Shown: positions 1 through 64,000 of the stretch, piece after piece | Position numbering within the stretch: position 1 is the first letter of the stretch | Layout: each line of letters opens with the position of its first letter | Origin: Candidatus Omnitrophota bacterium | GTDB taxonomy: Bacteria > Omnitrophota > Gorgyraeia > JAZDFF01 | DNA length: 64,000 nucleotides | Direction of reading: 5' to 3' | Assembly: GCA_043808095.1 (NCBI GenBank) | Contig: JAZDFF010000011.1 | Coordinates: 48,030 to 112,029 of the forward strand | Notes under the pieces: model-generated | The model's input: only the letters and a program-made list of their open reading frames with translations | Database searches by the model: none | Told to the model about the DNA's origin: nothing | Translations under genes and position numbers: made by a program

Positions 1-704
1 TTCGCCCCTAATTCTTTTATTTTTTTATCAAGTTGTCTTAAAGTCTTACGATACCAAATACCTAAAATAAAAATCGTAACCCCGAGGCAGATTAGCATTA
101 AAGGAAAGGCCTTAATGATAAAGTCCTCAAAACTTAAGCCTGCTTTAGTAGCAATCAAAATACCTATGGGATTACCTAAAACAGTACCGCTTGAGCCGAT
201 GTTAGTAACAAGCACTGAGCTGATAATAAAAGGAATCGGGTCAACCTCAAAATAATCGCAGATTTCTAAGATTGCTGCCACCATAAAGATGATGGAAGTA
301 ACCTCATCTACGGCGCAGGCAAGCAATGCAGAAATAATAGAAACTGAAATAAGGAATTTATTTGCCGTGAGATTACGAATTCTTAAAATAAGACTCACGA
401 GCCACGCAAAAAGTCCCGCATCCTTTAAGAGCCCGACCAAAATCATCATTCCTACTAAAAACAAGATTATTTCAAGGGAAGAGTATTTGATTAGACTTTC
501 TAAATCAATAGTGCGGCTAAGTAGCAATATAGAGGTTCCTAAAAAGGCAAAACTCAGACGAAAATCCCAGAAAAACAGGGTTCCCAATATCGAGGCGGAA
601 AATATGGAGATAGCAGTTGCCTGGTGGTAATTAAGTCCGATATTTTTTACAAAAAATCCCAGGCCTAATGAAATAATAATGAGAAAAATAAATTTTTTAA
701 TCAT
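1..704 (-). CDS. ArsB/NhaD-superfamily (citrate-transporter-like) permease, N-terminal part; gene runs off the window start
   Basis: Hand translation of the minus strand from the ATG at 702-704 gives MIKKFIFLIIISLGLGFFVKNIG..., a continuous hydrophobic ORF to position 1. It is paralogous to the 17998-19272 protein. It is absent from the ORF track because its stop lies outside the window. Confidence 0.6.
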   Translation of the reverse strand, partial: MIKKFIFLIIISLGLGFFVKNIGLNYHQATAISIFSASILGTLFFWDFRLSFAFLGTSILLLSRTIDLESLIKYSSLEIILFLVGMMILVGLLKDAGLFAWLVSLILRIRNLTANKFLISVSIISALLACAVDEVTSIIFMVAAILEICDYFEVDPIPFIISSVLVTNIGSSGTVLGNPIGILIATKAGLSFEDFIIKAFPLMLICLGVTIFILGIWYRKTLRQLDKKIKELGA

Positions 705-716
705 TTTTAAATTTGT

Positions 717-1169
717 TTAAGGAATATCTGCCTCTTTAGTTAATGCCTCAAGCACATCAGCCCTTGCCACAATTCCCACCACCCTACCCGTCTTATCTAA
801 AATAGGCAATCTCCTTGCCCTCTGGGTAAGCATAACCCTGGCTATCTCGCATAAAGTAGTCTCTTCATTTACAGTAACCACATCTTTACGCATAATCTGG
901 CTGACCTTAATATTGGCTAATTCATTGAATTTCCTTTTTGTTGATTTGAGATTTTCACTATAAACAAACCTACCTACTTTCTCGATATAGCTGGGCAGGA
1001 TATAACCTAAAACCTCCTTTTCCGTAAACATGCCTAAAAGTTTACCATTTTCGTCAATTACCGGCAGGCCGCTAATCTGCATCTTTTTTAACAACTTTAG
1101 TGCTTCGTGTACGTTGATATCAAGAGGAATGCTCTTTACATCTTTTGTCATTATCTCTTTTACCTTCAT
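717..1169 (-). CDS. CBS-pair domain protein
   Basis: 150 aa with two CBS motifs (IMTKDV...GLPVID ; IMRKDVVTV...RLPILD). Confidence 0.8.
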   Translation of the reverse strand: MKVKEIMTKDVKSIPLDINVHEALKLLKKMQISGLPVIDENGKLLGMFTEKEVLGYILPSYIEKVGRFVYSENLKSTKRKFNELANIKVSQIMRKDVVTVNEETTLCEIARVMLTQRARRLPILDKTGRVVGIVARADVLEALTKEADIP

Positions 1170-1382
1170 AATTTCCCCCCTATTATGAGAGTTTCTGCTA
1201 ACTTAACCGGGTTAAATTCGAAACACGAAGCACGAAATACGAAATAAACTCGCATTTTCTAATTCTTTAATGTTCAAGGCTTTTGTTTTGGGTTTGGTCA
1301 TTTGAAAATTTGGCCATTAAAAAATTGTTTCGGATTTAATGTCTATTTTCATTTTAAATTAGCAGTATCTTGAAATAAACTT

Positions 1383-1450
1383 TACCCCGACGCCCCGACG
1401 AAACGTCGGGGGTCGGGGTATCCCGACTGAAGCGAAGCGAAACGTCGGGA
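1383..1450. repeat. GC-rich nested hairpins of the CCCGACG-WWW-CGTCGGG family
   Basis: taccccgacgccccgacgaaacgtcgggggtcggggta is a roughly 17-bp-stem palindrome. A second hairpin, tcccgac...gtcggga, follows it. Confidence 0.7.
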
Positions 1451-1469
1451 AACCCCAAAAGAAAAGAGG

Positions 1470-1489
1470 CCACGGACTTCAGTCCGTGG
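1470..1489 (-). terminator. intrinsic terminator after the 1568-1840 gene
   Basis: ccacggacttcagtccgtgg is a perfect hairpin. On the minus strand it is followed by CCTCTTTTCTTTTGGGG. Confidence 0.6.
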
Positions 1490-1567
1490 AGTTTCACTAT
1501 TGTACGGGATAATCTGCGCTTATCTGTGATTGAGATATCCTTTAAAAAGACAATTCTCAATAATCCT

Positions 1568-1840
1568 TTATTTAGAAGAACTTTTATTGATGGTCTCTTC
1601 CATGGCCTTCTCGCGCTCTGCTTGCTGTTTATTAATTGCACCTACCTTGCTTTTTATGCTATCCAGCAGTGCTTTCTGATTTGTGCTATCAATACCTTCT
1701 TCTGTTAAGACTTTCTGGGTATCATTATTCAGGTTTGGCTTTTTTAAATAAGTCTTTAAGATAAAGTAACTCAAAAATGATATAATGACTAAAACCAATA
1801 AGATTTCAATAAAACCGAAAGCCCTTTTTTGTTTTAACAT
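1568..1840 (-). CDS. small membrane-anchored protein with a non-canonical prepilin-like N-terminus
   Basis: 90 aa, MLKQKRAFGFIEILLVLVIISFL. A basic leader precedes G-F-I-E and a hydrophobic helix. The Glu sits at +3 after Gly, not the canonical +5. Confidence 0.4.
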   Translation of the reverse strand: MLKQKRAFGFIEILLVLVIISFLSYFILKTYLKKPNLNNDTQKVLTEEGIDSTNQKALLDSIKSKVGAINKQQAEREKAMEETINKSSSK

Positions 1841-1955
1841 ATTTAATGAGTAGATAATTTATGCCATACAACCTACGTCACTTTGTTCCGAAAGTTACGG
1901 CTTCATTTAATTCTACTGCTAAAATCTTAAATAAACAATTTAAATTTTTTAACAC

Positions 1956-2963
1956 TTATTCTTCTAACAGGCCAAGATTAAGGCCTGACTTCACCGGCTG
2001 CCTCAGGCGGCATTCATCAATAATCTCAAACATTTCTTTTTTAGTCTTGGCGTAAGATGCCTTTTCTCGAAGCGGACGTATATTACTAAGGCCCTGACTA
2101 TACCAATGAAAGAATTTACGAAATCTGATCAACCCGTTTCTTTCGCCATAAAAGGCGATATTAGCTTTTAAATGTTTAGTCATTGTATCGCAGATCTCGC
2201 TAATCTTGGGTCTCTGGGGGGACTTATTATTTTTTAAAAACTTTTCGGTCTGCCTAAATATCCAGGGATTTCCCAGGGCGCCGCGGGCAAAGACTACGGC
2301 GTCGCAGCCTGTCTCATCAAACATTTTTTTAGCTAAAAACGGCGAAAATATATCACCGCTCGCAATAACCGGAATCACTATGGCCTTTTTTACTTTCCTG
2401 ATGATTTCATAATCTACTTTATCCCGGTATTCCTGGGCCTTGGTCCTGCCGTGGATAAACAAGCCGGCTATTCCGGCATCTTCACAGATGAGGGCAACAT
2501 CTCTGGCATTTATCGAATCCTGGTCCCAGCCGCTTCTTATCTTTACTGTAACCGGAACCTTTGAATTACTAACCAAATCTTTAAGCAGGTTTTGTAATTT
2601 TTTCGGCTCTTTTAAGAGACTGGCACCCTCGCCCCTATGCACCACCTTTCTTACCGGACAGGCGGCATTAAAATCCAAAAGATCAAACTTATACTTTTTC
2701 TGGACGATTTCCAATGCCATTAAAATAAATCTCGGCTCGCATCCTAATAACTGTATCCCTAAAGGCCTGTCTTTAGGATGTCCGGTGAGCATCTCTTCTG
2801 TCTTTTTGCTCTTATAACTAATAGAACGCACATTGAGCATCTCAACAAAAGCCAGCTCACAGCCAAATTCGCGGTTAAGCAGACGATATGGTAAATCGCT
2901 GATACCCGCCAGGGGTGAAAGAATAAGATTAGACTTTAATTTAAGGCTTCCGATTTTCAGCAT
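1956..2963 (-). CDS. tRNA-dihydrouridine synthase (Dus family)
   Basis: 335 aa with a Dus TIM-barrel signature (LSPLAGISDLPYR, NAACPV, GWD) and a C-terminal helical domain. Confidence 0.85.
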   Translation of the reverse strand: MLKIGSLKLKSNLILSPLAGISDLPYRLLNREFGCELAFVEMLNVRSISYKSKKTEEMLTGHPKDRPLGIQLLGCEPRFILMALEIVQKKYKFDLLDFNAACPVRKVVHRGEGASLLKEPKKLQNLLKDLVSNSKVPVTVKIRSGWDQDSINARDVALICEDAGIAGLFIHGRTKAQEYRDKVDYEIIRKVKKAIVIPVIASGDIFSPFLAKKMFDETGCDAVVFARGALGNPWIFRQTEKFLKNNKSPQRPKISEICDTMTKHLKANIAFYGERNGLIRFRKFFHWYSQGLSNIRPLREKASYAKTKKEMFEIIDECRLRQPVKSGLNLGLLEE

Positions 2964-3095
2964 AGTGGCTATTTATAAAATAAGGTGAGCAAAGTAAATC
3001 CCGTTAGAGAGTTTTCTAACGGGGTAAATTAAAAATCTTTTTACCTAACAGGATGGCGGACGTAAAAAATTTGTTCTTTGCGTTTTGGCGGTTAT

Positions 3096-3818
3096 TTAAA
3101 CCTTCTTTTCTTTGATGTCCCTGGCAAGAATTAAGGCCTCGGCTACCTCGCGCATGGATTTACGGCTGTCCATGCTTTGTTTTTGAATCAGCCGATATGC
3201 CTCTGATGGCAGAATATTTGCTTCCTGAGAAAGAATATCCTTTGCCCGTTCGATGAGTTTGCGGGTGGTGAGCGCCTCTTCGGCGCTGCGAACCTTTAAA
3301 TCCAATTCCGCGTTCTCAATAGCCACCGCTGCCTGATTAGCTAAGGCACTTAATAGACCCAATTCATGTTTAGTAAATTTATGTTTTTTAGAAGTATAGC
3401 AATTAAGCACACCTATGACCCTTCCCTTGACTGCCAAGGGAACACTGGCCAGAGAGCATAGCCTTTCTTTTTTGGCAATATCCCGGTTTAAGTAACGCTC
3501 ATCCTCTCTGACATCCAAGACGCAGATAGGTTTATTATCCCTGGCAACGATACCGGCAATCCCTTCCCCTAATTTTAAGTTCAGCTTTTTATTATAGGCC
3601 TCGGAGATTGACTGGGTAGCTTTTACTACTAACTCTTTTTTTCCCGGATCCAAAAGCATTAAAGAAGAGATCTTGGAATTCATTATCTCGGCGGTGACAT
3701 TAACTACCAGACGTAGTAGTTCTTCTAAATATAGGCCTGAGGTAATCAGATTGGCAATTTTCGAAAGGGCCTCGATCTGTCTCAAATAAACCTGATAACC
3801 CTTTTTTGACTTAGGCAT
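3096..3818 (-). CDS. GAF-ANTAR RNA-binding antitermination regulator
   Basis: 240 aa. An N-terminal GAF domain is followed by a C-terminal ANTAR helix bundle (...AKDILSQEANILPSEAYRLIQKQSMDSRKSMREVAEALI). Confidence 0.7.
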   Translation of the reverse strand: MPKSKKGYQVYLRQIEALSKIANLITSGLYLEELLRLVVNVTAEIMNSKISSLMLLDPGKKELVVKATQSISEAYNKKLNLKLGEGIAGIVARDNKPICVLDVREDERYLNRDIAKKERLCSLASVPLAVKGRVIGVLNCYTSKKHKFTKHELGLLSALANQAAVAIENAELDLKVRSAEEALTTRKLIERAKDILSQEANILPSEAYRLIQKQSMDSRKSMREVAEALILARDIKEKKV

Positions 3819-4107
3819 AAGTAATCCTTAAATTCGAAACAAATCTTTAGAAAACCCTAAACACTAAATTCTTCCCGCACAACTTGTAAAATATAGCGGG
3901 ATCCCGCAAAGCGGGAAAATCCTAAACAAACCTTAAACTCAAATTTTAAAATCCAAAAGCGCCTAACTTAGCTTGGGTTTTAGATTTTGTATTTTAGCCA
4001 TTTTGGGTTTATTTAGAGTTTGGGGTTTCGGATTTAGGGTTTACAATATTGGCTTTGTTGTTTTGGGATTCCATACTTCGTGCTTCGGATTTAGGGTTTA
4101 AATTAAC
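3819..4107. repeat. low-complexity intergenic region with inverted CCCTAAA/TTTAGGG words and a GCGGGATCCCGCAAAGCGGG hairpin
   Basis: Two copies of tcggatttagggttta occur, with inverted aaaaccctaaa and aatcctaaa words. ttcgtgcttcg is shared, as a reverse complement, with 1228-1239. Confidence 0.6.
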
Positions 4108-5439
4108 TTATAGTATCGGCAGGTATTTATCTATCTCGTATTGGGTAACCTGGGCTTTATATTCATCCCATTCCATTTTTTTGTTGCGGATAAAATATGC
4201 AAAAACGAAATCGCCTAATGCCTTTTTTACTAACTCGGATTTCTCGGTTAGTTTTATCGCTTCTAGCAAATCTTCTGGCAATGATTTAATCCTGGCGCGC
4301 TGTCTTTCTTCTTCAGTCATTCTATAAATATTGTCGTTTGCTGGCTCTATTAACGGGTATTTCTTTTCTAAACCCTCCAGTCCTGCGGTTAACATCGCCG
4401 AGAATGCCAGATAAGGATTGCAGGCCGGGTCAGGTGCGCGGTATTCAATACGCGTGGATTTTTCTCTACCGGGCTTATACATGGGAATGCGTATCAGCGC
4501 AGAACGGTTCATCTGTGCCCAGCACAGATACACCGGCGCTTCATATCCTGGAACTAATCTCTTATAGGAATTAACCCATTGGTTAGTCACCGAGGTAATT
4601 TCCGGAGCATGTTTAAGAAGGCCTGATATAAAGAGTTTGGCAATTTTGGAAATATGAAATTTATCTTTCGGATCAAAAAAGGCATTTCTTTTACCCTTAA
4701 AAAGAGACATGTGCGTATGCATTCCCGAGCCGTTTATGCCGAATACGGGCTTGGGCATAAAAGTAGCATGCAGGCCCTTTTGTTGGGCGAACTCCTTGAC
4801 TACAAAACGATAGGTCATGACATTGTCCGCCATAGTAAGTGCATCAGTATAACGCAGGTCTATCTCATGCTGGCTGGAGGCTACTTCATGATGGCTGTAT
4901 TCTACGACTATGCCTAACCCCTCCAGGGCCATAATAGTCTCCTGCCGCACATCCTGGGCAAAATCTAAAGGTGTCAGGTCAAAATATCCGCCCCTGTCCA
5001 AGACGATGGTGTTCTTAGGATTATTAAAATAAAAATATTCCAATTCCGGGCCGACATAATAGGTAAAACCCATCTTTTTTGCGCGCGCCAGGTTCTTTTT
5101 TAATACGTAGCGGGGGTCTCCTTCAAAAGGTTTGCCATCAGGGGTATAGATATCACAAAACATGCGGGCAACGTTACGGCCTTCTTTTGCCTCCCAGGGT
5201 AAAAGGGCAAAGGTATCCGGATCTGGCTTAGCAATCATGTCCGACTCTTCTATGCGGGCAAAACCCTCAATGGATGAGCCGTCAAATCCCATACCGTCTT
5301 CTAACGCCCGGGGCAATTCATCAATAGTCAAATCCAGGCCTTTTAAAAACCCCAATACGTCGGTAAACCAGAGCCGGATGTGTCTTACCTGCTTCTGTTT
5401 TACAATCTTCATTATCTCTTGTTTAGATCTTGAAGCCAT
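4108..5439 (-). CDS. glnA: glutamine synthetase type I
   Basis: 443 aa, with GS beta-grasp and catalytic-domain motifs (GFDGSS, HTHMS, NRSALIR). Confidence 0.9.
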   Translation of the reverse strand: MASRSKQEIMKIVKQKQVRHIRLWFTDVLGFLKGLDLTIDELPRALEDGMGFDGSSIEGFARIEESDMIAKPDPDTFALLPWEAKEGRNVARMFCDIYTPDGKPFEGDPRYVLKKNLARAKKMGFTYYVGPELEYFYFNNPKNTIVLDRGGYFDLTPLDFAQDVRQETIMALEGLGIVVEYSHHEVASSQHEIDLRYTDALTMADNVMTYRFVVKEFAQQKGLHATFMPKPVFGINGSGMHTHMSLFKGKRNAFFDPKDKFHISKIAKLFISGLLKHAPEITSVTNQWVNSYKRLVPGYEAPVYLCWAQMNRSALIRIPMYKPGREKSTRIEYRAPDPACNPYLAFSAMLTAGLEGLEKKYPLIEPANDNIYRMTEEERQRARIKSLPEDLLEAIKLTEKSELVKKALGDFVFAYFIRNKKMEWDEYKAQVTQYEIDKYLPIL

Positions 5440-5650
5440 TTATGCCTCCTTTAATGAGCGCTTGATTTATGGAGCACAAGGTGCGACATAAGTCAATCTT
5501 TTATGAATAGCATCTTTGATTGTGCGAATTGAATCCGCCAATGCTTTGTGGCGGATAGATTTCATTCGATTACAACGGATTTTTTTATTTTACATCAGTA
5601 CGAGTTTAAAGTAAAGCAAATTCCTCTGTTTGAATGGTTCAAATGGCAGG

Positions 5651-6406
5651 TTATCTCTTTTCTTGAGAGGTTAGTCTTTGTTGCAGAAATTCCCTGAACT
5701 CCTGGGGATACTCTATCTTTGCCTTCCCGGCTGAGCATTTATCGATACTTTCGATAATCTTGGGTATCCTCTCATAAGGAATGCTGATCAATAATTTATC
5801 TTTTTCTACATTACAGAGTTTTCTGGCAGTATAGTCATAGAAAGACAAATTAACCTCACCCGTTAGTAATGGATAGATGATACTCAACCGACAGGTCGGG
5901 CCTCCGATCTTAATCTTAGGCATATTGCCGTCTATAAAGGTTGAAAGCGTAAGCAGCCGGCAGGCGCTTTCGGGATTAGAGATAAAGATTACTAATTGCG
6001 GCTTAAATTCGCATTTTTCCATCGGGGAGAGGACAAAATAGGACTTAGAGTTATCGCCAACGTCTTCCATCTGGGAAATGAGCTTATCCAGGGCTTCGTA
6101 TGAACAGAATAACTTTTCTCCTTCAACCACAAACTGCTTTACCATCTGAATGATTTTGGGGTCTTTAAAATCGTAAAAACCCAAATGCCAGCCGGCCCCG
6201 AAACAGGCATTCGTGTCTTTGGCTATCTGAAGGGTCTCGCCTTTTGCGGCATCCAATATTGCCCGGCAGATGCGCAGCCTCTTATTACTATCTTTTAAAA
6301 ACGGTTCTTTCATACAGCTTAAGGCCACCGGGCTATATTCTAAATTAAGCAACTCTTTTAAAATTAATGAAAATTCCTGCCATTGTTTCTGCATAGTTAT
6401 CTCCAT
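5651..6406 (-). CDS. DUF169-like hypothetical protein
   Basis: 251 aa, soluble. Motifs NACFGAGWHLG and GGPTCRLS recall DUF169 (COG2043). The family assignment is from memory only. Confidence 0.4.
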   Translation of the reverse strand: MEITMQKQWQEFSLILKELLNLEYSPVALSCMKEPFLKDSNKRLRICRAILDAAKGETLQIAKDTNACFGAGWHLGFYDFKDPKIIQMVKQFVVEGEKLFCSYEALDKLISQMEDVGDNSKSYFVLSPMEKCEFKPQLVIFISNPESACRLLTLSTFIDGNMPKIKIGGPTCRLSIIYPLLTGEVNLSFYDYTARKLCNVEKDKLLISIPYERIPKIIESIDKCSAGKAKIEYPQEFREFLQQRLTSQEKR

Positions 6407-6500
6407 TAATGAGCAGACGACTTACGGAACGAAAGTGCGACGCCCTATTTCGCTAAAGCTTCCTACTACGCTAAAGCTTCGTAGGACAAGTCGTAGGGCT
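6407..6500 (-). promoter_or_regulatory. conserved structured 5' leader element, copy A (SD-proximal CTCATTAATGGAG plus an ACTTACG/CGTAAGT hairpin)
   Basis: Sense strand reads ...cgtaagtcgtctgctcattaatggagataactATG. It is homologous to 14548-14640 and 33515-33600. Confidence 0.55.
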
Positions 6501-6745
6501 GTTTCCGAGACCTTGGCGAAGGAAAACGTAAGTCGTAGCTCCGACGATACGTCGGAGCGCCTGCGCCTGCCTACTGGCAGGCGAGCATCCATACCGAAAA
6601 ACCGAGCTTCAAAACCTATGTACATAGTTTTGGCGGGTTTATCCCGTTACACCCAGAAAGCCCCGGTCTTAAGACTGGGATAAAATGGCAAATTAAAATT
6701 AACCATAGAAAATCCCCGTCCTTTATTGACAGGGTGTAATGGGGC

Positions 6746-7666
6746 TTACTTCTGTCGTGCTAGATATCTGAAGGCTGACAAGGCTGCCTTTGAGCCTTCT
6801 CCGGCTGCGATAATGATTTGTTTTTCCGGCATATCCGTAACATCGCCGGCTGCAAAAATTCCTGCGATATTAGTCTGGTTATAGCGGTCTATCTTGATTT
6901 CGCCGTATTGGTTTTTATCTATACCCTCGGCAAATTCCGAATTCGGAACAAGGCCGATTTCTACAAAAATCCCCTCAACCGGAATTGTCTCAACTTTACC
7001 TTCCCTTTTTATCTTGATGCCGCTTGCTAACTTCTGGCCGAGGACCGCTATCACCTGGCTATTATTAAGGACGGTTACTTTATTGCTTTCCTTAACCTTC
7101 TCCTGCATTATGGCGTCGCCGTTAAGGCCTGAGGCGCTATTTATAATATAAACGTGCCTGGCGATTCTTATTAATTGAAGCACGGCATCTAAGGCAGAGT
7201 TGCCGCCGCCGATAACCGCGACATCTTTTTGGCTAAACAACGGTCCGTCGCAGGTAGCGCAGTAGCTTAAGCCTTTATTCTTAAACTCACGTTCACCTGG
7301 TACATTAAGTTCTCTGGAGTGCTTACCCGAGGCAATAATCGCTGTCTTTGCTGTATAGGCGCCTTTATTGGTCTTAACGCTTACTATATTATTTACCTTT
7401 TTAATCTCAGCAACTATTTCGTTCTCTCTTAATTCAAGATTGTATTTACGCAGATGCTCTTCAAATTTAGCAGCTAACTCCGGACCGGTAATAAACTGAT
7501 AGCCGGTATAATTTTCTATATCACCGCTCCATGCAGCCTGACCGCCGATATCGCCGGTAATAACTAAGGTATTCAGCCTCTTACGTGCAGCGTAGACACT
7601 TGCGGTTATTCCCGCCGGACCTGCCCCGATAATAATCAAGTCATACATATCGTTTGTACTATTCAA
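6746..7666 (-). CDS. trxB: thioredoxin-disulfide reductase
   Basis: 306 aa with GAGPAG FAD motif, redox-active CATCDG and a second Rossmann motif. Confidence 0.9.
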   Translation of the reverse strand: MNSTNDMYDLIIIGAGPAGITASVYAARKRLNTLVITGDIGGQAAWSGDIENYTGYQFITGPELAAKFEEHLRKYNLELRENEIVAEIKKVNNIVSVKTNKGAYTAKTAIIASGKHSRELNVPGEREFKNKGLSYCATCDGPLFSQKDVAVIGGGNSALDAVLQLIRIARHVYIINSASGLNGDAIMQEKVKESNKVTVLNNSQVIAVLGQKLASGIKIKREGKVETIPVEGIFVEIGLVPNSEFAEGIDKNQYGEIKIDRYNQTNIAGIFAAGDVTDMPEKQIIIAAGEGSKAALSAFRYLARQK

Positions 7667-7679
7667 AAGTCATATTAAC

Positions 7680-7840
7680 AGCTTCCTTCGTTTTCGAAGC
7701 TCGTCTCTCGGTATGGATGCTCGTATCGATGCTCGTCTTTAGAGGCTCGTCCTTAAAATATTTTTCGAGCATCGAGCTTCCAGCTTCGATACTAGCATCT
7801 ACAACGTCAGACGAACATCTAGCATCTGGTATCTATAATC
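7680..7840. repeat. imperfect palindromic element of GATGCTCGT / CGAGCATC words, centred on TTAAAATATTTT
   Basis: gaagctcgtctctcggtatggatgctcgtatcgatgctcg ... cgagcatcgagcttccagcttcgatactagcatc. It lies between trxB and grx. Confidence 0.5.
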
Positions 7841-7847
7841 TATCTTC

Positions 7848-8087
7848 TTAACCTATCCCTAACGCCTGGCTTATCCTCTCTTTATCAAACCCGACTATAA
7901 TCTCTCCGTCTATATCTAAGACCGGAACACCCATCTGTCCGGAGATACGGATCATCTCCTCGGCTGCCTCGTGGTTGGCGGCTACATCAATATCTTGAAA
8001 TGAGATGTTGTTTTCCTTTAAGAATTGCTTGGCCCGGATACAGAAAGGGCACGTAGAGGTGCTATATACCTTGACTGTTTTATCCAT
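7848..8087 (-). CDS. glutaredoxin-like protein
   Basis: 79 aa with a CPFC active site in a thioredoxin fold. Confidence 0.75.
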   Translation of the reverse strand: MDKTVKVYSTSTCPFCIRAKQFLKENNISFQDIDVAANHEAAEEMIRISGQMGVPVLDIDGEIIVGFDKERISQALGIG

Positions 8088-8110
8088 GCATTGCCTCCTG
8101 GTATAATCGT

Positions 8111-8222
8111 TTAAGGGTCAGGAAGGGATAGTAGGAATCAGTAAGGGTTAGTAGGGGAGTTTAAAATTTTTAACCTTTCTAACCCTTTCTATCCCCTGCT
8201 ATAACCTACTAACCCCTAAACG
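8111..8222. repeat. ~110-nt G-arm/C-arm palindromic element, copy 1
   Basis: A left arm of GGGWTAG words and a right arm of CTAWCCC words flank a TTTAAAATTTTT centre. A near-identical architecture occurs at 24800-24912. Confidence 0.7.
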
Positions 8223-8255
8223 TACTGTAATTGTTTTATGAAGTTTATAGGATGC

Positions 8256-8732
8256 CTAAATAGATGCTCTTAAATCCAACAACTGCTTTAAGTGGCTTTG
8301 TTCTTGAGCAACCAAATTATCTATTGCCTTATGATCGCTTATTGGAACCACCTTCTTCATCCCCTCATAAAAAACAACTGAGTCCTTTTCAAACTTTATG
8401 CCGATGTCTACAGCTTCTTTATCGCCTTTAATTTTTTGCGCGATTTCGTTTCCTTTATTTTCCTGGGTAAACACATATTCTACGGCCAAAGCGCTCATAT
8501 AAGCCAGGTATTCTCCAGGATAAGATTCTGGCGGCTCATATCTGCCTACCGACTCCAGCATCTCTTGAAAGACAATAATGTGTTTTTCTTCCTCGCCTTT
8601 AAGAAATACAAAGACTTTCTTTATCCTGGGATCCCGGGTTTGACCTGCTATGGTGTTATAAAAATCCCTGCCATTTTTCTCAATCTGAATTCCCAACTCC
8701 ACTATCTCGCTACCTGAAAAAATATTGGCCAT
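8256..8732 (-). CDS. rubrerythrin-family (erythrin-like) ferritin-fold protein without a rubredoxin domain
   Basis: 158 aa with two E..E/ExxH di-iron motifs (EEKHI, EQSHL). Confidence 0.6.
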   Translation of the reverse strand: MANIFSGSEIVELGIQIEKNGRDFYNTIAGQTRDPRIKKVFVFLKGEEEKHIIVFQEMLESVGRYEPPESYPGEYLAYMSALAVEYVFTQENKGNEIAQKIKGDKEAVDIGIKFEKDSVVFYEGMKKVVPISDHKAIDNLVAQEQSHLKQLLDLRASI

Positions 8733-8734
8733 AA

Positions 8735-9205
8735 TTATCCTCCTGCCTTTATTCTATGCGGTGTAAGATCGACTAATTCTTTCACCTCCATGACAATCAT
8801 ATATTGCGGCTTTGGTAAAAGCGCCTCGGGATGCCTGGGATGGCCTTTCTCGCCGCGAAGATTCTTGATTATCCTCTGCGAAATTCTACCGGTTATCTTT
8901 TCATCCCAGGTTTTGATAATTTCAGGACTAAACTCATCCTCCTTGATAATCTTGCCCCTACCCTTCAGGCAATAGCCTTTAAATTTATGTTCATCTACCG
9001 CCGTAATACTCATTTGAGGATTGTATTTTAAATTATCAAACGTCTTGCCCTGATAAAGATCGAGTAAATAAACAAATCCTTCGGGTTCTATCTTTACCAA
9101 TCCCTTACAGGCCTCATGCGGCATTCTGTCTCTACCAATAGTAGAAACAATGACGAAATTCTGATTAGAAAAGAAATTTATTATCTCTTCTGTCAGTTTT
9201 TTCAT
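8735..9205 (-). CDS. pyridoxamine-5'-phosphate-oxidase-fold (FMN-binding split barrel) protein
   Basis: 156 aa with the PNPOx-like pattern ...FVIVSTIGRDRMPH... Confidence 0.5.
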   Translation of the reverse strand: MKKLTEEIINFFSNQNFVIVSTIGRDRMPHEACKGLVKIEPEGFVYLLDLYQGKTFDNLKYNPQMSITAVDEHKFKGYCLKGRGKIIKEDEFSPEIIKTWDEKITGRISQRIIKNLRGEKGHPRHPEALLPKPQYMIVMEVKELVDLTPHRIKAGG

Positions 9206-9281
9206 TAAGAGAATCTGACTCCCTGCAACTAAATATTTGCCTCGGCTATCCAGCGGCCGTGGACATTACAGTCCTCAATGA

Positions 9282-9725
9282 CTATAAGCCTGCCTCGCTA
9301 ATCCAGGCACCGTGCAGATTACAGAGCTCTATTACGCTAAGTTTGCCACTTGAAACCTTAAGGTGGAGCGCAGCTGCTGGATTGAGCTTATCAGGAGTTA
9401 AGATTACCCTAGAAATAAACTCATTGTCTATATAAAAGTCGATGTGAATAATATAGTGCTTGGCTTCCATAGGGTGTTGAATCTGGCCAATTTTTACATG
9501 CACATCTTGACAATCCTCGGGGATTAAACTACATTTTTTTACAACAGTAATAATCGGCAGGTGCTTTTTCTCTAACTCGGTTAGATTATTTACATCCTGG
9601 GCAGTCTTTATAGCATCCCCTCTTTCTTCAAAAGCCGTCTTAGGTGCACCACACACAGGACATCTCTCTGGTGCACTACCATTTATAGATATAAACCCGC
9701 AAACCTTACATACATATCCTTTCAT
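9282..9725 (-). CDS. superoxide reductase (desulfoferrodoxin/neelaredoxin family) with an N-terminal rubredoxin-like Cys4 knuckle
   Basis: CKVCGF...CPVCG is followed by the EKKHLP (E-K-HVP) motif, an H..H..H.C..H ligand set and LCNLHG. Confidence 0.7.
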   Translation of the reverse strand: MKGYVCKVCGFISINGSAPERCPVCGAPKTAFEERGDAIKTAQDVNNLTELEKKHLPIITVVKKCSLIPEDCQDVHVKIGQIQHPMEAKHYIIHIDFYIDNEFISRVILTPDKLNPAAALHLKVSSGKLSVIELCNLHGAWISEAGL

Positions 9726-9744
9726 AGCATTAGCCCCCTTTCAT

Positions 9745-10311
9745 TTAACCAGAAACGATTGCTTGCCCTGAATCATAAGCCTTTTTTAAAACCTCTGGTT
9801 GTTTTAGTATACTTTCCTTTCCATCAATGCCTGTACAGAAAAGCTCACCCTTATAGTCTGCATCAATTGTAGCAAAGAAATTTTTAACGATCGATTTGGC
9901 ATTTTCAAAGAAATCTTTCCTCTTAGAGCCTTCTACGGAAAAAAAATAACCTTTCTTGCTTTTTTTAAATATATCCTTCCCCAATATATACTTTGCCCTC
10001 CAGATACACTGAAAACGATCTATCATCATTTTTGTCTGGGCAGTTATGCTCCCAAAAAATATAGGGGATGCCAGGACAATAACATCTGCAGCTTCAATTT
10101 TTTTATAGAGAAGCTGCATATCATCTTCTACTATGCAGGTGCCATCATCCCGTAGTTCGTCGCACTCCAAGCAAGGAGAAAATTTAAGTCTGGCTAATTC
10201 TACCTTTTCTGTTTTGGCTCCTTTTTCTTTAGCTGCCTCTAGTACCTTGCTAAGCAAGATATCGGTATTACCGCCTATCCTGGGGCTACCCATTATGCCT
10301 AAAATATTCAT
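9745..10311 (-). CDS. NAD(P)H-dependent FMN reductase / iron-sulfur-flavoprotein-like (flavodoxin fold)
   Basis: 188 aa. MNILGIMGSPRIGGNT is a flavodoxin-like start, and a CLEC...C cysteine cluster is present. Confidence 0.55.
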   Translation of the reverse strand: MNILGIMGSPRIGGNTDILLSKVLEAAKEKGAKTEKVELARLKFSPCLECDELRDDGTCIVEDDMQLLYKKIEAADVIVLASPIFFGSITAQTKMMIDRFQCIWRAKYILGKDIFKKSKKGYFFSVEGSKRKDFFENAKSIVKNFFATIDADYKGELFCTGIDGKESILKQPEVLKKAYDSGQAIVSG

Positions 10312-10331
10312 GGCTAAGCGCCTAGTTTATC

Positions 10332-10907
10332 TTAATAATTTTCGCAAAGGAGTTCATAATATGCTTGGGGATGAGCACATGCAGGACATTCTTCGGGAGC
10401 TTCTTTACCCTCATGCACATATCCACAATTGCGGCATTTCCATTTGACAACAGTATCCCTTTTGAACACCTTGCCTTCTTTTAAATTTTTAAGCAGCTTT
10501 CGGTATCTCTTCTCATGCTGCTCTTCTACTTCTGCTATTTCCTTAAATTGAACTGCCACTTCTTCGAAACCTTCTTGACGCGCAACCGCTTCAGCTTCTT
10601 TGTAAAGCTTTGTCCATTCAAGATTTTCTCCGGACGCAGCAGCTCCTAGATTCTGGGCTGTATTTCCAATAACGCCGGCTGGATAACTCGCTACAATTTC
10701 CACCTCCCCACCCTCTAAGAATTTAAAGAATCTCTTAGCATGCTCTTTTTCATTATCAGCAGTCTCTAAGAATATTCCGGCTATCTGCTCGTAACCTGCC
10801 TTTTTTGCCACAGAAGCAAAATAGGTATAGCGATTCCTTGCCTGTGACTCTCCTGCAAAAGAAGCCAATAAATTCTTCTCCGTCTTTGTTCCCTTTATGG
10901 TCTTCAT
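10332..10907 (-). CDS. rbr: rubrerythrin (ferritin-like diiron domain plus C-terminal rubredoxin domain)
   Basis: The ORF track extends to 11015, but the real start is MKTIKG... at 10907, preceded by GAGGGAGGG. The C-terminal motif is CRNCGY...CPAC. Confidence 0.85.
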   Translation of the reverse strand: MKTIKGTKTEKNLLASFAGESQARNRYTYFASVAKKAGYEQIAGIFLETADNEKEHAKRFFKFLEGGEVEIVASYPAGVIGNTAQNLGAAASGENLEWTKLYKEAEAVARQEGFEEVAVQFKEIAEVEEQHEKRYRKLLKNLKEGKVFKRDTVVKWKCRNCGYVHEGKEAPEECPACAHPQAYYELLCENY

Positions 10908-11060
10908 ATCTAACCCTCCCTCAATGAGCCCGCCATTGATGCAGTGGCGGGCGATTTGATCCCGCCCTTTTGGATATATAAAGATTGGGGTTAACAAACC
11001 AAAAGGGCGGGACAAATTCGGACAGCAATTTACGTTCGCTTCGCTTCGTAAATTGCGTCT

Positions 11061-11222
11061 TCATATTATCTTCTCAAACATATCCTTGCTCACACCGCAT
11101 TCAGGACAGACCCAGGTATCCGGCAAATCACTAAAGGCTGTCCCCGCGTTTATGCCATTGTCCGGGTCACCAACCGCAGGGTCATAGATATAACCGCAAA
11201 CTGTGCAACGATATTTTTCCAT
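11061..11222 (-). CDS. rubredoxin (53 aa; below the ORF-track size cut-off)
   Basis: Hand translation gives [53 protein letters not shown], a classic CxxCG...CPxCG rubredoxin. Confidence 0.85.
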
Positions 11223-11389
11223 TGCCTTAACTCTCCTTATTTACGCCTATCTCTTTTTCTTCTTTGCCTTTTTCTTTGGTTTTTTTACTCCGCAGCCACA
11301 GCATCCCATCTCTACACCTCCTCAAATGACCCCCTGCTGTTTCGTTTTGTTTCGCTTGCTTCACAAAACGGAACAAAACGACAGGGGGG

Positions 11390-11640
11390 AATTTGATCCC
11401 GACGTATCGTCGGGGTAAGTGGTTCAACTTCGCTCTGGTTCGACTTTGCTCTGGTTCGACTTTGCTCACCATTCGCCCTGAGCAAGCTCGCCAGAGGCGA
11501 GCGCGTCGAAGGGCTCACCATCCTTCGAATGCATTCGACTACACTCAACATTCGTCCTGAGCTTGTCGAAGGACGAACCATCCTGAGCGCAGTCGAAGGA
11601 TTCGGCCTAATCCCGACGTATCGTCGGGATGGCCTCACTT
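11390..11640. repeat. composite MITE-like element bounded by identical 20-nt palindromes (ATCCCGACGTATCGTCGGG), carrying GTCGAAGG/CCTGAGC repeats
   Basis: The terminal hairpins lie at 11396-11415 and 11610-11630. The interior has duplicated ctctggttcgactttgct and an ~75-nt block whose reverse complement recurs at 31880-31955. The right terminal hairpin encodes the last 7 aa of FprA. Confidence 0.65.
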
Positions 11641-12812
11641 ATCTTCTGGGCAAAATCCTTTCCAAATTCATAACAGCGCTTTAGCTCAACATCATCCGGA
11701 ACATATTTAAAGCTTAATCCGGACTGAGCTAATTCTATTCCCGACTCTTTAAAAATATCCTCGATTTCCTTAACAGCACCACCTGACCAGCCGTAAGAAC
11801 CGAAGGCAGCTGCAATTCTTTTCTGCGGACGCAGGCCCTTTAAAAATTCCAGGAACCCGGCAATAGAGGTGAGCATATCATTATCATGTGTCGATGAGCC
11901 GATGACAAAGCCTTTGGCATCCAACATCTCTTTGATTACCTCAGTGCGATCAGACGTGGCGATGTCAAAAAGTTTTACATCCAATCCCGCAGCTATAATG
12001 CCCTCGGCTATGTATCTAGCCATCTTTTCGGTTGCGCCCCACATCGTCTCATAGACAATTACGGCTTTGGGCTTAGTCTCATTCTTTGCCCACGATACAT
12101 ATGCATTTACAATCTTGGCCGGGTCTTTGCGCCAGATAATCCCGTGGCTGGGTGCGATCATCTTAATAGGGATATTCATCTTCTGCACTTCTTCGATCTT
12201 TTTTAAGACCAGGCTGCTTAACGGCCAAAGGATATTACCATAATATTTTGCCGCCTCATCCATCAGCGCAGCAGAATCTACCTCATCGTCAAATCTCTGG
12301 GAGGTAGCAAAATGCTGGCCAAAGGCGTCATTGGGCAAAAGAATCGCGTCTTCAACCAGATAACTAAACATACTATCCGGCCAATGCAACATAGGTGCCT
12401 CAAGAAAGGTTAAAGTCTTCTTACCTAATTTTAATTTGTCTTTGGTCTTTACAACTTGAAAATCCATATCTAAATAATAATGTTTAAATAAACCCTCTTT
12501 GCACTTTGCTGTGCCAAAGACCTTGGCCTTGGGACACAGTTTCAATATTGCCGGAAGCGCGCCTGAATGGTCTATCTCTACGTGGTTGGCAATGATATAG
12601 TCGATTTTTTCAGGTGCAATAATCTGTCTGATTCTTTCAATCATCTCTTCGGCAAAAGGTCCATAGACAGTATCCACCAAGGCAATCTTGTCATCTACTA
12701 TAAGATAGGCATTATAGGTGGTTCCTCTTTTTGTGGTATAGGTATGCCCATGGAAGTTCCTGACGTTCCAATCAATAGCGCCTACTCAATGAACCTGTTT
12801 ATAAATTTCCAT
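11607..12812 (-). CDS. flavodiiron protein (rubredoxin:oxygen/NO oxidoreductase, FprA) with an in-frame TGA at codon 9
   Basis: A metallo-beta-lactamase-like diiron domain (HVEIDH...) is followed by a flavodoxin domain. The ATG at 12810-12812 is preceded by GAAGGGG. TGA at 12786-12788 replaces the conserved Trp of the YWVGA motif. The ORF track therefore begins at a GTG at 12680. Confidence 0.7.
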
Positions 12813-12826
12813 AATTACCCCTTCTT

Positions 12827-13534
12827 TTAATAACCCGCAAAGTTTTCCGTAACAATCTTATCTTGAGATAAAACCAAATCATCAGTAAGAATTTTCTTCA
12901 TGGCCTCGACCATTAAAGGAGGGCCACAGATATAAAATCTTCTTTGATTATAATCCGGGATTTCTTCTTTGATAACCTGACTGTTAATCCGGCCGGTTCT
13001 GCCATGCCATTCGGACCCAGCTTCGGAGAGGATGTGTACAACCTTTAAATTCGGATAATCCTTCTGCATTATAGCAAAATCTTCCTTAAAGGCTATATCT
13101 TTAGTGGTGCGGTTGGCATAGATTAAAACTATATCTGTGCCAATTTTTTTATCCACTACGAACTTTATGATGCTCCTTATAGGGGTTATCCCAATGCCGC
13201 CAGAAAGAAAGGCTATCTTAGGATATTCGCCTACAAAGGTAAATGCGCCAAAGGGGTATTTTATCTTCAAGCTATCAGCGGGCTTTAATTTATCCAATAT
13301 CTTTGAATATTCACTTTCCGTCAGTTTTTTGGTAAACTCAATAAAGCCTTTTTCCGTGGGGGAATTTGATATGGAAAAATAATGGTTTAGTTCTTTTCCG
13401 TTTTCTTTGACGAATGCCTGGAGAAATTGACCGGGCTTAAAATCTATCTCTTCTGAAACTGCGAAGCGAAAGCTCTTTACGTTGTATGTGCGCTCAATCA
13501 CTTCTTTTATTTGTAGTTCTAATTCCTTTGGCAT
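12827..13534 (-). CDS. FAD/NAD(P)-binding oxidoreductase (ferredoxin-NADP+ reductase-like)
   Basis: 235 aa. An FNR-type beta-barrel (RFAVSEE...GQFL...HYFSISN) is followed by the NAD-binding GGIGITP motif. Confidence 0.65.
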   Translation of the reverse strand: MPKELELQIKEVIERTYNVKSFRFAVSEEIDFKPGQFLQAFVKENGKELNHYFSISNSPTEKGFIEFTKKLTESEYSKILDKLKPADSLKIKYPFGAFTFVGEYPKIAFLSGGIGITPIRSIIKFVVDKKIGTDIVLIYANRTTKDIAFKEDFAIMQKDYPNLKVVHILSEAGSEWHGRTGRINSQVIKEEIPDYNQRRFYICGPPLMVEAMKKILTDDLVLSQDKIVTENFAGY

Positions 13535-13553
13535 AATAGTCCTTTTATCTATT

Positions 13554-14297
13554 TTAATGGAAATATCCTGCTACAAGTTTGCCTAAGAAAAATCCAGTTG
13601 CGCAGGATAAAACACCAATCAACAAAGTTTCTAAACCGCTTAAAAGCCAGTGAATCTTAGTAATTCTAGACTTGATTGTTCCTAAAATAAAAAGGAAGGT
13701 CAAAACCGATATCGCAGAAACAACCAAAGACTCTCTTAAGCCATCAAAGAGAAAAAATGGCAGAATTGCCGGCAACGCTCCAACTAGAAATGAACCCGCA
13801 GAGATAAATCCGATCTCCAAAGGGTTATCAATTAATCCCGGGCTGATACCGATTTCCTCCTGGACCATGAATTTAAGCCAACACTCTTTGTTAGCGGTAA
13901 TACGCCTTACCGCGATTTCCTGTTCGTCTTTTGTAAAACCCATCTCGCCAAAGATTTCTCTTATCTCTTGGGTTTCTTTTTGCGGATCCTCTTCTATTTC
14001 TCTTATTTCCCGCTCAATCTGATTCTCGAAAAAATGCTTCTGGGCTTTTGTAGATATATAAGAACCGAAGAATATTGCCACCGCCCCGGCTACTATCTGG
14101 ATTAAACTAGCTAAAATTATCTTATTCTTTGCAATCAAAGAAACCGAAACACCCGCAATAAAAGAGACCGTTGTAACCAGGCCTGTATCAATGGCATAGA
14201 CCACGTCTCTGATAATCCTTCCCTTGGCGGTATGCCAGTTTTCGCCGTGCCAGTTTTTTAGTCTTTGTTCTAAGGGGCTTCTAATTAGTTGCGCCAT
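13554..14297 (-). CDS. VIT1/CCC1-family iron/manganese transporter
   Basis: The VIT-family topology is present: cytoplasmic helical segments between TM helices, with conserved E/D-rich loops. The start at 14297 has a GAGGGGG SD, whereas the ORF-track M at 14336 lacks one. Confidence 0.6.
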   Translation of the reverse strand: MAQLIRSPLEQRLKNWHGENWHTAKGRIIRDVVYAIDTGLVTTVSFIAGVSVSLIAKNKIILASLIQIVAGAVAIFFGSYISTKAQKHFFENQIEREIREIEEDPQKETQEIREIFGEMGFTKDEQEIAVRRITANKECWLKFMVQEEIGISPGLIDNPLEIGFISAGSFLVGALPAILPFFLFDGLRESLVVSAISVLTFLFILGTIKSRITKIHWLLSGLETLLIGVLSCATGFFLGKLVAGYFH

Positions 14298-14310
14298 AGC
14301 TAACCCCCTC

Positions 14311-14547
14311 CTATATGGCAATAACCTCTTTAACACTTGGCACTTCTTGTTTAATCAATTTCTCAATGCCCATCTTCAGAGTCATTGAACTCATCGGACA
14401 ACAGCCGCAGGCACCGGTAAGTTTTACCTTTACCGTCCCGTCATCTGTTACCTCAACAAGCTGGACATCCCCGCCATCAGCCGCAAGCATGGGCCTGATC
14501 TTATTTAAGGCTGCCTCTACTTTTTCTTTCATGTTTTCCTCCTTCAA
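14311..14547 (-). CDS. NifU-like (Nfu C-terminal domain) Fe-S cluster protein
   Basis: 78 aa: ...GGDVQLVEVTDDGTVKVKLTGACGCCPMSSMTLK... Confidence 0.8.
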   Translation of the reverse strand: MKEENMKEKVEAALNKIRPMLAADGGDVQLVEVTDDGTVKVKLTGACGCCPMSSMTLKMGIEKLIKQEVPSVKEVIAI

Positions 14548-14640
14548 TGAGTAGACAACTTACGGAGTTCGAAGAACGACGTAAGTTGTAGGACGAAGTC
14601 CGTCTGCGAATTCCTGCCTGCCGGCAGGCAGGGAACCCAG
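14548..14640 (-). promoter_or_regulatory. conserved structured 5' leader element, copy B
   Basis: + strand reads ctccttcaatgagtagacaacttacggagttcgaagaacgacgtaagttgtagg...ccgtctgcgaatt...gcctgccggcaggc. Confidence 0.55.
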
Positions 14641-14794
14641 CACTTATTTTTGTAACTGGGCTTGGGTTCTAAATTTAACTTTAAATTCGAATTAAACTTC
14701 TTTAATTTTAACCTAGCAAATTTTCAAAAATAAGTGCTGGGTAAATTCGGTCATAAAACTTACGTTTACTTCGTTCCGTAAGTTTTGACCTCAT

Positions 14795-15346
14795 TTAAAT
14801 ATGATGCGCTACAAACTCCGCCAAAATGACGATATCTTCGGTGCAAAAAATATCCTTGATGCTTTTATCAAAAAGGATGTTGGCTTCAGGCCCGAATTCC
14901 GCATCGGCCCTATATAAGGTAATCAAAACCGCAACTCCCTCAAAGACATCTAAAACCACGCTAACATCGGCCAGTTGGACTCTCTTAGCAGAAAAACGCT
15001 CGGTTAATTCTAAGAGTCCGTCAATATTTGATCCGTATTTCTTTAATATCGGCTCGATTACCCTTTGTCGAAAAGCGGGATAATAGCCCTGCCCACCTTC
15101 TAATTGTTTAAAAGAAATCCACTCGCCCTGGACCTGGGGTAATCCTTTGAGCTTACGAGCCAGATAATGCAGTATAAGAATACTTAAATAGGTCTTTGCC
15201 GGGATATTGCAGGATAAAGAGAGGGCCTCTCTTTTTTCTAAATCGACGGTGTATTCGTCAGTCAAAAATTTAACCGCATAAATTTTTTCTTCTGCAATCC
15301 CTGCTAAATCTTCCCAGGCACCGGAAAGCGCAACTTCATAAGCCAT
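14795..15346 (-). CDS. hypothetical protein (possibly DUF3786-like)
   Basis: 183 aa, soluble. No motif could be assigned securely. Confidence 0.3.
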   Translation of the reverse strand: MAYEVALSGAWEDLAGIAEEKIYAVKFLTDEYTVDLEKREALSLSCNIPAKTYLSILILHYLARKLKGLPQVQGEWISFKQLEGGQGYYPAFRQRVIEPILKKYGSNIDGLLELTERFSAKRVQLADVSVVLDVFEGVAVLITLYRADAEFGPEANILFDKSIKDIFCTEDIVILAEFVAHHI

Positions 15347-15360
15347 GTTTAGACAATTCT

Positions 15361-15597
15361 TTATTTAGATTTTTCCAGCAGGGTTTTCAGATCTTCCGCG
15401 GGGGAAGTGATTAGTTTTAGATCAAACTTCTCTTTAAGGATATTAAATACATTCGTAGATATAAAGGCCGGAGGCGTAGGACCTACATACATGCCTTTTA
15501 TATTAAGATACAACAAAGTAAGCAATATTGCAACTGCTTTTTGCACCAACCAGAATAGTACCAAACTTAAAAAGCAGGCTATTTTAATTGCTTCCAT
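15361..15597 (-). CDS. small membrane protein
   Basis: 78 aa with two hydrophobic helices. It overlaps the upstream gene by 19 nt. Confidence 0.4.
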   Translation of the reverse strand: MEAIKIACFLSLVLFWLVQKAVAILLTLLYLNIKGMYVGPTPPAFISTNVFNILKEKFDLKLITSPAEDLKTLLEKSK

Positions 15598-15800
15598 CTA
15601 TCCTCACCAACGCACTCTCGGGCGTATCTGCACCAATCAACACAAGAAGGCAGTCTTTCTCTACAGACCAAATTCTTACATTTCGGGCATTTGATTTTCA
15701 CCTCATCAGAGAAAATCTCTACCCTATATCCGCAATCCGGACATTTGATTATCTCGACTCTAACATTTCTGCTATCCTGACCAGGACATTTGTTAATCAT
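15579..15800 (-). CDS. Cys-rich zinc-ribbon protein
   Basis: 73 aa with repeated CxxC pairs (CPDCG, CPKCK, C..C). Confidence 0.45.
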   Translation of the reverse strand: MINKCPGQDSRNVRVEIIKCPDCGYRVEIFSDEVKIKCPKCKNLVCRERLPSCVDWCRYARECVGEDRWKQLK

Positions 15801-15888
15801 CTTAATTTTTCTCCAATCTTAATAAACAGCCCTTCGCCAAATTCCGCCTCGGGCTGTTGATCAAGGGCGAAACGTTTTTTGTAAAGCC

Positions 15889-16284
15889 CTATAATAAAGA
15901 CCCTACGCTGATACTTCGCAATTCCCTAACCACATATTTTTCGATTTTATTTATTTTTCTTCTTAAGGCGCAGGTTCTGGTATTAGGGCAAACAATCTTT
16001 TTTAGGAAACACTCGTTTAATTTAAACGGCCCCTGGAATATCTCTAATAAATCCATGATTAAAATTTTGTCGGCTGGGATATTAAGCGAAAACCCACCGC
16101 CTAATCCTTTATACGATTCAAGAACGCCTTTCTTATTTAGTACCTGAAGGATCTTTCTCAAAAACGGATTAGGTATTTTAAGGGCCTTGACTAATTGCCT
16201 GACCGAAACGACTTTATTTTTTGACTTGGCAAGATAGCAAAGAGCCCTGATTGCATAATCGGTATCTCTGGTTATTAATTTCAC
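15889..16284 (-). CDS. Rrf2-family transcriptional regulator (IscR-like, three Cys ligands)
   Basis: The N-terminus is a wHTH. KGLGGGFSL matches the Rrf2 hallmark, and CPNTRTC supplies cluster ligands. Confidence 0.8.
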   Translation of the reverse strand: MKLITRDTDYAIRALCYLAKSKNKVVSVRQLVKALKIPNPFLRKILQVLNKKGVLESYKGLGGGFSLNIPADKILIMDLLEIFQGPFKLNECFLKKIVCPNTRTCALRRKINKIEKYVVRELRSISVGSLL

Positions 16285-16424
16285 CCCGCCCTCCTCAACA
16301 AGATTATAACAATGGGCAGTTTATTGTCGTACCCAGGACTACATACCGCAACCCTCCCTACAATGCGCAATCGGTCGCAGCATATATTTAACGGTTATAT
16401 TCATATTATCACGTCCTTTCTTTC

Positions 16425-16447
16425 ATTAAAATGATACCACAATAGTA
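16425..16447. promoter_or_regulatory. perfect palindrome AATGATAC-N7-GTATCATT; candidate Rrf2 operator
   Basis: It lies ~140 nt upstream of the Rrf2 start. The half-site ATGATACCAC recurs at 19289-19299, just upstream of the ArsB/NhaD gene. Confidence 0.3.
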
Positions 16448-16830
16448 TCATTATGTCAAGTAAAATTTGCCAACTGGCGTTTAAATTTTGCTTGATGCCG
16501 CAAAGGCTTTTGCGGCCAAGGAAAATAATAACTATTGCTTATTTTTGCTTGATGCCGAAAATACTTTTTCGGCCAAGCAAAAACTACCAACTGGCATTTA
16601 AATTTTGTCCCGAATGTAGCCGTTCTTCTGCCGAATGTAGTATCTCTGTGAAGTATTACTTCGGCATCCCGAAGAAATTCTTAAGAAGTTTCTTCATTCG
16701 GGAGAAGTGTCACTTCGGGATCCCGACGAATTGCTAAATAAATTTACTTCATTCGGGGCTTGATGCTCCGCCTAAGGCGGACAGGCCTGCCTGCCGGAGT
16801 TTTAGCGAAGTAGGGCGCAAGGAAAGAAAA

Positions 16831-17997
16831 TTATTTAAAAATTATATTGGCTAGATATCCGAGGATTAAAATTTGAGGAACGCTAACAATAGGAAGCCAC
16901 AAGGCAGTGCGTCTGCCTACATTCGTCCAAAGCAGCCCTATCTCAGTGTAATCCGTGGCTACCCCGGCCATTAAAAATACAAAACTGTTTCCCAGGGCCC
17001 TGGTTTGACGATATATCTCAAAGGCCAAAGGCGAAGAACCTTCTGAACATACCTCTATTACAGTAGCCAAAACCAAGGTAACAATTAAACCCAAGAAAGT
17101 CGGGCCCATAAATCTATGAAAGAAATGTACGGGGATAAACGCAGCGGCTATGCTGGCAAAGAGTATACCTAGGACAATCCACCATAAGACCATATTAGAA
17201 AGCATGATTGCACCGCCAATAATGCCTTTAAAATCATTTAGGAGAGTCTTGAATCCGAATCTGTAATTCTGTGCGCGTTGTCTAAAATCTTTTAAAATCG
17301 AAAAATCCTGCGCCACCTCTACTGTATTTTTGTTTTTTTCAATCAGCCCTTTCTTATCCAAAAGCATAAATATGAATCCGGTATTAATAGCCACGATTAT
17401 CGCAGCAATGATAATAAATAAGCCTTTCCAGCCAAAGAAACCAATCAGCATTAAGGTAATGGTAAGGTTTGCCCAGGGACTGGCAAGCAAGAAACTTACC
17501 ACCGCCGGATTTGATGCGCCTTTTTTGTGTAATTGAATAGATAAGGCCAGGATACCATGACTACAGGCACTCATCAAAAAACCCAAAGAGACCGCATTAA
17601 ATATCGTATACGGCGACTTTTTGGCAAGGATTTTAGAGATATATTCCTGAGGTATATAGTAATCAATAAACCCACCCAAAAATAAACCCAAGGCTACTGC
17701 CCACCAAATTGTTTTTAAATACATGAGGAAGGATTTACGGAATGGTTCCAAGAACGGAATAAAAAGCGAGGCTAATAATAAGAGCGCGCAAATGCCTGTA
17801 ACAATAAATAATTTATTCTTAAAAAATGCCTCTGTTTGACCAGGATAACAAACTGCTCTTTCACTTATGCCCTCTTGTTTGATAAACTTATCTTTACAAA
17901 GAGCACTGCAAAAGAAATAGTCTTTGCCGTCCTTAGTCACCTTGATATCTATATCTGTATCTACCTGCATCCCGCAGATAGGGTCTTTTGCTTTCAT
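16831..17997 (-). CDS. YHS-domain-fused COG0701/DUF318 permease
   Basis: The N-terminal domain MKAKDPICGMQVDT...YFFCSALC is a YHS metal-binding domain. It is followed by a multi-TM permease paralogous to 38850-39818 and 46830-48002. Confidence 0.65.
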   Translation of the reverse strand: MKAKDPICGMQVDTDIDIKVTKDGKDYFFCSALCKDKFIKQEGISERAVCYPGQTEAFFKNKLFIVTGICALLLLASLFIPFLEPFRKSFLMYLKTIWWAVALGLFLGGFIDYYIPQEYISKILAKKSPYTIFNAVSLGFLMSACSHGILALSIQLHKKGASNPAVVSFLLASPWANLTITLMLIGFFGWKGLFIIIAAIIVAINTGFIFMLLDKKGLIEKNKNTVEVAQDFSILKDFRQRAQNYRFGFKTLLNDFKGIIGGAIMLSNMVLWWIVLGILFASIAAAFIPVHFFHRFMGPTFLGLIVTLVLATVIEVCSEGSSPLAFEIYRQTRALGNSFVFLMAGVATDYTEIGLLWTNVGRRTALWLPIVSVPQILILGYLANIIFK

Positions 17998-19272
17998 TTA
18001 ATATTTACCCCAGATAAACCAGACAAATAGATAGGCGGCAGTTACTGCTGCCAGTGTAAAAGGAAGCCCAATCTTTGCAAAATCCTTAAATTTAACCTCG
18101 TAGCCTTCTTTCTTCAATAAACCGCAAGCCACGATATTTGCCGATGCACCAATAGGAGTAACATTACCGCCTAAACTCGCACCGATAAGTAGACCGAAGA
18201 GAAATAAAGACGGATTTATATTAAGTTTGGCGGACATAGAGATTGCCACCGGTAGCATCGCCGCCAGGAACGGGACATTATCCACAAATGCCGAGACAAA
18301 GACAGCAACAAAAACCAGCAAGGTATAGCCTAAGAATATATTAGTGCCTATCAAGCCTGAAAGAAAGCCTGAAGTCGTATCAATCCAACCGGTTAAGGTA
18401 ATACTGCCTACAAGGATAAAAATACCTGCCAGGAAAAAGGTAGTATCCCAATCCAAAGACCTTATTCCTTCCAGAAAAGAGCTTCTATTAACAAATTTTT
18501 CCCAAAGTATAGAGATAATGCCAAATACCATACAAATCAGTCCTGCAAGATAAGAAAACCCGGTATCAAAGAATGAAGATATCGCCAATAAAAAGACTAG
18601 GCTTACTAAAATAATCGTCGGCATCCATGATTTGACCTTTTCAACGGGTATAAGTTTAGCCTTCTCTTTATGTTTCCTAAATATAATATATAGGACTAAA
18701 AAAGAAGCCACTGCCCCTATCTCAACCGCAAAGAATATGCTGGGCCTGCCCCGGTAAAAGAAAAAGTCCATAAAATTCATCTTGGCAAAACCGCCTAAAA
18801 TCATACTGGGCGGGTCTCCGATTAAAGTAGCGGTTCCCTGCAGATTGCTTGAAACAGCAATGGCAATCATCATATTCATCGGATTTATCTTTAATTTCTT
18901 TGCCAAAGATAATGCAATAGGTGCAACGATTAAGACAGTAGCCACATTTTCCACGAACGCCGAAATAAAACCGGTTAATAAACAAATCAACAGAATTGCC
19001 CAGGCGGTATTCCTGGCCTTATCTACGATTATCTCGGCAATATAGGCGGGGACCCGGCTTTCCATAAAGATATCTGCCACTATCAATGTACCGACGAATA
19101 TTCCCATGACATTCCAGTTAATGGCTGAAAATGCCTCTTTAAAAGAAATTGTCCCGGTTAAAATAAGTAAAAATGCCGAAATTACTGCAAAATGAGTCCT
19201 TCTCTTGGGAAAGAATATAAAAAGTAAATATGTGCTAATAAAAACTATTAAAGAAACAATCTTGTAGTCCAT
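17998..19272 (-). CDS. ArsB/NhaD-superfamily anion permease
   Basis: 424 aa with ~10 TM helices and an internal repeat. It is paralogous to the partial gene at 1-704. Confidence 0.65.
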   Translation of the reverse strand: MDYKIVSLIVFISTYLLFIFFPKRRTHFAVISAFLLILTGTISFKEAFSAINWNVMGIFVGTLIVADIFMESRVPAYIAEIIVDKARNTAWAILLICLLTGFISAFVENVATVLIVAPIALSLAKKLKINPMNMMIAIAVSSNLQGTATLIGDPPSMILGGFAKMNFMDFFFYRGRPSIFFAVEIGAVASFLVLYIIFRKHKEKAKLIPVEKVKSWMPTIILVSLVFLLAISSFFDTGFSYLAGLICMVFGIISILWEKFVNRSSFLEGIRSLDWDTTFFLAGIFILVGSITLTGWIDTTSGFLSGLIGTNIFLGYTLLVFVAVFVSAFVDNVPFLAAMLPVAISMSAKLNINPSLFLFGLLIGASLGGNVTPIGASANIVACGLLKKEGYEVKFKDFAKIGLPFTLAAVTAAYLFVWFIWGKY

Positions 19273-19440
19273 TATGCCTTTCCTTTAGGTGGTATCATTA
19301 TTTTACTAAATTGCCTCACTTTTATCCAGCAATATAAAACAGTGACTAAGAATAAGTTCTTTTTTTATTATATGACTCTTAATTAAATATATCAAGAAAA
19401 TACGAAAATCAAAAAGGCAGGACAATAAAGAGAGATTTTT

Positions 19441-20046
19441 CTATTTGTTGAATAATCGCTGGAACTTCTCGATTTCTTTCTTTACATCAGGTTTGGTAAC
19501 TACTGCCGATATCGCACATAATCCATCAGTGCCGGCCTGAATAACTCTATGCGCATTTGACAGATTTATACCACCTATGGCAACTATGGGAATGGAAACG
19601 CACCTTTTTATCTCTTTTAATAATTCAACGCCTACGGGAATTCCGGCGTCTTTTTTCGTGCCTGTGGAAAAAATCGGCGATATGCCTAAATAATCTGCTC
19701 CCATTCTTTGTGCCTCTCTGGCCTGTTTAAGATTATGAACGGTTACGCCAATTATTTTATTTTTGCCAAGAATTTTTCTGGCAACTGAATAAGAAAGGTC
19801 ATCCTGTCCGAGATGCACGCCGTCTGCGCCAACAGCAACTGCGATATCCAGCCGGTCGTTGATTAAGAAAGTTATATTCTTACATATCTTTCTCAATTTT
19901 AAGGCCTCATCGAACATCTCTTTTGTACATGCGCATTTATCCCGGTATTGAATAATTTTTACGCCTACTTTTAGCGCATTTTTCACATCGCTAATATTGC
20001 CCCTTCGGCTTAGCCTTGAGTCGGTAATAAAATAATAGCCCATCAT
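19441..20046 (-). CDS. thiE: thiamine-phosphate synthase
   Basis: 201 aa with ThiE TIM-barrel motifs (HLGQDDL, GISP). Confidence 0.85.
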   Translation of the reverse strand: MMGYYFITDSRLSRRGNISDVKNALKVGVKIIQYRDKCACTKEMFDEALKLRKICKNITFLINDRLDIAVAVGADGVHLGQDDLSYSVARKILGKNKIIGVTVHNLKQAREAQRMGADYLGISPIFSTGTKKDAGIPVGVELLKEIKRCVSIPIVAIGGINLSNAHRVIQAGTDGLCAISAVVTKPDVKKEIEKFQRLFNK

Positions 20047-20846
20047 TCTTCTATGCGCTGCATTTTATCAATGGTCTCTTTATTGAGTTGGTAGAGATAA
20101 TCAAAAATTCTTTCTTTAAACTCACCCGGGCCGAATGAATTTTTAGCGGCGAGCTCTGCGGCAATCTCAAAACAAACAAGGCCAGCGGTTGCGGCAAGGG
20201 CTAAATCTTTTTCGACCGCGGCAAATGTCCCGATAACCGAGGTTGCCATGCATCCGGTCCCGACTATATGCGTCATCAGGGGATGTCCGTTTTTTACTAA
20301 ATAAATTTTCTTGCCATCAGTAATGACATCTTCTTTGCCGGTAATCACCACTGTACATTGTCTTCTTTGGGCCAGTTTTTTGGCAAGTTCAATCATGTCC
20401 TTCTCAACAGAAACCGCATCCACCCCTTTTGTCCTAACGGCCTCTCCGCTGATCCTAGCCACTTCCGAGGAATTACCTTTTATAATATCAATCCTGACTT
20501 CATCTAATAGCTCAAAAGACTTCTTATCGCGCAGGTCTGTTGCGCCTGCGCCGCAGACATCTAATATCACAGGGATACCTTTAATATTGGCGCTTCTGGC
20601 GGCTATTTTCATTGCATCCACAAAACCAACAGTTAAAGTCCCAATATTTAAAACCAGGCTTGAGGCGATACCAGCCATCTCGCCAACCTCTTCTTCAGCA
20701 TGGGCCATTACCGGTGAGGCGCCCAGCACCTTAACCACATTTGCGCAATCATAGATAGTCACCCAGTTGGTCAGATGGTGTACAACGGGCTTGTCTTTTC
20801 TAATCTTCTCTAACAAGGCATAGGCATCAATAATTATTTTCTTCAT
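20043..20846 (-). CDS. thiM: hydroxyethylthiazole kinase
   Basis: 267 aa with a ThiM signature (VVHHLTN...VLGASPVMA). Confidence 0.85.
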
Positions 20847-21616
20847 AGCCTTTCAGTTAAATCCTTGGCTACTTTTTTGCCAGCCAAGAGCATCCCGCCG
20901 AATATTGGCCCCATGCGCGGGCCGCCAAATACCGTATTTGCACACATTCCACAAGCATAAAGGCCGGGACAGACTTCTTTAGAATTCTTGACAATTGTAT
21001 CTTCGGCTACCTGTGCCCACATCGATTGTTCGCCCATAATATTACCAGTTTTTGTATTAAGCTTTATGCCGGATTTTCTTTCTACTATACGCACAATCTC
21101 TGCGTCGTGCCCTGTGGCATCGACAACAAACTTTGCCCTCATCGTAATCGGGTCCACATGTAAATGCGCCATTTCAACCGCAGTCCAGTTTAACACCAAG
21201 CCGCAAACGCGTCTGGCCCTTACCATTACGTCTTCAGCGCTCATCAGGTTAAATATCTTTACTCCTTGCCTGACTGTCTTTGCGCAAATAGCACAGACGG
21301 ACTCAATAGAATCAGCCAAGTAATAACCTTTCTCATAAATTCTCGTTCTAATTCCGAATTCATCCATGATGTTTTTGGCTTTCTCCTGTATCACGATTTC
21401 ATTAAACATTATACCGCCGCCCCACATGCCGCCGCCTACAGATAATTTTCTTTCAAAAATTACGACTTTCTTGCCCGCCTTAGCCAGATAATAAGCGCAG
21501 ACCATCCCTGCAGGGCCAGCGCCTACAATCGCTACATCCACGTCAAGGGCACTGACTAATTTGTTTCTATAAGAGTCTATTATTGCCTTTGAAATTTTTA
21601 TCTCATCTAATTTCAT
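20843..21616 (-). CDS. thi4: thiazole synthase, Thi4 type
   Basis: 257 aa with a GAGPAG dinucleotide fold and a Thi4-family pattern. Confidence 0.8.
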
Positions 21617-21702
21617 TTGAAGACTCCTTCAATGAGCACATAAATTACGCCTGTCTGGCCTCAGACAGGGACTTTTGCGCCTTTGCGGTATAAAAAAAGT
21701 AT

Positions 21703-21882
21703 TTAACCAAAAAATTTCTCGCCCTGCGCCCAGTTCGCGCCGTCTACCTCGTCAATCACCAAATAGGTATAATCTTTCGGCTTTCCTGCTACTTTTAAGA
21801 GGGTATCGGTAAATTCTTTGGCAATTTGCTCTTTTTGTGCTTTGGAAAGTTTTCCCACGAGTTTTAAATTAATAAAAGGCAT
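21703..21882 (-). CDS. 4-oxalocrotonate tautomerase-family protein (59 aa; below the ORF-track cut-off)
   Basis: Hand translation gives MPFINLKLVGKLSKAQKEQIAKEFTDTLLKVAGKPKDYTYLVIDEVDGANWAQGEKFFG*. It has the N-terminal Pro1 and a beta-alpha-beta fold. Confidence 0.75.
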   Translation of the reverse strand: MPFINLKLVGKLSKAQKEQIAKEFTDTLLKVAGKPKDYTYLVIDEVDGANWAQGEKFFG

Positions 21883-21893
21883 AGTCTTCCCCC

Positions 21894-22487
21894 TTATTTT
21901 GAAAGTACTAAGATCCCGCTTTGGGCAAGAAGATTAGGCAATAACAATATCCGCCTAAATTCTGTGATAAATGCCTTATGCTCAATCTTAATATTGTTTT
22001 TGCGGCAATGGTCGAGGAAATCCGAGATACTGAAAAAATGCAGGTTAGGAGTTTCATACCAGGGATATGGCAAGGATGGTGTCACCGGTACTCTGCCTTT
22101 AAAAAATAACTGGGATCTCGCTTTTAGGTAGGCAAAGTTCGGAAATCCCACTATTACTTTTTTCCCCACACGCAAAGATTCCGAAAGTACCTGCTTGAGA
22201 TATCTAACCTGCTGAATACTCTGATTCAATATCACATAGTCAAACGATTTATCCCGATAATCCGTCAGGCCTGAATCGATATCGCCATGAATGACATTCA
22301 GGCCCTTTTCCACACATTTATAGATTGCCTGTTCATCAATCTCTATACCTTGGCCGCGCACATTCTTTTCTTTAATCAGAAGGTAGAGTAACTCACCCGT
22401 GCCGCAACCCAAATCAAGGACGCTGGTGCGCGGTTCGACGAAGTCTAATATTATGCGATGATCGAGTTTAATAGAATCATAATTCAT
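21894..22487 (-). CDS. metW: methionine biosynthesis protein MetW
   Basis: 197 aa with an SAM-MTase fold (LDLGCGTG). It overlaps metX. Confidence 0.8.
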   Translation of the reverse strand: MNYDSIKLDHRIILDFVEPRTSVLDLGCGTGELLYLLIKEKNVRGQGIEIDEQAIYKCVEKGLNVIHGDIDSGLTDYRDKSFDYVILNQSIQQVRYLKQVLSESLRVGKKVIVGFPNFAYLKARSQLFFKGRVPVTPSLPYPWYETPNLHFFSISDFLDHCRKNNIKIEHKAFITEFRRILLLPNLLAQSGILVLSK

Positions 22488-23670
22488 AATTACCTGTCAC
22501 CTCGTAAGCGTAAAACACCTTTTTTAGAAAATGACTAATGAGATGTGTTTCCTCTTCAACCTCTAAAAGAAAGGCATCATGGCCGTAAGTAGAATTAATC
22601 TCGCAGTAAGTCGCCTCAAGGCCTGCGAGTTTACAGGCCTTAACAATCTCCTTGGACTGGTATGCCGGATAAAGCCAATCCGATTTAAAGGCAATTACTA
22701 ACACCTTTGCCTTTAGGCCCTTTAATGCCTCAGAAAAAGGCCTGCTAGCTGAGGCGTCAAAATTATCCATGGCCTTGGTGATATATAGATAGGAGTTGGC
22801 ATCAAACCTCTTTACGAAATTATCCCCGCGATAACGCAGGTACCCTTCGACCTCAAAATCTGCGGTAAATTTAAAAGGCTCTTTATCGCTCTTTTTCTGC
22901 CTGCCGAACTTCTCGGTCATTGAGGAATCACTCATATAGGTAATATGGCCGATCATCCTGGCAACAGCCAGGCCCTTAGAAGGCAGGCGCCCCCCATAGT
23001 AATTACCGTCCTTCCAATCCGGATCAGCCATTACCGCCTGACGGCCAACCTCATCAAAGGCAATCTGTTGCGGAGTATGCTTTAAAGTAGTAGCAATAGG
23101 TATGACGCTAAGGACTTTCTCGGGGTATTTAATAAGCCAGCTTAATACCTGCATCCCGCCCATTGAGCCGCCTACTACCGTCAATAACTTATCAACACCC
23201 AGGTGGCCAATAAGTTCTTTTTGACAGGCAACCATATCGTTGATAGTGATAATAGGAAAATCTATGGCAAACGGATGGCCTTTCTTGGGATTTATGCTTG
23301 AGGGCCCGGTCGTACCCTGACAGCCTCCCAATATATTTGAGCAGATAACAAAATATTTATTAGTATCAAAGGCCTTGCCTGCACCGATCATCGAATCCCA
23401 CCAGCCTGGTTTATCACTTCCTTTATGAAAACCCGCAGCATGGGCATCTCCGGAAAGCGCATGGAGAATTAAAATCGCATTTGATTTCTCTTTATTAAGC
23501 GTCCCGTAAGTTTCATAGGCCAGGGTAATGGGCCCGAGCTTCTCTTTGCTTTCAAGGGTAAATTCTTTGGGCGGATTGGCAAAGGTAAAATATTTCGTCT
23601 CAGCAATTAAAGCGTTGTCTTTTTGGGCAATCATTCCTACTCCCTGGTATAATCTTTTAGGTATCACCAA
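22477..23670 (-). CDS. metX: homoserine O-acetyltransferase
   Basis: 397 aa, alpha/beta hydrolase, with a GGSMGG nucleophile elbow. Confidence 0.9.
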   Translation of the reverse strand: MVIPKRLYQGVGMIAQKDNALIAETKYFTFANPPKEFTLESKEKLGPITLAYETYGTLNKEKSNAILILHALSGDAHAAGFHKGSDKPGWWDSMIGAGKAFDTNKYFVICSNILGGCQGTTGPSSINPKKGHPFAIDFPIITINDMVACQKELIGHLGVDKLLTVVGGSMGGMQVLSWLIKYPEKVLSVIPIATTLKHTPQQIAFDEVGRQAVMADPDWKDGNYYGGRLPSKGLAVARMIGHITYMSDSSMTEKFGRQKKSDKEPFKFTADFEVEGYLRYRGDNFVKRFDANSYLYITKAMDNFDASASRPFSEALKGLKAKVLVIAFKSDWLYPAYQSKEIVKACKLAGLEATYCEINSTYGHDAFLLEVEEETHLISHFLKKVFYAYEVTGNYEL

Positions 23671-23833
23671 AAATTATACCTGATTACTGTGATTATTTTA
23701 GATTTCAGAGATTAATCGCTGTAATCTTATTTTTCCCGCAAAGCGGGATCCCGTTGGATTCCTTTTATTTTGGTGCGGGATAATCATTGAAATCAGGCAT
23801 CCTTAATTGTTTCTCTTTATAGGATGCCTAAAT

Positions 23834-24763
23834 TTATTTTTCTTGAAACAACCAGGTTGAGAGATATCTTTCTCCGGTATCAGGTAGCACTACTATAATC
23901 AGTTTCCCCTTGTTCTCCTTACGTTTGGCGACCTCTAATGCCGCCCATAAGGCCGCGCCGCTTGAGATGCCGGCAAGAATGCCCTCTTCTTTTGCCAGGC
24001 GCCTGGCAGTTATCCCGGCATCTTCATTAGTAACTTGAATTATCTCATCAATTATATCACGATTTAAAACCTGGGGTACAAAGCCTGCACCGATTCCCTG
24101 AATCTTATGCGGACCAGGTTGGCCACCAGATAATACAGCTGAGGCAGTAGGTTCAACAGCAATAGCCTGAAAACCCTTTTTCCTTTTTTTGATTACCTCA
24201 GCTACTCCGGTAATCGTACCTCCTGTCCCTACCCCCGATACCAGGATATCGACCTTGCCATCTGTATCATTCCAGATTTCTTCGGCGGTAGTCTTACGGT
24301 GGATTTCGGGGTTAGCCGAATTATTGAACTGCTGGAGGATAACCGCTCCGGGAGTAACTTTGGCTAATTCTTCTGCTTTTTTGATTGCGCCTTTCATGCC
24401 TTCTACGCCCGCAGTTAAGACGAGCTCTGCGCCAAAAATGGAAAGTAACTGCCGCCTTTCTATGCTCATCGTATCCGGCATAGTAAGTATCAGCCGATAT
24501 CCTTTGGCCGCCGCTACGAAGGCCAGGGCAATCCCCGTGTTTCCGCTAGTAGGTTCAATAATCACCGAACCTTTTTTGAGCGCTCCTTTTTTTTCGGCGT
24601 CTTCAATCATCGCCACCCCGATTCTGTCCTTTACGCTGGATAAGGGATTAAATGATTCAAGCTTTGCCAGTATCTGGGCTTCCAAGCCTTTACCTATGCG
24701 GCTAAGCCTTACCAGGGGAGTATTTCCAATGGTCTTTGTAATATCTTCAAATATTCTCACCAT
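23834..24763 (-). CDS. cysK: cysteine synthase A (O-acetylserine sulfhydrylase)
   Basis: 309 aa, PLP fold II, with a [10 protein letters not shown] motif. Confidence 0.9.
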
Positions 24764-24799
24764 CTGCCTCCAAATCTTTTCAAAAATCGTAATAGTTCA

Positions 24800-24912
24800 T
24801 TTAAGGGTTAGGAAGGGGTAGTATGGGTTAGAAAGGGATAGTGGGGGAGTTTTTTAAAATCCCCCCTACTTACCCCTGCTGACCCTTCCTGTCCCTTGCT
24901 ATCCCCTAAACG
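24800..24912. repeat. ~110-nt G-arm/C-arm palindromic element, copy 2
   Basis: tttaagggttaggaaggggtagtatgggttagaaagggatagtgggggag TTTTTTAAAA tcccccctacttacccctgctgacccttcctgtcccttgctatcccctaaacg. Confidence 0.7.
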
Positions 24913-24935
24913 TCTTTTCTTTGAAGTTAGCGGTT

Positions 24936-26273
<1,338 letters not shown>

Positions 26274-26307
26274 TTATCTGACTTAATAAATCTTGTCCTT
26301 TATTAAC

Positions 26308-26748
26308 TTATATGGCATAACTAAATGCCCCTTTACTTACTTTTAATTGGTTAGCCAGATCTTCAAAGGTGATGTTATCAATGATATCAGAGGTTGCCTC
26401 TGCTACCTGGTTCCATATGCCTCTAAACACGCACCTATATAAATCACTGCATCCTGAATAATCTTTTCCTATACAACCGATCGGTTCAATCGGGCCATCC
26501 ACAAAACGGATAACCTCACCCAACCTTATCTGGCAAGGTTGCCTAGCCAAGAGATATCCTCCTTCTTTTCCGCGCCTGCTCTCTACGAATCCGCCGCGTT
26601 TTAAATCCAGGAGTATCCTCTCTAAAAATTTAATCGGGATATCCAAACGTTTAGCCAACTCAGAGATAGTAACCACCCCGCTGCCATAATGTATGGCCAG
26701 ATCCAGAACTGTCTTTAAGGCATAATCTCCTTGATACGTTATACGCAT
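26308..26748 (-). CDS. Rrf2-family regulator (CymR/IscR-like), head of the sulfur-amino-acid gene string
   Basis: 146 aa. RRGKEGGYLLAR is an Rrf2 hallmark, and three Cys residues are present. Confidence 0.8.
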   Translation of the reverse strand: MRITYQGDYALKTVLDLAIHYGSGVVTISELAKRLDIPIKFLERILLDLKRGGFVESRRGKEGGYLLARQPCQIRLGEVIRFVDGPIEPIGCIGKDYSGCSDLYRCVFRGIWNQVAEATSDIIDNITFEDLANQLKVSKGAFSYAI

Positions 26749-26787
26749 ATCTTTCCTCTTAGTCTATAATCTCTATAATGATAGTAT

Positions 26788-26816
26788 AGTATATATGAAA
26801 AAAATAAAATTGTCAA
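26788..26816 (-). promoter_or_regulatory. sigma70-like promoter TTGACA-17-TATACT for the Rrf2 gene
   Basis: On the minus strand: cTTGACAattttatttttttcataTATACTatac. Confidence 0.35.
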
Positions 26817-26900
26817 GTCCTTTTTTGTACGGAATTAGCATCTTATTTATTTACAATAAGATATGAAAATATATTTTTTGTAATCGGAGTTTATCTAAAA

Positions 26901-27569
26901 TTATTTTGACCTTATTGCCAGGACCTTAATAAAATCCGCTGCGTCTTCTATCTTGTCTGTGACCCCTTCTAAATATTCCGCTAATTGATAGCTCAATAAT
27001 AACGTGGCCGGCTCAAGTTTAACATGTATAATGGACTCGATTAAAGTCTTTTTCTGGTCGTCAGCCTCATGTTCGAACCTATCCACTTCATCGCAATCAA
27101 GAAGTGCTTTTTTAAGGTCGTTTTTGATTACTGCCTGAATTGCCTCTTTTAGTTTCGAAATTGAGGCAAAGATTAATTCGGTGGCAGTGGCAATGTTTTT
27201 AAGAACATTCTCCGGTAGCCTCTGTTCGATAAAACCCAAAAGGCGGGCGGCACCATTAGTCCAGTCGGCAATCTTATCCAGGGTATTGGCAAAATGCATC
27301 AGATCTTCTCTGTCCGGAGGGAGCAATAGGCCCTCTGAAAGCTCACTAACCATTTTTGCACGCAAGATATCTGCTTGATGTTCGCCTTCCCTAACTTTCT
27401 CAATGGCAATAGTCTTGGCTTCAAGGTCACCTTGGATAAAGGCCTTGACCGCCTCGGAAAAATACGAAACCGTCTGACAGGTCTCCTCAACATGTTTCTG
27501 GGCATCCTTTAATATGGACTGTTCCTCTGCCATTCCTAACCATCCCAAAATATTTCTCCTCTCTTTCAT
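26901..27569 (-). CDS. DUF47 (PhoU-like) phosphate-transport accessory protein
   Basis: 222 aa, helical. It is paired with the Pit gene and its start has a GGAGG SD. Confidence 0.7.
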   Translation of the reverse strand: MKERRNILGWLGMAEEQSILKDAQKHVEETCQTVSYFSEAVKAFIQGDLEAKTIAIEKVREGEHQADILRAKMVSELSEGLLLPPDREDLMHFANTLDKIADWTNGAARLLGFIEQRLPENVLKNIATATELIFASISKLKEAIQAVIKNDLKKALLDCDEVDRFEHEADDQKKTLIESIIHVKLEPATLLLSYQLAEYLEGVTDKIEDAADFIKVLAIRSK

Positions 27570-27656
27570 CTTAACCTCCGATTTGCTGTATTTTTTCTTC
27601 TGTCTGCAAATCGTCCCGAGTCCCGACGTAACGTCGGGACGAGGGACAATTATACC

Positions 27657-28637
27657 TTATATTTTAATAAATAGCCTGATCCCCATCAAAACCAGAAAAC
27701 TAATTAAGCCGGAAACAAAAGGCGTGGCCAGCCAACAAAAAATTATTTCTCTCATAATACCGACGTTTAAAACCCTTAACCCCTTAACTAGCCCCACCCC
27801 AAAAATTGCCCCGACTATAGAATGGCTCGTAGAAACCGGTATCCCGAAAACAGTATAAATATGGACATTAATGGCGCTAGCCAATTGCACTGAGAAGGCC
27901 ATAATCGGCAAGAGATTAGTTATTCCTGAGCCGATGGTCCCAATAACCTTATAGCCCCAAGTCATAATACCTAAGGCTATTGCCAGTCCGCCTAAAATAA
28001 TACTCACATTCGGAGTAAGAATCCCCGCGCCCACAATTACGCCTGTGGCATTAGCCACATCGTTTGCGCCCCAGGAATAAGCCACATAACAGCCGCTGCC
28101 AATTATAAGGATTGTAAAAATTACCCTTAAGTATCTGCGCGGAATATTTCTATAAAATATATTTTTAAAAATCCGGTAAAATATATAGCCTAAAATAGCC
28201 GCTCCAATCGGAGTAAAAATCCAGCAGATGAAAATATCTAAAAGCGCCTTCCATTTTATCGGTACGCCTAAGGCAAGGCCAGCGCCTGCTACTGCGCCCA
28301 CAATGGAGTGGCTCGTAGAGATCGGCATCTTCCAATAAGTCGCCAGAATTACCCAGGCGCAGGCAGCAAAACTAGCCACTAAGGCAATATACAAAGATAA
28401 GGTTTTATCCAATTTATCCATCGGCACAATGCCCTTTCCGATGGTCTTGGCCACGTGACCGCCTTGTAAAAACGCGCCCAGAAATCCGAATATAGCAATT
28501 AAAATAATGGCCTGTCTTAAGGTCAAAACCCTTGAGCCAACCGCAGTGCCCATTGAATTAGCCGCATCATTGGCGCCGATTGACCAACCAACACCGATAG
28601 CCATTAATATAGTTAGGGAAATTAATAAGAAATCCAT
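27657..28637 (-). CDS. pit: inorganic phosphate transporter, Pit/PHO4 family
   Basis: Two GANDAAN motifs are present (GANDAANSMGTAVGS and GANDVANATG). Confidence 0.9.
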   Translation of the reverse strand: MDFLLISLTILMAIGVGWSIGANDAANSMGTAVGSRVLTLRQAIILIAIFGFLGAFLQGGHVAKTIGKGIVPMDKLDKTLSLYIALVASFAACAWVILATYWKMPISTSHSIVGAVAGAGLALGVPIKWKALLDIFICWIFTPIGAAILGYIFYRIFKNIFYRNIPRRYLRVIFTILIIGSGCYVAYSWGANDVANATGVIVGAGILTPNVSIILGGLAIALGIMTWGYKVIGTIGSGITNLLPIMAFSVQLASAINVHIYTVFGIPVSTSHSIVGAIFGVGLVKGLRVLNVGIMREIIFCWLATPFVSGLISFLVLMGIRLFIKI

Positions 28638-28696
28638 TATAAAAAAGTTATTGGTGGGATATTTTACCTAAAACAACAGATAAGAACGCTGTTATT

Positions 28697-31600
28697 TTAC
28701 TCTTTTTTCTCTTTCTTTTCAAGAATTATTTTTGCAGCAATCTCGGCAGGAACCTGGTTGTAGCGGTCAAAATGCATGGAACAACTGGCCCGGCCGCTGC
28801 TTAGGGAGCGGAATGCCGCCGCATAACCAAACATCTCGGCAAGAGGCGCCTCAGCATAAATAATCTTCTGATTGGCCTTAGTTTCTATATTTAGGATTTT
28901 GCCTCTGCGCTGGCAGATATTGCCCACGATATTATTCGCATATTCCTCGGGGGTAGTAACCTCAAAAAGCATGCACGGCTCCAGTAATATCGGATTTCCC
29001 TTCATAAAAGCCTCTTTAAAACCAAGGATTGCCGCCATCCTGAAGGCCAATTCCGAAGAATCTACCTCATGAAAAGAACCGTCCACCAGATCAACCTTTA
29101 CGTCCACAACCGGAAATCCTGCATACGCGCCTTTTTGTATCGCTTCTTTTACGCCTTTTTCTACTGCCGGGATAAATGACTTGGGAATCGCCCCGCCCCG
29201 TATACTATCGATAAATTCCAGGCCCTTGCCTGATTCACCCGGTGCAATCTCCATAACCACATGTCCGTATTGGCCCCTTCCGCCTGATTGTTTGATGTAT
29301 TTGCCTTCGGCACTTGCCTGGCTGGTTATAGTCTCTTTGTAGGCCACCTTAGGCTGGCCTACAATAGCATCAACATTAAATTCGTTTTTGAGCCTGTCAA
29401 CGATAATTTCAAGGTGCAGCTCTCCCATGCCGGTTAAAAGGGTCTCTTTAGTCTCAAGGTCTGACTGGACAATAAATGTCGGGTCCTCTTCCGCTAGCCT
29501 GCCCAGGCCTCTGCCTAATTTGTCCTGGTCCTGGCGTGTCTTGGGTTTGATGCTTAAGGACACTACCGGTGTGGCAAACTGCATCTTCTCAAGCAGGATG
29601 GGATTATCAGAGTCGGAAAGAGTATCTCCGGTTGAGGTATTACTCAGGCCTACGGCCGCGACAATCTCTCCGGCAAAGGCGTATTCGATATTCGTCTTCT
29701 GATTTGCATGCATGCGCACGATGCGCGATACCCTTTCTTTTTTATCCTTGGTGACATTTAAGACATATGAACCGGCAACGAGCACACCGGAGTAAATCCT
29801 TACATAGACCAGGTTCCCGATATGCGGGTCAGCCTGTAATTTAAAGGCTAAGGCACAAAACGGCCCTTTATAATCAGGCAGTCTCTCCAGGGGCTTTTCA
29901 GGATCCTGCGGGTCGCTTCCTTTTACGGGAGGTAAATCTTTTGGCGACGGCAGGAAATTTAGTATGGCATCAAGCAGTTTCTGCACGCCCTTATTTTTAA
30001 GCGCGGTCCCGCATACCACGGGAACCATCTTATTTGCAATCGTTTCCCTTCTTATCGCCGCTATCAAATCTTGCTGGCTAATTGAACCTTCGGCCTCAAG
30101 GTGTTTCTTCATTAAAGCCTCGTCAAGGCTAGCCACCTTTTCAACAATCGCATGACGAGTCTGTCGGGAAATTTCTTTAAATTCTTCAGGGATATCTTCT
30201 ACCGTAAACTCTTTTCCCTGGGATTCTTCATTAAAAATATAGGCCTTCATTTCTAATACATCGATAACACCGCGGAAATTTGCCTCTGCCCCCATCGGGA
30301 TTACAACCGGAGCCACATTAGCAGCCAGACTATGCTCCATGCCTTTTAAAACGGCGAAATAATCCGCGCCCAGCCGGTCCATCTTATTAATAAAGGCAAT
30401 CTTGGGAACGTTGTATTTGTCTGATTGGCGCCAGACTGTCTCTGTTTGAGATTCCACGCCGTTTACGGCATCAAAAACCGCGACTGCACCGTCTAAAACG
30501 CGCAAGCTCCTTTCAACCTCCACAGTAAAATCAACATGGCCTGGAGTATCGATGATGATGATACGATGGTCTTTCCAGAAACAGGTGGTTGCTGCGGCAG
30601 TAATAGTAATGCCTCTTTCCTGTTCTTGTTTCATCCAGTCCATCTGGGCCTTGCCTTCATGGACCTCGCCGATTTTATGGGTCTTTCCGGTGTAAAATAG
30701 AATCCTTTCGCTTAAAGTAGTCTTACCCGCATCAATATGGGCTATGATCCCGATGTTCCTGGTTCTGTCGATGTCAATTTCAGGAGTGGCAGATAGAAGG
30801 TCTTTGGGTTTATGCTCCCGGATTTCTTCTGCTTCGGGGGTAGGCTTCGCCTCCTCTTCTTTAGCAGGCGCTTGTTTCTCGGCTGGTTTTTCTTCAGCGG
30901 GCTCTTTTATGGCTGGAGGCTCTTCGACTGGCTCTTTAATTTCCTCAGCAGGCTTTTCTTCAGGAACTACCGGAGGAGGCTCTTCAATTTTGGGACTAGC
31001 AGGCGGTTCTTGCGGCAGTGCCTCCTTTACTTCCTGCTCTTCGGATCTTATTGGTGAACCTGCCTCGATTAACTGCATCTTCAGGCGGATTCTTTCCTCA
31101 TTTACCGCCTTAAGCTGTTTTTCGGCCGTCTCTAATTCTTTCTCAAGTTCGGTATACTCCTCATTCAACCTCTCAAAATCTTTCTTGGGAACCCATTCGC
31201 TCTCTTTCTGCTTTCTCTCAAGCGAATATGCGGTATCTGCGTGTTTTTGCGCCTCCTCAGTGAGTTTTTCTATCTTAAGGTTTAACTTCAGGATATCATT
31301 AGCCAGTTTACGGTTTTGTTCTTCGGATAATTTTAGTTTTTCTTTAAAAAATACCAACTCCTGATTTAAATTTACGTTTTTATCAAAGACAGCTAATAAT
31401 TCCTTTCCCTTTTCTCTTAATTTTTCGGAAACCTCAGCGCTCTCCTGTTTGACCTTACCTAATAACTCTTCGTCCTTTTTAACCCATTCATCGCGTTTGA
31501 TTAATTTCTCTAATAAATCCGCCTTGGCATTTTGGACTTCCTCGAGTTCTCTTTTCTCTGCCTCCTGAGCCAATCTTAAATTCTCAATCTCGTTTCTTAA

Positions 31601-31771
31601 GGAAGATGCCTCTTCCTGCAGAGTCAGTATTCTTTGGGCCCGCGTATCCATCTCCTGCGGCCGGGGAATACGAGTGGCCTTCTTCTTTACTGGGGGCTCG
31701 CTGCCCAGTAATAGCCCATAACCAATAAGCACAATTCCGCCAAATGCTAAAATAACAATCGCAATAAACAT
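28697..31771 (-). CDS. elongation factor G paralog with a ~330-aa N-terminal extension (TM helix, coiled coil, Pro/Glu/Lys-rich linker)
   Basis: The C-terminal ~690 aa is full-length EF-G: [17 protein letters not shown] and NKMD motifs, then domains II-V. The N-terminus starts with [23 protein letters not shown], followed by E/K heptad coiled coil and PEPK-like repeats. Confidence 0.8.
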
Positions 31772-31859
31772 ATTTATTTTGGTTTGTGGAGCCCACCTTA
31801 ATGTTTATTTTATAAGGCCCCCTCCCGAGGCAACGCAGCATTCAGCCCCGGGTTCCCCC

Positions 31860-31975
31860 TCGACTTGGCTCTGGATGGTTCGCGAGAGATGGTGAGTCCT
31901 TCGACGCGCTCGCCTTTGGCGAGCTTGCTCAGGGCGAATGGTGAGCAAAGTCGAACCAGAGCACCGCCGAACTAA
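31860..31975. repeat. inverted partial copy of the MITE-like element
   Basis: gatggtgagtccttcgacgcgctcgcctttggcgagcttgctcagggcgaatggtgagcaaagtcgaaccagagc is the reverse complement of 11445-11520, with 2-3 mismatches. Confidence 0.75.
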
Positions 31976-32094
31976 AACCCGTGGAAATCTGCCGAGGGAT
32001 TAGAAATGGTTTAAGGTATTACACGGTATTATAGCAGAAATTTTTATCTTGATAAGAAGTTTGTTTTGGCGGGAATTAATTCTGCGGCAACTTG

Positions 32095-32823
32095 TTACTG
32101 GCAGCCCGGGATAGTGCCTAAAGGAAGATTCCTGTCCACGAATTCGATGATCTTTTTTTGTGTGTCGCTGTCAACATTGTGAAATTCTAAGCCCATGCCG
32201 GGATAGATCTGCGGCTGAAGTTCCTGCTGCACAAACCAAACTACTTTGGTATCCACCTCAATTGATCCCGGCCTAGGCATTAGCGAAATCTTCAAATCCA
32301 ATATCTCGCCCAGCGGATAGACCTTCTCGGAAAATACTAAAATCCCGACGGCACTAAGATTAAGGACCTTGCCGCGATGGAACTCCTCTGCCTTTGATTT
32401 TGACTTAAATTGGACATCTATATCCAATTCAATCCGCTGAAATCTTCTTCTTAGATTTTTCTTCTGAATCTGGGAAATAACCCTGTCTTCTTCAAAGTCC
32501 CTAAGGGCTGACTCCTCGTCATCGTAAATTTCAAAGACCCGGTCAATACAGACGAGCGAAAAATTATTTTTGATATGGGTTGCTACATTAACAAATTTCA
32601 TCCTGCCTTCATGATTAATCACATTTTTATAGGCGATGGTTAAAACCGAAAGACCGGCATAATCAACCAAAGTGACATTCTCAAAATCACAGAGGATGTC
32701 CTTATGGCCATTCTCAAGGCACCAGCCGACTTTCTCGACAAGGCCGGAAGAATCTATATCAATAGTGCCTGAAAGATCCAGGATGGCTATTGAATTAAAT
32801 ATCTTTAGGGTTATTTCTAGCAT
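32095..32823 (-). CDS. STAS (anti-sigma-factor antagonist) - PilZ (c-di-GMP binding) fusion protein
   Basis: The N-terminus is SpoIIAA-like (ILDLSGTIDIDSSG). The C-terminus has the PilZ motifs RRFQR and NLSAVG (D/NxSxxG). Confidence 0.65.
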   Translation of the reverse strand: MLEITLKIFNSIAILDLSGTIDIDSSGLVEKVGWCLENGHKDILCDFENVTLVDYAGLSVLTIAYKNVINHEGRMKFVNVATHIKNNFSLVCIDRVFEIYDDEESALRDFEEDRVISQIQKKNLRRRFQRIELDIDVQFKSKSKAEEFHRGKVLNLSAVGILVFSEKVYPLGEILDLKISLMPRPGSIEVDTKVVWFVQQELQPQIYPGMGLEFHNVDSDTQKKIIEFVDRNLPLGTIPGCQ

Positions 32824-33198
32824 TTACCAGATCCCTTCCTTGACCATAAAACAAGCGTTGTAAACAACATTGATGCCGTATTTTTTAGCATTATCTATCG
32901 CCAGGCGGGATTCAGAGCCGGGCTGCATCCAGATTTCCTTTATGCCTAATTCCTTACATTCTTCGACAATAGCCTCGGTAACTTTGGACGTAACAACCGT
33001 AATCACTAAATCAGGCACTTCGGGAAGCTCTGATAAACTCTTATAGATCTTTCTGCCTAAGATCTCGCCATTATTGGGATTAACCGCCCAAACATGATAG
33101 CCATTCTCAGCCAGATCTCTAAAAATCCTGTAGCCGAATTTTTCCGTCCTTTCGGAAACCCCCACAACGGCAATTACTTTCTCTGAGGCGCCGCCCAT
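32824..33198 (-). CDS. CoA-binding domain protein (YccU-like)
   Basis: 124 aa (IAVVGVS...GYHVWAVNP) on a Rossmann-like fold. Its stop abuts the STAS-PilZ start. Confidence 0.7.
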   Translation of the reverse strand: MGGASEKVIAVVGVSERTEKFGYRIFRDLAENGYHVWAVNPNNGEILGRKIYKSLSELPEVPDLVITVVTSKVTEAIVEECKELGIKEIWMQPGSESRLAIDNAKKYGINVVYNACFMVKEGIW

Positions 33199-33223
33199 CT
33201 ATATAGCAGAAATCATCTCTAAG

Positions 33224-33514
33224 CTAGCGATTCATCATGGGATGCTGCATCATTGGGCTGGACCCTACCCCTTGCATCTTCATCATCTGCTGCATCGCCC
33301 TCATCATAGGGTGTTGACCGGTTATCAAGATATACAGGCCGACGCATAATAACAGGGCCGCACAAATCCACAGAAGCACGCAAACCACGTAACCGAATTT
33401 TTTAAGCCCCCGGGGTTCTATCTTAAGCAGAGTAAACAAGACAAAAAAGCTGACAGTCAACAGCACGGTTGCCGGAATAATTGTAAACAATCCTGACAAT
33501 CTCATCACCAGCAT
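33224..33514 (-). CDS. small 2-TM protein with a Met/His-rich C-terminal tail
   Basis: 96 aa. The tail HPMMRAMQQMMKMQGVGSSPMMQHPMMNR carries MxxM/HPMM motifs. Confidence 0.5.
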   Translation of the reverse strand: MLVMRLSGLFTIIPATVLLTVSFFVLFTLLKIEPRGLKKFGYVVCVLLWICAALLLCVGLYILITGQHPMMRAMQQMMKMQGVGSSPMMQHPMMNR

Positions 33515-33600
33515 ATTTCCCTCCTTTTAATGAGCAGACGACTTACGGAGTCGAAGACGACGTAAGTCGTAGGCCTAAAAGGCCGTCTGCGAATTAATCC
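33515..33600 (-). promoter_or_regulatory. conserved structured 5' leader element, copy C
   Basis: + strand reads ccctccttttaatgagcagacgacttacggagtcgaagacgacgtaagtcgtaggcctaaaaggccgtctgcgaatt. Confidence 0.55.
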
Positions 33601-33724
33601 CGAAGCCTGCGCAGAAAATTTCTTGCGAAATTTTCAAGCGTTTTGGCGAGGGATCTCAAGGTTAACTTATAACCTTATTTATTATATCACAATTTTACAG
33701 CAATTTTCAGGGCTTATTGATTTT

Positions 33725-34216
33725 TCAAAATTTCTGCCGGTTGAGTTGTCCGGCGGCCCGGATTTCCACAATCTCTTCTATCTTAACCTTGAAGAAAATT
33801 ACGCGCTCGGGAAAGGTCAGCTCAAAATCTCTATGCTTTGCACCTCGCTGGATGCCCTCGATAATGCGCGTAACTGAGAGATTTATCTGTTTATCTTTTA
33901 GTTCGCGCAATAACTTTTCGTATAACGGGCCTTTGTCTATAACCTCTACCGCCCCGTTTATCTGATGACCGGTCAAGGTGTCCCTATCTGAAACCGACAA
34001 TGAAACCCTGGTATTAATTTTTAGATTCTGCCAGGTCCTGCCGATAACATGATCGGCCAAATAAATATACTTATCCTCGACCTTTAGTAAAAACTTAGGC
34101 GCCACATTCGGACGGCCGTCAAAATCAGCTGTAGCCACATAAACAAATTCCCTTTTCGAAAGTATTTCCTCTATATCTTTCATTAGGCAATCATTGGATT
34201 CTAATAATATTTTCAA
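33725..34216 (-). CDS. pyridoxamine-5'-phosphate-oxidase-fold FMN-binding protein
   Basis: 163 aa (...FVYVATADFDGRPNVAPK...). Confidence 0.5.
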   Translation of the reverse strand: MKILLESNDCLMKDIEEILSKREFVYVATADFDGRPNVAPKFLLKVEDKYIYLADHVIGRTWQNLKINTRVSLSVSDRDTLTGHQINGAVEVIDKGPLYEKLLRELKDKQINLSVTRIIEGIQRGAKHRDFELTFPERVIFFKVKIEEIVEIRAAGQLNRQKF

Positions 34217-34265
34217 TCATATTATTATATTTGCCTTAGATCTAACTCTATGTTAACATAAAACT

Positions 34266-35306
34266 ATGCTAAAGAAAATAAAAAATAAGATAGATAAAGA
34301 GCTTGCCGTTTATATGGGCGGCATTAATAGATTTTACGGCCTTGGCCGAATCTCCCCGGTCCTTTTTAGCTGCATTAAAGACTTTATCAAAAGAAAAGGC
34401 AAAAGAGTCAGGCCTGTGCTTTTTGTTGTCGGGTATCTGGGTTTTGCCAAAAAAGAGGCCCCCGGACTCTATAAAAGCGCAGTTGCAATTGAAATCTTCC
34501 ATGATTTTATGCTGGTGCATGATGATATCATCGACAAATCCCAAACCCGCCGCGGGAAACCCTCTATGCATGCAATGCTTAACCGCTATTTATCCGGCAA
34601 AGGAGATATTAAGTTCAGCGGCCAGGACTTAACCATAGTAGCGGGCGACGTAATGTATGCCCTGGCGATAAACGCCTTCTTTTCGGTTAAAGAAGAGCCA
34701 TATCGCAAGGAAAAAGCCCTGCGCCGGCTTATTGATGCAGCCGTCTATACCGGAAGCGGGGAATTTGTCGAACTTTTATGCGGAATAAAGAATATTGATA
34801 AAATCACAAAAGAAGATATCTACAAAATATATGACCTTAAAACCGCCAATTACACCTTCTCTTCTCCTCTTAGCATCGGCGCCATCCTTGCCGGAGCGCC
34901 GCTTAAAGAAGTAAATAAACTTTCCCAGTACGGGATGTACCTGGGCAGGGCCTTTCAGATTAAAGATGATATCCTGGGTATATTCGGCGAAGAGTCTTAT
35001 ACCGGAAAATCCAATCTGACAGACTTAAGGGAAGGCAAAAAAACCATCCTTATCTGGTATGCCTTTCATCATACGGATAAAAAAGAAAAGCTGATCATCA
35101 AAAGTATTCTGACTAAAAGAAATATCGTAAAATCGGATTTATTCAAGGTGCAAAATATCTTAATAAACTCCGGTGCCATTAATTACGCCGGGAAAGAAAT
35201 TGCCAGGCTGACAGAAAAATCTAAAATCCTCCTAGAGTCATCAAAGATGCTCACCCGATATAAAAAACTCCTCGAAGCTTTCTCTGGAGGCCTGTTTAAT
35301 CTCTAG
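34266..35306 (+). CDS. polyprenyl diphosphate synthase (GGPP/FPP synthase family)
   Basis: A first DDxxD motif (DDIID) and a second KDDILG motif are present. Confidence 0.8.
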   Translation: MLKKIKNKIDKELAVYMGGINRFYGLGRISPVLFSCIKDFIKRKGKRVRPVLFVVGYLGFAKKEAPGLYKSAVAIEIFHDFMLVHDDIIDKSQTRRGKPSMHAMLNRYLSGKGDIKFSGQDLTIVAGDVMYALAINAFFSVKEEPYRKEKALRRLIDAAVYTGSGEFVELLCGIKNIDKITKEDIYKIYDLKTANYTFSSPLSIGAILAGAPLKEVNKLSQYGMYLGRAFQIKDDILGIFGEESYTGKSNLTDLREGKKTILIWYAFHHTDKKEKLIIKSILTKRNIVKSDLFKVQNILINSGAINYAGKEIARLTEKSKILLESSKMLTRYKKLLEAFSGGLFNL

Positions 35307-35358
35307 GGCACCTCTTTTTTCAATGGAAAGTTTACGGGTTTGACTGTAAGATATAGGC

Positions 35359-36234
35359 ATGCCTCCCATACCGGATGAAAAATTAATAAAAGAGGGATTT
35401 GATATTGCCAGAGACTTGGCAAAAAAATACGCCGGGACTTTCTATCTAGCATCAATTTTTTTGCCGACTAAGGAAAAATGCGCGGCTTGTTCTGTATACG
35501 CCTTATGCAGGGTAAGTGATGAGGCGGTAGATAGCCTGACCGAAGCACCCAGCAGGGAAAAATTAGGGCAGATTAAAGAGAAAATTGATTTGGCCTACCA
35601 ACAGGACAGCCTAAATGACAACCTCCTGCTTTGTTTTCGACATACCGTAAATAACTATAAAATCCCCAGGGAATATTTTTATGAATTTATCGAAGGCATG
35701 CAGATGGATTTAGATAAATCCCGCTATAAGGACTTTAACGAATTATATGATTACTCCTATAAAGCCGCCGCAGTTATAGGCCTTATCATGCTTAAAATAT
35801 TCGGATATTCCGATAGGAATGCAGAAAAATATGCTATAGATTTAGGCACTGCCTTTCAGCTTACTAATATCTTAAGAGACATAAAAGAAGATTTCCAAAG
35901 AGGCAGGATTTATCTGCCTCAGGATGAAATGGCGCGCTTCGGAACCAGCGAATCGGATATAGCAGGAGAAAATCTTAGTCAAAATTTTAAGGACCTCCTG
36001 AAGTTTCAGATTAACCGGGCAAGGAGTTATTTCCGGTCTTCCGAGGATGGTATCAGAATGATTAATGGCAAAAGTAACCGCCTTGTGGTTTTCCTGATGA
36101 AAGAACTTTATGCAGGCATACTTGATTCTATAGAGGGCAATGATTATGATATATTCTCCAAGCGCGCCTCTGTAAATAATTTTAAAACGGTTGCTATAAT
36201 CTTAAAAATTATATCAAAAGGAAAATACTTATGA
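35359..36234 (+). CDS. squalene/phytoene synthase family (head-to-head prenyl condensing enzyme)
   Basis: 291 aa with YALCRVSDEAVD and a second Asp-rich region. Confidence 0.75.
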   Translation: MPPIPDEKLIKEGFDIARDLAKKYAGTFYLASIFLPTKEKCAACSVYALCRVSDEAVDSLTEAPSREKLGQIKEKIDLAYQQDSLNDNLLLCFRHTVNNYKIPREYFYEFIEGMQMDLDKSRYKDFNELYDYSYKAAAVIGLIMLKIFGYSDRNAEKYAIDLGTAFQLTNILRDIKEDFQRGRIYLPQDEMARFGTSESDIAGENLSQNFKDLLKFQINRARSYFRSSEDGIRMINGKSNRLVVFLMKELYAGILDSIEGNDYDIFSKRASVNNFKTVAIILKIISKGKYL

Positions 36235-37067
36235 AGGTAACCCTGGCAAAATCTGCTGGTTTCTGTTTTGGAGTAAAAAGGGCAATTGATATCGCACTCC
36301 AGACAGCTGCATCAGGCAAAGAAATATATGCACTTGGTGACATCGTCCATAATGAAGATGTGGCAAGAGAAATTGCAAAGGCAGGTATAAAGAAAATTAA
36401 AAAGCTATTCAAAGGAAAAAACAAAATATTGCTTATCCGCGCTCACGGTATTGGCCTCACCGCTTTGAAAAAGGCAAAACAGCTCGGATACAAGATAATA
36501 GATGCCACCTGCCCTATGGTCAGAGAGATACATAAGATTGCCAAGGAAATGGAAAAGGCAGGCTATAAAATTATTGTTATAGGCGACAAGGTCCATGATG
36601 AAGTAAAAGGGATTGTCGGACAATTAAGGCAAAAGGCAATTGTGATTGATAATTTAAAAATGATTCCTTTGTCGAAGATAAGAAAAATCGAAAAGGCTGC
36701 TGTAGTGGTCCAATCTACGCAGAATTTAATCAAGGTGCTTGAGATTCTAAAGGTTTTGAAGCGGCATATTAAAGAGGTGAGATTTTTCAATACCATCTGC
36801 AGGCCTACGACTATAAAACAGGAAGAAATGAAAAAGATGCCCAAAGAGAACGACGTAATGATTATTATCGGCTCAAAAACCAGCGCCAATACCAAAAGGC
36901 TTTATGAGATATCCAAGTCCCTGAATGAAAGAAGCTACCGGGTAAGTTCAAAAGGCGAGATTAGGCCCTACTGGTTTAAAGGCGCAAAATGTGCAGGAAT
37001 TACTGCCGGGGCATCTACTCCGGAGGCAACCATCAAAAATATCGTCCGCTACCTATCAAGTCTGTAA
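36231..37067 (+). CDS. ispH: 4-hydroxy-3-methylbut-2-enyl diphosphate reductase
   Basis: 278 aa with the three conserved Cys residues (FCFGV, ATCPMV, NTIC). Confidence 0.9.
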   Translation: MKVTLAKSAGFCFGVKRAIDIALQTAASGKEIYALGDIVHNEDVAREIAKAGIKKIKKLFKGKNKILLIRAHGIGLTALKKAKQLGYKIIDATCPMVREIHKIAKEMEKAGYKIIVIGDKVHDEVKGIVGQLRQKAIVIDNLKMIPLSKIRKIEKAAVVVQSTQNLIKVLEILKVLKRHIKEVRFFNTICRPTTIKQEEMKKMPKENDVMIIIGSKTSANTKRLYEISKSLNERSYRVSSKGEIRPYWFKGAKCAGITAGASTPEATIKNIVRYLSSL

Positions 37068-38108
37068 CAACGGTCCTATTTTTCTCAATCTCATTATACG
37101 CCGCGAGGGGATAAACATATCCCAAATAGAACTTGGATTTAAAGCAAATATCAGACTATGGGCATTACAGCCAATATTATAACAAGCCCTGCATTTGGTC
37201 TTAGTGGAATTTTCCCAAGCCCTTTTTAAACCAACCTCTAAAAAATTTAATGCCTTGAACTTACCCACCAATTCCCAACAGGGATAAATCAATCCATCGC
37301 CCTCAATATGACAATGAAATCTTCTCATACGGCAAGGCACAAGATGATTAGAAGCCACAATCTCTTTGTCGTATAATTGCTTCTTGCGATAAGATATTCT
37401 TTTCCCCCAGTTTAAGAAATTCTCATATACTTTGATTGGAAAATCAACAGGCAACCCTCTCTTTTTATAATCTATTATTTCCTGAATGGCTTTTATCAGT
37501 TCTTCATCATCTAACCCAAAGTTCTTATCTCCCCGATAACGATGAAATTGAGATTGGCACTTATAAAGACAGGCAAGGTTTAATATGTCTTTAATATGAC
37601 CTACGTTGTTTTTTGTAAGGACTGTGGTGATATGAAATTTAATTTCTTCTTTGGTTAATAGTTCTATTGCCTTAACAACCTTATCATAGGTTCCTGCCCC
37701 CCGAAGCGAATCATGGCTCTCTCTGTTGCCCTGAAGACTTATGGCTATTGAATCAAACTTCTTTATAAGCGGGATATTGTCTTTAATGAGCAGACCATTT
37801 GTGGTAAGGTGGCAGAGAATATTCTTCTTCTTAATCTTCTCAATAATAACATCCAAGTCATCTCTTAAAAGTGCCTCTCCCCCGTTTATTGAGAAATACC
37901 TTGTCCCCATTCCAATCAGTTCTTCTACTAAATTTGATAATTCCCGTAGAGTAAAATCTCTTTGATTTCTGATTTCCTTCTGGAAACAGTATAGACAGTT
38001 AAGATTGCACTTATTAGTAATAACTATTGAAGCAGAAATAGGAATGTTTTGATGTAAAAGGTGTGTTTTTAATAACTGAAATCCAATATTGTATTTTCTA
38101 AAATCCAT
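37056..38108 (-). CDS. radical SAM enzyme with a C-terminal SPASM/twitch-like Cys cluster
   Basis: CNLNCLYC is a CxxxCxxC motif and GGEALL is present. The C-terminus reads HCHIEGDGLIYPC...CRACYNIGC. Its 3' end overlaps ispH by 12 nt, convergently. Confidence 0.7.
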   Translation of the reverse strand: MDFRKYNIGFQLLKTHLLHQNIPISASIVITNKCNLNCLYCFQKEIRNQRDFTLRELSNLVEELIGMGTRYFSINGGEALLRDDLDVIIEKIKKKNILCHLTTNGLLIKDNIPLIKKFDSIAISLQGNRESHDSLRGAGTYDKVVKAIELLTKEEIKFHITTVLTKNNVGHIKDILNLACLYKCQSQFHRYRGDKNFGLDDEELIKAIQEIIDYKKRGLPVDFPIKVYENFLNWGKRISYRKKQLYDKEIVASNHLVPCRMRRFHCHIEGDGLIYPCWELVGKFKALNFLEVGLKRAWENSTKTKCRACYNIGCNAHSLIFALNPSSIWDMFIPSRRIMRLRKIGPLLQT

Positions 38109-38345
38109 AATATTTACTCTTTAAATAAATTTTAATATTATTGATAAGCCTTTTTAAAACTGCCCTTCGATTACACTTTAGTTACTCTACCACAATTAGA
38201 AGTGATGAGCAAGCCCGCAAATAAAAAAATGGTGTCAGAACTCGGAATTAAATCATAACATCAAAAATATCAGATACTTAAGCAGTTCTGACACCATTTT
38301 CCCGACAGACAATACATTGTACCGTTGGAAGCTAATGGTAATGAG

Positions 38346-38837
38346 CTACTGCTTTAATTTCTTGATGGCTTCCTGTATCCTAAAGTTATTTACAATATCC
38401 ATAAACTTTTCGTTTTTCATCAAGGCCTGGATATCGCCGGCTTTTACGGCTTCTTGGATCTCTGGGTCTTTCGCTAACTCTTGAATCCGCGGATCGGCAG
38501 CTAAGCCTGTAATAATAGCTGCATTTTCCGGATTACTCATCAGAGTCTCGCCATAGCTTTGAATTTGAGATTGAGCGGGGTTTTCTCTCCCAACGGATGA
38601 GTTAATGGCGTTGCCAGGCAAAGAGGAATTTAGTGACTCAATCTTAGAAACATTTGCTGCCTCTATTTTTATTTCTCCAAAGGCGGCAGTGCTTATAGCA
38701 TAGACCCCACTCGCATAAGAAATTATCTCGCCATTAATTACGCTGCCATCAGTCAATTCAATCCTGCTTAACTGCCCGCAATAGGCGGTGACATTGAACA
38801 CTACTGACAATAAGCAAAAAATAATAATCCTTTTCAT
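38346..38837 (-). CDS. secreted hypothetical protein with C-terminal IQE-repeat helices
   Basis: A signal peptide (MKRIIIFCLLSVVFNVTAYC) is followed by repeats: DPRIQELAKDPEIQEAVKAGDIQALMK...RIQEAIKK. Confidence 0.45.
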   Translation of the reverse strand: MKRIIIFCLLSVVFNVTAYCGQLSRIELTDGSVINGEIISYASGVYAISTAAFGEIKIEAANVSKIESLNSSLPGNAINSSVGRENPAQSQIQSYGETLMSNPENAAIITGLAADPRIQELAKDPEIQEAVKAGDIQALMKNEKFMDIVNNFRIQEAIKKLKQ

Positions 38838-38849
38838 ATCTAGCCTCTT

Positions 38850-39818
38850 CTATTTTAATATAAAGTTAAACAGATATCCGGTAAAGACAATCCCTGTCCC
38901 GACAATCCCGGCAAATAGAACCAATAATTTTACCTTCATTACTTTCTTTAAAATCATAAATTCAGGTAAAGATAGCCCGGTAACAGCCATCATAAATGTC
39001 AGGGTCGTACCCATGCTTACGCCCTTCTCAGTCAAAACGCTTACCAAGGGAATAATGCCTGCGGCATTAGAATATAGCGGAATTCCGATAAGCGTAGCTA
39101 CGGGCACTGCATACCACCTCGTGCCCCCTGCATATCTTGCCAGAAAATCGCTCGGGACATATCCGTGCATCCAGGCGCCCAGGCCTATACCCACAATAAC
39201 ATAAGGCCATACTCCCTTGATTATACAAAGGGTGTATTCCCGGGCTAATCTTATCCTGTCTTTGGACGATAACTTAAGGCCGGCTATAAAAGAATCGGCT
39301 GAAGGCTTAAAGGCGATTTTCTCAATAAGTTTTTCTACCCTCAGTTGCCCGATAATTATGCCCGCAACAATGGCAATAATAAGCCCGCTTACAGCATATA
39401 TTAGCGCTATCTTTAAACCAAACATACCTAATAGCATGACCAGGGCAACCTCGTTTATCATAGGCGAAGAAACCAGGAAAGAAAAAGTAACGCCCAAAGG
39501 GATTCCTGCTTCGAGAAATCCCAGAAAAAGAGGAATAGCGCTACAGGTGCAAAAAGGCGTGATAATCCCGAAAACTGCTGCCAGGATATTTCCCATATAC
39601 TTATTTTTACGGAAGAGTATCTTTCTTATCTTCTCAGGTGGCAGAAATGAGCGGATTATGGATACGGAAAAGATTATTACCGCAAGCAGGAAAAATATCT
39701 TTATTGTGTCATAGATAAAGAAGTTTACTGCCTCAGCGAGCAGCGTCTCAGGCGGGATTGCAAAGATTTTATAGGTTAGCCAATCGGCAAAAATTTTTAC
39801 CGGGTGAAAGATATCCAT
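38850..39818 (-). CDS. COG0701/DUF318 predicted permease
   Basis: Multi-TM protein paralogous to 16831-17997 and 46830-48002. The ORF track starts at a TTG at 39854, but the ATG at 39818 is more plausible. Confidence 0.6.
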   Translation of the reverse strand: MDIFHPVKIFADWLTYKIFAIPPETLLAEAVNFFIYDTIKIFFLLAVIIFSVSIIRSFLPPEKIRKILFRKNKYMGNILAAVFGIITPFCTCSAIPLFLGFLEAGIPLGVTFSFLVSSPMINEVALVMLLGMFGLKIALIYAVSGLIIAIVAGIIIGQLRVEKLIEKIAFKPSADSFIAGLKLSSKDRIRLAREYTLCIIKGVWPYVIVGIGLGAWMHGYVPSDFLARYAGGTRWYAVPVATLIGIPLYSNAAGIIPLVSVLTEKGVSMGTTLTFMMAVTGLSLPEFMILKKVMKVKLLVLFAGIVGTGIVFTGYLFNFILK

Positions 39819-39822
39819 ATTT

Positions 39823-39885
39823 TCTATGATACTCCAAACAAAAACCAAATTCAAGCCAGGAAAATATAGGAGTGAATTTATCCTG
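39823..39885. repeat. direct repeat, left copy, flanking the ICMT cassette
   Basis: tatgatactccaaacaaaaaccaaattcaagccaggaaaatataggagtgaattta is ~80-85% identical to 40768-40830. Confidence 0.65.
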
Positions 39886-39990
39886 AGCCCTTCGGCAAGC
39901 TCAGGGTAAACTGAGTCGAGGTATTTCGCAACTGGCTATGCTCGAAAGAGGCTGAAAAACTATACAAAGAAATACTTAATATCTAATGAA
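39886..39990. repeat. MITE-family fragment (CCTGAGCCCTTCGGCAAGCTCAGGGTAAACTGAGTCGAGG)
   Basis: Its reverse complement occurs at 43172-43215. Confidence 0.65.
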
Positions 39991-39991
39991 G

Positions 39992-40738
39992 TCATCTACC
40001 GGGAACATTTAGCAGCTTTGTTTTCTTCTTTAATATAAAACATGTCAGGTATATGATTAAACCAACTATGAAAAAATATATCCAAGACCTGTGAACTTCA
40101 AATTTGCCATAAAGCAAAAAGTTAGTGCTTACTTCTAAGAAAAAGAAAACAGCTACGATTGAAAAAAAAGTAGAAAATTCTCTTCTGATTACTGTTTTTG
40201 AGGAAAAGGGTAAGTCCGGCTTCTTCCAGTTACTAAAATTGGGAATAAGGACAGGGGTTTTATTTGCCCATTCAATAAACAAAACCCCAAATTTCTTTCT
40301 TAAGAACTCCTCCTCGGAAAAGATTATCCTTTCATAATACAGCCAAAATCCAACCCATACCACTAAAGCGAACCACCATACCTGAATAAACAATGTAATT
40401 CCAAAAACTATAATAAAATTACCCAGATAAATAGGATTTCTTGTGATGGAATACATTCCAGTCGTATTTAAACTTTCCGCTAATTGGGATTTTGTGTTTC
40501 TGCCTGATGTCCCCCTTGGGACATACCCAACTGTAAGACAACGGATACCTAATCCTAAAAACGATATAAAAATCGATAAAGTTTCCCAGCAATCTGCAGC
40601 CCTGTCTCCAAAAATATACTCAAGCACTCTAGCATGCCGCAAGGCAACAATAAATATCGGAATTACCAATAAGGGTAGGTAACTCCTCCATCTGAATAAC
40701 CAATTTCCCTGTTTTTCTATATCTTCTCTTAAGGCCAT
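39992..40738 (-). CDS. isoprenylcysteine carboxyl methyltransferase / phospholipid methyltransferase-family membrane protein
   Basis: 248 aa with 5-6 TM helices and the C-terminal motif ITRNPIYLGNF...E. Confidence 0.6.
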   Translation of the reverse strand: MALREDIEKQGNWLFRWRSYLPLLVIPIFIVALRHARVLEYIFGDRAADCWETLSIFISFLGLGIRCLTVGYVPRGTSGRNTKSQLAESLNTTGMYSITRNPIYLGNFIIVFGITLFIQVWWFALVVWVGFWLYYERIIFSEEEFLRKKFGVLFIEWANKTPVLIPNFSNWKKPDLPFSSKTVIRREFSTFFSIVAVFFFLEVSTNFLLYGKFEVHRSWIYFFIVGLIIYLTCFILKKKTKLLNVPGR

Positions 40739-40767
40739 TCTTATCCTATTCTAAATTATGAGTTAAG

Positions 40768-40830
40768 TTTATTATATCCCAGGCAAAAACTAAATTCAAG
40801 CCCGGAAAATATTAGGTGTGAATTCATTAG
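40768..40830. repeat. direct repeat, right copy
   Basis: tatatcccaggcaaaaactaaattcaagcccggaaaatattaggtgtgaattcatt. On the minus strand it continues into a relic of the permease N-terminus, LNLVFAWDII. Confidence 0.65.
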
Positions 40831-40855
40831 GTAGGCGTCTGCGCAATGCCAAAAA

Positions 40856-41344
40856 TCAGCGCGCTGCGGGGTCTTTTATCCTGCGGATAAACTCTAATAC
40901 CAGCCAGAGATTATTCTCTTCCTCAGAAAGGCTGCCTGCCTGCTTCTTCTCTAAGATTTCTTTCTGCCTTTCGGGTGAAAGTTCCCTTCTAATAAACTCC
41001 TCTAACATAGCGACAATTGCTTTTTCTTCTTTGCCTTCGAAAGAAAGCGTCTCAGCACCGGATGCCTCAGGATGAACCGCCCCGACATAAACCTGATGTT
41101 TTTTAACGGACAACCTGGCGTCAAGGCAAAACTGGAATGTATTTTCTTCTCTATCTTTTATCACGATACCAATGGTGCCGCCGTCGCGATAATATAAGGC
41201 CTGTTCAAGTTTAAGAGGCCAATGCAAAACAACTGTCCTGCCTGAAAGTGGGATTTCTACTGTTTCCTCCTCCCCGGCCTGGCCTGTGCCTGTAAAGATT
41301 ACCACCGCCAAGATAATCGCAAAGAATATGGCTATTTTCTTCAT
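40856..41344 (-). CDS. secreted hypothetical protein
   Basis: 162 aa with a signal peptide, MKKIAIFFAIILAVVIFTGTGQA. Confidence 0.4.
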   Translation of the reverse strand: MKKIAIFFAIILAVVIFTGTGQAGEEETVEIPLSGRTVVLHWPLKLEQALYYRDGGTIGIVIKDREENTFQFCLDARLSVKKHQVYVGAVHPEASGAETLSFEGKEEKAIVAMLEEFIRRELSPERQKEILEKKQAGSLSEEENNLWLVLEFIRRIKDPAAR

Positions 41345-41518
41345 ATATTTATTCTAAAAACCCTCTGCAATATATTCTATTACAGGGGGTTAAGAAGTAA
41401 GGATCCGCTTTGGGACGCAACTGGAGCATGTCGGAGGAAGCGGAGAAATTATACCAGGAACTCATCCCGGTTATTTAAACTACTCCTTTGGTCCGGGACG
41501 GGATACTTATTTCCGTAA

Positions 41519-41971
41519 CTAGGCCTTTTTTTTCGCAATAGCACGAACAATATCTTTCTTCGTAATCACGCCCACTAACCTATCTTTGTCTACCACGGGT
41601 AAATAATAAATCTCCCTTTCAATCATTAAAGTAGCGGCATCCTCTATTTCTACGTCAGGATAGACAGTAACTGTATCTTTTTCCATGATGCTGGATACCT
41701 TGTCTGCCGTAATCTTTTTAATTTCTTCATTGTATCTGTCGGTTCCCAGGGTAAGAAACCCGAAAGTAAGATTGATAAAGGTCGGTAGATGCACTCTTTT
41801 ATCCTGAAAAATCACGCCTTCTTCCTTCACAACTCCCAATAATTTTCCGCTCTTATCTACTACCGGAGCGCCGCTTATGTTTTTCTCCATAAATAATTCT
41901 GCCAATTTGTGAATGCTCATTTCAGGGTCAACCGTAATCACGTTCCTTGTCATTATATCTTTTATCAACAT
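41519..41971 (-). CDS. CBS-pair domain protein
   Basis: 150 aa with two CBS motifs. Confidence 0.8.
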   Translation of the reverse strand: MLIKDIMTRNVITVDPEMSIHKLAELFMEKNISGAPVVDKSGKLLGVVKEEGVIFQDKRVHLPTFINLTFGFLTLGTDRYNEEIKKITADKVSSIMEKDTVTVYPDVEIEDAATLMIEREIYYLPVVDKDRLVGVITKKDIVRAIAKKKA

Positions 41972-42130
41972 AGGCCCTCCTTGTTAATTATCTAATTATA
42001 TCACTTCGATTTAAAAATAGTAAGATAAAAAAACCCTCTGTAGTATAAATTGTCACAGAGGGTAAAAAAGACAAAATTAGGTATGTGTCCCCAGAATTGG
42101 AGAAATTGATTTATATTCCTTTTTAGGTGT

Positions 42131-42535
42131 TCAGTCTTTCTTTATATCCGCTTTTTTAAAAACGTTCTTTACAAAATCCAAATATTCACGGCTATCCTTT
42201 TCACCCACAAAGAATCCGCCGTCATAAAGATTAAAATTGCGTTCCTGTCTCATCTTGTTGCCAAGCACGATGATATCTTCATCTTTCAGTATATAGCTCA
42301 GTTTCTCCATGATCTTAACATGGTGGCCGGTTGTACTTCTTATTTTATGCCCCTTCTTGGCAATTAAAACTATGCCTAATTTTATGAGGGCATCGTAACT
42401 GAATTTGAAAATAACATCCGGAATATCCGATGACTCGGCTATTTGGAGATCATGCAAAGCAGATTTTGAGAATTGCGCAATTTGCTCTTGTTTAAATGGC
42501 AGTTTTTGAAAGTATTGCCTTTCAAAATTAATCAT
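42131..42535 (-). CDS. HEPN-domain protein (toxin of a HEPN/MNT pair)
   Basis: 134 aa. An Rx4HH motif (IRSTTGHH) sits in a helical domain. Confidence 0.55.
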   Translation of the reverse strand: MINFERQYFQKLPFKQEQIAQFSKSALHDLQIAESSDIPDVIFKFSYDALIKLGIVLIAKKGHKIRSTTGHHVKIMEKLSYILKDEDIIVLGNKMRQERNFNLYDGGFFVGEKDSREYLDFVKNVFKKADIKKD

Positions 42536-43110
42536 GGGAGCCTTATAGTCTTGGTTTTAAAGATACGGCTTATAAAAGGGTCTTTAGCCTTTTTCTTTGC
42601 GGAAAAATCTTGCGGGCTTAAATTCGTTATATTGAATTCTCTGCCTGTATCCTTCTGCAATTCAGCGATAAGCCTCTGTAAACCCAGAACAGAGTGCGAA
42701 CCAATAGCCAGAATGTCAATATCGCTTGATGAATCCATTTTATTGGTTGCGTATGAGCCGAATATATATGCCTCTTTAATCCCCTTGATATTCCCAAATA
42801 TATCTTTAAGCCTTTTCTCTATGCCGTATGTCTTAAGGAAAATCTGGCGGTAATGCTCTAAAATCGGGTTATCCTTGGCAAGAAAGAAATACCTTTCTTT
42901 CCCGCGGAATTCGCTCTTTAAAAGACCGTTTTTTTCGAATTCCTTAAGCTTGGCCTCGGTGTTTTTGGGATCTAACTCTAAAATCCTTGCCAGTTCGTTA
43001 ATGTATGCTTGAGCATCCGAATTAAGAAAAAAGTAATCCAGCAGTTTTATGGCCACCTTTGAACGTAGGGATATCATCTTTTCACCATGTTTATGGTAAT
43101 ATGTTACCAT
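42532..43110 (-). CDS. minimal nucleotidyltransferase (MNT) with an N-terminal wHTH; antitoxin partner
   Basis: GSYATN...DSSSDIDIL is a GS...DxD nucleotidyltransferase motif. The gene ends in ATGA, overlapping the HEPN gene. Confidence 0.6.
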   Translation of the reverse strand: MVTYYHKHGEKMISLRSKVAIKLLDYFFLNSDAQAYINELARILELDPKNTEAKLKEFEKNGLLKSEFRGKERYFFLAKDNPILEHYRQIFLKTYGIEKRLKDIFGNIKGIKEAYIFGSYATNKMDSSSDIDILAIGSHSVLGLQRLIAELQKDTGREFNITNLSPQDFSAKKKAKDPFISRIFKTKTIRLP

Positions 43111-43139
43111 AATCGATTATTTTGTCAAGAAGATATTTT

Positions 43140-43430
43140 GGGGGTGGGCAGGCGCAACAAAGTATCCTTCGACTCAGTTTACCCTGAGCTTGCCGAAGGG
43201 CTCAGGGTGGATTCTCCGCGCCCAAATGGTTAGTCTATCGAACCATAAATGACAACGCCCTTCGCTATCCAAGGCTTACTTTACCACATAATAAAATGGT
43301 GAGCAAGCCCTGAACGAAATGAAGGGCGCGTCGAACCACTCCCCTTCGTGGACGACCTTCGCAACACTTCGACAAGCTCAGTGCAAGCTTTTTTGGAGGA
43401 ATTTAAGAGCTATTGTTTAAGTCAGGAAGC
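43140..43430. repeat. MITE-family repeat block (GTCGAAGG / CCCTGAGC...GCTCAGGG hairpins)
   Basis: tccttcgactcagtttaccctgagcttgccgaagggctcaggg ... ggtgagcaagccctgaacgaaatgaagggcgcgtcgaacc. Confidence 0.65.
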
Positions 43431-43437
43431 AGAGAGA

Positions 43438-44517
43438 TTACTTGAAGAAATGTCTGGTTCTCAAGCATACTCTCACTAACATTAACATAACTGGCACTTC
43501 AATCAGCACTCCAACAACAGTTGCAAGAGATGCCCCAGAAGATAACCCAAAAAGCATCGCTGATGTGGCAATGGCAACTTCAAAGTGATTACTCGCCCCT
43601 ATCAATGCCGAAGGAGCTGCATCCACGTATGGTAATTTTAACCATTTTGCTAATCCGTATGTTAAGGCAAAAATTAAACAAGTCTGAATAAAAAGTGGTA
43701 TTGCTATTAAAAATATCACCTGAGGTTGTTTTATAATCAATCCCCCCTTAAACGAAAATAAAAGGATAAGCGTAACAAGTAACGCCCCTATAGAGACTGG
43801 CGTTAAATAATGAAGAAATTTTTCTTCAAACCACTTCAACCCTTTTTTGGCAATTATATATTTTCTAGAATGATACCCTAAGAAAAGCGGCAAACCCACA
43901 TAGATAATGACTGATAATACTATTGTCTGCCAGGGAATAGGCATTTTGTTCACCCCTAAAAGCCACCCTCCTAAAGGCGCATAAAGAAATAACATTGTAA
44001 GTGAGTTTATCGCTACCATAACAAGAGTATGCCCATCGTTACCTCTTGCTAAATGACCCCAAACAAGAACCATAGCTGTGCAAGGAGCAATCCCGAGCAA
44101 TATACAGCCAGCAATATAAGAACGGAAAAGCTCAACCTGAGCACCGCCCTTAATGATCTCAACGCCAGGAAGCCAACCCTTAAAGACAAAGCCAAGAAAA
44201 AAAGTGGCAATAGCGAGCATGGTAAAAGGCTTGATACACCAGTTTACAAACAAAGTAAGCAATACTGGCTTAGGCGTCTTTCCCGCTTTAACAACCTCGG
44301 CAAAATCAATCTTCACCATAATCGGATACATCATAAAGAATAGACATATCGCAATGGGAATGGATACTTGATATATCGAAAATTGATCAAGCGTAACAGC
44401 CATCTGAGGAAATAGCTTACCAAGAATTATGCCAAGTCCGATGCAAAGGACTACCCATCCGGTGAGATATTTTTCAAAAAAACCTAATTTTCGTTCTTCG
44501 TAGATAACTCGCTCCAT
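43438..44517 (-). CDS. acr3: arsenite efflux permease, ACR3 family
   Basis: 359 aa with a BASS/ACR3 fold. The ACR3-typical proline-rich TM pattern is present. Confidence 0.8.
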
Positions 44518-44529
44518 AGATTTTTCCTT

Positions 44530-45225
44530 CTACATAAAATTGGTAATGATATAACCCCAGATAAAATAAATTCCGACAAGTATAAAGATAATACCAGTAA
44601 TCTTTCTCGTACATAATTCAAGCGCCGCTACTTTACGGAACCATTTTGAAAAGGACGTTACGCCTATTGTAATACCCAATGCAAATACCACTACAGGAAT
44701 ACCTGTGCCTATACCGTAAAAGAAAGGCAAAATAATTCCATAACTGCTTTTTAACGCGAGAGGAATTAAGCTGCCAAAAAATAATGCCGCAGCGATTGGA
44801 CAGAAAGATAGGGCAAATATTGCTCCGAGCGTAAAAGAACCTTTTATTCCTGATTCGACTAATGCAGTTTGCTTCTGTTGCGAAACTGAGAAAATCGGAA
44901 TGTCCATCTTTATTATATCTAATAGAAACAACCCAACTATCAGTAAAACAGGGCCTAATATTTTGTTGATATATTTCTGCAAGAAATTGGCTGTTGCGGG
45001 AACGCTTGCTAATGAAGTTATGATAACTACCCCTAATACAGCATAAGTAAGCATACGTCCAACGGTATAAGCAATGCTAGATTGCAACACGAGCCTGGGG
45101 TGGCTTATTTTTTTTGATAAGAACGATATAGCTGCTATATTTGTAGCAAGAGGACACGGGCTTATAGAAGTAAGAATACCGAACCATAATGCAAAGACAA
45201 AAGGTAGTATAATCTGAATCATCAC
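44530..45225 (-). CDS. CcdA/DsbD-type transmembrane thiol-disulfide transporter
   Basis: 231 aa. Two TM cysteines are present (SPCPL and SFCPIAA). Confidence 0.7.
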   Translation of the reverse strand: MMIQIILPFVFALWFGILTSISPCPLATNIAAISFLSKKISHPRLVLQSSIAYTVGRMLTYAVLGVVIITSLASVPATANFLQKYINKILGPVLLIVGLFLLDIIKMDIPIFSVSQQKQTALVESGIKGSFTLGAIFALSFCPIAAALFFGSLIPLALKSSYGIILPFFYGIGTGIPVVVFALGITIGVTSFSKWFRKVAALELCTRKITGIIFILVGIYFIWGYIITNFM

Positions 45226-45641
45226 TGATTATCCTTTAAGTAATTATTGATTTCGGTTGTCACGTAGTTAAAGAATTTCCTTTTATCTCTCACATATTCC
45301 CATATCTTCGTAAGATTCTTATGCCGTATTTCTTTACCATTTTCTACGCGTGAGATTATAAGTGATTTCGTATAAAGTTGGTAATCATTCACGAAGTGCT
45401 CATTGCCTTTTTCTTCAACGTTTACTGTCTTAACGACAAGTAAGCCGTTAGCCAATTCATTCTTAAAATTCTCCTCAATTGCCTCCTTTGTATACTGTTC
45501 CATCTTATGACAAGTTGGACAACGGACATTACCGTGAAAATAATAAGCAATTATCTTAGCATCAGCACTAAACGCCAATGTTGCGCCTATTGCTAACACT
45601 ACCGTTAAAATGATTGGTGCGAGAAAACGCTTTATAACCAT
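45222..45641 (-). CDS. periplasmic thioredoxin-like CxxC protein
   Basis: A signal peptide precedes an RCPTCH motif. It overlaps ccdA. Confidence 0.5.
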   Translation of the reverse strand: MVIKRFLAPIILTVVLAIGATLAFSADAKIIAYYFHGNVRCPTCHKMEQYTKEAIEENFKNELANGLLVVKTVNVEEKGNEHFVNDYQLYTKSLIISRVENGKEIRHKNLTKIWEYVRDKRKFFNYVTTEINNYLKDNQ

Positions 45642-45859
45642 TTTCTAATCTCCTCTGCTGATAAAGTTTTTCCTGATGATTTGACTTTACCGTCTATAAC
45701 AAGAGCGGGCGTCATCATAACTCCGTATTCTATAATTTTATCCATATCCTCAACTTTAATAACCTCTGCCTGAACACCTTTTTCTTCAACCGCTTTCTTT
45801 GCGTTTTCATAAAGCATTTTACATTTAGGACAACCCATCCCGAGAATTTCGATTTTCAT
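45632..45859 (-). CDS. redox-active disulfide protein 2 (small thioredoxin-family protein)
   Basis: 75 aa, MKIEILGMGCPKCK..., with a CPKC active site. Confidence 0.75.
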   Translation of the reverse strand: MKIEILGMGCPKCKMLYENAKKAVEEKGVQAEVIKVEDMDKIIEYGVMMTPALVIDGKVKSSGKTLSAEEIRKWL

Positions 45860-45874
45860 TTTGCCTCCGTTATT

Positions 45875-46657
45875 TTATCTTTTTACGGCAGAAACTTTTA
45901 TGCTTGCTACTGCATCTTGAGCACCCTCAAGATTATCAAACATGGCATCCACCGGATAACTCGATTCGCTGATCACTTTAACATCCTTAAAACCAGCCAT
46001 TGCTATGAATTTTAGATATTCGTCTTTTTTAATCGCGCCGGCAAGGCAACCCACATATGCCTCAACCGATTCTTTGATAGCATCCGATAATTCCTTAACC
46101 AACACCAGATCCGAAACCATCAACCTGCCACCGGGCTTCAATACCCTAAAAGCTTCCTTAAATACCTTATTTTTATCCGGAGAGAGGTTAATAACGCAGT
46201 TTGATATGATCACATCGACCGAGCTATTATCAACCGGCAACTTTTCGATTTCGCCAAGCCTGAATTCTACATTCGTATAGCTGTCTTTTTTGGCATTCGC
46301 TTGTGCTTTTTCAATCATCTCCGGCGTCATATCAACGCCAATGACACGGCCGGCTTTCCCAACTTTAGGAGAAGCCAGAAATACATCAAACCCTGCACCG
46401 CTGCCCAAATCAAGCACCACATCGCCTTCTTTTAAGGATGCGAGTGCTACCGGATTGCCACAACCAAACCCCAGATTCGCGCCTTCAGGAACAGCATTCA
46501 TTTCCACATCGCTATATCCTACCGTCTTACTTATAGTTTTAGCTTGGCTTGTGCCGCTACAACAAGAACTTGAAGAACAACATGAAGTAGTCTGCTTCAC
46601 TGCTTTTGCGTAACCTTCCCTGACAATTTTCTTGATTTCATCTGCTTTTCCTTTCAT
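45875..46657 (-). CDS. arsM: arsenite S-adenosylmethionine methyltransferase
   Basis: SAM-MTase (VLDLGSGAG) with conserved Cys residues in FGCGNP and SNCVINL, plus a Cys-rich N-terminus. Confidence 0.8.
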   Translation of the reverse strand: MKGKADEIKKIVREGYAKAVKQTTSCCSSSSCCSGTSQAKTISKTVGYSDVEMNAVPEGANLGFGCGNPVALASLKEGDVVLDLGSGAGFDVFLASPKVGKAGRVIGVDMTPEMIEKAQANAKKDSYTNVEFRLGEIEKLPVDNSSVDVIISNCVINLSPDKNKVFKEAFRVLKPGGRLMVSDLVLVKELSDAIKESVEAYVGCLAGAIKKDEYLKFIAMAGFKDVKVISESSYPVDAMFDNLEGAQDAVASIKVSAVKR

Positions 46658-46658
46658 C

Positions 46659-46823
46659 CTATATCCTTTCCCGCTTCATCTTTGAGGCGTTTTCCCTGTT
46701 GATTTGTTTCTTTATCACTTCCTTAACGAAATCCAACGCCCCGTCTTTATCATGATCGATCACAATTTTCTCTACTTTGAGCAAATCATCATCCGTAAGA
46801 TTAATAATCTTTTTATTCGTCAT
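46659..46823 (-). CDS. 54-aa hypothetical protein (below the ORF-track cut-off)
   Basis: MTNKKIINLTDDDLLKVEKIVIDHDKDGALDFVKEVIKKQINRENASKMKRERI*. It is tightly packed between the permease and arsM. Confidence 0.4.
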   Translation of the reverse strand: MTNKKIINLTDDDLLKVEKIVIDHDKDGALDFVKEVIKKQINRENASKMKRERI

Positions 46824-46829
46824 TCGTCC

Positions 46830-48002
46830 CTACTTTACGATAAATCCAAAAATCATTCCGCATATAGTTGCCATAACAACAACAAGACCAGCATATACGA
46901 TTGTTTTCTTGGTACCAATAATACCTCGTATAACCAACATGCTGGGTAAACTTAAAGCGGGCCCGGCCAAAAGAAGCGCCAAAGCAGGCCCCTTGCCCAT
47001 ACTTGAGCCGATCAAACCCTGTAAAATTGGCACTTCGGTAAGTGTAGCAAAATACATAAAAGCGGCAACTATCGAAGAAAAGAAATTTGCGCGCAGGGAA
47101 TTACCGCCCACTAGCATTTCAACAAAACTTGAAGGAATAACTCCCTCATGCCCAACTCTACCCAGTAAAAATCCCGAAATGAGCACCCCTCCCAGCAAGA
47201 GAGGAAGAATTTGCAAAGCGAAACCCCATGTTGCAGATGTCCATTCCTTTAATTCTTCTTTCTTGAACCATTTGAAAATCATAAGGGCGAGGCTAAAAAG
47301 AGAAAAACCGGCAATCCACCATTTATATTGGTAAATTAATGACCATATTCCCTGATCGCCCTCAAGAGATTTGCCCCAGTTGGCAAAAACGAGAAAAGCA
47401 ACCATAGAAGCAAAGTACAGAATTGTCTTGCCTAAAGAGCGATTTTCTTTTATCTCGCCTATGGCAAAATCGCCGTTTGCATGGCGCTGTCTTTCTTCTT
47501 TTAAGAATATCAAGTGCATTAATAAGCCGATAACGACGCTAAATAGAACTGCACCTATGGCCCTTGCTAATCCAAGTTGCCAACCAAGGATGCGGGCGGT
47601 AAGAATTATTGCAAGGACATTGATTGCCGGGCCTGAATATAAAAAAGCAATCGCTGGTCCTAAGCCAGCGCCCCTTTTATATATGCCAGCAAAAAGCGGT
47701 AAAACTGTACAAGAACATACTGCAAGGATTGCTCCTGAAACAGAGGCAACGCTGTAAGAAAGGAATTTGTTTGCCTTTACCCCGAAATATTTCATCACCG
47801 AGGCCTGGCTGACAAAAACAGAAATTGCGCCGGCTATAAAGAAAGCTGGCACAAGACACAAAAGCACATGTTCCCGGGCATACCACTTTACCAATGCCAA
47901 AGATTCAAAGATTGGGTTTCTAAAAGGCAAAAGTTCTACCGGCAGAAAGTAACATCCTAAGAATACAGCCAGTATTAAGAAAAACCTATTCTTCTCTTTC
48001 AT
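46830..48002 (-). CDS. COG0701/DUF318 predicted permease
   Basis: 390 aa, multi-TM. It overlaps the DUF134 gene by 4 nt. Confidence 0.65.
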   Translation of the reverse strand: MKEKNRFFLILAVFLGCYFLPVELLPFRNPIFESLALVKWYAREHVLLCLVPAFFIAGAISVFVSQASVMKYFGVKANKFLSYSVASVSGAILAVCSCTVLPLFAGIYKRGAGLGPAIAFLYSGPAINVLAIILTARILGWQLGLARAIGAVLFSVVIGLLMHLIFLKEERQRHANGDFAIGEIKENRSLGKTILYFASMVAFLVFANWGKSLEGDQGIWSLIYQYKWWIAGFSLFSLALMIFKWFKKEELKEWTSATWGFALQILPLLLGGVLISGFLLGRVGHEGVIPSSFVEMLVGGNSLRANFFSSIVAAFMYFATLTEVPILQGLIGSSMGKGPALALLLAGPALSLPSMLVIRGIIGTKKTIVYAGLVVVMATICGMIFGFIVK

Positions 48003-48304
48003 TTCTTTCCTCGCATAATAATCTTACAGCAACCGCCTTCGATTCTTATTGCCTTAACATTTACTAAAGCATCAGCTATTTTTTTATGAGCTGAATCAAC
48101 GATTCTCGAAATAGTAGAACGATGGACTTTCATTTTTTTAGCAATTTTTTCTTGGTCTAACCCTTCTAAATCGCTAAGTCTTATAGACTCAAACTCATCA
48201 ATGGTCAAAATAACCCCTTTTAATTTATTTAATGGTTTGCATTGTGGACGGAAACACCTTTCTCCTGGCTCACATTTAACCCATCTTATTTTTTTAGGTC
48301 TCAT
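47999..48304 (-). CDS. DUF134/UPF0251 predicted DNA-binding protein
   Basis: 101 aa. The pattern MRPKKIRWV...P...FRP...L..DE.E.IRL.D..GL matches DUF134. Confidence 0.6.
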   Translation of the reverse strand: MRPKKIRWVKCEPGERCFRPQCKPLNKLKGVILTIDEFESIRLSDLEGLDQEKIAKKMKVHRSTISRIVDSAHKKIADALVNVKAIRIEGGCCKIIMRGKK

Positions 48305-48326
48305 TTGATCCCCGCTTTTTTATTTC

Positions 48327-48375
48327 GCACATATGTGCATAATAAGTATACCACATGCTATCTTTTCTTGTCAAA
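48327..48375 (-). promoter_or_regulatory. promoter TTGACA-N18-TATACT with the palindromic operator GCACATATGTGC overlapping the transcript start
   Basis: The minus strand reads tTTGACAagaaaagatagcatgtggTATACTtattatGCACATATGTGCgaaat, then the DUF134 ATG. Confidence 0.4.
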
Positions 48376-48831
48376 TAAAAACCTACCTAATAAACTAGAG
48401 AGGTATCTTGCCAATTTCTTATATAATGCCCAGAAATGCATCCTGATATCGTCGGATTCTGTCAATAATTTCATTATATACAAGCCATTATATAAAAGCC
48501 ATTTTAGAGATACATTGCAAGTAATTGAAAGAAAATTTAACCTGCTCTTTGATAAAAGCTTAAACCCTCCATTTCATTTACTAGAGATAAATCAAGCCAA
48601 TTCCTAGAAAATGGCCATAATAAATCAAAGAAAAATCAAATATCTCAGCTAAAAAGCATTTACTAGGCACCATTTACTAAGATGGCTTTTAGAGATAATT
48701 AGCGCTATATTCGACGAGCTTTGGAAAGTGACTCTGAGATTTTGCAAGGAGGAGTAAATTTGATCGATTGATCTACCCAACAAATAAAAAATAATGCCCC
48801 AACTCTTTAAAACCTAAAGGCATAAAAAAAG

Positions 48832-48858
48832 CTCTGATTGAATTTGTCAATCAGAGCT
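48832..48858 (-). terminator. kdpD terminator (bidirectional hairpin)
   Basis: aaaaaaaGCTCTGATTGAatttgTCAATCAGAGCtttt. Confidence 0.7.
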
Positions 48859-49005
48859 TTTGACCTCTCTCGACGGAGAATGAGAGAGAAGAAACTGGCT
48901 CCCCCGCGAGGACTCGAACTAATACTTAATCCTGTTTGTATTTATCGCTCTAACCTTAATTATACTTAACCCTTCTTAACCGGGCTTAATCCTTCTAACT
49001 TGATA

Positions 49006-51186
49006 TTACTTTTCTGATTCAATTATTTGTGGCAACTCAGCAATAAGAGTATTTAAACGCTCTGTTTCTTGACGCATCTTCTCTATTAAGGCAGAACGCT
49101 TTGATTCATTATTTAGATTTTCCGGATTTAACAATTCCGAAGCTGTTTGAGAAATAGATGTTAACGGCTCAGTGAGTCCTGAGGAAAACGTAGTTAAAAG
49201 CAGATTACGTAGACGCTCATTCTCAATCCTAGATTCCGCATCAAGAGCTGCTGCAGCAAGCTGTGCACCTTCGACAGCCAAAGCAGTTTGATTGACGAAC
49301 ATCTCCAATATATGTAACTGTTCCGGGTCAACAAATTGTGTCTCCTGAGTCGGAAAAACTCCCAAAACTCCCACTGTTTTTTCTGCGCCAGTAAAAGGCA
49401 AGTACATACCGTTTGATCCGGGCAGAGTATCTGTACCCTTACCTGCGGATTTCTTATGCTCAAATACCCATTGTGCAACAGCCACCTCATTTGAATCTAG
49501 CGCTAATTGTACAACTTCACCAAACCGGGCTTCCAGCCTCTTGTTTTTATCCGGCACAAAAATAACTGCTCTGCACTTAAAAAAATCTTCGATATGCGAA
49601 AGTGCAATCTTAAACAATTCATCGGGATAAGAACTTTTTGAAAGCTCGTGGCTTAAGGCATAAAGCGTTTTAGTTCGGTCTTCACGAATCCCCATGTTAA
49701 TAGTTTGGCGCCTAAGTTGCCCAGTTAAATGCGCTATCATAAGACCAACGCCCAGCATCACTATAAATGTAAAAACATACTCAACATCTGCTACCGCAAA
49801 AGTAAAATATGGCCGCACAAAAAAGAAATCAAAAAATAAGACACTAAAAAACGATGCTATCATTGATATCCGGCGTCCATACCGGAAAGCAATCCAAGTT
49901 ACGCCAAGAAGGTAAACCATAATCAAATTAACTAGCGATAAGTGCAACAAAAGCAGAATCCAGTCAACTAAAGTACAAATAATAACAACGCCAATAGCCA
50001 GCCCCAGATTTTTCCAAGAAAAAGGAATCAAGGCAGGCGGCTTAAATTTAACCGGCTGCTCCTGGGTATCCCCGCTCAACAAATACAGATCAATGTCCTG
50101 GCATTTACGGGCTAATTTGTCAAATATTGAACCGAAAATCAATTCACGCAGCTTTGGTTTTCCAGGCTTTCCAATGATTATCTTTGTTACATTTTTTGAG
50201 CGGGCGTATGAAATTAATGTCTCTACGATATCCTGACCACTAAGCGTTACAATTTGAGCGCCCAATTTTTCCGCAAAATTAAGCATCTCGGACACCCTGT
50301 TTTTATCTTCCGGACGCAATTCGGCAAGAGGTTCAACATATGCCACGATCCACTCTACTCCCAAATCTAAAGCGATACGCTTACCCGCTCTGATTAATCC
50401 CATCGCAGAGGGGCTCGGACTTATACAGACCAAAAATCTATCCCTCACATTCCAAACTTTTGAAACAGCGTGTTCTTTTTTATATGACATCAATTTACTG
50501 TCAACATTGCGCTCTGTATAGCGCAGGGCCAATTGACGCAAAGCAATCAAATTACCCGGCTGGAAGAAATGTTCTGTTGCCGCTTGAGCTTGTTCACCAA
50601 GATATACCTTTCCTTCTTTTAACCGTTTGAGAAGCTCTTCGGTAGGAAGATCCACTAGCTCTATTTCGTCAGCCTGTTCGATAAATGTATCAGGAATAGT
50701 TTCGCGTACGATAACGCCGGTTACCTGAGCCACAATATCGTTGGCGCTTTCGCAATGCTGGACATTTAAGGTAGTATATACATCAATGCCTTGGTCGAGA
50801 AGTTCTTGGACGTCTTGCCAGCGTTTTGGATGACGAGAACCGGGAGCATTGGTATGTGCTAATTCGTCCACTAAAATAAGCTTTGGTTTTCTCTTTAAAC
50901 CAGCATCAATATCAAATTCACGCAACTGAACATTTTTATAAGAGATGATTTTAGGCGGGAGTATTTCGAGGCTTTCCAAAAGCGCTTCAGTCTCAGCGCG
51001 TTTATGAGTTTCTACATATCCGACCACAACATCAATACCTTCTTTTTTGCAGGCCCTGGCGGCTTCAAGCATCGAATAAGTTTTTCCGACACCCGCGACT
51101 GCTCCAAAGAAAATCTTAAGTTTACCGCGCTGGCTCTCTTCGGCTTTAACCTTAGCTAAGATTACATCAGGATCTGGTCTTTCCAT
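49006..51186 (-). CDS. kdpD: KdpD-like sensor protein without a kinase domain
   Basis: It has a KdpD N-terminal domain (GAVAGVGKTYSM), then USP, four TM helices and GAF. The DHp remnant reads SSGLTEPLTSI where SHELRTPLT is expected. There is no HATPase domain. Confidence 0.8.
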   Translation of the reverse strand: MERPDPDVILAKVKAEESQRGKLKIFFGAVAGVGKTYSMLEAARACKKEGIDVVVGYVETHKRAETEALLESLEILPPKIISYKNVQLREFDIDAGLKRKPKLILVDELAHTNAPGSRHPKRWQDVQELLDQGIDVYTTLNVQHCESANDIVAQVTGVIVRETIPDTFIEQADEIELVDLPTEELLKRLKEGKVYLGEQAQAATEHFFQPGNLIALRQLALRYTERNVDSKLMSYKKEHAVSKVWNVRDRFLVCISPSPSAMGLIRAGKRIALDLGVEWIVAYVEPLAELRPEDKNRVSEMLNFAEKLGAQIVTLSGQDIVETLISYARSKNVTKIIIGKPGKPKLRELIFGSIFDKLARKCQDIDLYLLSGDTQEQPVKFKPPALIPFSWKNLGLAIGVVIICTLVDWILLLLHLSLVNLIMVYLLGVTWIAFRYGRRISMIASFFSVLFFDFFFVRPYFTFAVADVEYVFTFIVMLGVGLMIAHLTGQLRRQTINMGIREDRTKTLYALSHELSKSSYPDELFKIALSHIEDFFKCRAVIFVPDKNKRLEARFGEVVQLALDSNEVAVAQWVFEHKKSAGKGTDTLPGSNGMYLPFTGAEKTVGVLGVFPTQETQFVDPEQLHILEMFVNQTALAVEGAQLAAAALDAESRIENERLRNLLLTTFSSGLTEPLTSISQTASELLNPENLNNESKRSALIEKMRQETERLNTLIAELPQIIESEK

Positions 51187-51223
51187 AAGTCTAATTATAC
51201 CTCATAAAATATGTCTATGTTAT

Positions 51224-51802
51224 TCATTTCTTATAAGCATCTAACGCTAAATTTAGTTCCAGCACATTTACAACCGGCTCCCCTATAATTCCAAATAAAC
51301 GCCCAGAAGTATGCTTGGCGATGAGAATCCTAATTGTATCTTGTGATAATCCCCTAAGCCGTGCAATACGCGGAGCCTGATAATACGCCGCCGCTAAACT
51401 AATATGCGGATCCAGCCCGCTTGCTGATGAAGTAACTAAGTCAACCGGTATAGGAGTTGTATTGTCAGAATCGGCTAGCCTTAAAGCTTTAATGCGCGCT
51501 TTCACTGCCTCAAGTAATACCGGATTAGACGGCCCTAGATTTGAGCCTGACGAAGAAGCTGCGTTAAAAGAAACAGGCGATGTCGCTGAAACACGACCCC
51601 AAAAATACTTGGGATCATTAAATGCCTGGCCGATAAGAGATGAACCAACCGGCTTACCGTTTCGGTAGATTAAACTGCCATTGGCTTGATTCCGAAAAAA
51701 TACTTGAGCAATCCCGGTAATAAAAAGCGGATAAATAATGCCTGTCATTATTGATAAAACTATAAAAATTAGAATCGCTTGTTTTATTTGTCCCTTAAAC
51801 AT
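51224..51802 (-). CDS. kdpC: K+-transporting ATPase subunit C
   Basis: 192 aa, full-length KdpC. Confidence 0.9.
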   Translation of the reverse strand: MFKGQIKQAILIFIVLSIMTGIIYPLFITGIAQVFFRNQANGSLIYRNGKPVGSSLIGQAFNDPKYFWGRVSATSPVSFNAASSSGSNLGPSNPVLLEAVKARIKALRLADSDNTTPIPVDLVTSSASGLDPHISLAAAYYQAPRIARLRGLSQDTIRILIAKHTSGRLFGIIGEPVVNVLELNLALDAYKK

Positions 51803-51810
51803 ATTTGTCC

Positions 51811-53889
51811 TTATCGAACTAAATGTAGTGCCACTAAAACCATATCAATCAATTTTATCCCTATAAATGGCGCAATAATTCCGCCAACTCCATAGATAAA
51901 TAAATTATCACGTAAAAGCCGGCTTGCCGGCATCGGCTTATAATGAATGCCTTTTAATGCTAGAGGAATAAGAAATATAATAATAAGCGCGTTAAATATG
52001 ACCGCAGACAGAACCGCACTCCCAGGCGTAGACAAATGCATAATATTAAGTGCGCCAAGTGCCGGATATGTTCCTACAAAGGCAGCCGGTATAATAGCAA
52101 AGTACTTAGAGACATCGTTAGCGATACTAAATGTCGTAAGTGAGCCGCGGGTCATAAGAAGCTGCTTGCCAATTTCAACGATCTCAATAAGCTTTGTGGG
52201 ATTAGAATCAAGATCAACCATATTCCCAGCTTCCTTTGCAGCCTGCGTTCCGGTATTCATAGCAACAGCTACATCAGCCTGCGCAAGAGCGGGCGCGTCA
52301 TTTGTCCCGTCACCGGTCATTGCAACAAGCCTGCCCCTTTCCTGCATTTTACGTATATATTTAAGCTTGGTTTCAGGTGTGGCTTGCGCCAGAAAATCAT
52401 CCATACCGGCTTCAGCGGCAATTGCTGCGGCAGTCAAAGGATTATCTCCTGTAATCATTACGGTTTTAATACCCATACGCCTGAGTTCGGCAAAACGCTC
52501 TTTAATGCCGCCCTTAATAATGTCTTTTAGCTGAATTACCCCAAGCACATTATTATGTTCTGCGACAACCAAAGGTGTCCCCCCGCTTTTAGATATGGAA
52601 TCAATAGATGCCTTTAAATCTTCGGGAAATAAACCGTTGAGTTTCTTTACATAATCTTCGATAGCATCAACTGCTCCTTTTCTGATTTGCCTGCCATCGC
52701 CTAAATTAACTCCGCTCATCCGCGTTTGTGCCGAAAAGGGAATAAAATGTGCGCTAAGTTCATGAATTTGGCGCTCCCTGATGCCGTATTTCTCTTTAGC
52801 CAATACTACAATGCTCCTTCCTTCGGGAGTTTCGTCTGACAAGGAAGCAAGCTGAGCTGCATCGGCCAACGCTTCAGCACTAATTCCCTGAGACGGAAAA
52901 AAAGCTACCGCTTGTCTATTACCAAGTGTGATTGTTCCAGTTTTATCCAAAAGTAATACGTCCACATCTCCGGCTGCTTCTACTGCCCGACCCGATGTAG
53001 CGATGATATTTGCTTGAATCATCCTATCCATGCCAGCGATACCTATAGCAGACAACAATCCTCCAATAGTAGTAGGAATAAGACATACAAGCAATGCAAC
53101 TAATACCGTTACTGTAATAGGCTGGCCTTGACCGGCTGCGTTTACGCTATAAAGAGAAAATGGCAATAGCGTTGCTGTGGCTAAAAGAAAAATAAGCGTA
53201 AAAACTGCCAAAAGGATGCTAAGCGCGATTTCATTGGGAGTCTTCTGCCTTTTTGCTCCTTCAACCATCGCAATCATATGATCAAGGAATGTCTCTCCCG
53301 GATTAGAAGTGATACGGACCACAAGCCAGTCCGAAAGCACTTTTGTTCCGCCGGTAACAGCGCTGCGGTCTCCTCCGCTTTCGCGTATAACCGGAGCGCT
53401 CTCTCCAGTAATTGCGCTTTCGTCAACAGAAGCCACTCCCTCGATTACATCTCCATCCATTGGGATAATGTCGCCTGCCTCAACGAGAATAACATCTCCT
53501 TTGCGAAGTGTAGTAGCAGATACTTTCTCCTGAGCGGAGCCATAATTTGGCTTTAAAAGTTTTCTAGCAATAGTATCCTTGCGGGCTTTTCTTAAACTCT
53601 CAGCCTGAGCTTTTCCGCGGCCTTCAGCCATAGCTTCGGCAAAATTGGCAAAAATAAGGGTAAACCACAACCAAAGTGTTATAGCTAATATAAAACCTGC
53701 GGGAGCTTCCCCACGCCCCATTAAGGCTTGGAAATATAAACCCGTAGTCAAAAGACTCCCCACTAAAACTACAAACATTACGGGATTTTTAATCTGATGT
53801 CGGGGATCTAATTTTTTTATTGAATTGACGGCTGCCGGCCCACAAATAGCCGGATCAAATAAAGATTTAGCTTTATGTGATTTACTCAT
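51811..53889 (-). CDS. kdpB: K+-transporting P-type ATPase subunit B
   Basis: DKTGTIT, TGDN and [10 protein letters not shown] motifs are present. Confidence 0.95.
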
Positions 53890-53897
53890 AAAAACTC

Positions 53898-55643
53898 CTA
53901 AATACTGCGCAACATAAGATGCTCAACAATCGGTCCCAAAGCCAAAGCCGGAAAAAATGTAAGCGCTCCAACGATTAAAATAACCATAACTAAAAATATA
54001 ATAAAAAGCGGCGTATGCGTAGGTAGTGTCCCTGGACTTGCCGGAACAATCTTTTTCTTGGAAAGCGAACCTGCTATGGCTAGCATCGGTATGGCCAGCC
54101 AGTATCTAGCAAAAAACATTGCTAATCCTTGGGCTATATTATAAAAAAGATTATTAGTAGATAATCCAGCAAACGCACTCCCATTGTTATTACTTGCCGA
54201 TGAAAAAGCATATAATATTTCACTAAATCCGTGAGGCCCGGGATTTAAAATCGAGTTTTTCCCTGCGGGCACAATAACTGAAATTGCTGTGCCTATAAGA
54301 ACAAGTATAGGCGGTATTAAAATCATAAGTGAAGCCATTTTCATTTCGTAGCTTTCGATTTTCTTACCTAAATATTCGGGAGTCCTGCCAATCATAAGTC
54401 CGGAAATAAAAACAGCAATAATTACAAAAGCGATCATGCCATAAAGACCGGAACCAACTCCGCCAAAGATTACTTCTCCTAATTGCATAAGCCACATCGG
54501 AATCATTCCACCCAGAGGCATATAAGAATCGTGCATTGAATTTACCGAACCATTGGATGCCGCGGTTGTAGCCGTTGCCCAAATAGCAGAATTTACTATT
54601 CCAAAACGCGCTTCCTTCCCTTCCATGTTACCACCAGCCTGAGATGTTGAATAATTTTGATCAATACCGAGATTGTTAAACAATGGGTTTCCTTTTTGCT
54701 CGAAATGAATACATGTCCATAGGCAAGGAATAAAAATAATCAACATCGCAATTAACAACGCCCAACCTTGTCGACGGTCTCTAACCATATACCCGAACGT
54801 ATAACATAATGCAGCAGCTATTAAAAGTATGGCCAAAACTTCCAGAAAGTTTGACAAAGGCGTGGGGTTCTCAAAAGGATGAGCAGAATTGACATTAAAG
54901 AACCCGCCCCCATTAGTGCCTAGTTGTTTAATGGCAACCTGCGATGCAGCAGGGCCTAAAGCAATTACTTGTTCTGTAACAGCCTTTCCATCCGTATCTT
55001 TCGAAACCTCAAGCAAGGCTACTTTTGCGCCAGGTTTAAAAGTCTGGACAACCCCTTGAGATACTAAAATAAAAGACAGAAGTAATGCGAGAGGAATTAA
55101 AATATAAAGTACGGATCTAACCAAATCTACCCAAAAGTTACCGATTGTTTCTGCCTGTTTCTGGATAAATCCCCTGATTGAAGCTACAAGAATTGCCATA
55201 CCCGTTGCCGCAGAAACAAAGTTTTGCACAGTTAACCCAAGCATCTGCGTAAAATAACTCAAAGTTGTTTCGCCACCGTAACTTTGCCAATTTGTATTAG
55301 TTGCAAAACTTACCGCCGTATTAAAGGCCAAGTCTGGCTTAACCGCAGGCATAGACATGGGGTTCAAAATAAAGTGCGCTTGAAAACGCTGAAGGGCGTA
55401 TACAACAATTATACCTATAATATTAAACAGCATCATGCTAACGGCATAAGTTTTCCAGGACATTTCTTGTTCGGGTTTAACTCCACAGGTTCGGTAAATT
55501 AACTTTTCTAACCATACAAACCAAACATTTAAACCTGCCGGCTTGCCTTCGTAAATTCGCGCCATATAAATCCCGAGCGGCTTAACCATAAAAAGCAATA
55601 CAGCAATATAGACGGTGCTTTGAATGAGATTATTCCAATTCAT
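53898..55643 (-). CDS. kdpA: K+-transporting ATPase subunit A
   Basis: 581 aa with a 10-TM KdpA channel-like fold. Confidence 0.9.
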
Positions 55644-55656
55644 GAGAAAATCTCCA

Positions 55657-56628
55657 TTACAAAATATCCTTTTCTTCTATTATCTTCATCTCAACAATTT
55701 CGTCCATTCCTTTTACCAACGCTGTCGCTTTTTCTTTTCCTAAGACAAAAATGGCGGTACTCATCGCATCCGCTGCAGTTGTGGTATCAGCTACGATAGT
55801 TACAGAAACAATCCCATTATCAACCGGATAGCCTGTTTTAGGATTTATGATATGGCTGTAACGTTTCCCGTTAAGCATAAAAAATTGCTCGTAGTCACCT
55901 GATGTGGCTACTGCCTGGTTTTCAAGATCCAAAGGATAGAGTATCTGGCCAGGATTGCGTGGATGACGTATGGCCACTCGCCATTTACGGTTTCCTCTCC
56001 TGCCCAAACAGTAGATATCACCGCTTAAGTTTACCATTGCCGAGGTTATTCCCAAAGACTTAAGACGGCCGACGGCTTTATCGACTGCGTATCCCTGAGC
56101 AATTCCTCCCAAGTCAATTGCCATACCTGGCTGCATAAACGTAATCAAAGATGTTGTTTCATCAATTGAAATTTTTTCCGAGCCAATGAGCGGCAACTTT
56201 GCGTAGATATCATGAGAAGGAGGCAACGATACTTGCGTTTTTTCCTCCTGCGCCTCTTTGATTTTTTGTTTCCATATATCAGCCACGGGACTAACGGTAA
56301 TATCAAATGCATCGTTACTGAGCTTGTGGTATTTAAGCGAATTTTTCACCAGGGCCATCATATCGCCTGATGCCTTGAGGGTTCCCATTCTGTTCAGTTG
56401 CGATATTTCTGATGAGGGGTCAAAATTACTGGCTATTGCCTCGATCTTGCTTATCTCCTCAAACGCAGCATTAATTGCGTCTTTATCCTGGCAGGTAATT
56501 TCTGCAAACGTCCCCATTACAATACGAGTCTCTGTATAGTAAGGTCTGGAACAACCGAATAATCCAAACCACAGGACCAAGAGAATCGAAATCCTAAAAA
56601 AGAAACATCGGAAACTATTAATCCTCAT
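55657..56628 (-). CDS. apbE: FAD:protein FMN transferase (ApbE-family lipoprotein)
   Basis: A lipobox-like LFGC is followed by ...RIVMGTFAEI (the MGT motif) and an ApbE fold. Confidence 0.75.
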   Translation of the reverse strand: MRINSFRCFFFRISILLVLWFGLFGCSRPYYTETRIVMGTFAEITCQDKDAINAAFEEISKIEAIASNFDPSSEISQLNRMGTLKASGDMMALVKNSLKYHKLSNDAFDITVSPVADIWKQKIKEAQEEKTQVSLPPSHDIYAKLPLIGSEKISIDETTSLITFMQPGMAIDLGGIAQGYAVDKAVGRLKSLGITSAMVNLSGDIYCLGRRGNRKWRVAIRHPRNPGQILYPLDLENQAVATSGDYEQFFMLNGKRYSHIINPKTGYPVDNGIVSVTIVADTTTAADAMSTAIFVLGKEKATALVKGMDEIVEMKIIEEKDIL

Positions 56629-56717
56629 GAGAAAATCTCCGGTTTCAGAAGGGCAATCAAAAGATAAATCAGTAAAAGTACTGAAACAATACTACCAATC
56701 CAATAAATAGCTGGCAT
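56625..56717 (-). CDS. kdpF: K+-transporting ATPase subunit F (30 aa; absent from the ORF track)
   Basis: Hand translation gives MPAIYWIGSIVSVLLLIYLLIALLKPEIFS*. An AGGAGG SD lies 9 nt upstream, and the stop overlaps the apbE start (ATGA). Confidence 0.7.
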   Translation of the reverse strand: MPAIYWIGSIVSVLLLIYLLIALLKPEIFS

Positions 56718-56729
56718 GCGATAGGCCTC

Positions 56730-56810
56730 CTATACCTTACTACACAGAATAATGAACGCAAAAGAAGTTATGGCTAAACCTATTATTATAATTACTAAAA
56801 GAATATCCAT
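56730..56810 (-). CDS. 26-aa hydrophobic peptide between the riboswitch and kdpF (possible leader peptide; speculative)
   Basis: MDILLVIIIIGLAITSFAFIILCSKV*, preceded by a GAGGAG SD. Confidence 0.25.
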   Translation of the reverse strand: MDILLVIIIIGLAITSFAFIILCSKV

Positions 56811-56822
56811 CGCCCGCTCCTC

Positions 56823-56849
56823 AAAAAAACCAAAGAACGCTTTCTCTGG
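56823..56849 (-). terminator. riboswitch expression-platform terminator
   Basis: Minus strand reads CCAGAGAAAGCGTTCTTTGGTTTTTTT. Confidence 0.6.
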
Positions 56850-56854
56850 TGTGT

Positions 56855-56980
56855 TCTCTCTACTGGCCTACGAGGTTAGCTGTCGGGCTCGGGTCGAGCA
56901 ACCCTAATCTGATATTACTAGATATTCGCCCCAAGATCACAACTTGATCAGATTCTTGGGTTCCCCGCTATCTTTTTAGG
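56855..56980 (-). promoter_or_regulatory. cyclic-di-AMP (ydaO/kimA-type) riboswitch in the kdp leader
   Basis: Minus strand reads ...gcGGGGAACCcaag...CGACCCGAGCCCGACAGCTAACCTCGTAGGCcagt. This matches the conserved ACCCGACAGCUAACCUCGUA 3' signature of the ydaO class. Confidence 0.65.
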
Positions 56981-57142
56981 TTTGAAATATCACCCAAAAA
57001 GAGATTAAGCTTATTGAAATTAAATATAGCGCAATTAATCCTTTTGTCAAGTTTGATCACTCGCTAGTTAAGCAAGATGTTCACGCTCAAAACGCCCTGA
57101 AGTGACTCACCATAAAATACTCTCTCTAAACAGGCAGGACAA

Positions 57143-57811
57143 CTATTGAAGTTTTTCTGGATGATGCCTTATAACTTCTGCTTGAACCATGTAGATCACG
57201 TCTTCTGCGATATTTGTAGTGTGATCGCATATCCTTTCTAAAAACCGAGCTATCAATAACAACTGAACTGCTCTCGGAGCCGAAGAGCCGTCCTTTACCA
57301 TATAATCCTCAACAAGCTCTTTCTGTATCATATTTCTTAGCTGATCGGCTTCGGAATCAGATAATAAGACTTTTTTAGCTAAAGCGATATCTCCTTTCAC
57401 AAATGAATCTATGGACATCTTTACCATGTTTTGAGCGACAGCTGCTAGCTTAGGTATATCAATCAATGGTTTTAATAGGGGCTTATCCACTATCTCTAAA
57501 GTACGCTGAGCTATATCCACCGCAATATCAGCTATCCTTTCGAGTTCGGCATTTATCTTCATACCAGTTGTGATAAAACGAAGGTCTTTGGCCATTGGCT
57601 GGTGTCGTGCTATCAAATCTATACATTTCTCATCTATCGCCAATTCCAATTTATCAATATTGGTATCGTTGTCTATAACGCCCTTAGCCATTATCTTATC
57701 TCGATTTTTGAGTGCTTCAATAGATTTATAGATTGCCTCTTCTGCAAAGGCTCCCATCTTCAAAATATCTTTATTCAGTTCTTTTAACTCTTGGTCAAAA
57801 TGTCTTTCCAT
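57143..57811 (-). CDS. phoU: phosphate signalling complex protein PhoU
   Basis: 222 aa with two PhoU repeats. Confidence 0.9.
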   Translation of the reverse strand: MERHFDQELKELNKDILKMGAFAEEAIYKSIEALKNRDKIMAKGVIDNDTNIDKLELAIDEKCIDLIARHQPMAKDLRFITTGMKINAELERIADIAVDIAQRTLEIVDKPLLKPLIDIPKLAAVAQNMVKMSIDSFVKGDIALAKKVLLSDSEADQLRNMIQKELVEDYMVKDGSSAPRAVQLLLIARFLERICDHTTNIAEDVIYMVQAEVIRHHPEKLQ

Positions 57812-57903
57812 CTTAAACCTCCTGATTTTTACTCCGTAAAAATCATCCCGAAGTCTGCGAACGCAATTTCGAGGAAATTGCGGAGCGCTTAGACAAGGGA
57901 GAT

Positions 57904-58605
57904 TTATCCATACCTTCCAGTAATGTAATCTTCTGTACGTTTATCGTGCGGCGCTGTAAATAATTCTTGGGTCTTACCAAACTCTATTAACTCACCTAAG
58001 AGCATAAAGCCCGTATCATCAGAGACACGCGCTGCCTGTTGCATATTATGAGTAACTATTATTATAGTATAATTTGCTTTAAGTTCACGCATTAATTCCT
58101 CAATCCTTGCTGTAGCCTGCGGATCCAAAGCAGAGCATGACTCATCCATTAACAATACATCGGGCTTAACCGCAATAAGCCTGGCAATACACAATCTTTG
58201 CCTTTGCTCTAACGATAACCGTAAGGCAAACTCATTTAACCTGTCTTTTAAGTCATCCCATAAGAGGACACTTTTTAAACTTTTCTCGACAACCTCATCT
58301 AGGGCATCGCGTTTTACATTATCACCGTGGATCTTTTCCCCGAAAACAATGTTTTCATAAATCGAAAGTGGAAATGGGTTTGGCCGCTGGAATACCATTC
58401 CTACCTTCTTCCTCAATGTTACTAAATCTGTGTGGGAATTAAGAATATTTTTACCGTCAATCAAGACTTCGCCTTCAGTACGTACGCCTTCGATTAAATC
58501 ATTCATGCGGTTAAAAACCCTAAGCAAGGTAGACTTGCCGCATCCGGAAGGCCCGATGATAGCAGTAATCCTATTCGCTTCGAAGGCCGAGTTTATATCC
58601 TTCAA
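57904..58605 (-). CDS. pstB: phosphate ABC transporter ATPase PstB1 (degenerate signature motif LSLEQ)
   Basis: Walker A (GPSGCGKST), Q-loop (FQRPNPFP), Walker B (LLMDE) and H-loop (VTHNMQQ) are intact. The signature is LSLEQRQR instead of LSGGQQQR. Confidence 0.9.
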
Positions 58606-58724
58606 AGCATGAAAACTACCGTACCAGAAATTTAGGTTTTTAGTTATTATCTTTGCCAGTGGAGTCTCCTTTTTTCTGTCGTACTCCCTCCCCGTAGGGG
58701 AGAGCGAAGCCTCCCCGAAGGGGA

Positions 58725-59471
58725 TTAACCAAACTTTCCTCTAATATAACCATCCGTGCGTTTGTCCTTCGGAGCAGTAAAAATTATATCCGTTTTATCT
58801 ATTTCGATAAGTTCACCGCTTAAGAAAAAGGCTGTTCTATCTCCTACTCTTGCCGCCTGTTTTACATTATTAGTCACCAAAACGATAGTATATTTTTCTT
58901 TTATCTTGACCATGGCGTCTTCTACTTTGGCAGTAGAGATAGGGTCTAGTCCAGAGCAGGGTTCGTCAAACAAAATTACCTCCGGCTCAACCGCTAATGT
59001 CCTTGCAATGCAAAGACGTTGCTGCTGGCCGCCAGATAATTCGAAAGCTGATTCATCTAACCTATCCTTTACTTCTTCCCAGAGATATCCTTGTTTTAAC
59101 GCTTCTTCTACCTTCTCGGTGAGTCTCTTTTTATCTCTTACGCCATTCATCCTTAACCCGTAAGCCACATTATCAAAAATAGATAACGGAAGCGGCAAGG
59201 GCAGCGCAAATACCATGCCTACTTTACGGCGCAATGATTCTATATCCAGCCCACGAATATCTTTCCTCTCTAATTCTACCGCTCCGGATATCTTATAGCC
59301 TATAGTAAGATCATTCAGGCGATTTAGCGTTCTTAAGAAAGTCGTCTTTCCGCTATTTGAAGGCCCAATGATGCTTAAGATCTCGTTAGAATTGATCTCA
59401 ATATTAATATGCTTTACGGCATGCACGGCGCCAAACCATATGTTTAAATCGTGGGTTTCAAATTTTACCAT
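58725..59471 (-). CDS. pstB: phosphate ABC transporter ATPase PstB2 (degenerate Q-loop and H-loop)
   Basis: It has GPSNSGKTT, an intact LSGGQQQR signature and ILFDE. The Q-loop is FALPLP and the H-loop is VTNNVKQ. Confidence 0.85.
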
Positions 59472-60313
59472 TTCTTTTTCTTTCTAAACCTATAGCGTAT
59501 GATTATAGCGACTAAATTCATGAATAAAACGAGGGCCAAAAGCACAAAAGCGGTCCCGTATCTTATTTTTTCATCTACATTAGGCACCTGGGTTGAAATA
59601 ACATAGAGATGATACGGTAATGCCATTGCCTGATCAAATATGGACTTTGGAAGCCGCGGTAAATAAAATGCCGCTACGGTAAAAAGAATCGGCGCTGTTT
59701 CTCCTGCCGCCCTTCCTAAGCCCAGGATAGTCCCAGTTAATATTCCCGGTATGGCGTTAGGTAAAACAATATACCTGATAGTCTGCCACTTACTTGCCCC
59801 CAAAGATAAACTTACTTCCCGAAATGTTTGCGGAACACTTTCCAGGGCCTCGCGCGAAGTAGTTATGATAATAGGAAGTATCATAATACCCAAGGTAAGA
59901 GAACCTGAAAGAATCGATGCGCCAAATTTTAAGAATACTACAAAAAGCGCTAAGCCAAAAAGTCCGTAAACTACCGAAGGCACGCCTGCAAGATTAACGA
60001 TTGCTAATTTAATCAACCTATTAAGCAAGTTATCTTTTGAATACTCGCTTAGATATATTGCAGCCAGAAGGCCTATGGGTAAAGCAAATATAATCGCGCC
60101 TAAAACTAAATATATTGTTCCTACAATCGCGGGAAAGATTCCGCCAGAGCGCATCCCCTGACGAGGAATATCTGTAAGAAACTGCCAATTTATCGCCGGC
60201 AGGCCCTTCTGAATTATAATTACAATAATGATGCCTACTGGAACCACTATTAAGAGGGTTGCCAAGAATAGAAAGAAAAATGCGATATTTTGTGTTCTAT
60301 GTGGATTCCTCAT
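59465..60313 (-). CDS. pstA: phosphate ABC transporter permease PstA
   Basis: 282 aa with an EAA-loop permease fold. Confidence 0.9.
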   Translation of the reverse strand: MRNPHRTQNIAFFFLFLATLLIVVPVGIIIVIIIQKGLPAINWQFLTDIPRQGMRSGGIFPAIVGTIYLVLGAIIFALPIGLLAAIYLSEYSKDNLLNRLIKLAIVNLAGVPSVVYGLFGLALFVVFLKFGASILSGSLTLGIMILPIIITTSREALESVPQTFREVSLSLGASKWQTIRYIVLPNAIPGILTGTILGLGRAAGETAPILFTVAAFYLPRLPKSIFDQAMALPYHLYVISTQVPNVDEKIRYGTAFVLLALVLFMNLVAIIIRYRFRKKKKW

Positions 60314-61173
60314 TGTTTCTTATGCAAAAATAAATCTGCTGTTACGTTGATCGCAAAACTGATAACAAATAAAACTATACCTATAGCAAATAAAGCAAAA
60401 TAGTGCTCACTACCCACCACGGCCTCTCCCATTTCAGCGGCAATGGTAGCAGTCAAGGTCCTTACCGGCACTAAAATACTATTCGGGATAACCGCGGCAT
60501 TTCCGGTAATCATCATTACCGCCATTGTTTCACCTATTACCCTTCCGATTCCCAGCATTACTGCAGCAAGTATCCCGCTTGAAGCAGACGGTAACATTAC
60601 TCGCCATATCGTCTGCCAATGCGTTGCCCCTAACGCAAGTGCGCCTTCTTTATAATTTTTGGGAACAGAATAAAGCGCGTCTTCTGCAATTGAAACTATC
60701 GTTGGCATCGCCATAAAAGCCAGCATGATCGAACCTGATAAAGCAGTTAACCCCGTAGGCAGATGAAAAACTGTTTTTGCTAACGGCACGAGCGTAACCA
60801 TTCCGATAAAACCCAGTACTACACTCGGGATAGCAGCCAATAACTCAATACCTGCCTTAAGGATTTCTTTGATCTTTAGAGGAGCTATTTCGGCAATATA
60901 AATCGCGCAACCCACACCTATGGGGACTGAAATAATTGCCGCGCCCAAAGTAACAAGTAGTGAACCGAGAATTAAAGGAAGAATTCCTAACTGCGCTGGT
61001 TCCGAAATCGGATACCAGCTCTTCCCAAAAAGAAATTTAAAAGGGCTCACAGTCTTAAATACCGCAAGCCCTTCTTTTAAGAGAAACAAGAAAATCAGCG
61101 CTACAAAGAATATTGACGCTATGCCGCAAATCAATATAAGCTTTTCAATAATAAACTCTTTAAGTTTACGCAT
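60310..61173 (-). CDS. pstC: phosphate ABC transporter permease PstC
   Basis: 287 aa. Confidence 0.9.
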   Translation of the reverse strand: MRKLKEFIIEKLILICGIASIFFVALIFLFLLKEGLAVFKTVSPFKFLFGKSWYPISEPAQLGILPLILGSLLVTLGAAIISVPIGVGCAIYIAEIAPLKIKEILKAGIELLAAIPSVVLGFIGMVTLVPLAKTVFHLPTGLTALSGSIMLAFMAMPTIVSIAEDALYSVPKNYKEGALALGATHWQTIWRVMLPSASSGILAAVMLGIGRVIGETMAVMMITGNAAVIPNSILVPVRTLTATIAAEMGEAVVGSEHYFALFAIGIVLFVISFAINVTADLFLHKKQ

Positions 61174-61268
61174 TGAGCCCCTAATTTTTCTTGTCGTGAC
61201 GAAATCACGCCGAGCGTGTCAAAATTATCTGGGATAATTTTGACACAGTTTGCGAGGCGGGGTATATT

Positions 61269-62123
61269 TTATTTACTGATCGGTACAAAATCGGTTGCCA
61301 AAACAATATCCTGACCTTCTTTAGAAAGTATAAATTCCACAAATTCCTTTACCAAACCTTGTGGCGCACCGTTTGTGTATATAAATAGCGGCCTGGAGAT
61401 TGGGTATTTTCCGTTTACGACATTCTCTATTGTTGGTGATTCATATTCTAACTTTTCATCTTTGGCAACAGAAACCGGTTTTTGTTTTGCCGAAATATAT
61501 CCCATTCCGTAATATCCTACTGCCGCAGAATTACCCGCCACTTCATCTGCGATAGCCTGTGAAGACGAGAGCATTAATGCGCTTGGAGCAAACTCTTCCT
61601 TGCTGTTAGGATCATTCTTTCTTAATACGTGCTCCTTAAAATAAACATGCGTTCCGGAGTTGACTTCTCTAGATAATATCACGATCTTCTCGTCCTTGCC
61701 ACCGACTTCTTTCCAGTTAGAAATTCTTCCGGTAAAAATATCAGCGAGCTGAGTTAAGGTAATCTTGCTAATAGGATTACCCGGGCTTACTACCACCGCA
61801 AGACCGTCTAACGCAACTTTTATTTCGTTTGGGTTTATGCCTTTCTGCTTGGCAATAGCAATCTCCTTTTCTTTGATATTTCTTGAACTCATAGCAATAT
61901 CGCAGCTGCCACTTATGAGACTGGAAAGCCCTGTACCGGAACCGCCGCCTGTGACTGCAACGAAATCAGTGGGATTCTTCTCCATATATTTCTCAGCCCA
62001 GGCCTGGCCTAGATTGACCATTGTATCCGAACCTTTGACCTGTATTGAGTTTTTATCTTTCGCCGCAAATGCGGAAGTGATAAATATGAACGCTACCAGA
62101 ACAAGTAACCATTTTTTAAACAT
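61269..62123 (-). CDS. pstS: phosphate-binding protein PstS
   Basis: A signal peptide precedes the PstS family fold (GSDTM...SRE.NSGT). Confidence 0.85.
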   Translation of the reverse strand: MFKKWLLVLVAFIFITSAFAAKDKNSIQVKGSDTMVNLGQAWAEKYMEKNPTDFVAVTGGGSGTGLSSLISGSCDIAMSSRNIKEKEIAIAKQKGINPNEIKVALDGLAVVVSPGNPISKITLTQLADIFTGRISNWKEVGGKDEKIVILSREVNSGTHVYFKEHVLRKNDPNSKEEFAPSALMLSSSQAIADEVAGNSAAVGYYGMGYISAKQKPVSVAKDEKLEYESPTIENVVNGKYPISRPLFIYTNGAPQGLVKEFVEFILSKEGQDIVLATDFVPISK

Positions 62124-62181
62124 ATCTTCCTCCTTTTTGTTTATAGTATATTTTAACTACATTATATCTATATGAAGCTAA

Positions 62182-62203
62182 TGTAAAATCTATGTAAAAT
62201 CTT
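62182..62203 (-). promoter_or_regulatory. Pho-box-like direct repeats (TTTACA, 11-bp periodicity) upstream of pstS
   Basis: Minus strand reads gaTTTTACAtagaTTTTACAttag. Confidence 0.4.
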
Positions 62204-62246
62204 AGACCCTTCCCTAATAGGTATGGGTAAGGTCTATCCCTTAGGA

Positions 62247-62903
62247 TTAAAACGCTATTTTTAGCTTCGTACCTAATACATTAGTATCTACCCACTTCCC
62301 TGAGCTCTTGGTACTCTGCAACATATAATAAATTTCTGCTTTTAGATTCTTAGTTAAATTCATACCAAGCCCGGAAGAAAATCTGTTTTGGTTAAGTTCG
62401 CTAATCGTACTGAAACCAATGAAAATTTCATCCGCAAGATACGGCTGAATCTCCATCTTGGTAAACTTCCAAGGTAATTTTACTGTAGCCTTATTACGAT
62501 ACCTCCAAGAATCATCCTGATAGTCAAAATGGCGGTATTCCATGCGGTTACGATCCTCAAACTTAAATCCTTTTAAGTCCCAAAGTAAGGTTGCGGTTAC
62601 ATAGGGCTCGTTTTCCAGTTTAAATTCCCCTTTCTTTAATTCATAAACATGGCGGTACCCGCCTCCGATATTCAACCATTTTTGCAGATTATAGAAGAAC
62701 CCCACATCGTAGTGATGATAAAAAAATTCATGAGCATTATCTCCACAGCGAAATTCTTCCTCAAATGCTATTTTCGCATTCTTATTGACTTTGAATTCCT
62801 CTACATCTGTATTCCATACTTGAAAATCTCCGTCTTCGTAGGCATAAACTTTTGCTGTTAAAAGTAATACCAATCCGATTATTACAAAAATCACCTTCTT
62901 CAT
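62247..62903 (-). CDS. outer-membrane beta-barrel protein, DUF2490-like (putative phosphate-regulated porin)
   Basis: A signal peptide is followed by alternating amphipathic strands rich in Y/W/F. The C-terminus ends in Phe (KLKIAF). Confidence 0.5.
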   Translation of the reverse strand: MKKVIFVIIGLVLLLTAKVYAYEDGDFQVWNTDVEEFKVNKNAKIAFEEEFRCGDNAHEFFYHHYDVGFFYNLQKWLNIGGGYRHVYELKKGEFKLENEPYVTATLLWDLKGFKFEDRNRMEYRHFDYQDDSWRYRNKATVKLPWKFTKMEIQPYLADEIFIGFSTISELNQNRFSSGLGMNLTKNLKAEIYYMLQSTKSSGKWVDTNVLGTKLKIAF

Positions 62904-63046
62904 CTTCTCTCCTTTCAGAATGATTGCTTTCTTTCAATCCAAATAAAATGCACAATACATATAACAAACTAAACTCAATAAACATATCACCTCCCTTCTT
63001 TCAATTCTAAAAGAAGTATATAATGATGATATTAAATCTGCTTCAA

Positions 63047-63069
63047 GGGTAAGTAAAATTTGGGTAAAG
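63047..63069 (-). promoter_or_regulatory. second Pho-box-like repeat (TTTACC-N5-TTTACT) upstream of the DUF2490 gene
   Basis: Minus strand reads cTTTACCcaaatTTTACTtaccc. Confidence 0.3.
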
Positions 63070-63088
63070 CTTTCTGCGGTATTGTGGG

Positions 63089-64000
63089 TTACTTAGGAAG
63101 GATAAACCAAAACTTTGAACCAAATCCTTCGGTGCTTTCTACGCCGACGCTACCGCCGTGTAATTCGACGATATGCTTGACAATAGAAAGGCCGAGGCCA
63201 GTTCCGCCGAGTTCGCGCGAGCGCGCTTTGTCGACGCGATAAAAACGTTCAAATATACGAGATAGGTCTTTTATAGGAATACCAATCCCGGAATCTTCGA
63301 CTATAATCTTTATGCCACTATCGGAGTCTTGATTATAAATCTTTATAAAGCCATTGTCCTTATTAAACTTGATAGCATTATCGATTAAATTGGTAACAAC
63401 CTGTTCTATTTTTTCTTTATCTGCTTTAACTGATAAATCTTTAGGCAAATCATTCTGAATTTTGATTAGTTTTTTCTTCAATTGCGACCTAAAGCCGGCT
63501 AAAACCTCATCGGTCAGCTCTTTTGAATTTATTTGCTGTTTTGATAGTTTTATCTCTTTAGATTCAATATGCGACAGCGTAAGCAAATCGTTAATTAAAC
63601 TATGAAGCCGCTCGGCATGATCCTGAATTATCTTTAAAAAATGACGGCTATTCTCTTTATCTTCCGAGGCACCTTCCAATAAAGTTTCCACGAATCCTTT
63701 TATGGATGTAAGCGGCGTTTTTAACTCATGAGAGACATTAGCTACGAAATCACTACGCATGGTCTCTAAATTTCGTATCTGGGTTATATCATGAATAACC
63801 ACTAAACATCCTGTTACAGCATTGTTTTCAAAAATAGGTGTAGCATTAACCTCAAATATCCTGCGCATAGGATAAACCAGCGATAACTCGCTCGATATTG
63901 ACTTTCCCTTCTTCAAAACACTATTTATGATTTCCGAAATGTCGTTATTGCGTATCGACTCAAGAAAAACTTTGCCTTCTACGTCTTTCTTGGTAATGCC
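63089..64000 (-). CDS. phoR: phosphate regulon sensor histidine kinase PhoR (C-terminal part; gene continues beyond the window end)
   Basis: A PAS segment is followed by HisKA (SHELKTPLTSI) and HATPase (GGTGLGLSIVKHIV). The reading frame stays open through 64000. Confidence 0.85.
   Translation of the reverse strand, partial: GITKKDVEGKVFLESIRNNDISEIINSVLKKGKSISSELSLVYPMRRIFEVNATPIFENNAVTGCLVVIHDITQIRNLETMRSDFVANVSHELKTPLTSIKGFVETLLEGASEDKENSRHFLKIIQDHAERLHSLINDLLTLSHIESKEIKLSKQQINSKELTDEVLAGFRSQLKKKLIKIQNDLPKDLSVKADKEKIEQVVTNLIDNAIKFNKDNGFIKIYNQDSDSGIKIIVEDSGIGIPIKDLSRIFERFYRVDKARSRELGGTGLGLSIVKHIVELHGGSVGVESTEGFGSKFWFILPK

Follow-up and report, generated by a model that had tools for sequence, protein, structure and literature searches.

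The Pst phosphate importer of bacteria is taught, and has recently been solved, with PstB as a homodimer. The operon described here, from a Candidatus Omnitrophota MAG, encodes two different PstB subunits side by side, and it raises the question of whether these subunits would work together as one asymmetric motor. The original prediction had proposed such a motor, on the grounds that the nucleotide-binding motifs lost in one subunit are those retained in the other.

The pst operon and its two ATPase genes

All genes discussed below are located on the minus strand of the window, by which we mean the whole 64-kb stretch of DNA that was analysed, and their order is pstS-pstC-pstA-pstB2-pstB1-phoU. 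The first gene, pstS (61269..62123), encodes a periplasmic phosphate-binding protein of 284 aa (Pfam PBP_like_2, 2.4e-47). It is followed by genes for a pstC-like permease (60310..61173, 287 aa; Pfam BPD_transp_1, 1e-19, and operon position) and a pstA-like permease (59465..60313, 282 aa; Pfam BPD_transp_1, 1.7e-23). The upstream gene of the ATPase pair, pstB2 (58725..59471), starts with ATG and encodes 248 aa. A G+C-rich spacer of 65 nt (58660..58724) separates it from the downstream gene, pstB1 (57904..58659 including the stop codon, 251 aa, CTG start), and phoU (57143..57811, 222 aa; Pfam PhoU, 6.4e-44) is the last gene of the operon. Both NBD genes are thus embedded among pstS-pstC-pstA and phoU, as judged by Pfam searches on the neighbours, and belong to a Pst phosphate importer operon. 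No further PstB gene was found within the window.

PstB1 is a member of the PstB equivalog family TIGR00972, with a score of 372.8 bits (cut-off 343.2) over profile positions 3-248 of 248; it scores 98.2 bits with PF00005 (cut-off 25) and shares 60% identity with E. coli PstB. PstB2, 47% identical to the E. coli protein, is equally an ABC ATPase by PF00005 (ABC_tran, 93.8 bits against the cut-off of 25). With TIGR00972 it reaches 340.6 bits, which is 2.6 under the 343.2 cut-off and places it just outside the equivalog, yet TIGR00972 remains far ahead of any other family for this protein. The AF2 model of PstB2 (pLDDT 92.4) agrees with 9k3x_C at a TM of 0.95 and 1.2 A, and resembles other NBD structures as well. 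Most PstB2-type proteins are named by NCBI 'phosphate ABC transporter ATP-binding protein', without 'PstB'. Because of these generic names and of scores just under the equivalog cut-off, automated annotation hides the distinction between the two types.

The start of PstB1 has to be corrected. It had been placed at a TTG at 58605, giving a gene at 57904-58605, whereas the CTG at 58659-58657 gives the product of 251 aa. The frame is open as far as 58722, the TIGR00972 match begins at residue 5 of the longer product, and a Shine-Dalgarno sequence (AAGGAG) lies 6 nt upstream of the CTG. The N-terminus of PstB1 homologues, MAKI(I/V)TKNLN, falls exactly at the CTG position, and the NCBI protein for PstB1 on this contig also has 251 aa. 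The TTG-initiated ORF (233 aa) would miss strand 1 and the A-loop Tyr.

Nucleotide-binding motifs of PstB1 and PstB2

Motif positions were fixed on E. coli PstB and the solved structures 9k3x, 9k3y and 9k3s. In PstB1, the catalytic motifs are canonical, each at the homologous position in the E. coli PstB alignment. The A-loop, whose aromatic residue stacks on adenine, reads FWYG (58618..58629) and is located upstream of the TTG used by the mechanical ORF call. Walker A (58528-58554) is identical to that of E. coli, as is the H-loop VTHNM (58042..58056); the Q-loop VFQRP (58381-58395) corresponds to E. coli VFQKP and Walker B LLMDES (58138-58155) to LLLDEP. The ABC signature of PstB1 is degenerate: LSLEQRQR (58195..58218) contains Leu150 and Glu151 in place of E. 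coli G156 and G157.

PstB2 shows the complementary pattern. Its signature LSGGQQQR (59016..59039) is identical to that of E. coli, and Walker B ILFDEP (58959..58976), with the D-loop SGLD (58944-58955) directly after it, keeps Asp169 and the catalytic Glu170. The Q-loop VFALP (59199..59213) carries Ala89 for Gln (E. coli Q98), and the H-loop VTNNV (58863..58877) carries Asn201 for His (E. coli H210). Around these motifs the alignment to E. coli PstB is free of gaps, which bears out the predicted loss of Gln and His beside an intact signature. Of the two Walker motifs said to be kept, Walker B does retain DE. Walker A (GPSNSGKT, 59340..59366) keeps Lys42 and Thr43 and fits GxxxxGK[ST] only; it departs from the ABC-typical GxxGxGK[ST] because of Asn39, which replaces Gly at the fourth position.

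Alignment with characterised PstB thus confirms that the substituted residues of both subunits sit at the Q-loop, H-loop and signature positions. The two NBDs are non-identical, and the residues in which they depart from consensus fall together in one composite site, both in our alignment and in 97 of the 97 pairs listed in the survey described below.

Conservation of the paired design

Homologues were collected by similarity (the 120 closest to PstB2, the 120 closest to PstB1 and another 120 PstB2 of Planctomycetota type), and genomes were scanned with a motif pattern, which returned at least 119 loci. All 120 closest homologues of PstB2 have ALPL, VTNN and GP[SA][NS]SGKT (N in 119); with two exceptions they also carry LSGGQQQR. 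The same motif behaviour is seen in the Planctomycetota-type set, so that VTNN and Walker B DE occur in 240 of 240 PstB2-type homologues. The signature of PstB1 is LSLEQ[KR]QR in 119 of its 120 closest homologues and LSLEEKQR in one, and the catalytic motifs are canonical in all of them.

The genome scan extends the paired design to at least 12 phyla. The matches listed come from Planctomycetota, Omnitrophota, Acidobacteriota, Ignavibacteriota, Elusimicrobiota, Verrucomicrobiota, Spirochaetota, candidate phyla and the cultured Sorangium cellulosum, whose strain So0157-2 (L091) is the sole isolate among them. When cultured carriers were sought in Planctomycetota, the PstB2-type query from a Pirellulales MAG matched MAG and metagenome proteins only. 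Since the scan pattern imposed His->Asn and DEP..LDP, these two elements are necessarily invariant in the scan loci, and their independent invariance comes only from the homologues found by similarity and from the window alignment.

The scan yielded at least 117 His->Asn subunits, and an NBD is encoded directly downstream in 103 of those listed. Among the matches listed, PstB2-type proteins have xSGGQ in 115 of 115 cases and either Ala (104) or Ser (5) as the Q-loop residue in 109; the fourth position of Walker A, readable in 107, is more variable (N62, G28, R11, S3, K2, A1). Their partners, again among the matches listed, have a degenerate signature in all 97 readable cases (fourth position E82, D12, Y3), together with the Q-loop Gln (97/97), the H-loop His (92/92 readable) and the A-loop Tyr (100/100). 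The complementary pattern proposed for the window pair is therefore seen again in all 97 readable pairs among the matches listed, and the full order pstS-C-A-B2-B1-phoU in 34 complete loci and many partial ones, likewise among the matches listed. Judged from these sequences, the motif pattern is far beyond chance. There are three Elusimicrobiota loci (L032, L034 and L120) in which a PstB2-type gene has neither PstB1 nor phoU adjacent; either B2 and B1 can occasionally occur apart, or decay of these operons is under way.

Summed over motif columns, entropy amounts to 6.6 bits for the predicted consensus site and 26.3 bits for the predicted degenerate site, i.e. the columns of the latter are about four times more variable. 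The frozen elements are the signature of PstB2, which is more conserved than that of PstB1, and the catalytic motifs of PstB1. Such a distribution only makes sense if both meet in one site. Together with the 97 pairs and the fixed operon order, it supports the logic of complementary degeneration, and by this measure selection is acting on exactly one of the two composite sites. In a neighbour-joining tree, whose alignment included the motif columns, each type forms one clan (bootstraps 76/100 for the B2 type and 54/100 for the B1 type), which indicates an old, single origin.

A proposed asymmetric Pst motor

In the head-to-tail geometry of ABC NBDs, a homodimer of either subunit would have two defective sites, and a functional ATP site would arise only when the two subunits are combined. 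We consider it quite probable that the operon encodes a PstSCAB-type importer in which two old PstB paralogues form an obligate heterodimer with a single catalytic ATP site. It is the logic of the sequences from which we infer heterodimer formation, catalysis at a single site and the behaviour of the degenerate site. Gene adjacency, the stop/start overlap in relatives and the entropy asymmetry speak indirectly for physical pairing of the subunits.

The consensus site would be assembled from the A-loop, Walker A, Q-loop, Walker B and H-loop of PstB1 and the LSGGQ of PstB2. ATP would be bound and hydrolysed at this site and would drive the alternating-access cycle of PstC/PstA. The degenerate site, composed of the Asn-variant Walker A, Ala Q-loop and Asn H-loop of PstB2 and the LSLEQ of PstB1, would be unable to hydrolyse ATP. 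Overall, each cycle is predicted to cost one ATP. That a type I importer can manage with one active site is illustrated by HisP2MQJ (reviewed in PMC3971661). When PstB2 and PstB1 were modelled without alignment as a fused single chain, joined by the 21-aa in-frame read-through, pLDDT was 32 and pTM 0.20, values too low to inform on pairing.

If the asymmetric motor is real, it would provide a natural test of one ATP per cycle in a type I importer, a wild-type setting for a signature substitution of the CFTR G551D/E type and possibly a case of phosphate uptake adapted to life on little energy. The original prediction was right to set this pair apart from the textbook view of Pst, given the canonical tandem pair of E. 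faecalis (below) and degenerate sites described as frequent in exporters. No description of this PstB pair was found in the searchable literature, most subscription journals lying outside it. To our knowledge, almost all work on degenerate nucleotide-binding sites has dealt with exporters and eukaryotic ABC proteins.

Comparison with known Pst systems

E. coli PstSCAB (PMC12976172) resembles the proposed importer in its operon type (pstSCAB-phoU), its NBD fold and the docking of one NBD on PstA and one on PstC via coupling helices. It differs in having two identical PstB and two consensus sites, where we find two paralogues and one consensus composite site.

Tandem pstB genes are known from Firmicutes, pstBA/pstBB of B. 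subtilis being one such pair. The pair of E. faecalis (PMC12096839) is the only genetically studied one that we found in the literature. As in the window, its paralogues are adjacent in a pst-phoU operon, and they are functionally non-equivalent. Both E. faecalis copies have canonical motifs and show no complementary degeneration, whereas here PstB2 is devoid of His and Gln and PstB1 of both signature Gly; the window pair is not of the Firmicute type.

The E. faecalis system nevertheless inspires the best of the alternative explanations, in which the paralogues do not pair at all: a PstB1 homodimer would perform transport, and an ATP-binding, non-hydrolysing PstB2 homodimer would serve, for example, in PhoU/PhoR signalling. 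The roles of pstB1 and pstB2 in E. faecalis are indeed non-overlapping and non-equivalent, and excess PstB2 can replace PstB1 (PMC12096839); PhoU contacts PstB, according to a citation carried in PMC12976172; and the three Elusimicrobiota loci possess a PstB2-type gene with no adjacent partner. We find this explanation improbable all the same. Both sites of a PstB1 homodimer would have Glu/Asp in place of the second signature Gly, a substitution that blocks ATP-driven dimer closure in CFTR, the frozen PstB2 signature and PstB1 catalytic motifs need one shared site, and the canonical E. faecalis paralogues are no model for this pair.

The predicted degenerate site

Within the proposed heterodimer, the degenerate site probably still binds nucleotide, because Lys/Thr of Walker A, Asp/Glu of Walker B and the aromatic A-loop residue are retained. 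Hydrolysis is not expected there because the H-loop His and Q-loop Gln are lost and because of the CFTR precedent. In CFTR G551D/E, electrostatic repulsion blocks ATP-driven NBD dimerisation at the affected site, which Ser or Lys at this position does not (PMC4178940). The same second Gly of LSGGQ is Glu/Asp in 94 of the 97 PstB1-type proteins listed. The CFTR substitution is pathogenic and located in a catalytically competent site, whereas here it is the conserved wild-type state, in a site predicted to be dead. Glu/Asp at this position should repel the gamma-phosphate of ATP, which makes a permanently asymmetric, non-closing or regulatory interface likelier than an ATP-glued site of the exporter type. 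By analogy with CFTR, ATP binding may fail to close the degenerate site.

A more specific version, which we offer tentatively and regard as rather unlikely, is that the site closes without ATP, either empty or with ADP/Pi on the P-loop, the carboxylate occupying or repelling the gamma-phosphate position. If this were true, stoichiometry would be hard-wired to one ATP per phosphate imported, and the site could sense cytosolic ADP/Pi and feed back on uptake or PhoU signalling. A type I importer would then possess a degenerate site of a mechanistically new kind, widespread in phyla that are energy-limited and for the most part uncultured.

Degenerate sites are frequent in exporters, according to a review. 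The heterodimeric exporters TM287/288, BmrCD, TmrAB, PatAB, EfrCD, TAP1/2 and CFTR (PMC7756269) have, like the proposed motor, one degenerate and one consensus site, with catalytic residues off consensus in one NBD and the signature in the other, converging on one site. These exporters possess the type IV fold with NBDs fused to TMDs, whereas the Pst system is a type I importer whose NBDs are separate subunits, and the degenerate site of TM287/288 holds ATP tightly. Their usual change is from catalytic Glu to Asp, whereas here Glu is kept, the Q-loop has no Gln and the H-loop no His, and an acidic residue replaces the second signature Gly. As PstB2 keeps its catalytic Glu, unlike many exporter degenerate sites, it could have some residual or unconventional activity. 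Among bacterial importers, RbsA and NupO of B. subtilis (PMC11466899) also have one of two ATP sites degenerate by sequence; they are of another importer class, with fused NBDs and loss of the Walker A Lys, which is kept in our separate subunits.

The retained Glu leads to a further alternative, namely that both sites are active and the PstB2 site works with Walker B Glu, Asn in place of His, and the partner Glu as a base or metal ligand. Conservation of the catalytic Glu, Walker A Lys and aromatic A-loop residue in PstB2 would agree with this, and so would the fact that the replacement residues (Asn, Ala, Glu/Asp) are specific and not random. Against it, removal of either the H-loop His or Q-loop Gln is generally known to cut the ATPase activity of characterised NBDs severely, CFTR with an acidic residue in place of the second signature Gly fails to close the affected site, and motif columns of this site are the roughly fourfold more variable ones; we deem two active sites very improbable.

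That PstB2 is a functionless decaying duplicate and the complementarity a coincidence of drift, for which its score just below the TIGR00972 cut-off might speak, is hardly credible and effectively refuted by conservation: the ORF is intact with 81-100% identity across more than 120 clusters and invariant replacement residues, the type forms one clan over at least 12 phyla, the model has a pLDDT of 92, and the signature outconserves that of the partner.

Gene junctions around pstB2

The spacer between pstB2 and pstB1 (58660..58724) carries two 14-mers, CCCCTTCGGGGAGG and CCCCTACGGGGAGG, in addition to AAGGAG. We considered it as a structured RNA or a repeat element. Fold prediction gave nothing significant (z = -1.4), the 14-mer occurs twice in the spacer with one weak match elsewhere in the window, and the spacer was dropped as a functional element. 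Close relatives have no such spacer. Their B2 stop overlaps the B1 ATG as TAATG, an arrangement that fits 1:1 co-translation of B2 and B1. In the window, pstB1 has a weak CTG start and the stop/start overlap is lost, which is awkward for a 1:1 requirement of the two subunits. At the upstream junction, the end of pstA overlaps the pstB2 ATG (ATGGTAA, read from the sequence).

Operon organization and motif complementarity

Six minus-strand genes at 57143-62123 encode PstS, PstC, PstA, two PstB-like ATPases and PhoU, and the nearest database proteins, which belong to a Candidatus Omnitrophota MAG, match at 100% identity. The upstream ATPase gene, pstB2 (58725-59471, minus strand, 248 aa, ATG start), overlaps the end of pstA with its start. 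The downstream gene, pstB1, also on the minus strand, ends at 57904. Its frame is open up to 58722, and a mechanical ORF call had placed its start at TTG 58605. We assign the start to CTG 58659 instead: the match to TIGR00972 (PstB equivalog model) begins at residue 5 of the resulting 251-aa product, AAGGAG lies 6 nt upstream of the CTG, the N-termini of the 120 closest homologues (MAKI(I/V)TKNLN) align exactly to its position, and the NCBI product likewise has 251 aa. The A-loop tyrosine (FWYG, 58618-58629) would be missing from the shorter ORF.

Both proteins were aligned to E. coli PstB, whose structure has been solved within PstSCAB (9k3x, 9k3y, 9k3s; PMC12976172); the alignment is gap-free around every motif. 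It confirms that PstB1 has canonical Walker A (GPSGCGKST, as in E. coli), Q-loop (VFQRP; E. coli VFQKP), Walker B (LLMDES; E. coli LLLDEP) and H-loop (VTHNM in both) but the signature LSLEQRQR, where Leu150 and Glu151 stand for Gly156 and Gly157 of E. coli LSGGQQQR. PstB2, as originally noted, carries the canonical signature LSGGQQQR and Walker B (ILFDEP) and has lost the Q-loop Gln (VFALP, Ala89 for Gln98) and the H-loop His (VTNNV, Asn201 for His210). All motif states of the original note are correct, with one nuance: the PstB2 Walker A (GPSNSGKTT) does not follow the GxxGxGK[ST] typical of ABC proteins. PstB1 and PstB2 share 51% identity with each other. Because its AlphaFold2 model (35 homologues) is confident (pLDDT 92.4) and superposes on E. 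coli PstB (TM 0.95, 1.2 A), PstB2 is predicted to be a well-formed NBD and not a wreck. It scores 2.6 bits under the TIGR00972 cut-off and its database name is generic; databases fail to separate the PstB2 type, that is, homologues with the same motif state.

ALPL and VTNN occur without exception in the 120 closest PstB2 homologues (Omnitrophota, 81-100% identity), of which 119 also show GP[SA]NSGKT and all except two LSGGQQQR. Among the 120 closest PstB1 homologues, catalytic motifs are canonical throughout and the signature is LSLEQ[KR]QR in 119, the remaining one having LSLEEKQR. In the PstB1 Walker B (58138-58155) Ser follows the catalytic Glu, while 119/120 of these homologues have DEP. 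A similarity search of 1.84 billion cluster representatives contains far more distant clusters of both types; in one distant case, a high-G+C NCBI assembly, the order is pstS-C-A-[VFATP, VTNNL, LSGGQ]-[LPLEQ, VTHNM]. DEH, not DEP, follows Walker B in 21 of 120 Planctomycetota-type PstB2 homologues (P0395-P0514).

Spread of the paired genes

A scan with the back-translated pattern DEPxx[GA]LDP-(21 aa)-VTNN, for which chance matches are estimated at about 0.01, covered 185,579 species, each represented by one genome. Apart from the Walker B/D-loop frame and the His-to-Asn change, which the pattern fixed, motif counts are independent of it; the scan is biased to His-to-Asn variants, and its counts are over the matches listed and are not frequencies. 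At least 119 loci matched. Grouped by the taxon label on the database record, the matches listed comprise Planctomycetota (27 loci), Omnitrophota (18), Acidobacteriota including Aminicenantes (17), Ignavibacteriota/Bacteroidota (9), Elusimicrobiota (7), Verrucomicrobiota/Lentisphaerota (6), Spirochaetota (3), Desantisbacteria (3), WOR-3 (2), other candidate phyla (5), Gemmatimonadota (1), the cultured isolate Sorangium cellulosum So0157-2 (1) and unclassified or doubtful labels (20). A 2.6-kb contig labelled Candidatus Micrarchaeia archaeon (L081) carries a typical bacterial-type pair and is probably a binning contaminant, not an archaeal occurrence.

Among the matches listed, a PstB2-type NBD is found in 117 loci, with Ala (104) or Ser (5) at the Q-loop position and the signature xSGGQ in 115/115. 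An NBD gene lies directly downstream in 103 of these 117, and the locus edge truncates 11 of the remaining 14. The partner signature is degenerate, never LSGGQ, in all 97 readable pairs listed, its fourth position being Glu (82), Asp (12) or Tyr (3); among the partners, 97/97 have the Q-loop Gln, 92/92 readable ones the H-loop His and 92/97 GPSGCGK. Wherever visible within the 8-kb block of the scan loci, the order is pstS-pstC-pstA-B2-B1-phoU.

Paired with itself, either subunit would give two defective sites; a complete site would arise only in the mixed dimer. Over the 82 complete pairs among the matches listed, summed entropy is 6.6 bits for the motif columns of the consensus site (PstB1 A-loop, Walker A, Q-loop, Walker B and H-loop plus PstB2 signature) versus 26.3 bits for those of the degenerate site, which argues that selection freezes exactly one composite site. 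The predicted PstB heterodimer with one consensus and one degenerate site is backed by this contrast and by the complementary pattern, which the scan recovered in every readable pair listed.

The pstB2 stop and the pstB1 ATG share bases in close relatives (TAATG), and the gap between aligned ends is at most 30 nt in 79 of 101 PstB2-PstB1 pairs among the matches listed; both features fit coupled, equimolar synthesis. In the window this overlap is broken by a 65-nt G+C-rich insertion (junction 58657-58724, minus strand), and pstB1 appears to start at its CTG, with its own AAGGAG. The insertion contains two near-identical 14-mers, CCCCTTCGGGGAGG and CCCCTACGGGGAGG; in the scan locus L065 this junction carries an insertion of 54 nt with a different sequence. 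The CTG start, the broken overlap and the unique DES of the window's copy speak against the heterodimer reading.

In a distance-based, unrooted neighbour-joining tree of 212 thinned sequences, including 68 canonical PstB and with motif columns included, the PstB2 type forms one clan (76/100 bootstraps) and so does the PstB1 type (54/100, one misclassified representative set aside). Since each type forms one clan, the pair looks like a single old invention that spread, and not like repeated decay. In the scan pairs listed, residue four of the PstB2 Walker A varies with the partner signature (Asn mostly with xLEQ, Gly with LPLDQ, Arg with xGEQ), and the D-loop is SGLD in 99/104 PstB2 and SALD or STLD in PstB1. 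This could be interface co-variation or merely shared ancestry.

Proposed mechanism and known systems

We suggest that the single consensus site binds and hydrolyses ATP and would drive the PstC/PstA cycle as in E. coli PstSCAB. In characterised ABC NBDs, ATPase activity drops severely when the H-loop His or Q-loop Gln is lost; with neither residue, the degenerate site would be unable to hydrolyse ATP. This site is not simply eroded: in the PstB2 type, Walker A still has its Lys and Ser/Thr, Walker B its Asp and Glu, and the A-loop mostly an aromatic residue (F, Y, W or H in 91/103 among the matches listed). Its replacement residues are specific. That one active site can suffice in a type I importer is known from histidine permease (reviewed in PMC3971661).

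Degenerate sites are frequent in exporters, and in those of TM287/288 type they act as an ATP-occluding "glue". The PstB2/PstB1 site probably differs, given the most telling of the replacements, the acidic signature residue of the PstB1 type, which occupies the second signature glycine, the position of CFTR G551. In CFTR, Asp or Glu in place of G551 repels the gamma-phosphate and so prevents ATP from driving NBD dimerisation at this site, an effect not seen with Ser or Lys (PMC4178940). It is therefore more likely that the degenerate site would stay open, or would close empty or around ADP while the carboxylate takes the place of the gamma-phosphate.

The asymmetric NBD heterodimer is a principle already known. 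The importer example found in the literature searched is RbsA and NupO, where, as a difference, the NBDs are fused in one protein (PMC11466899). A 2025 genetic study of the tandem pstB genes of E. faecalis reports canonical motifs in both copies and, by its authors' account, was the first to compare tandem pstB paralogues (PMC12096839). The literature searched, with incomplete coverage, yielded neither another genetic study of tandem pstB genes nor a description of a complementary Pst pair. Both the conserved, phylum-spanning occurrence in a Pst importer and the combination of a catalytic Glu that is kept with the loss of Gln and His and an acidic residue in the signature appear undescribed.

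Exceptions and other PstB variants

In three Elusimicrobiota or Endomicrobiellum genomes a PstB2-type gene follows pstA with no adjoining PstB1 type or phoU (L120:6191-6943, L034:954-1694, L032:684-1427). These loci also speak against the heterodimer reading; possible reasons are operon decay in endosymbionts or a partner gene at another site. The ORF that comes next in L120 (390 aa) is unrelated; the related L114 and L022 have the pair. A Methylomonas MAG (L102:1104-1844) encodes a single PstB, all motifs canonical bar the H-loop Asn (VTNNM), and no second NBD gene was detected within the locus. In some Planctomycetota and Lentisphaerae genomes the heterodimer-type operon is immediately preceded by another pst operon, whose single PstB is canonical in every motif (L036:245-5991, L060:2867-7823, L066). 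Other PstB-like proteins (P0296, P0311, P0271, P0348, P0388, P0342) show further non-consensus combinations, namely LSIGQ with Q-loop LAQKP or LLQKP, LSLGQ, LSPGQ with VFPTP, and LTRGQQQL with LLLEES and STNSV; their motifs hint at more, separate classes of asymmetric PstB.

Around the window's operon, two minus-strand genes lie upstream of pstS: one (62250-62903) encodes a DUF2490 protein whose N-terminus resembles a signal peptide, the other (63092-63916) a possibly PhoR-like histidine kinase with HisKA and HATPase_c domains. ApbE and kdpA/kdpB lie downstream of phoU.
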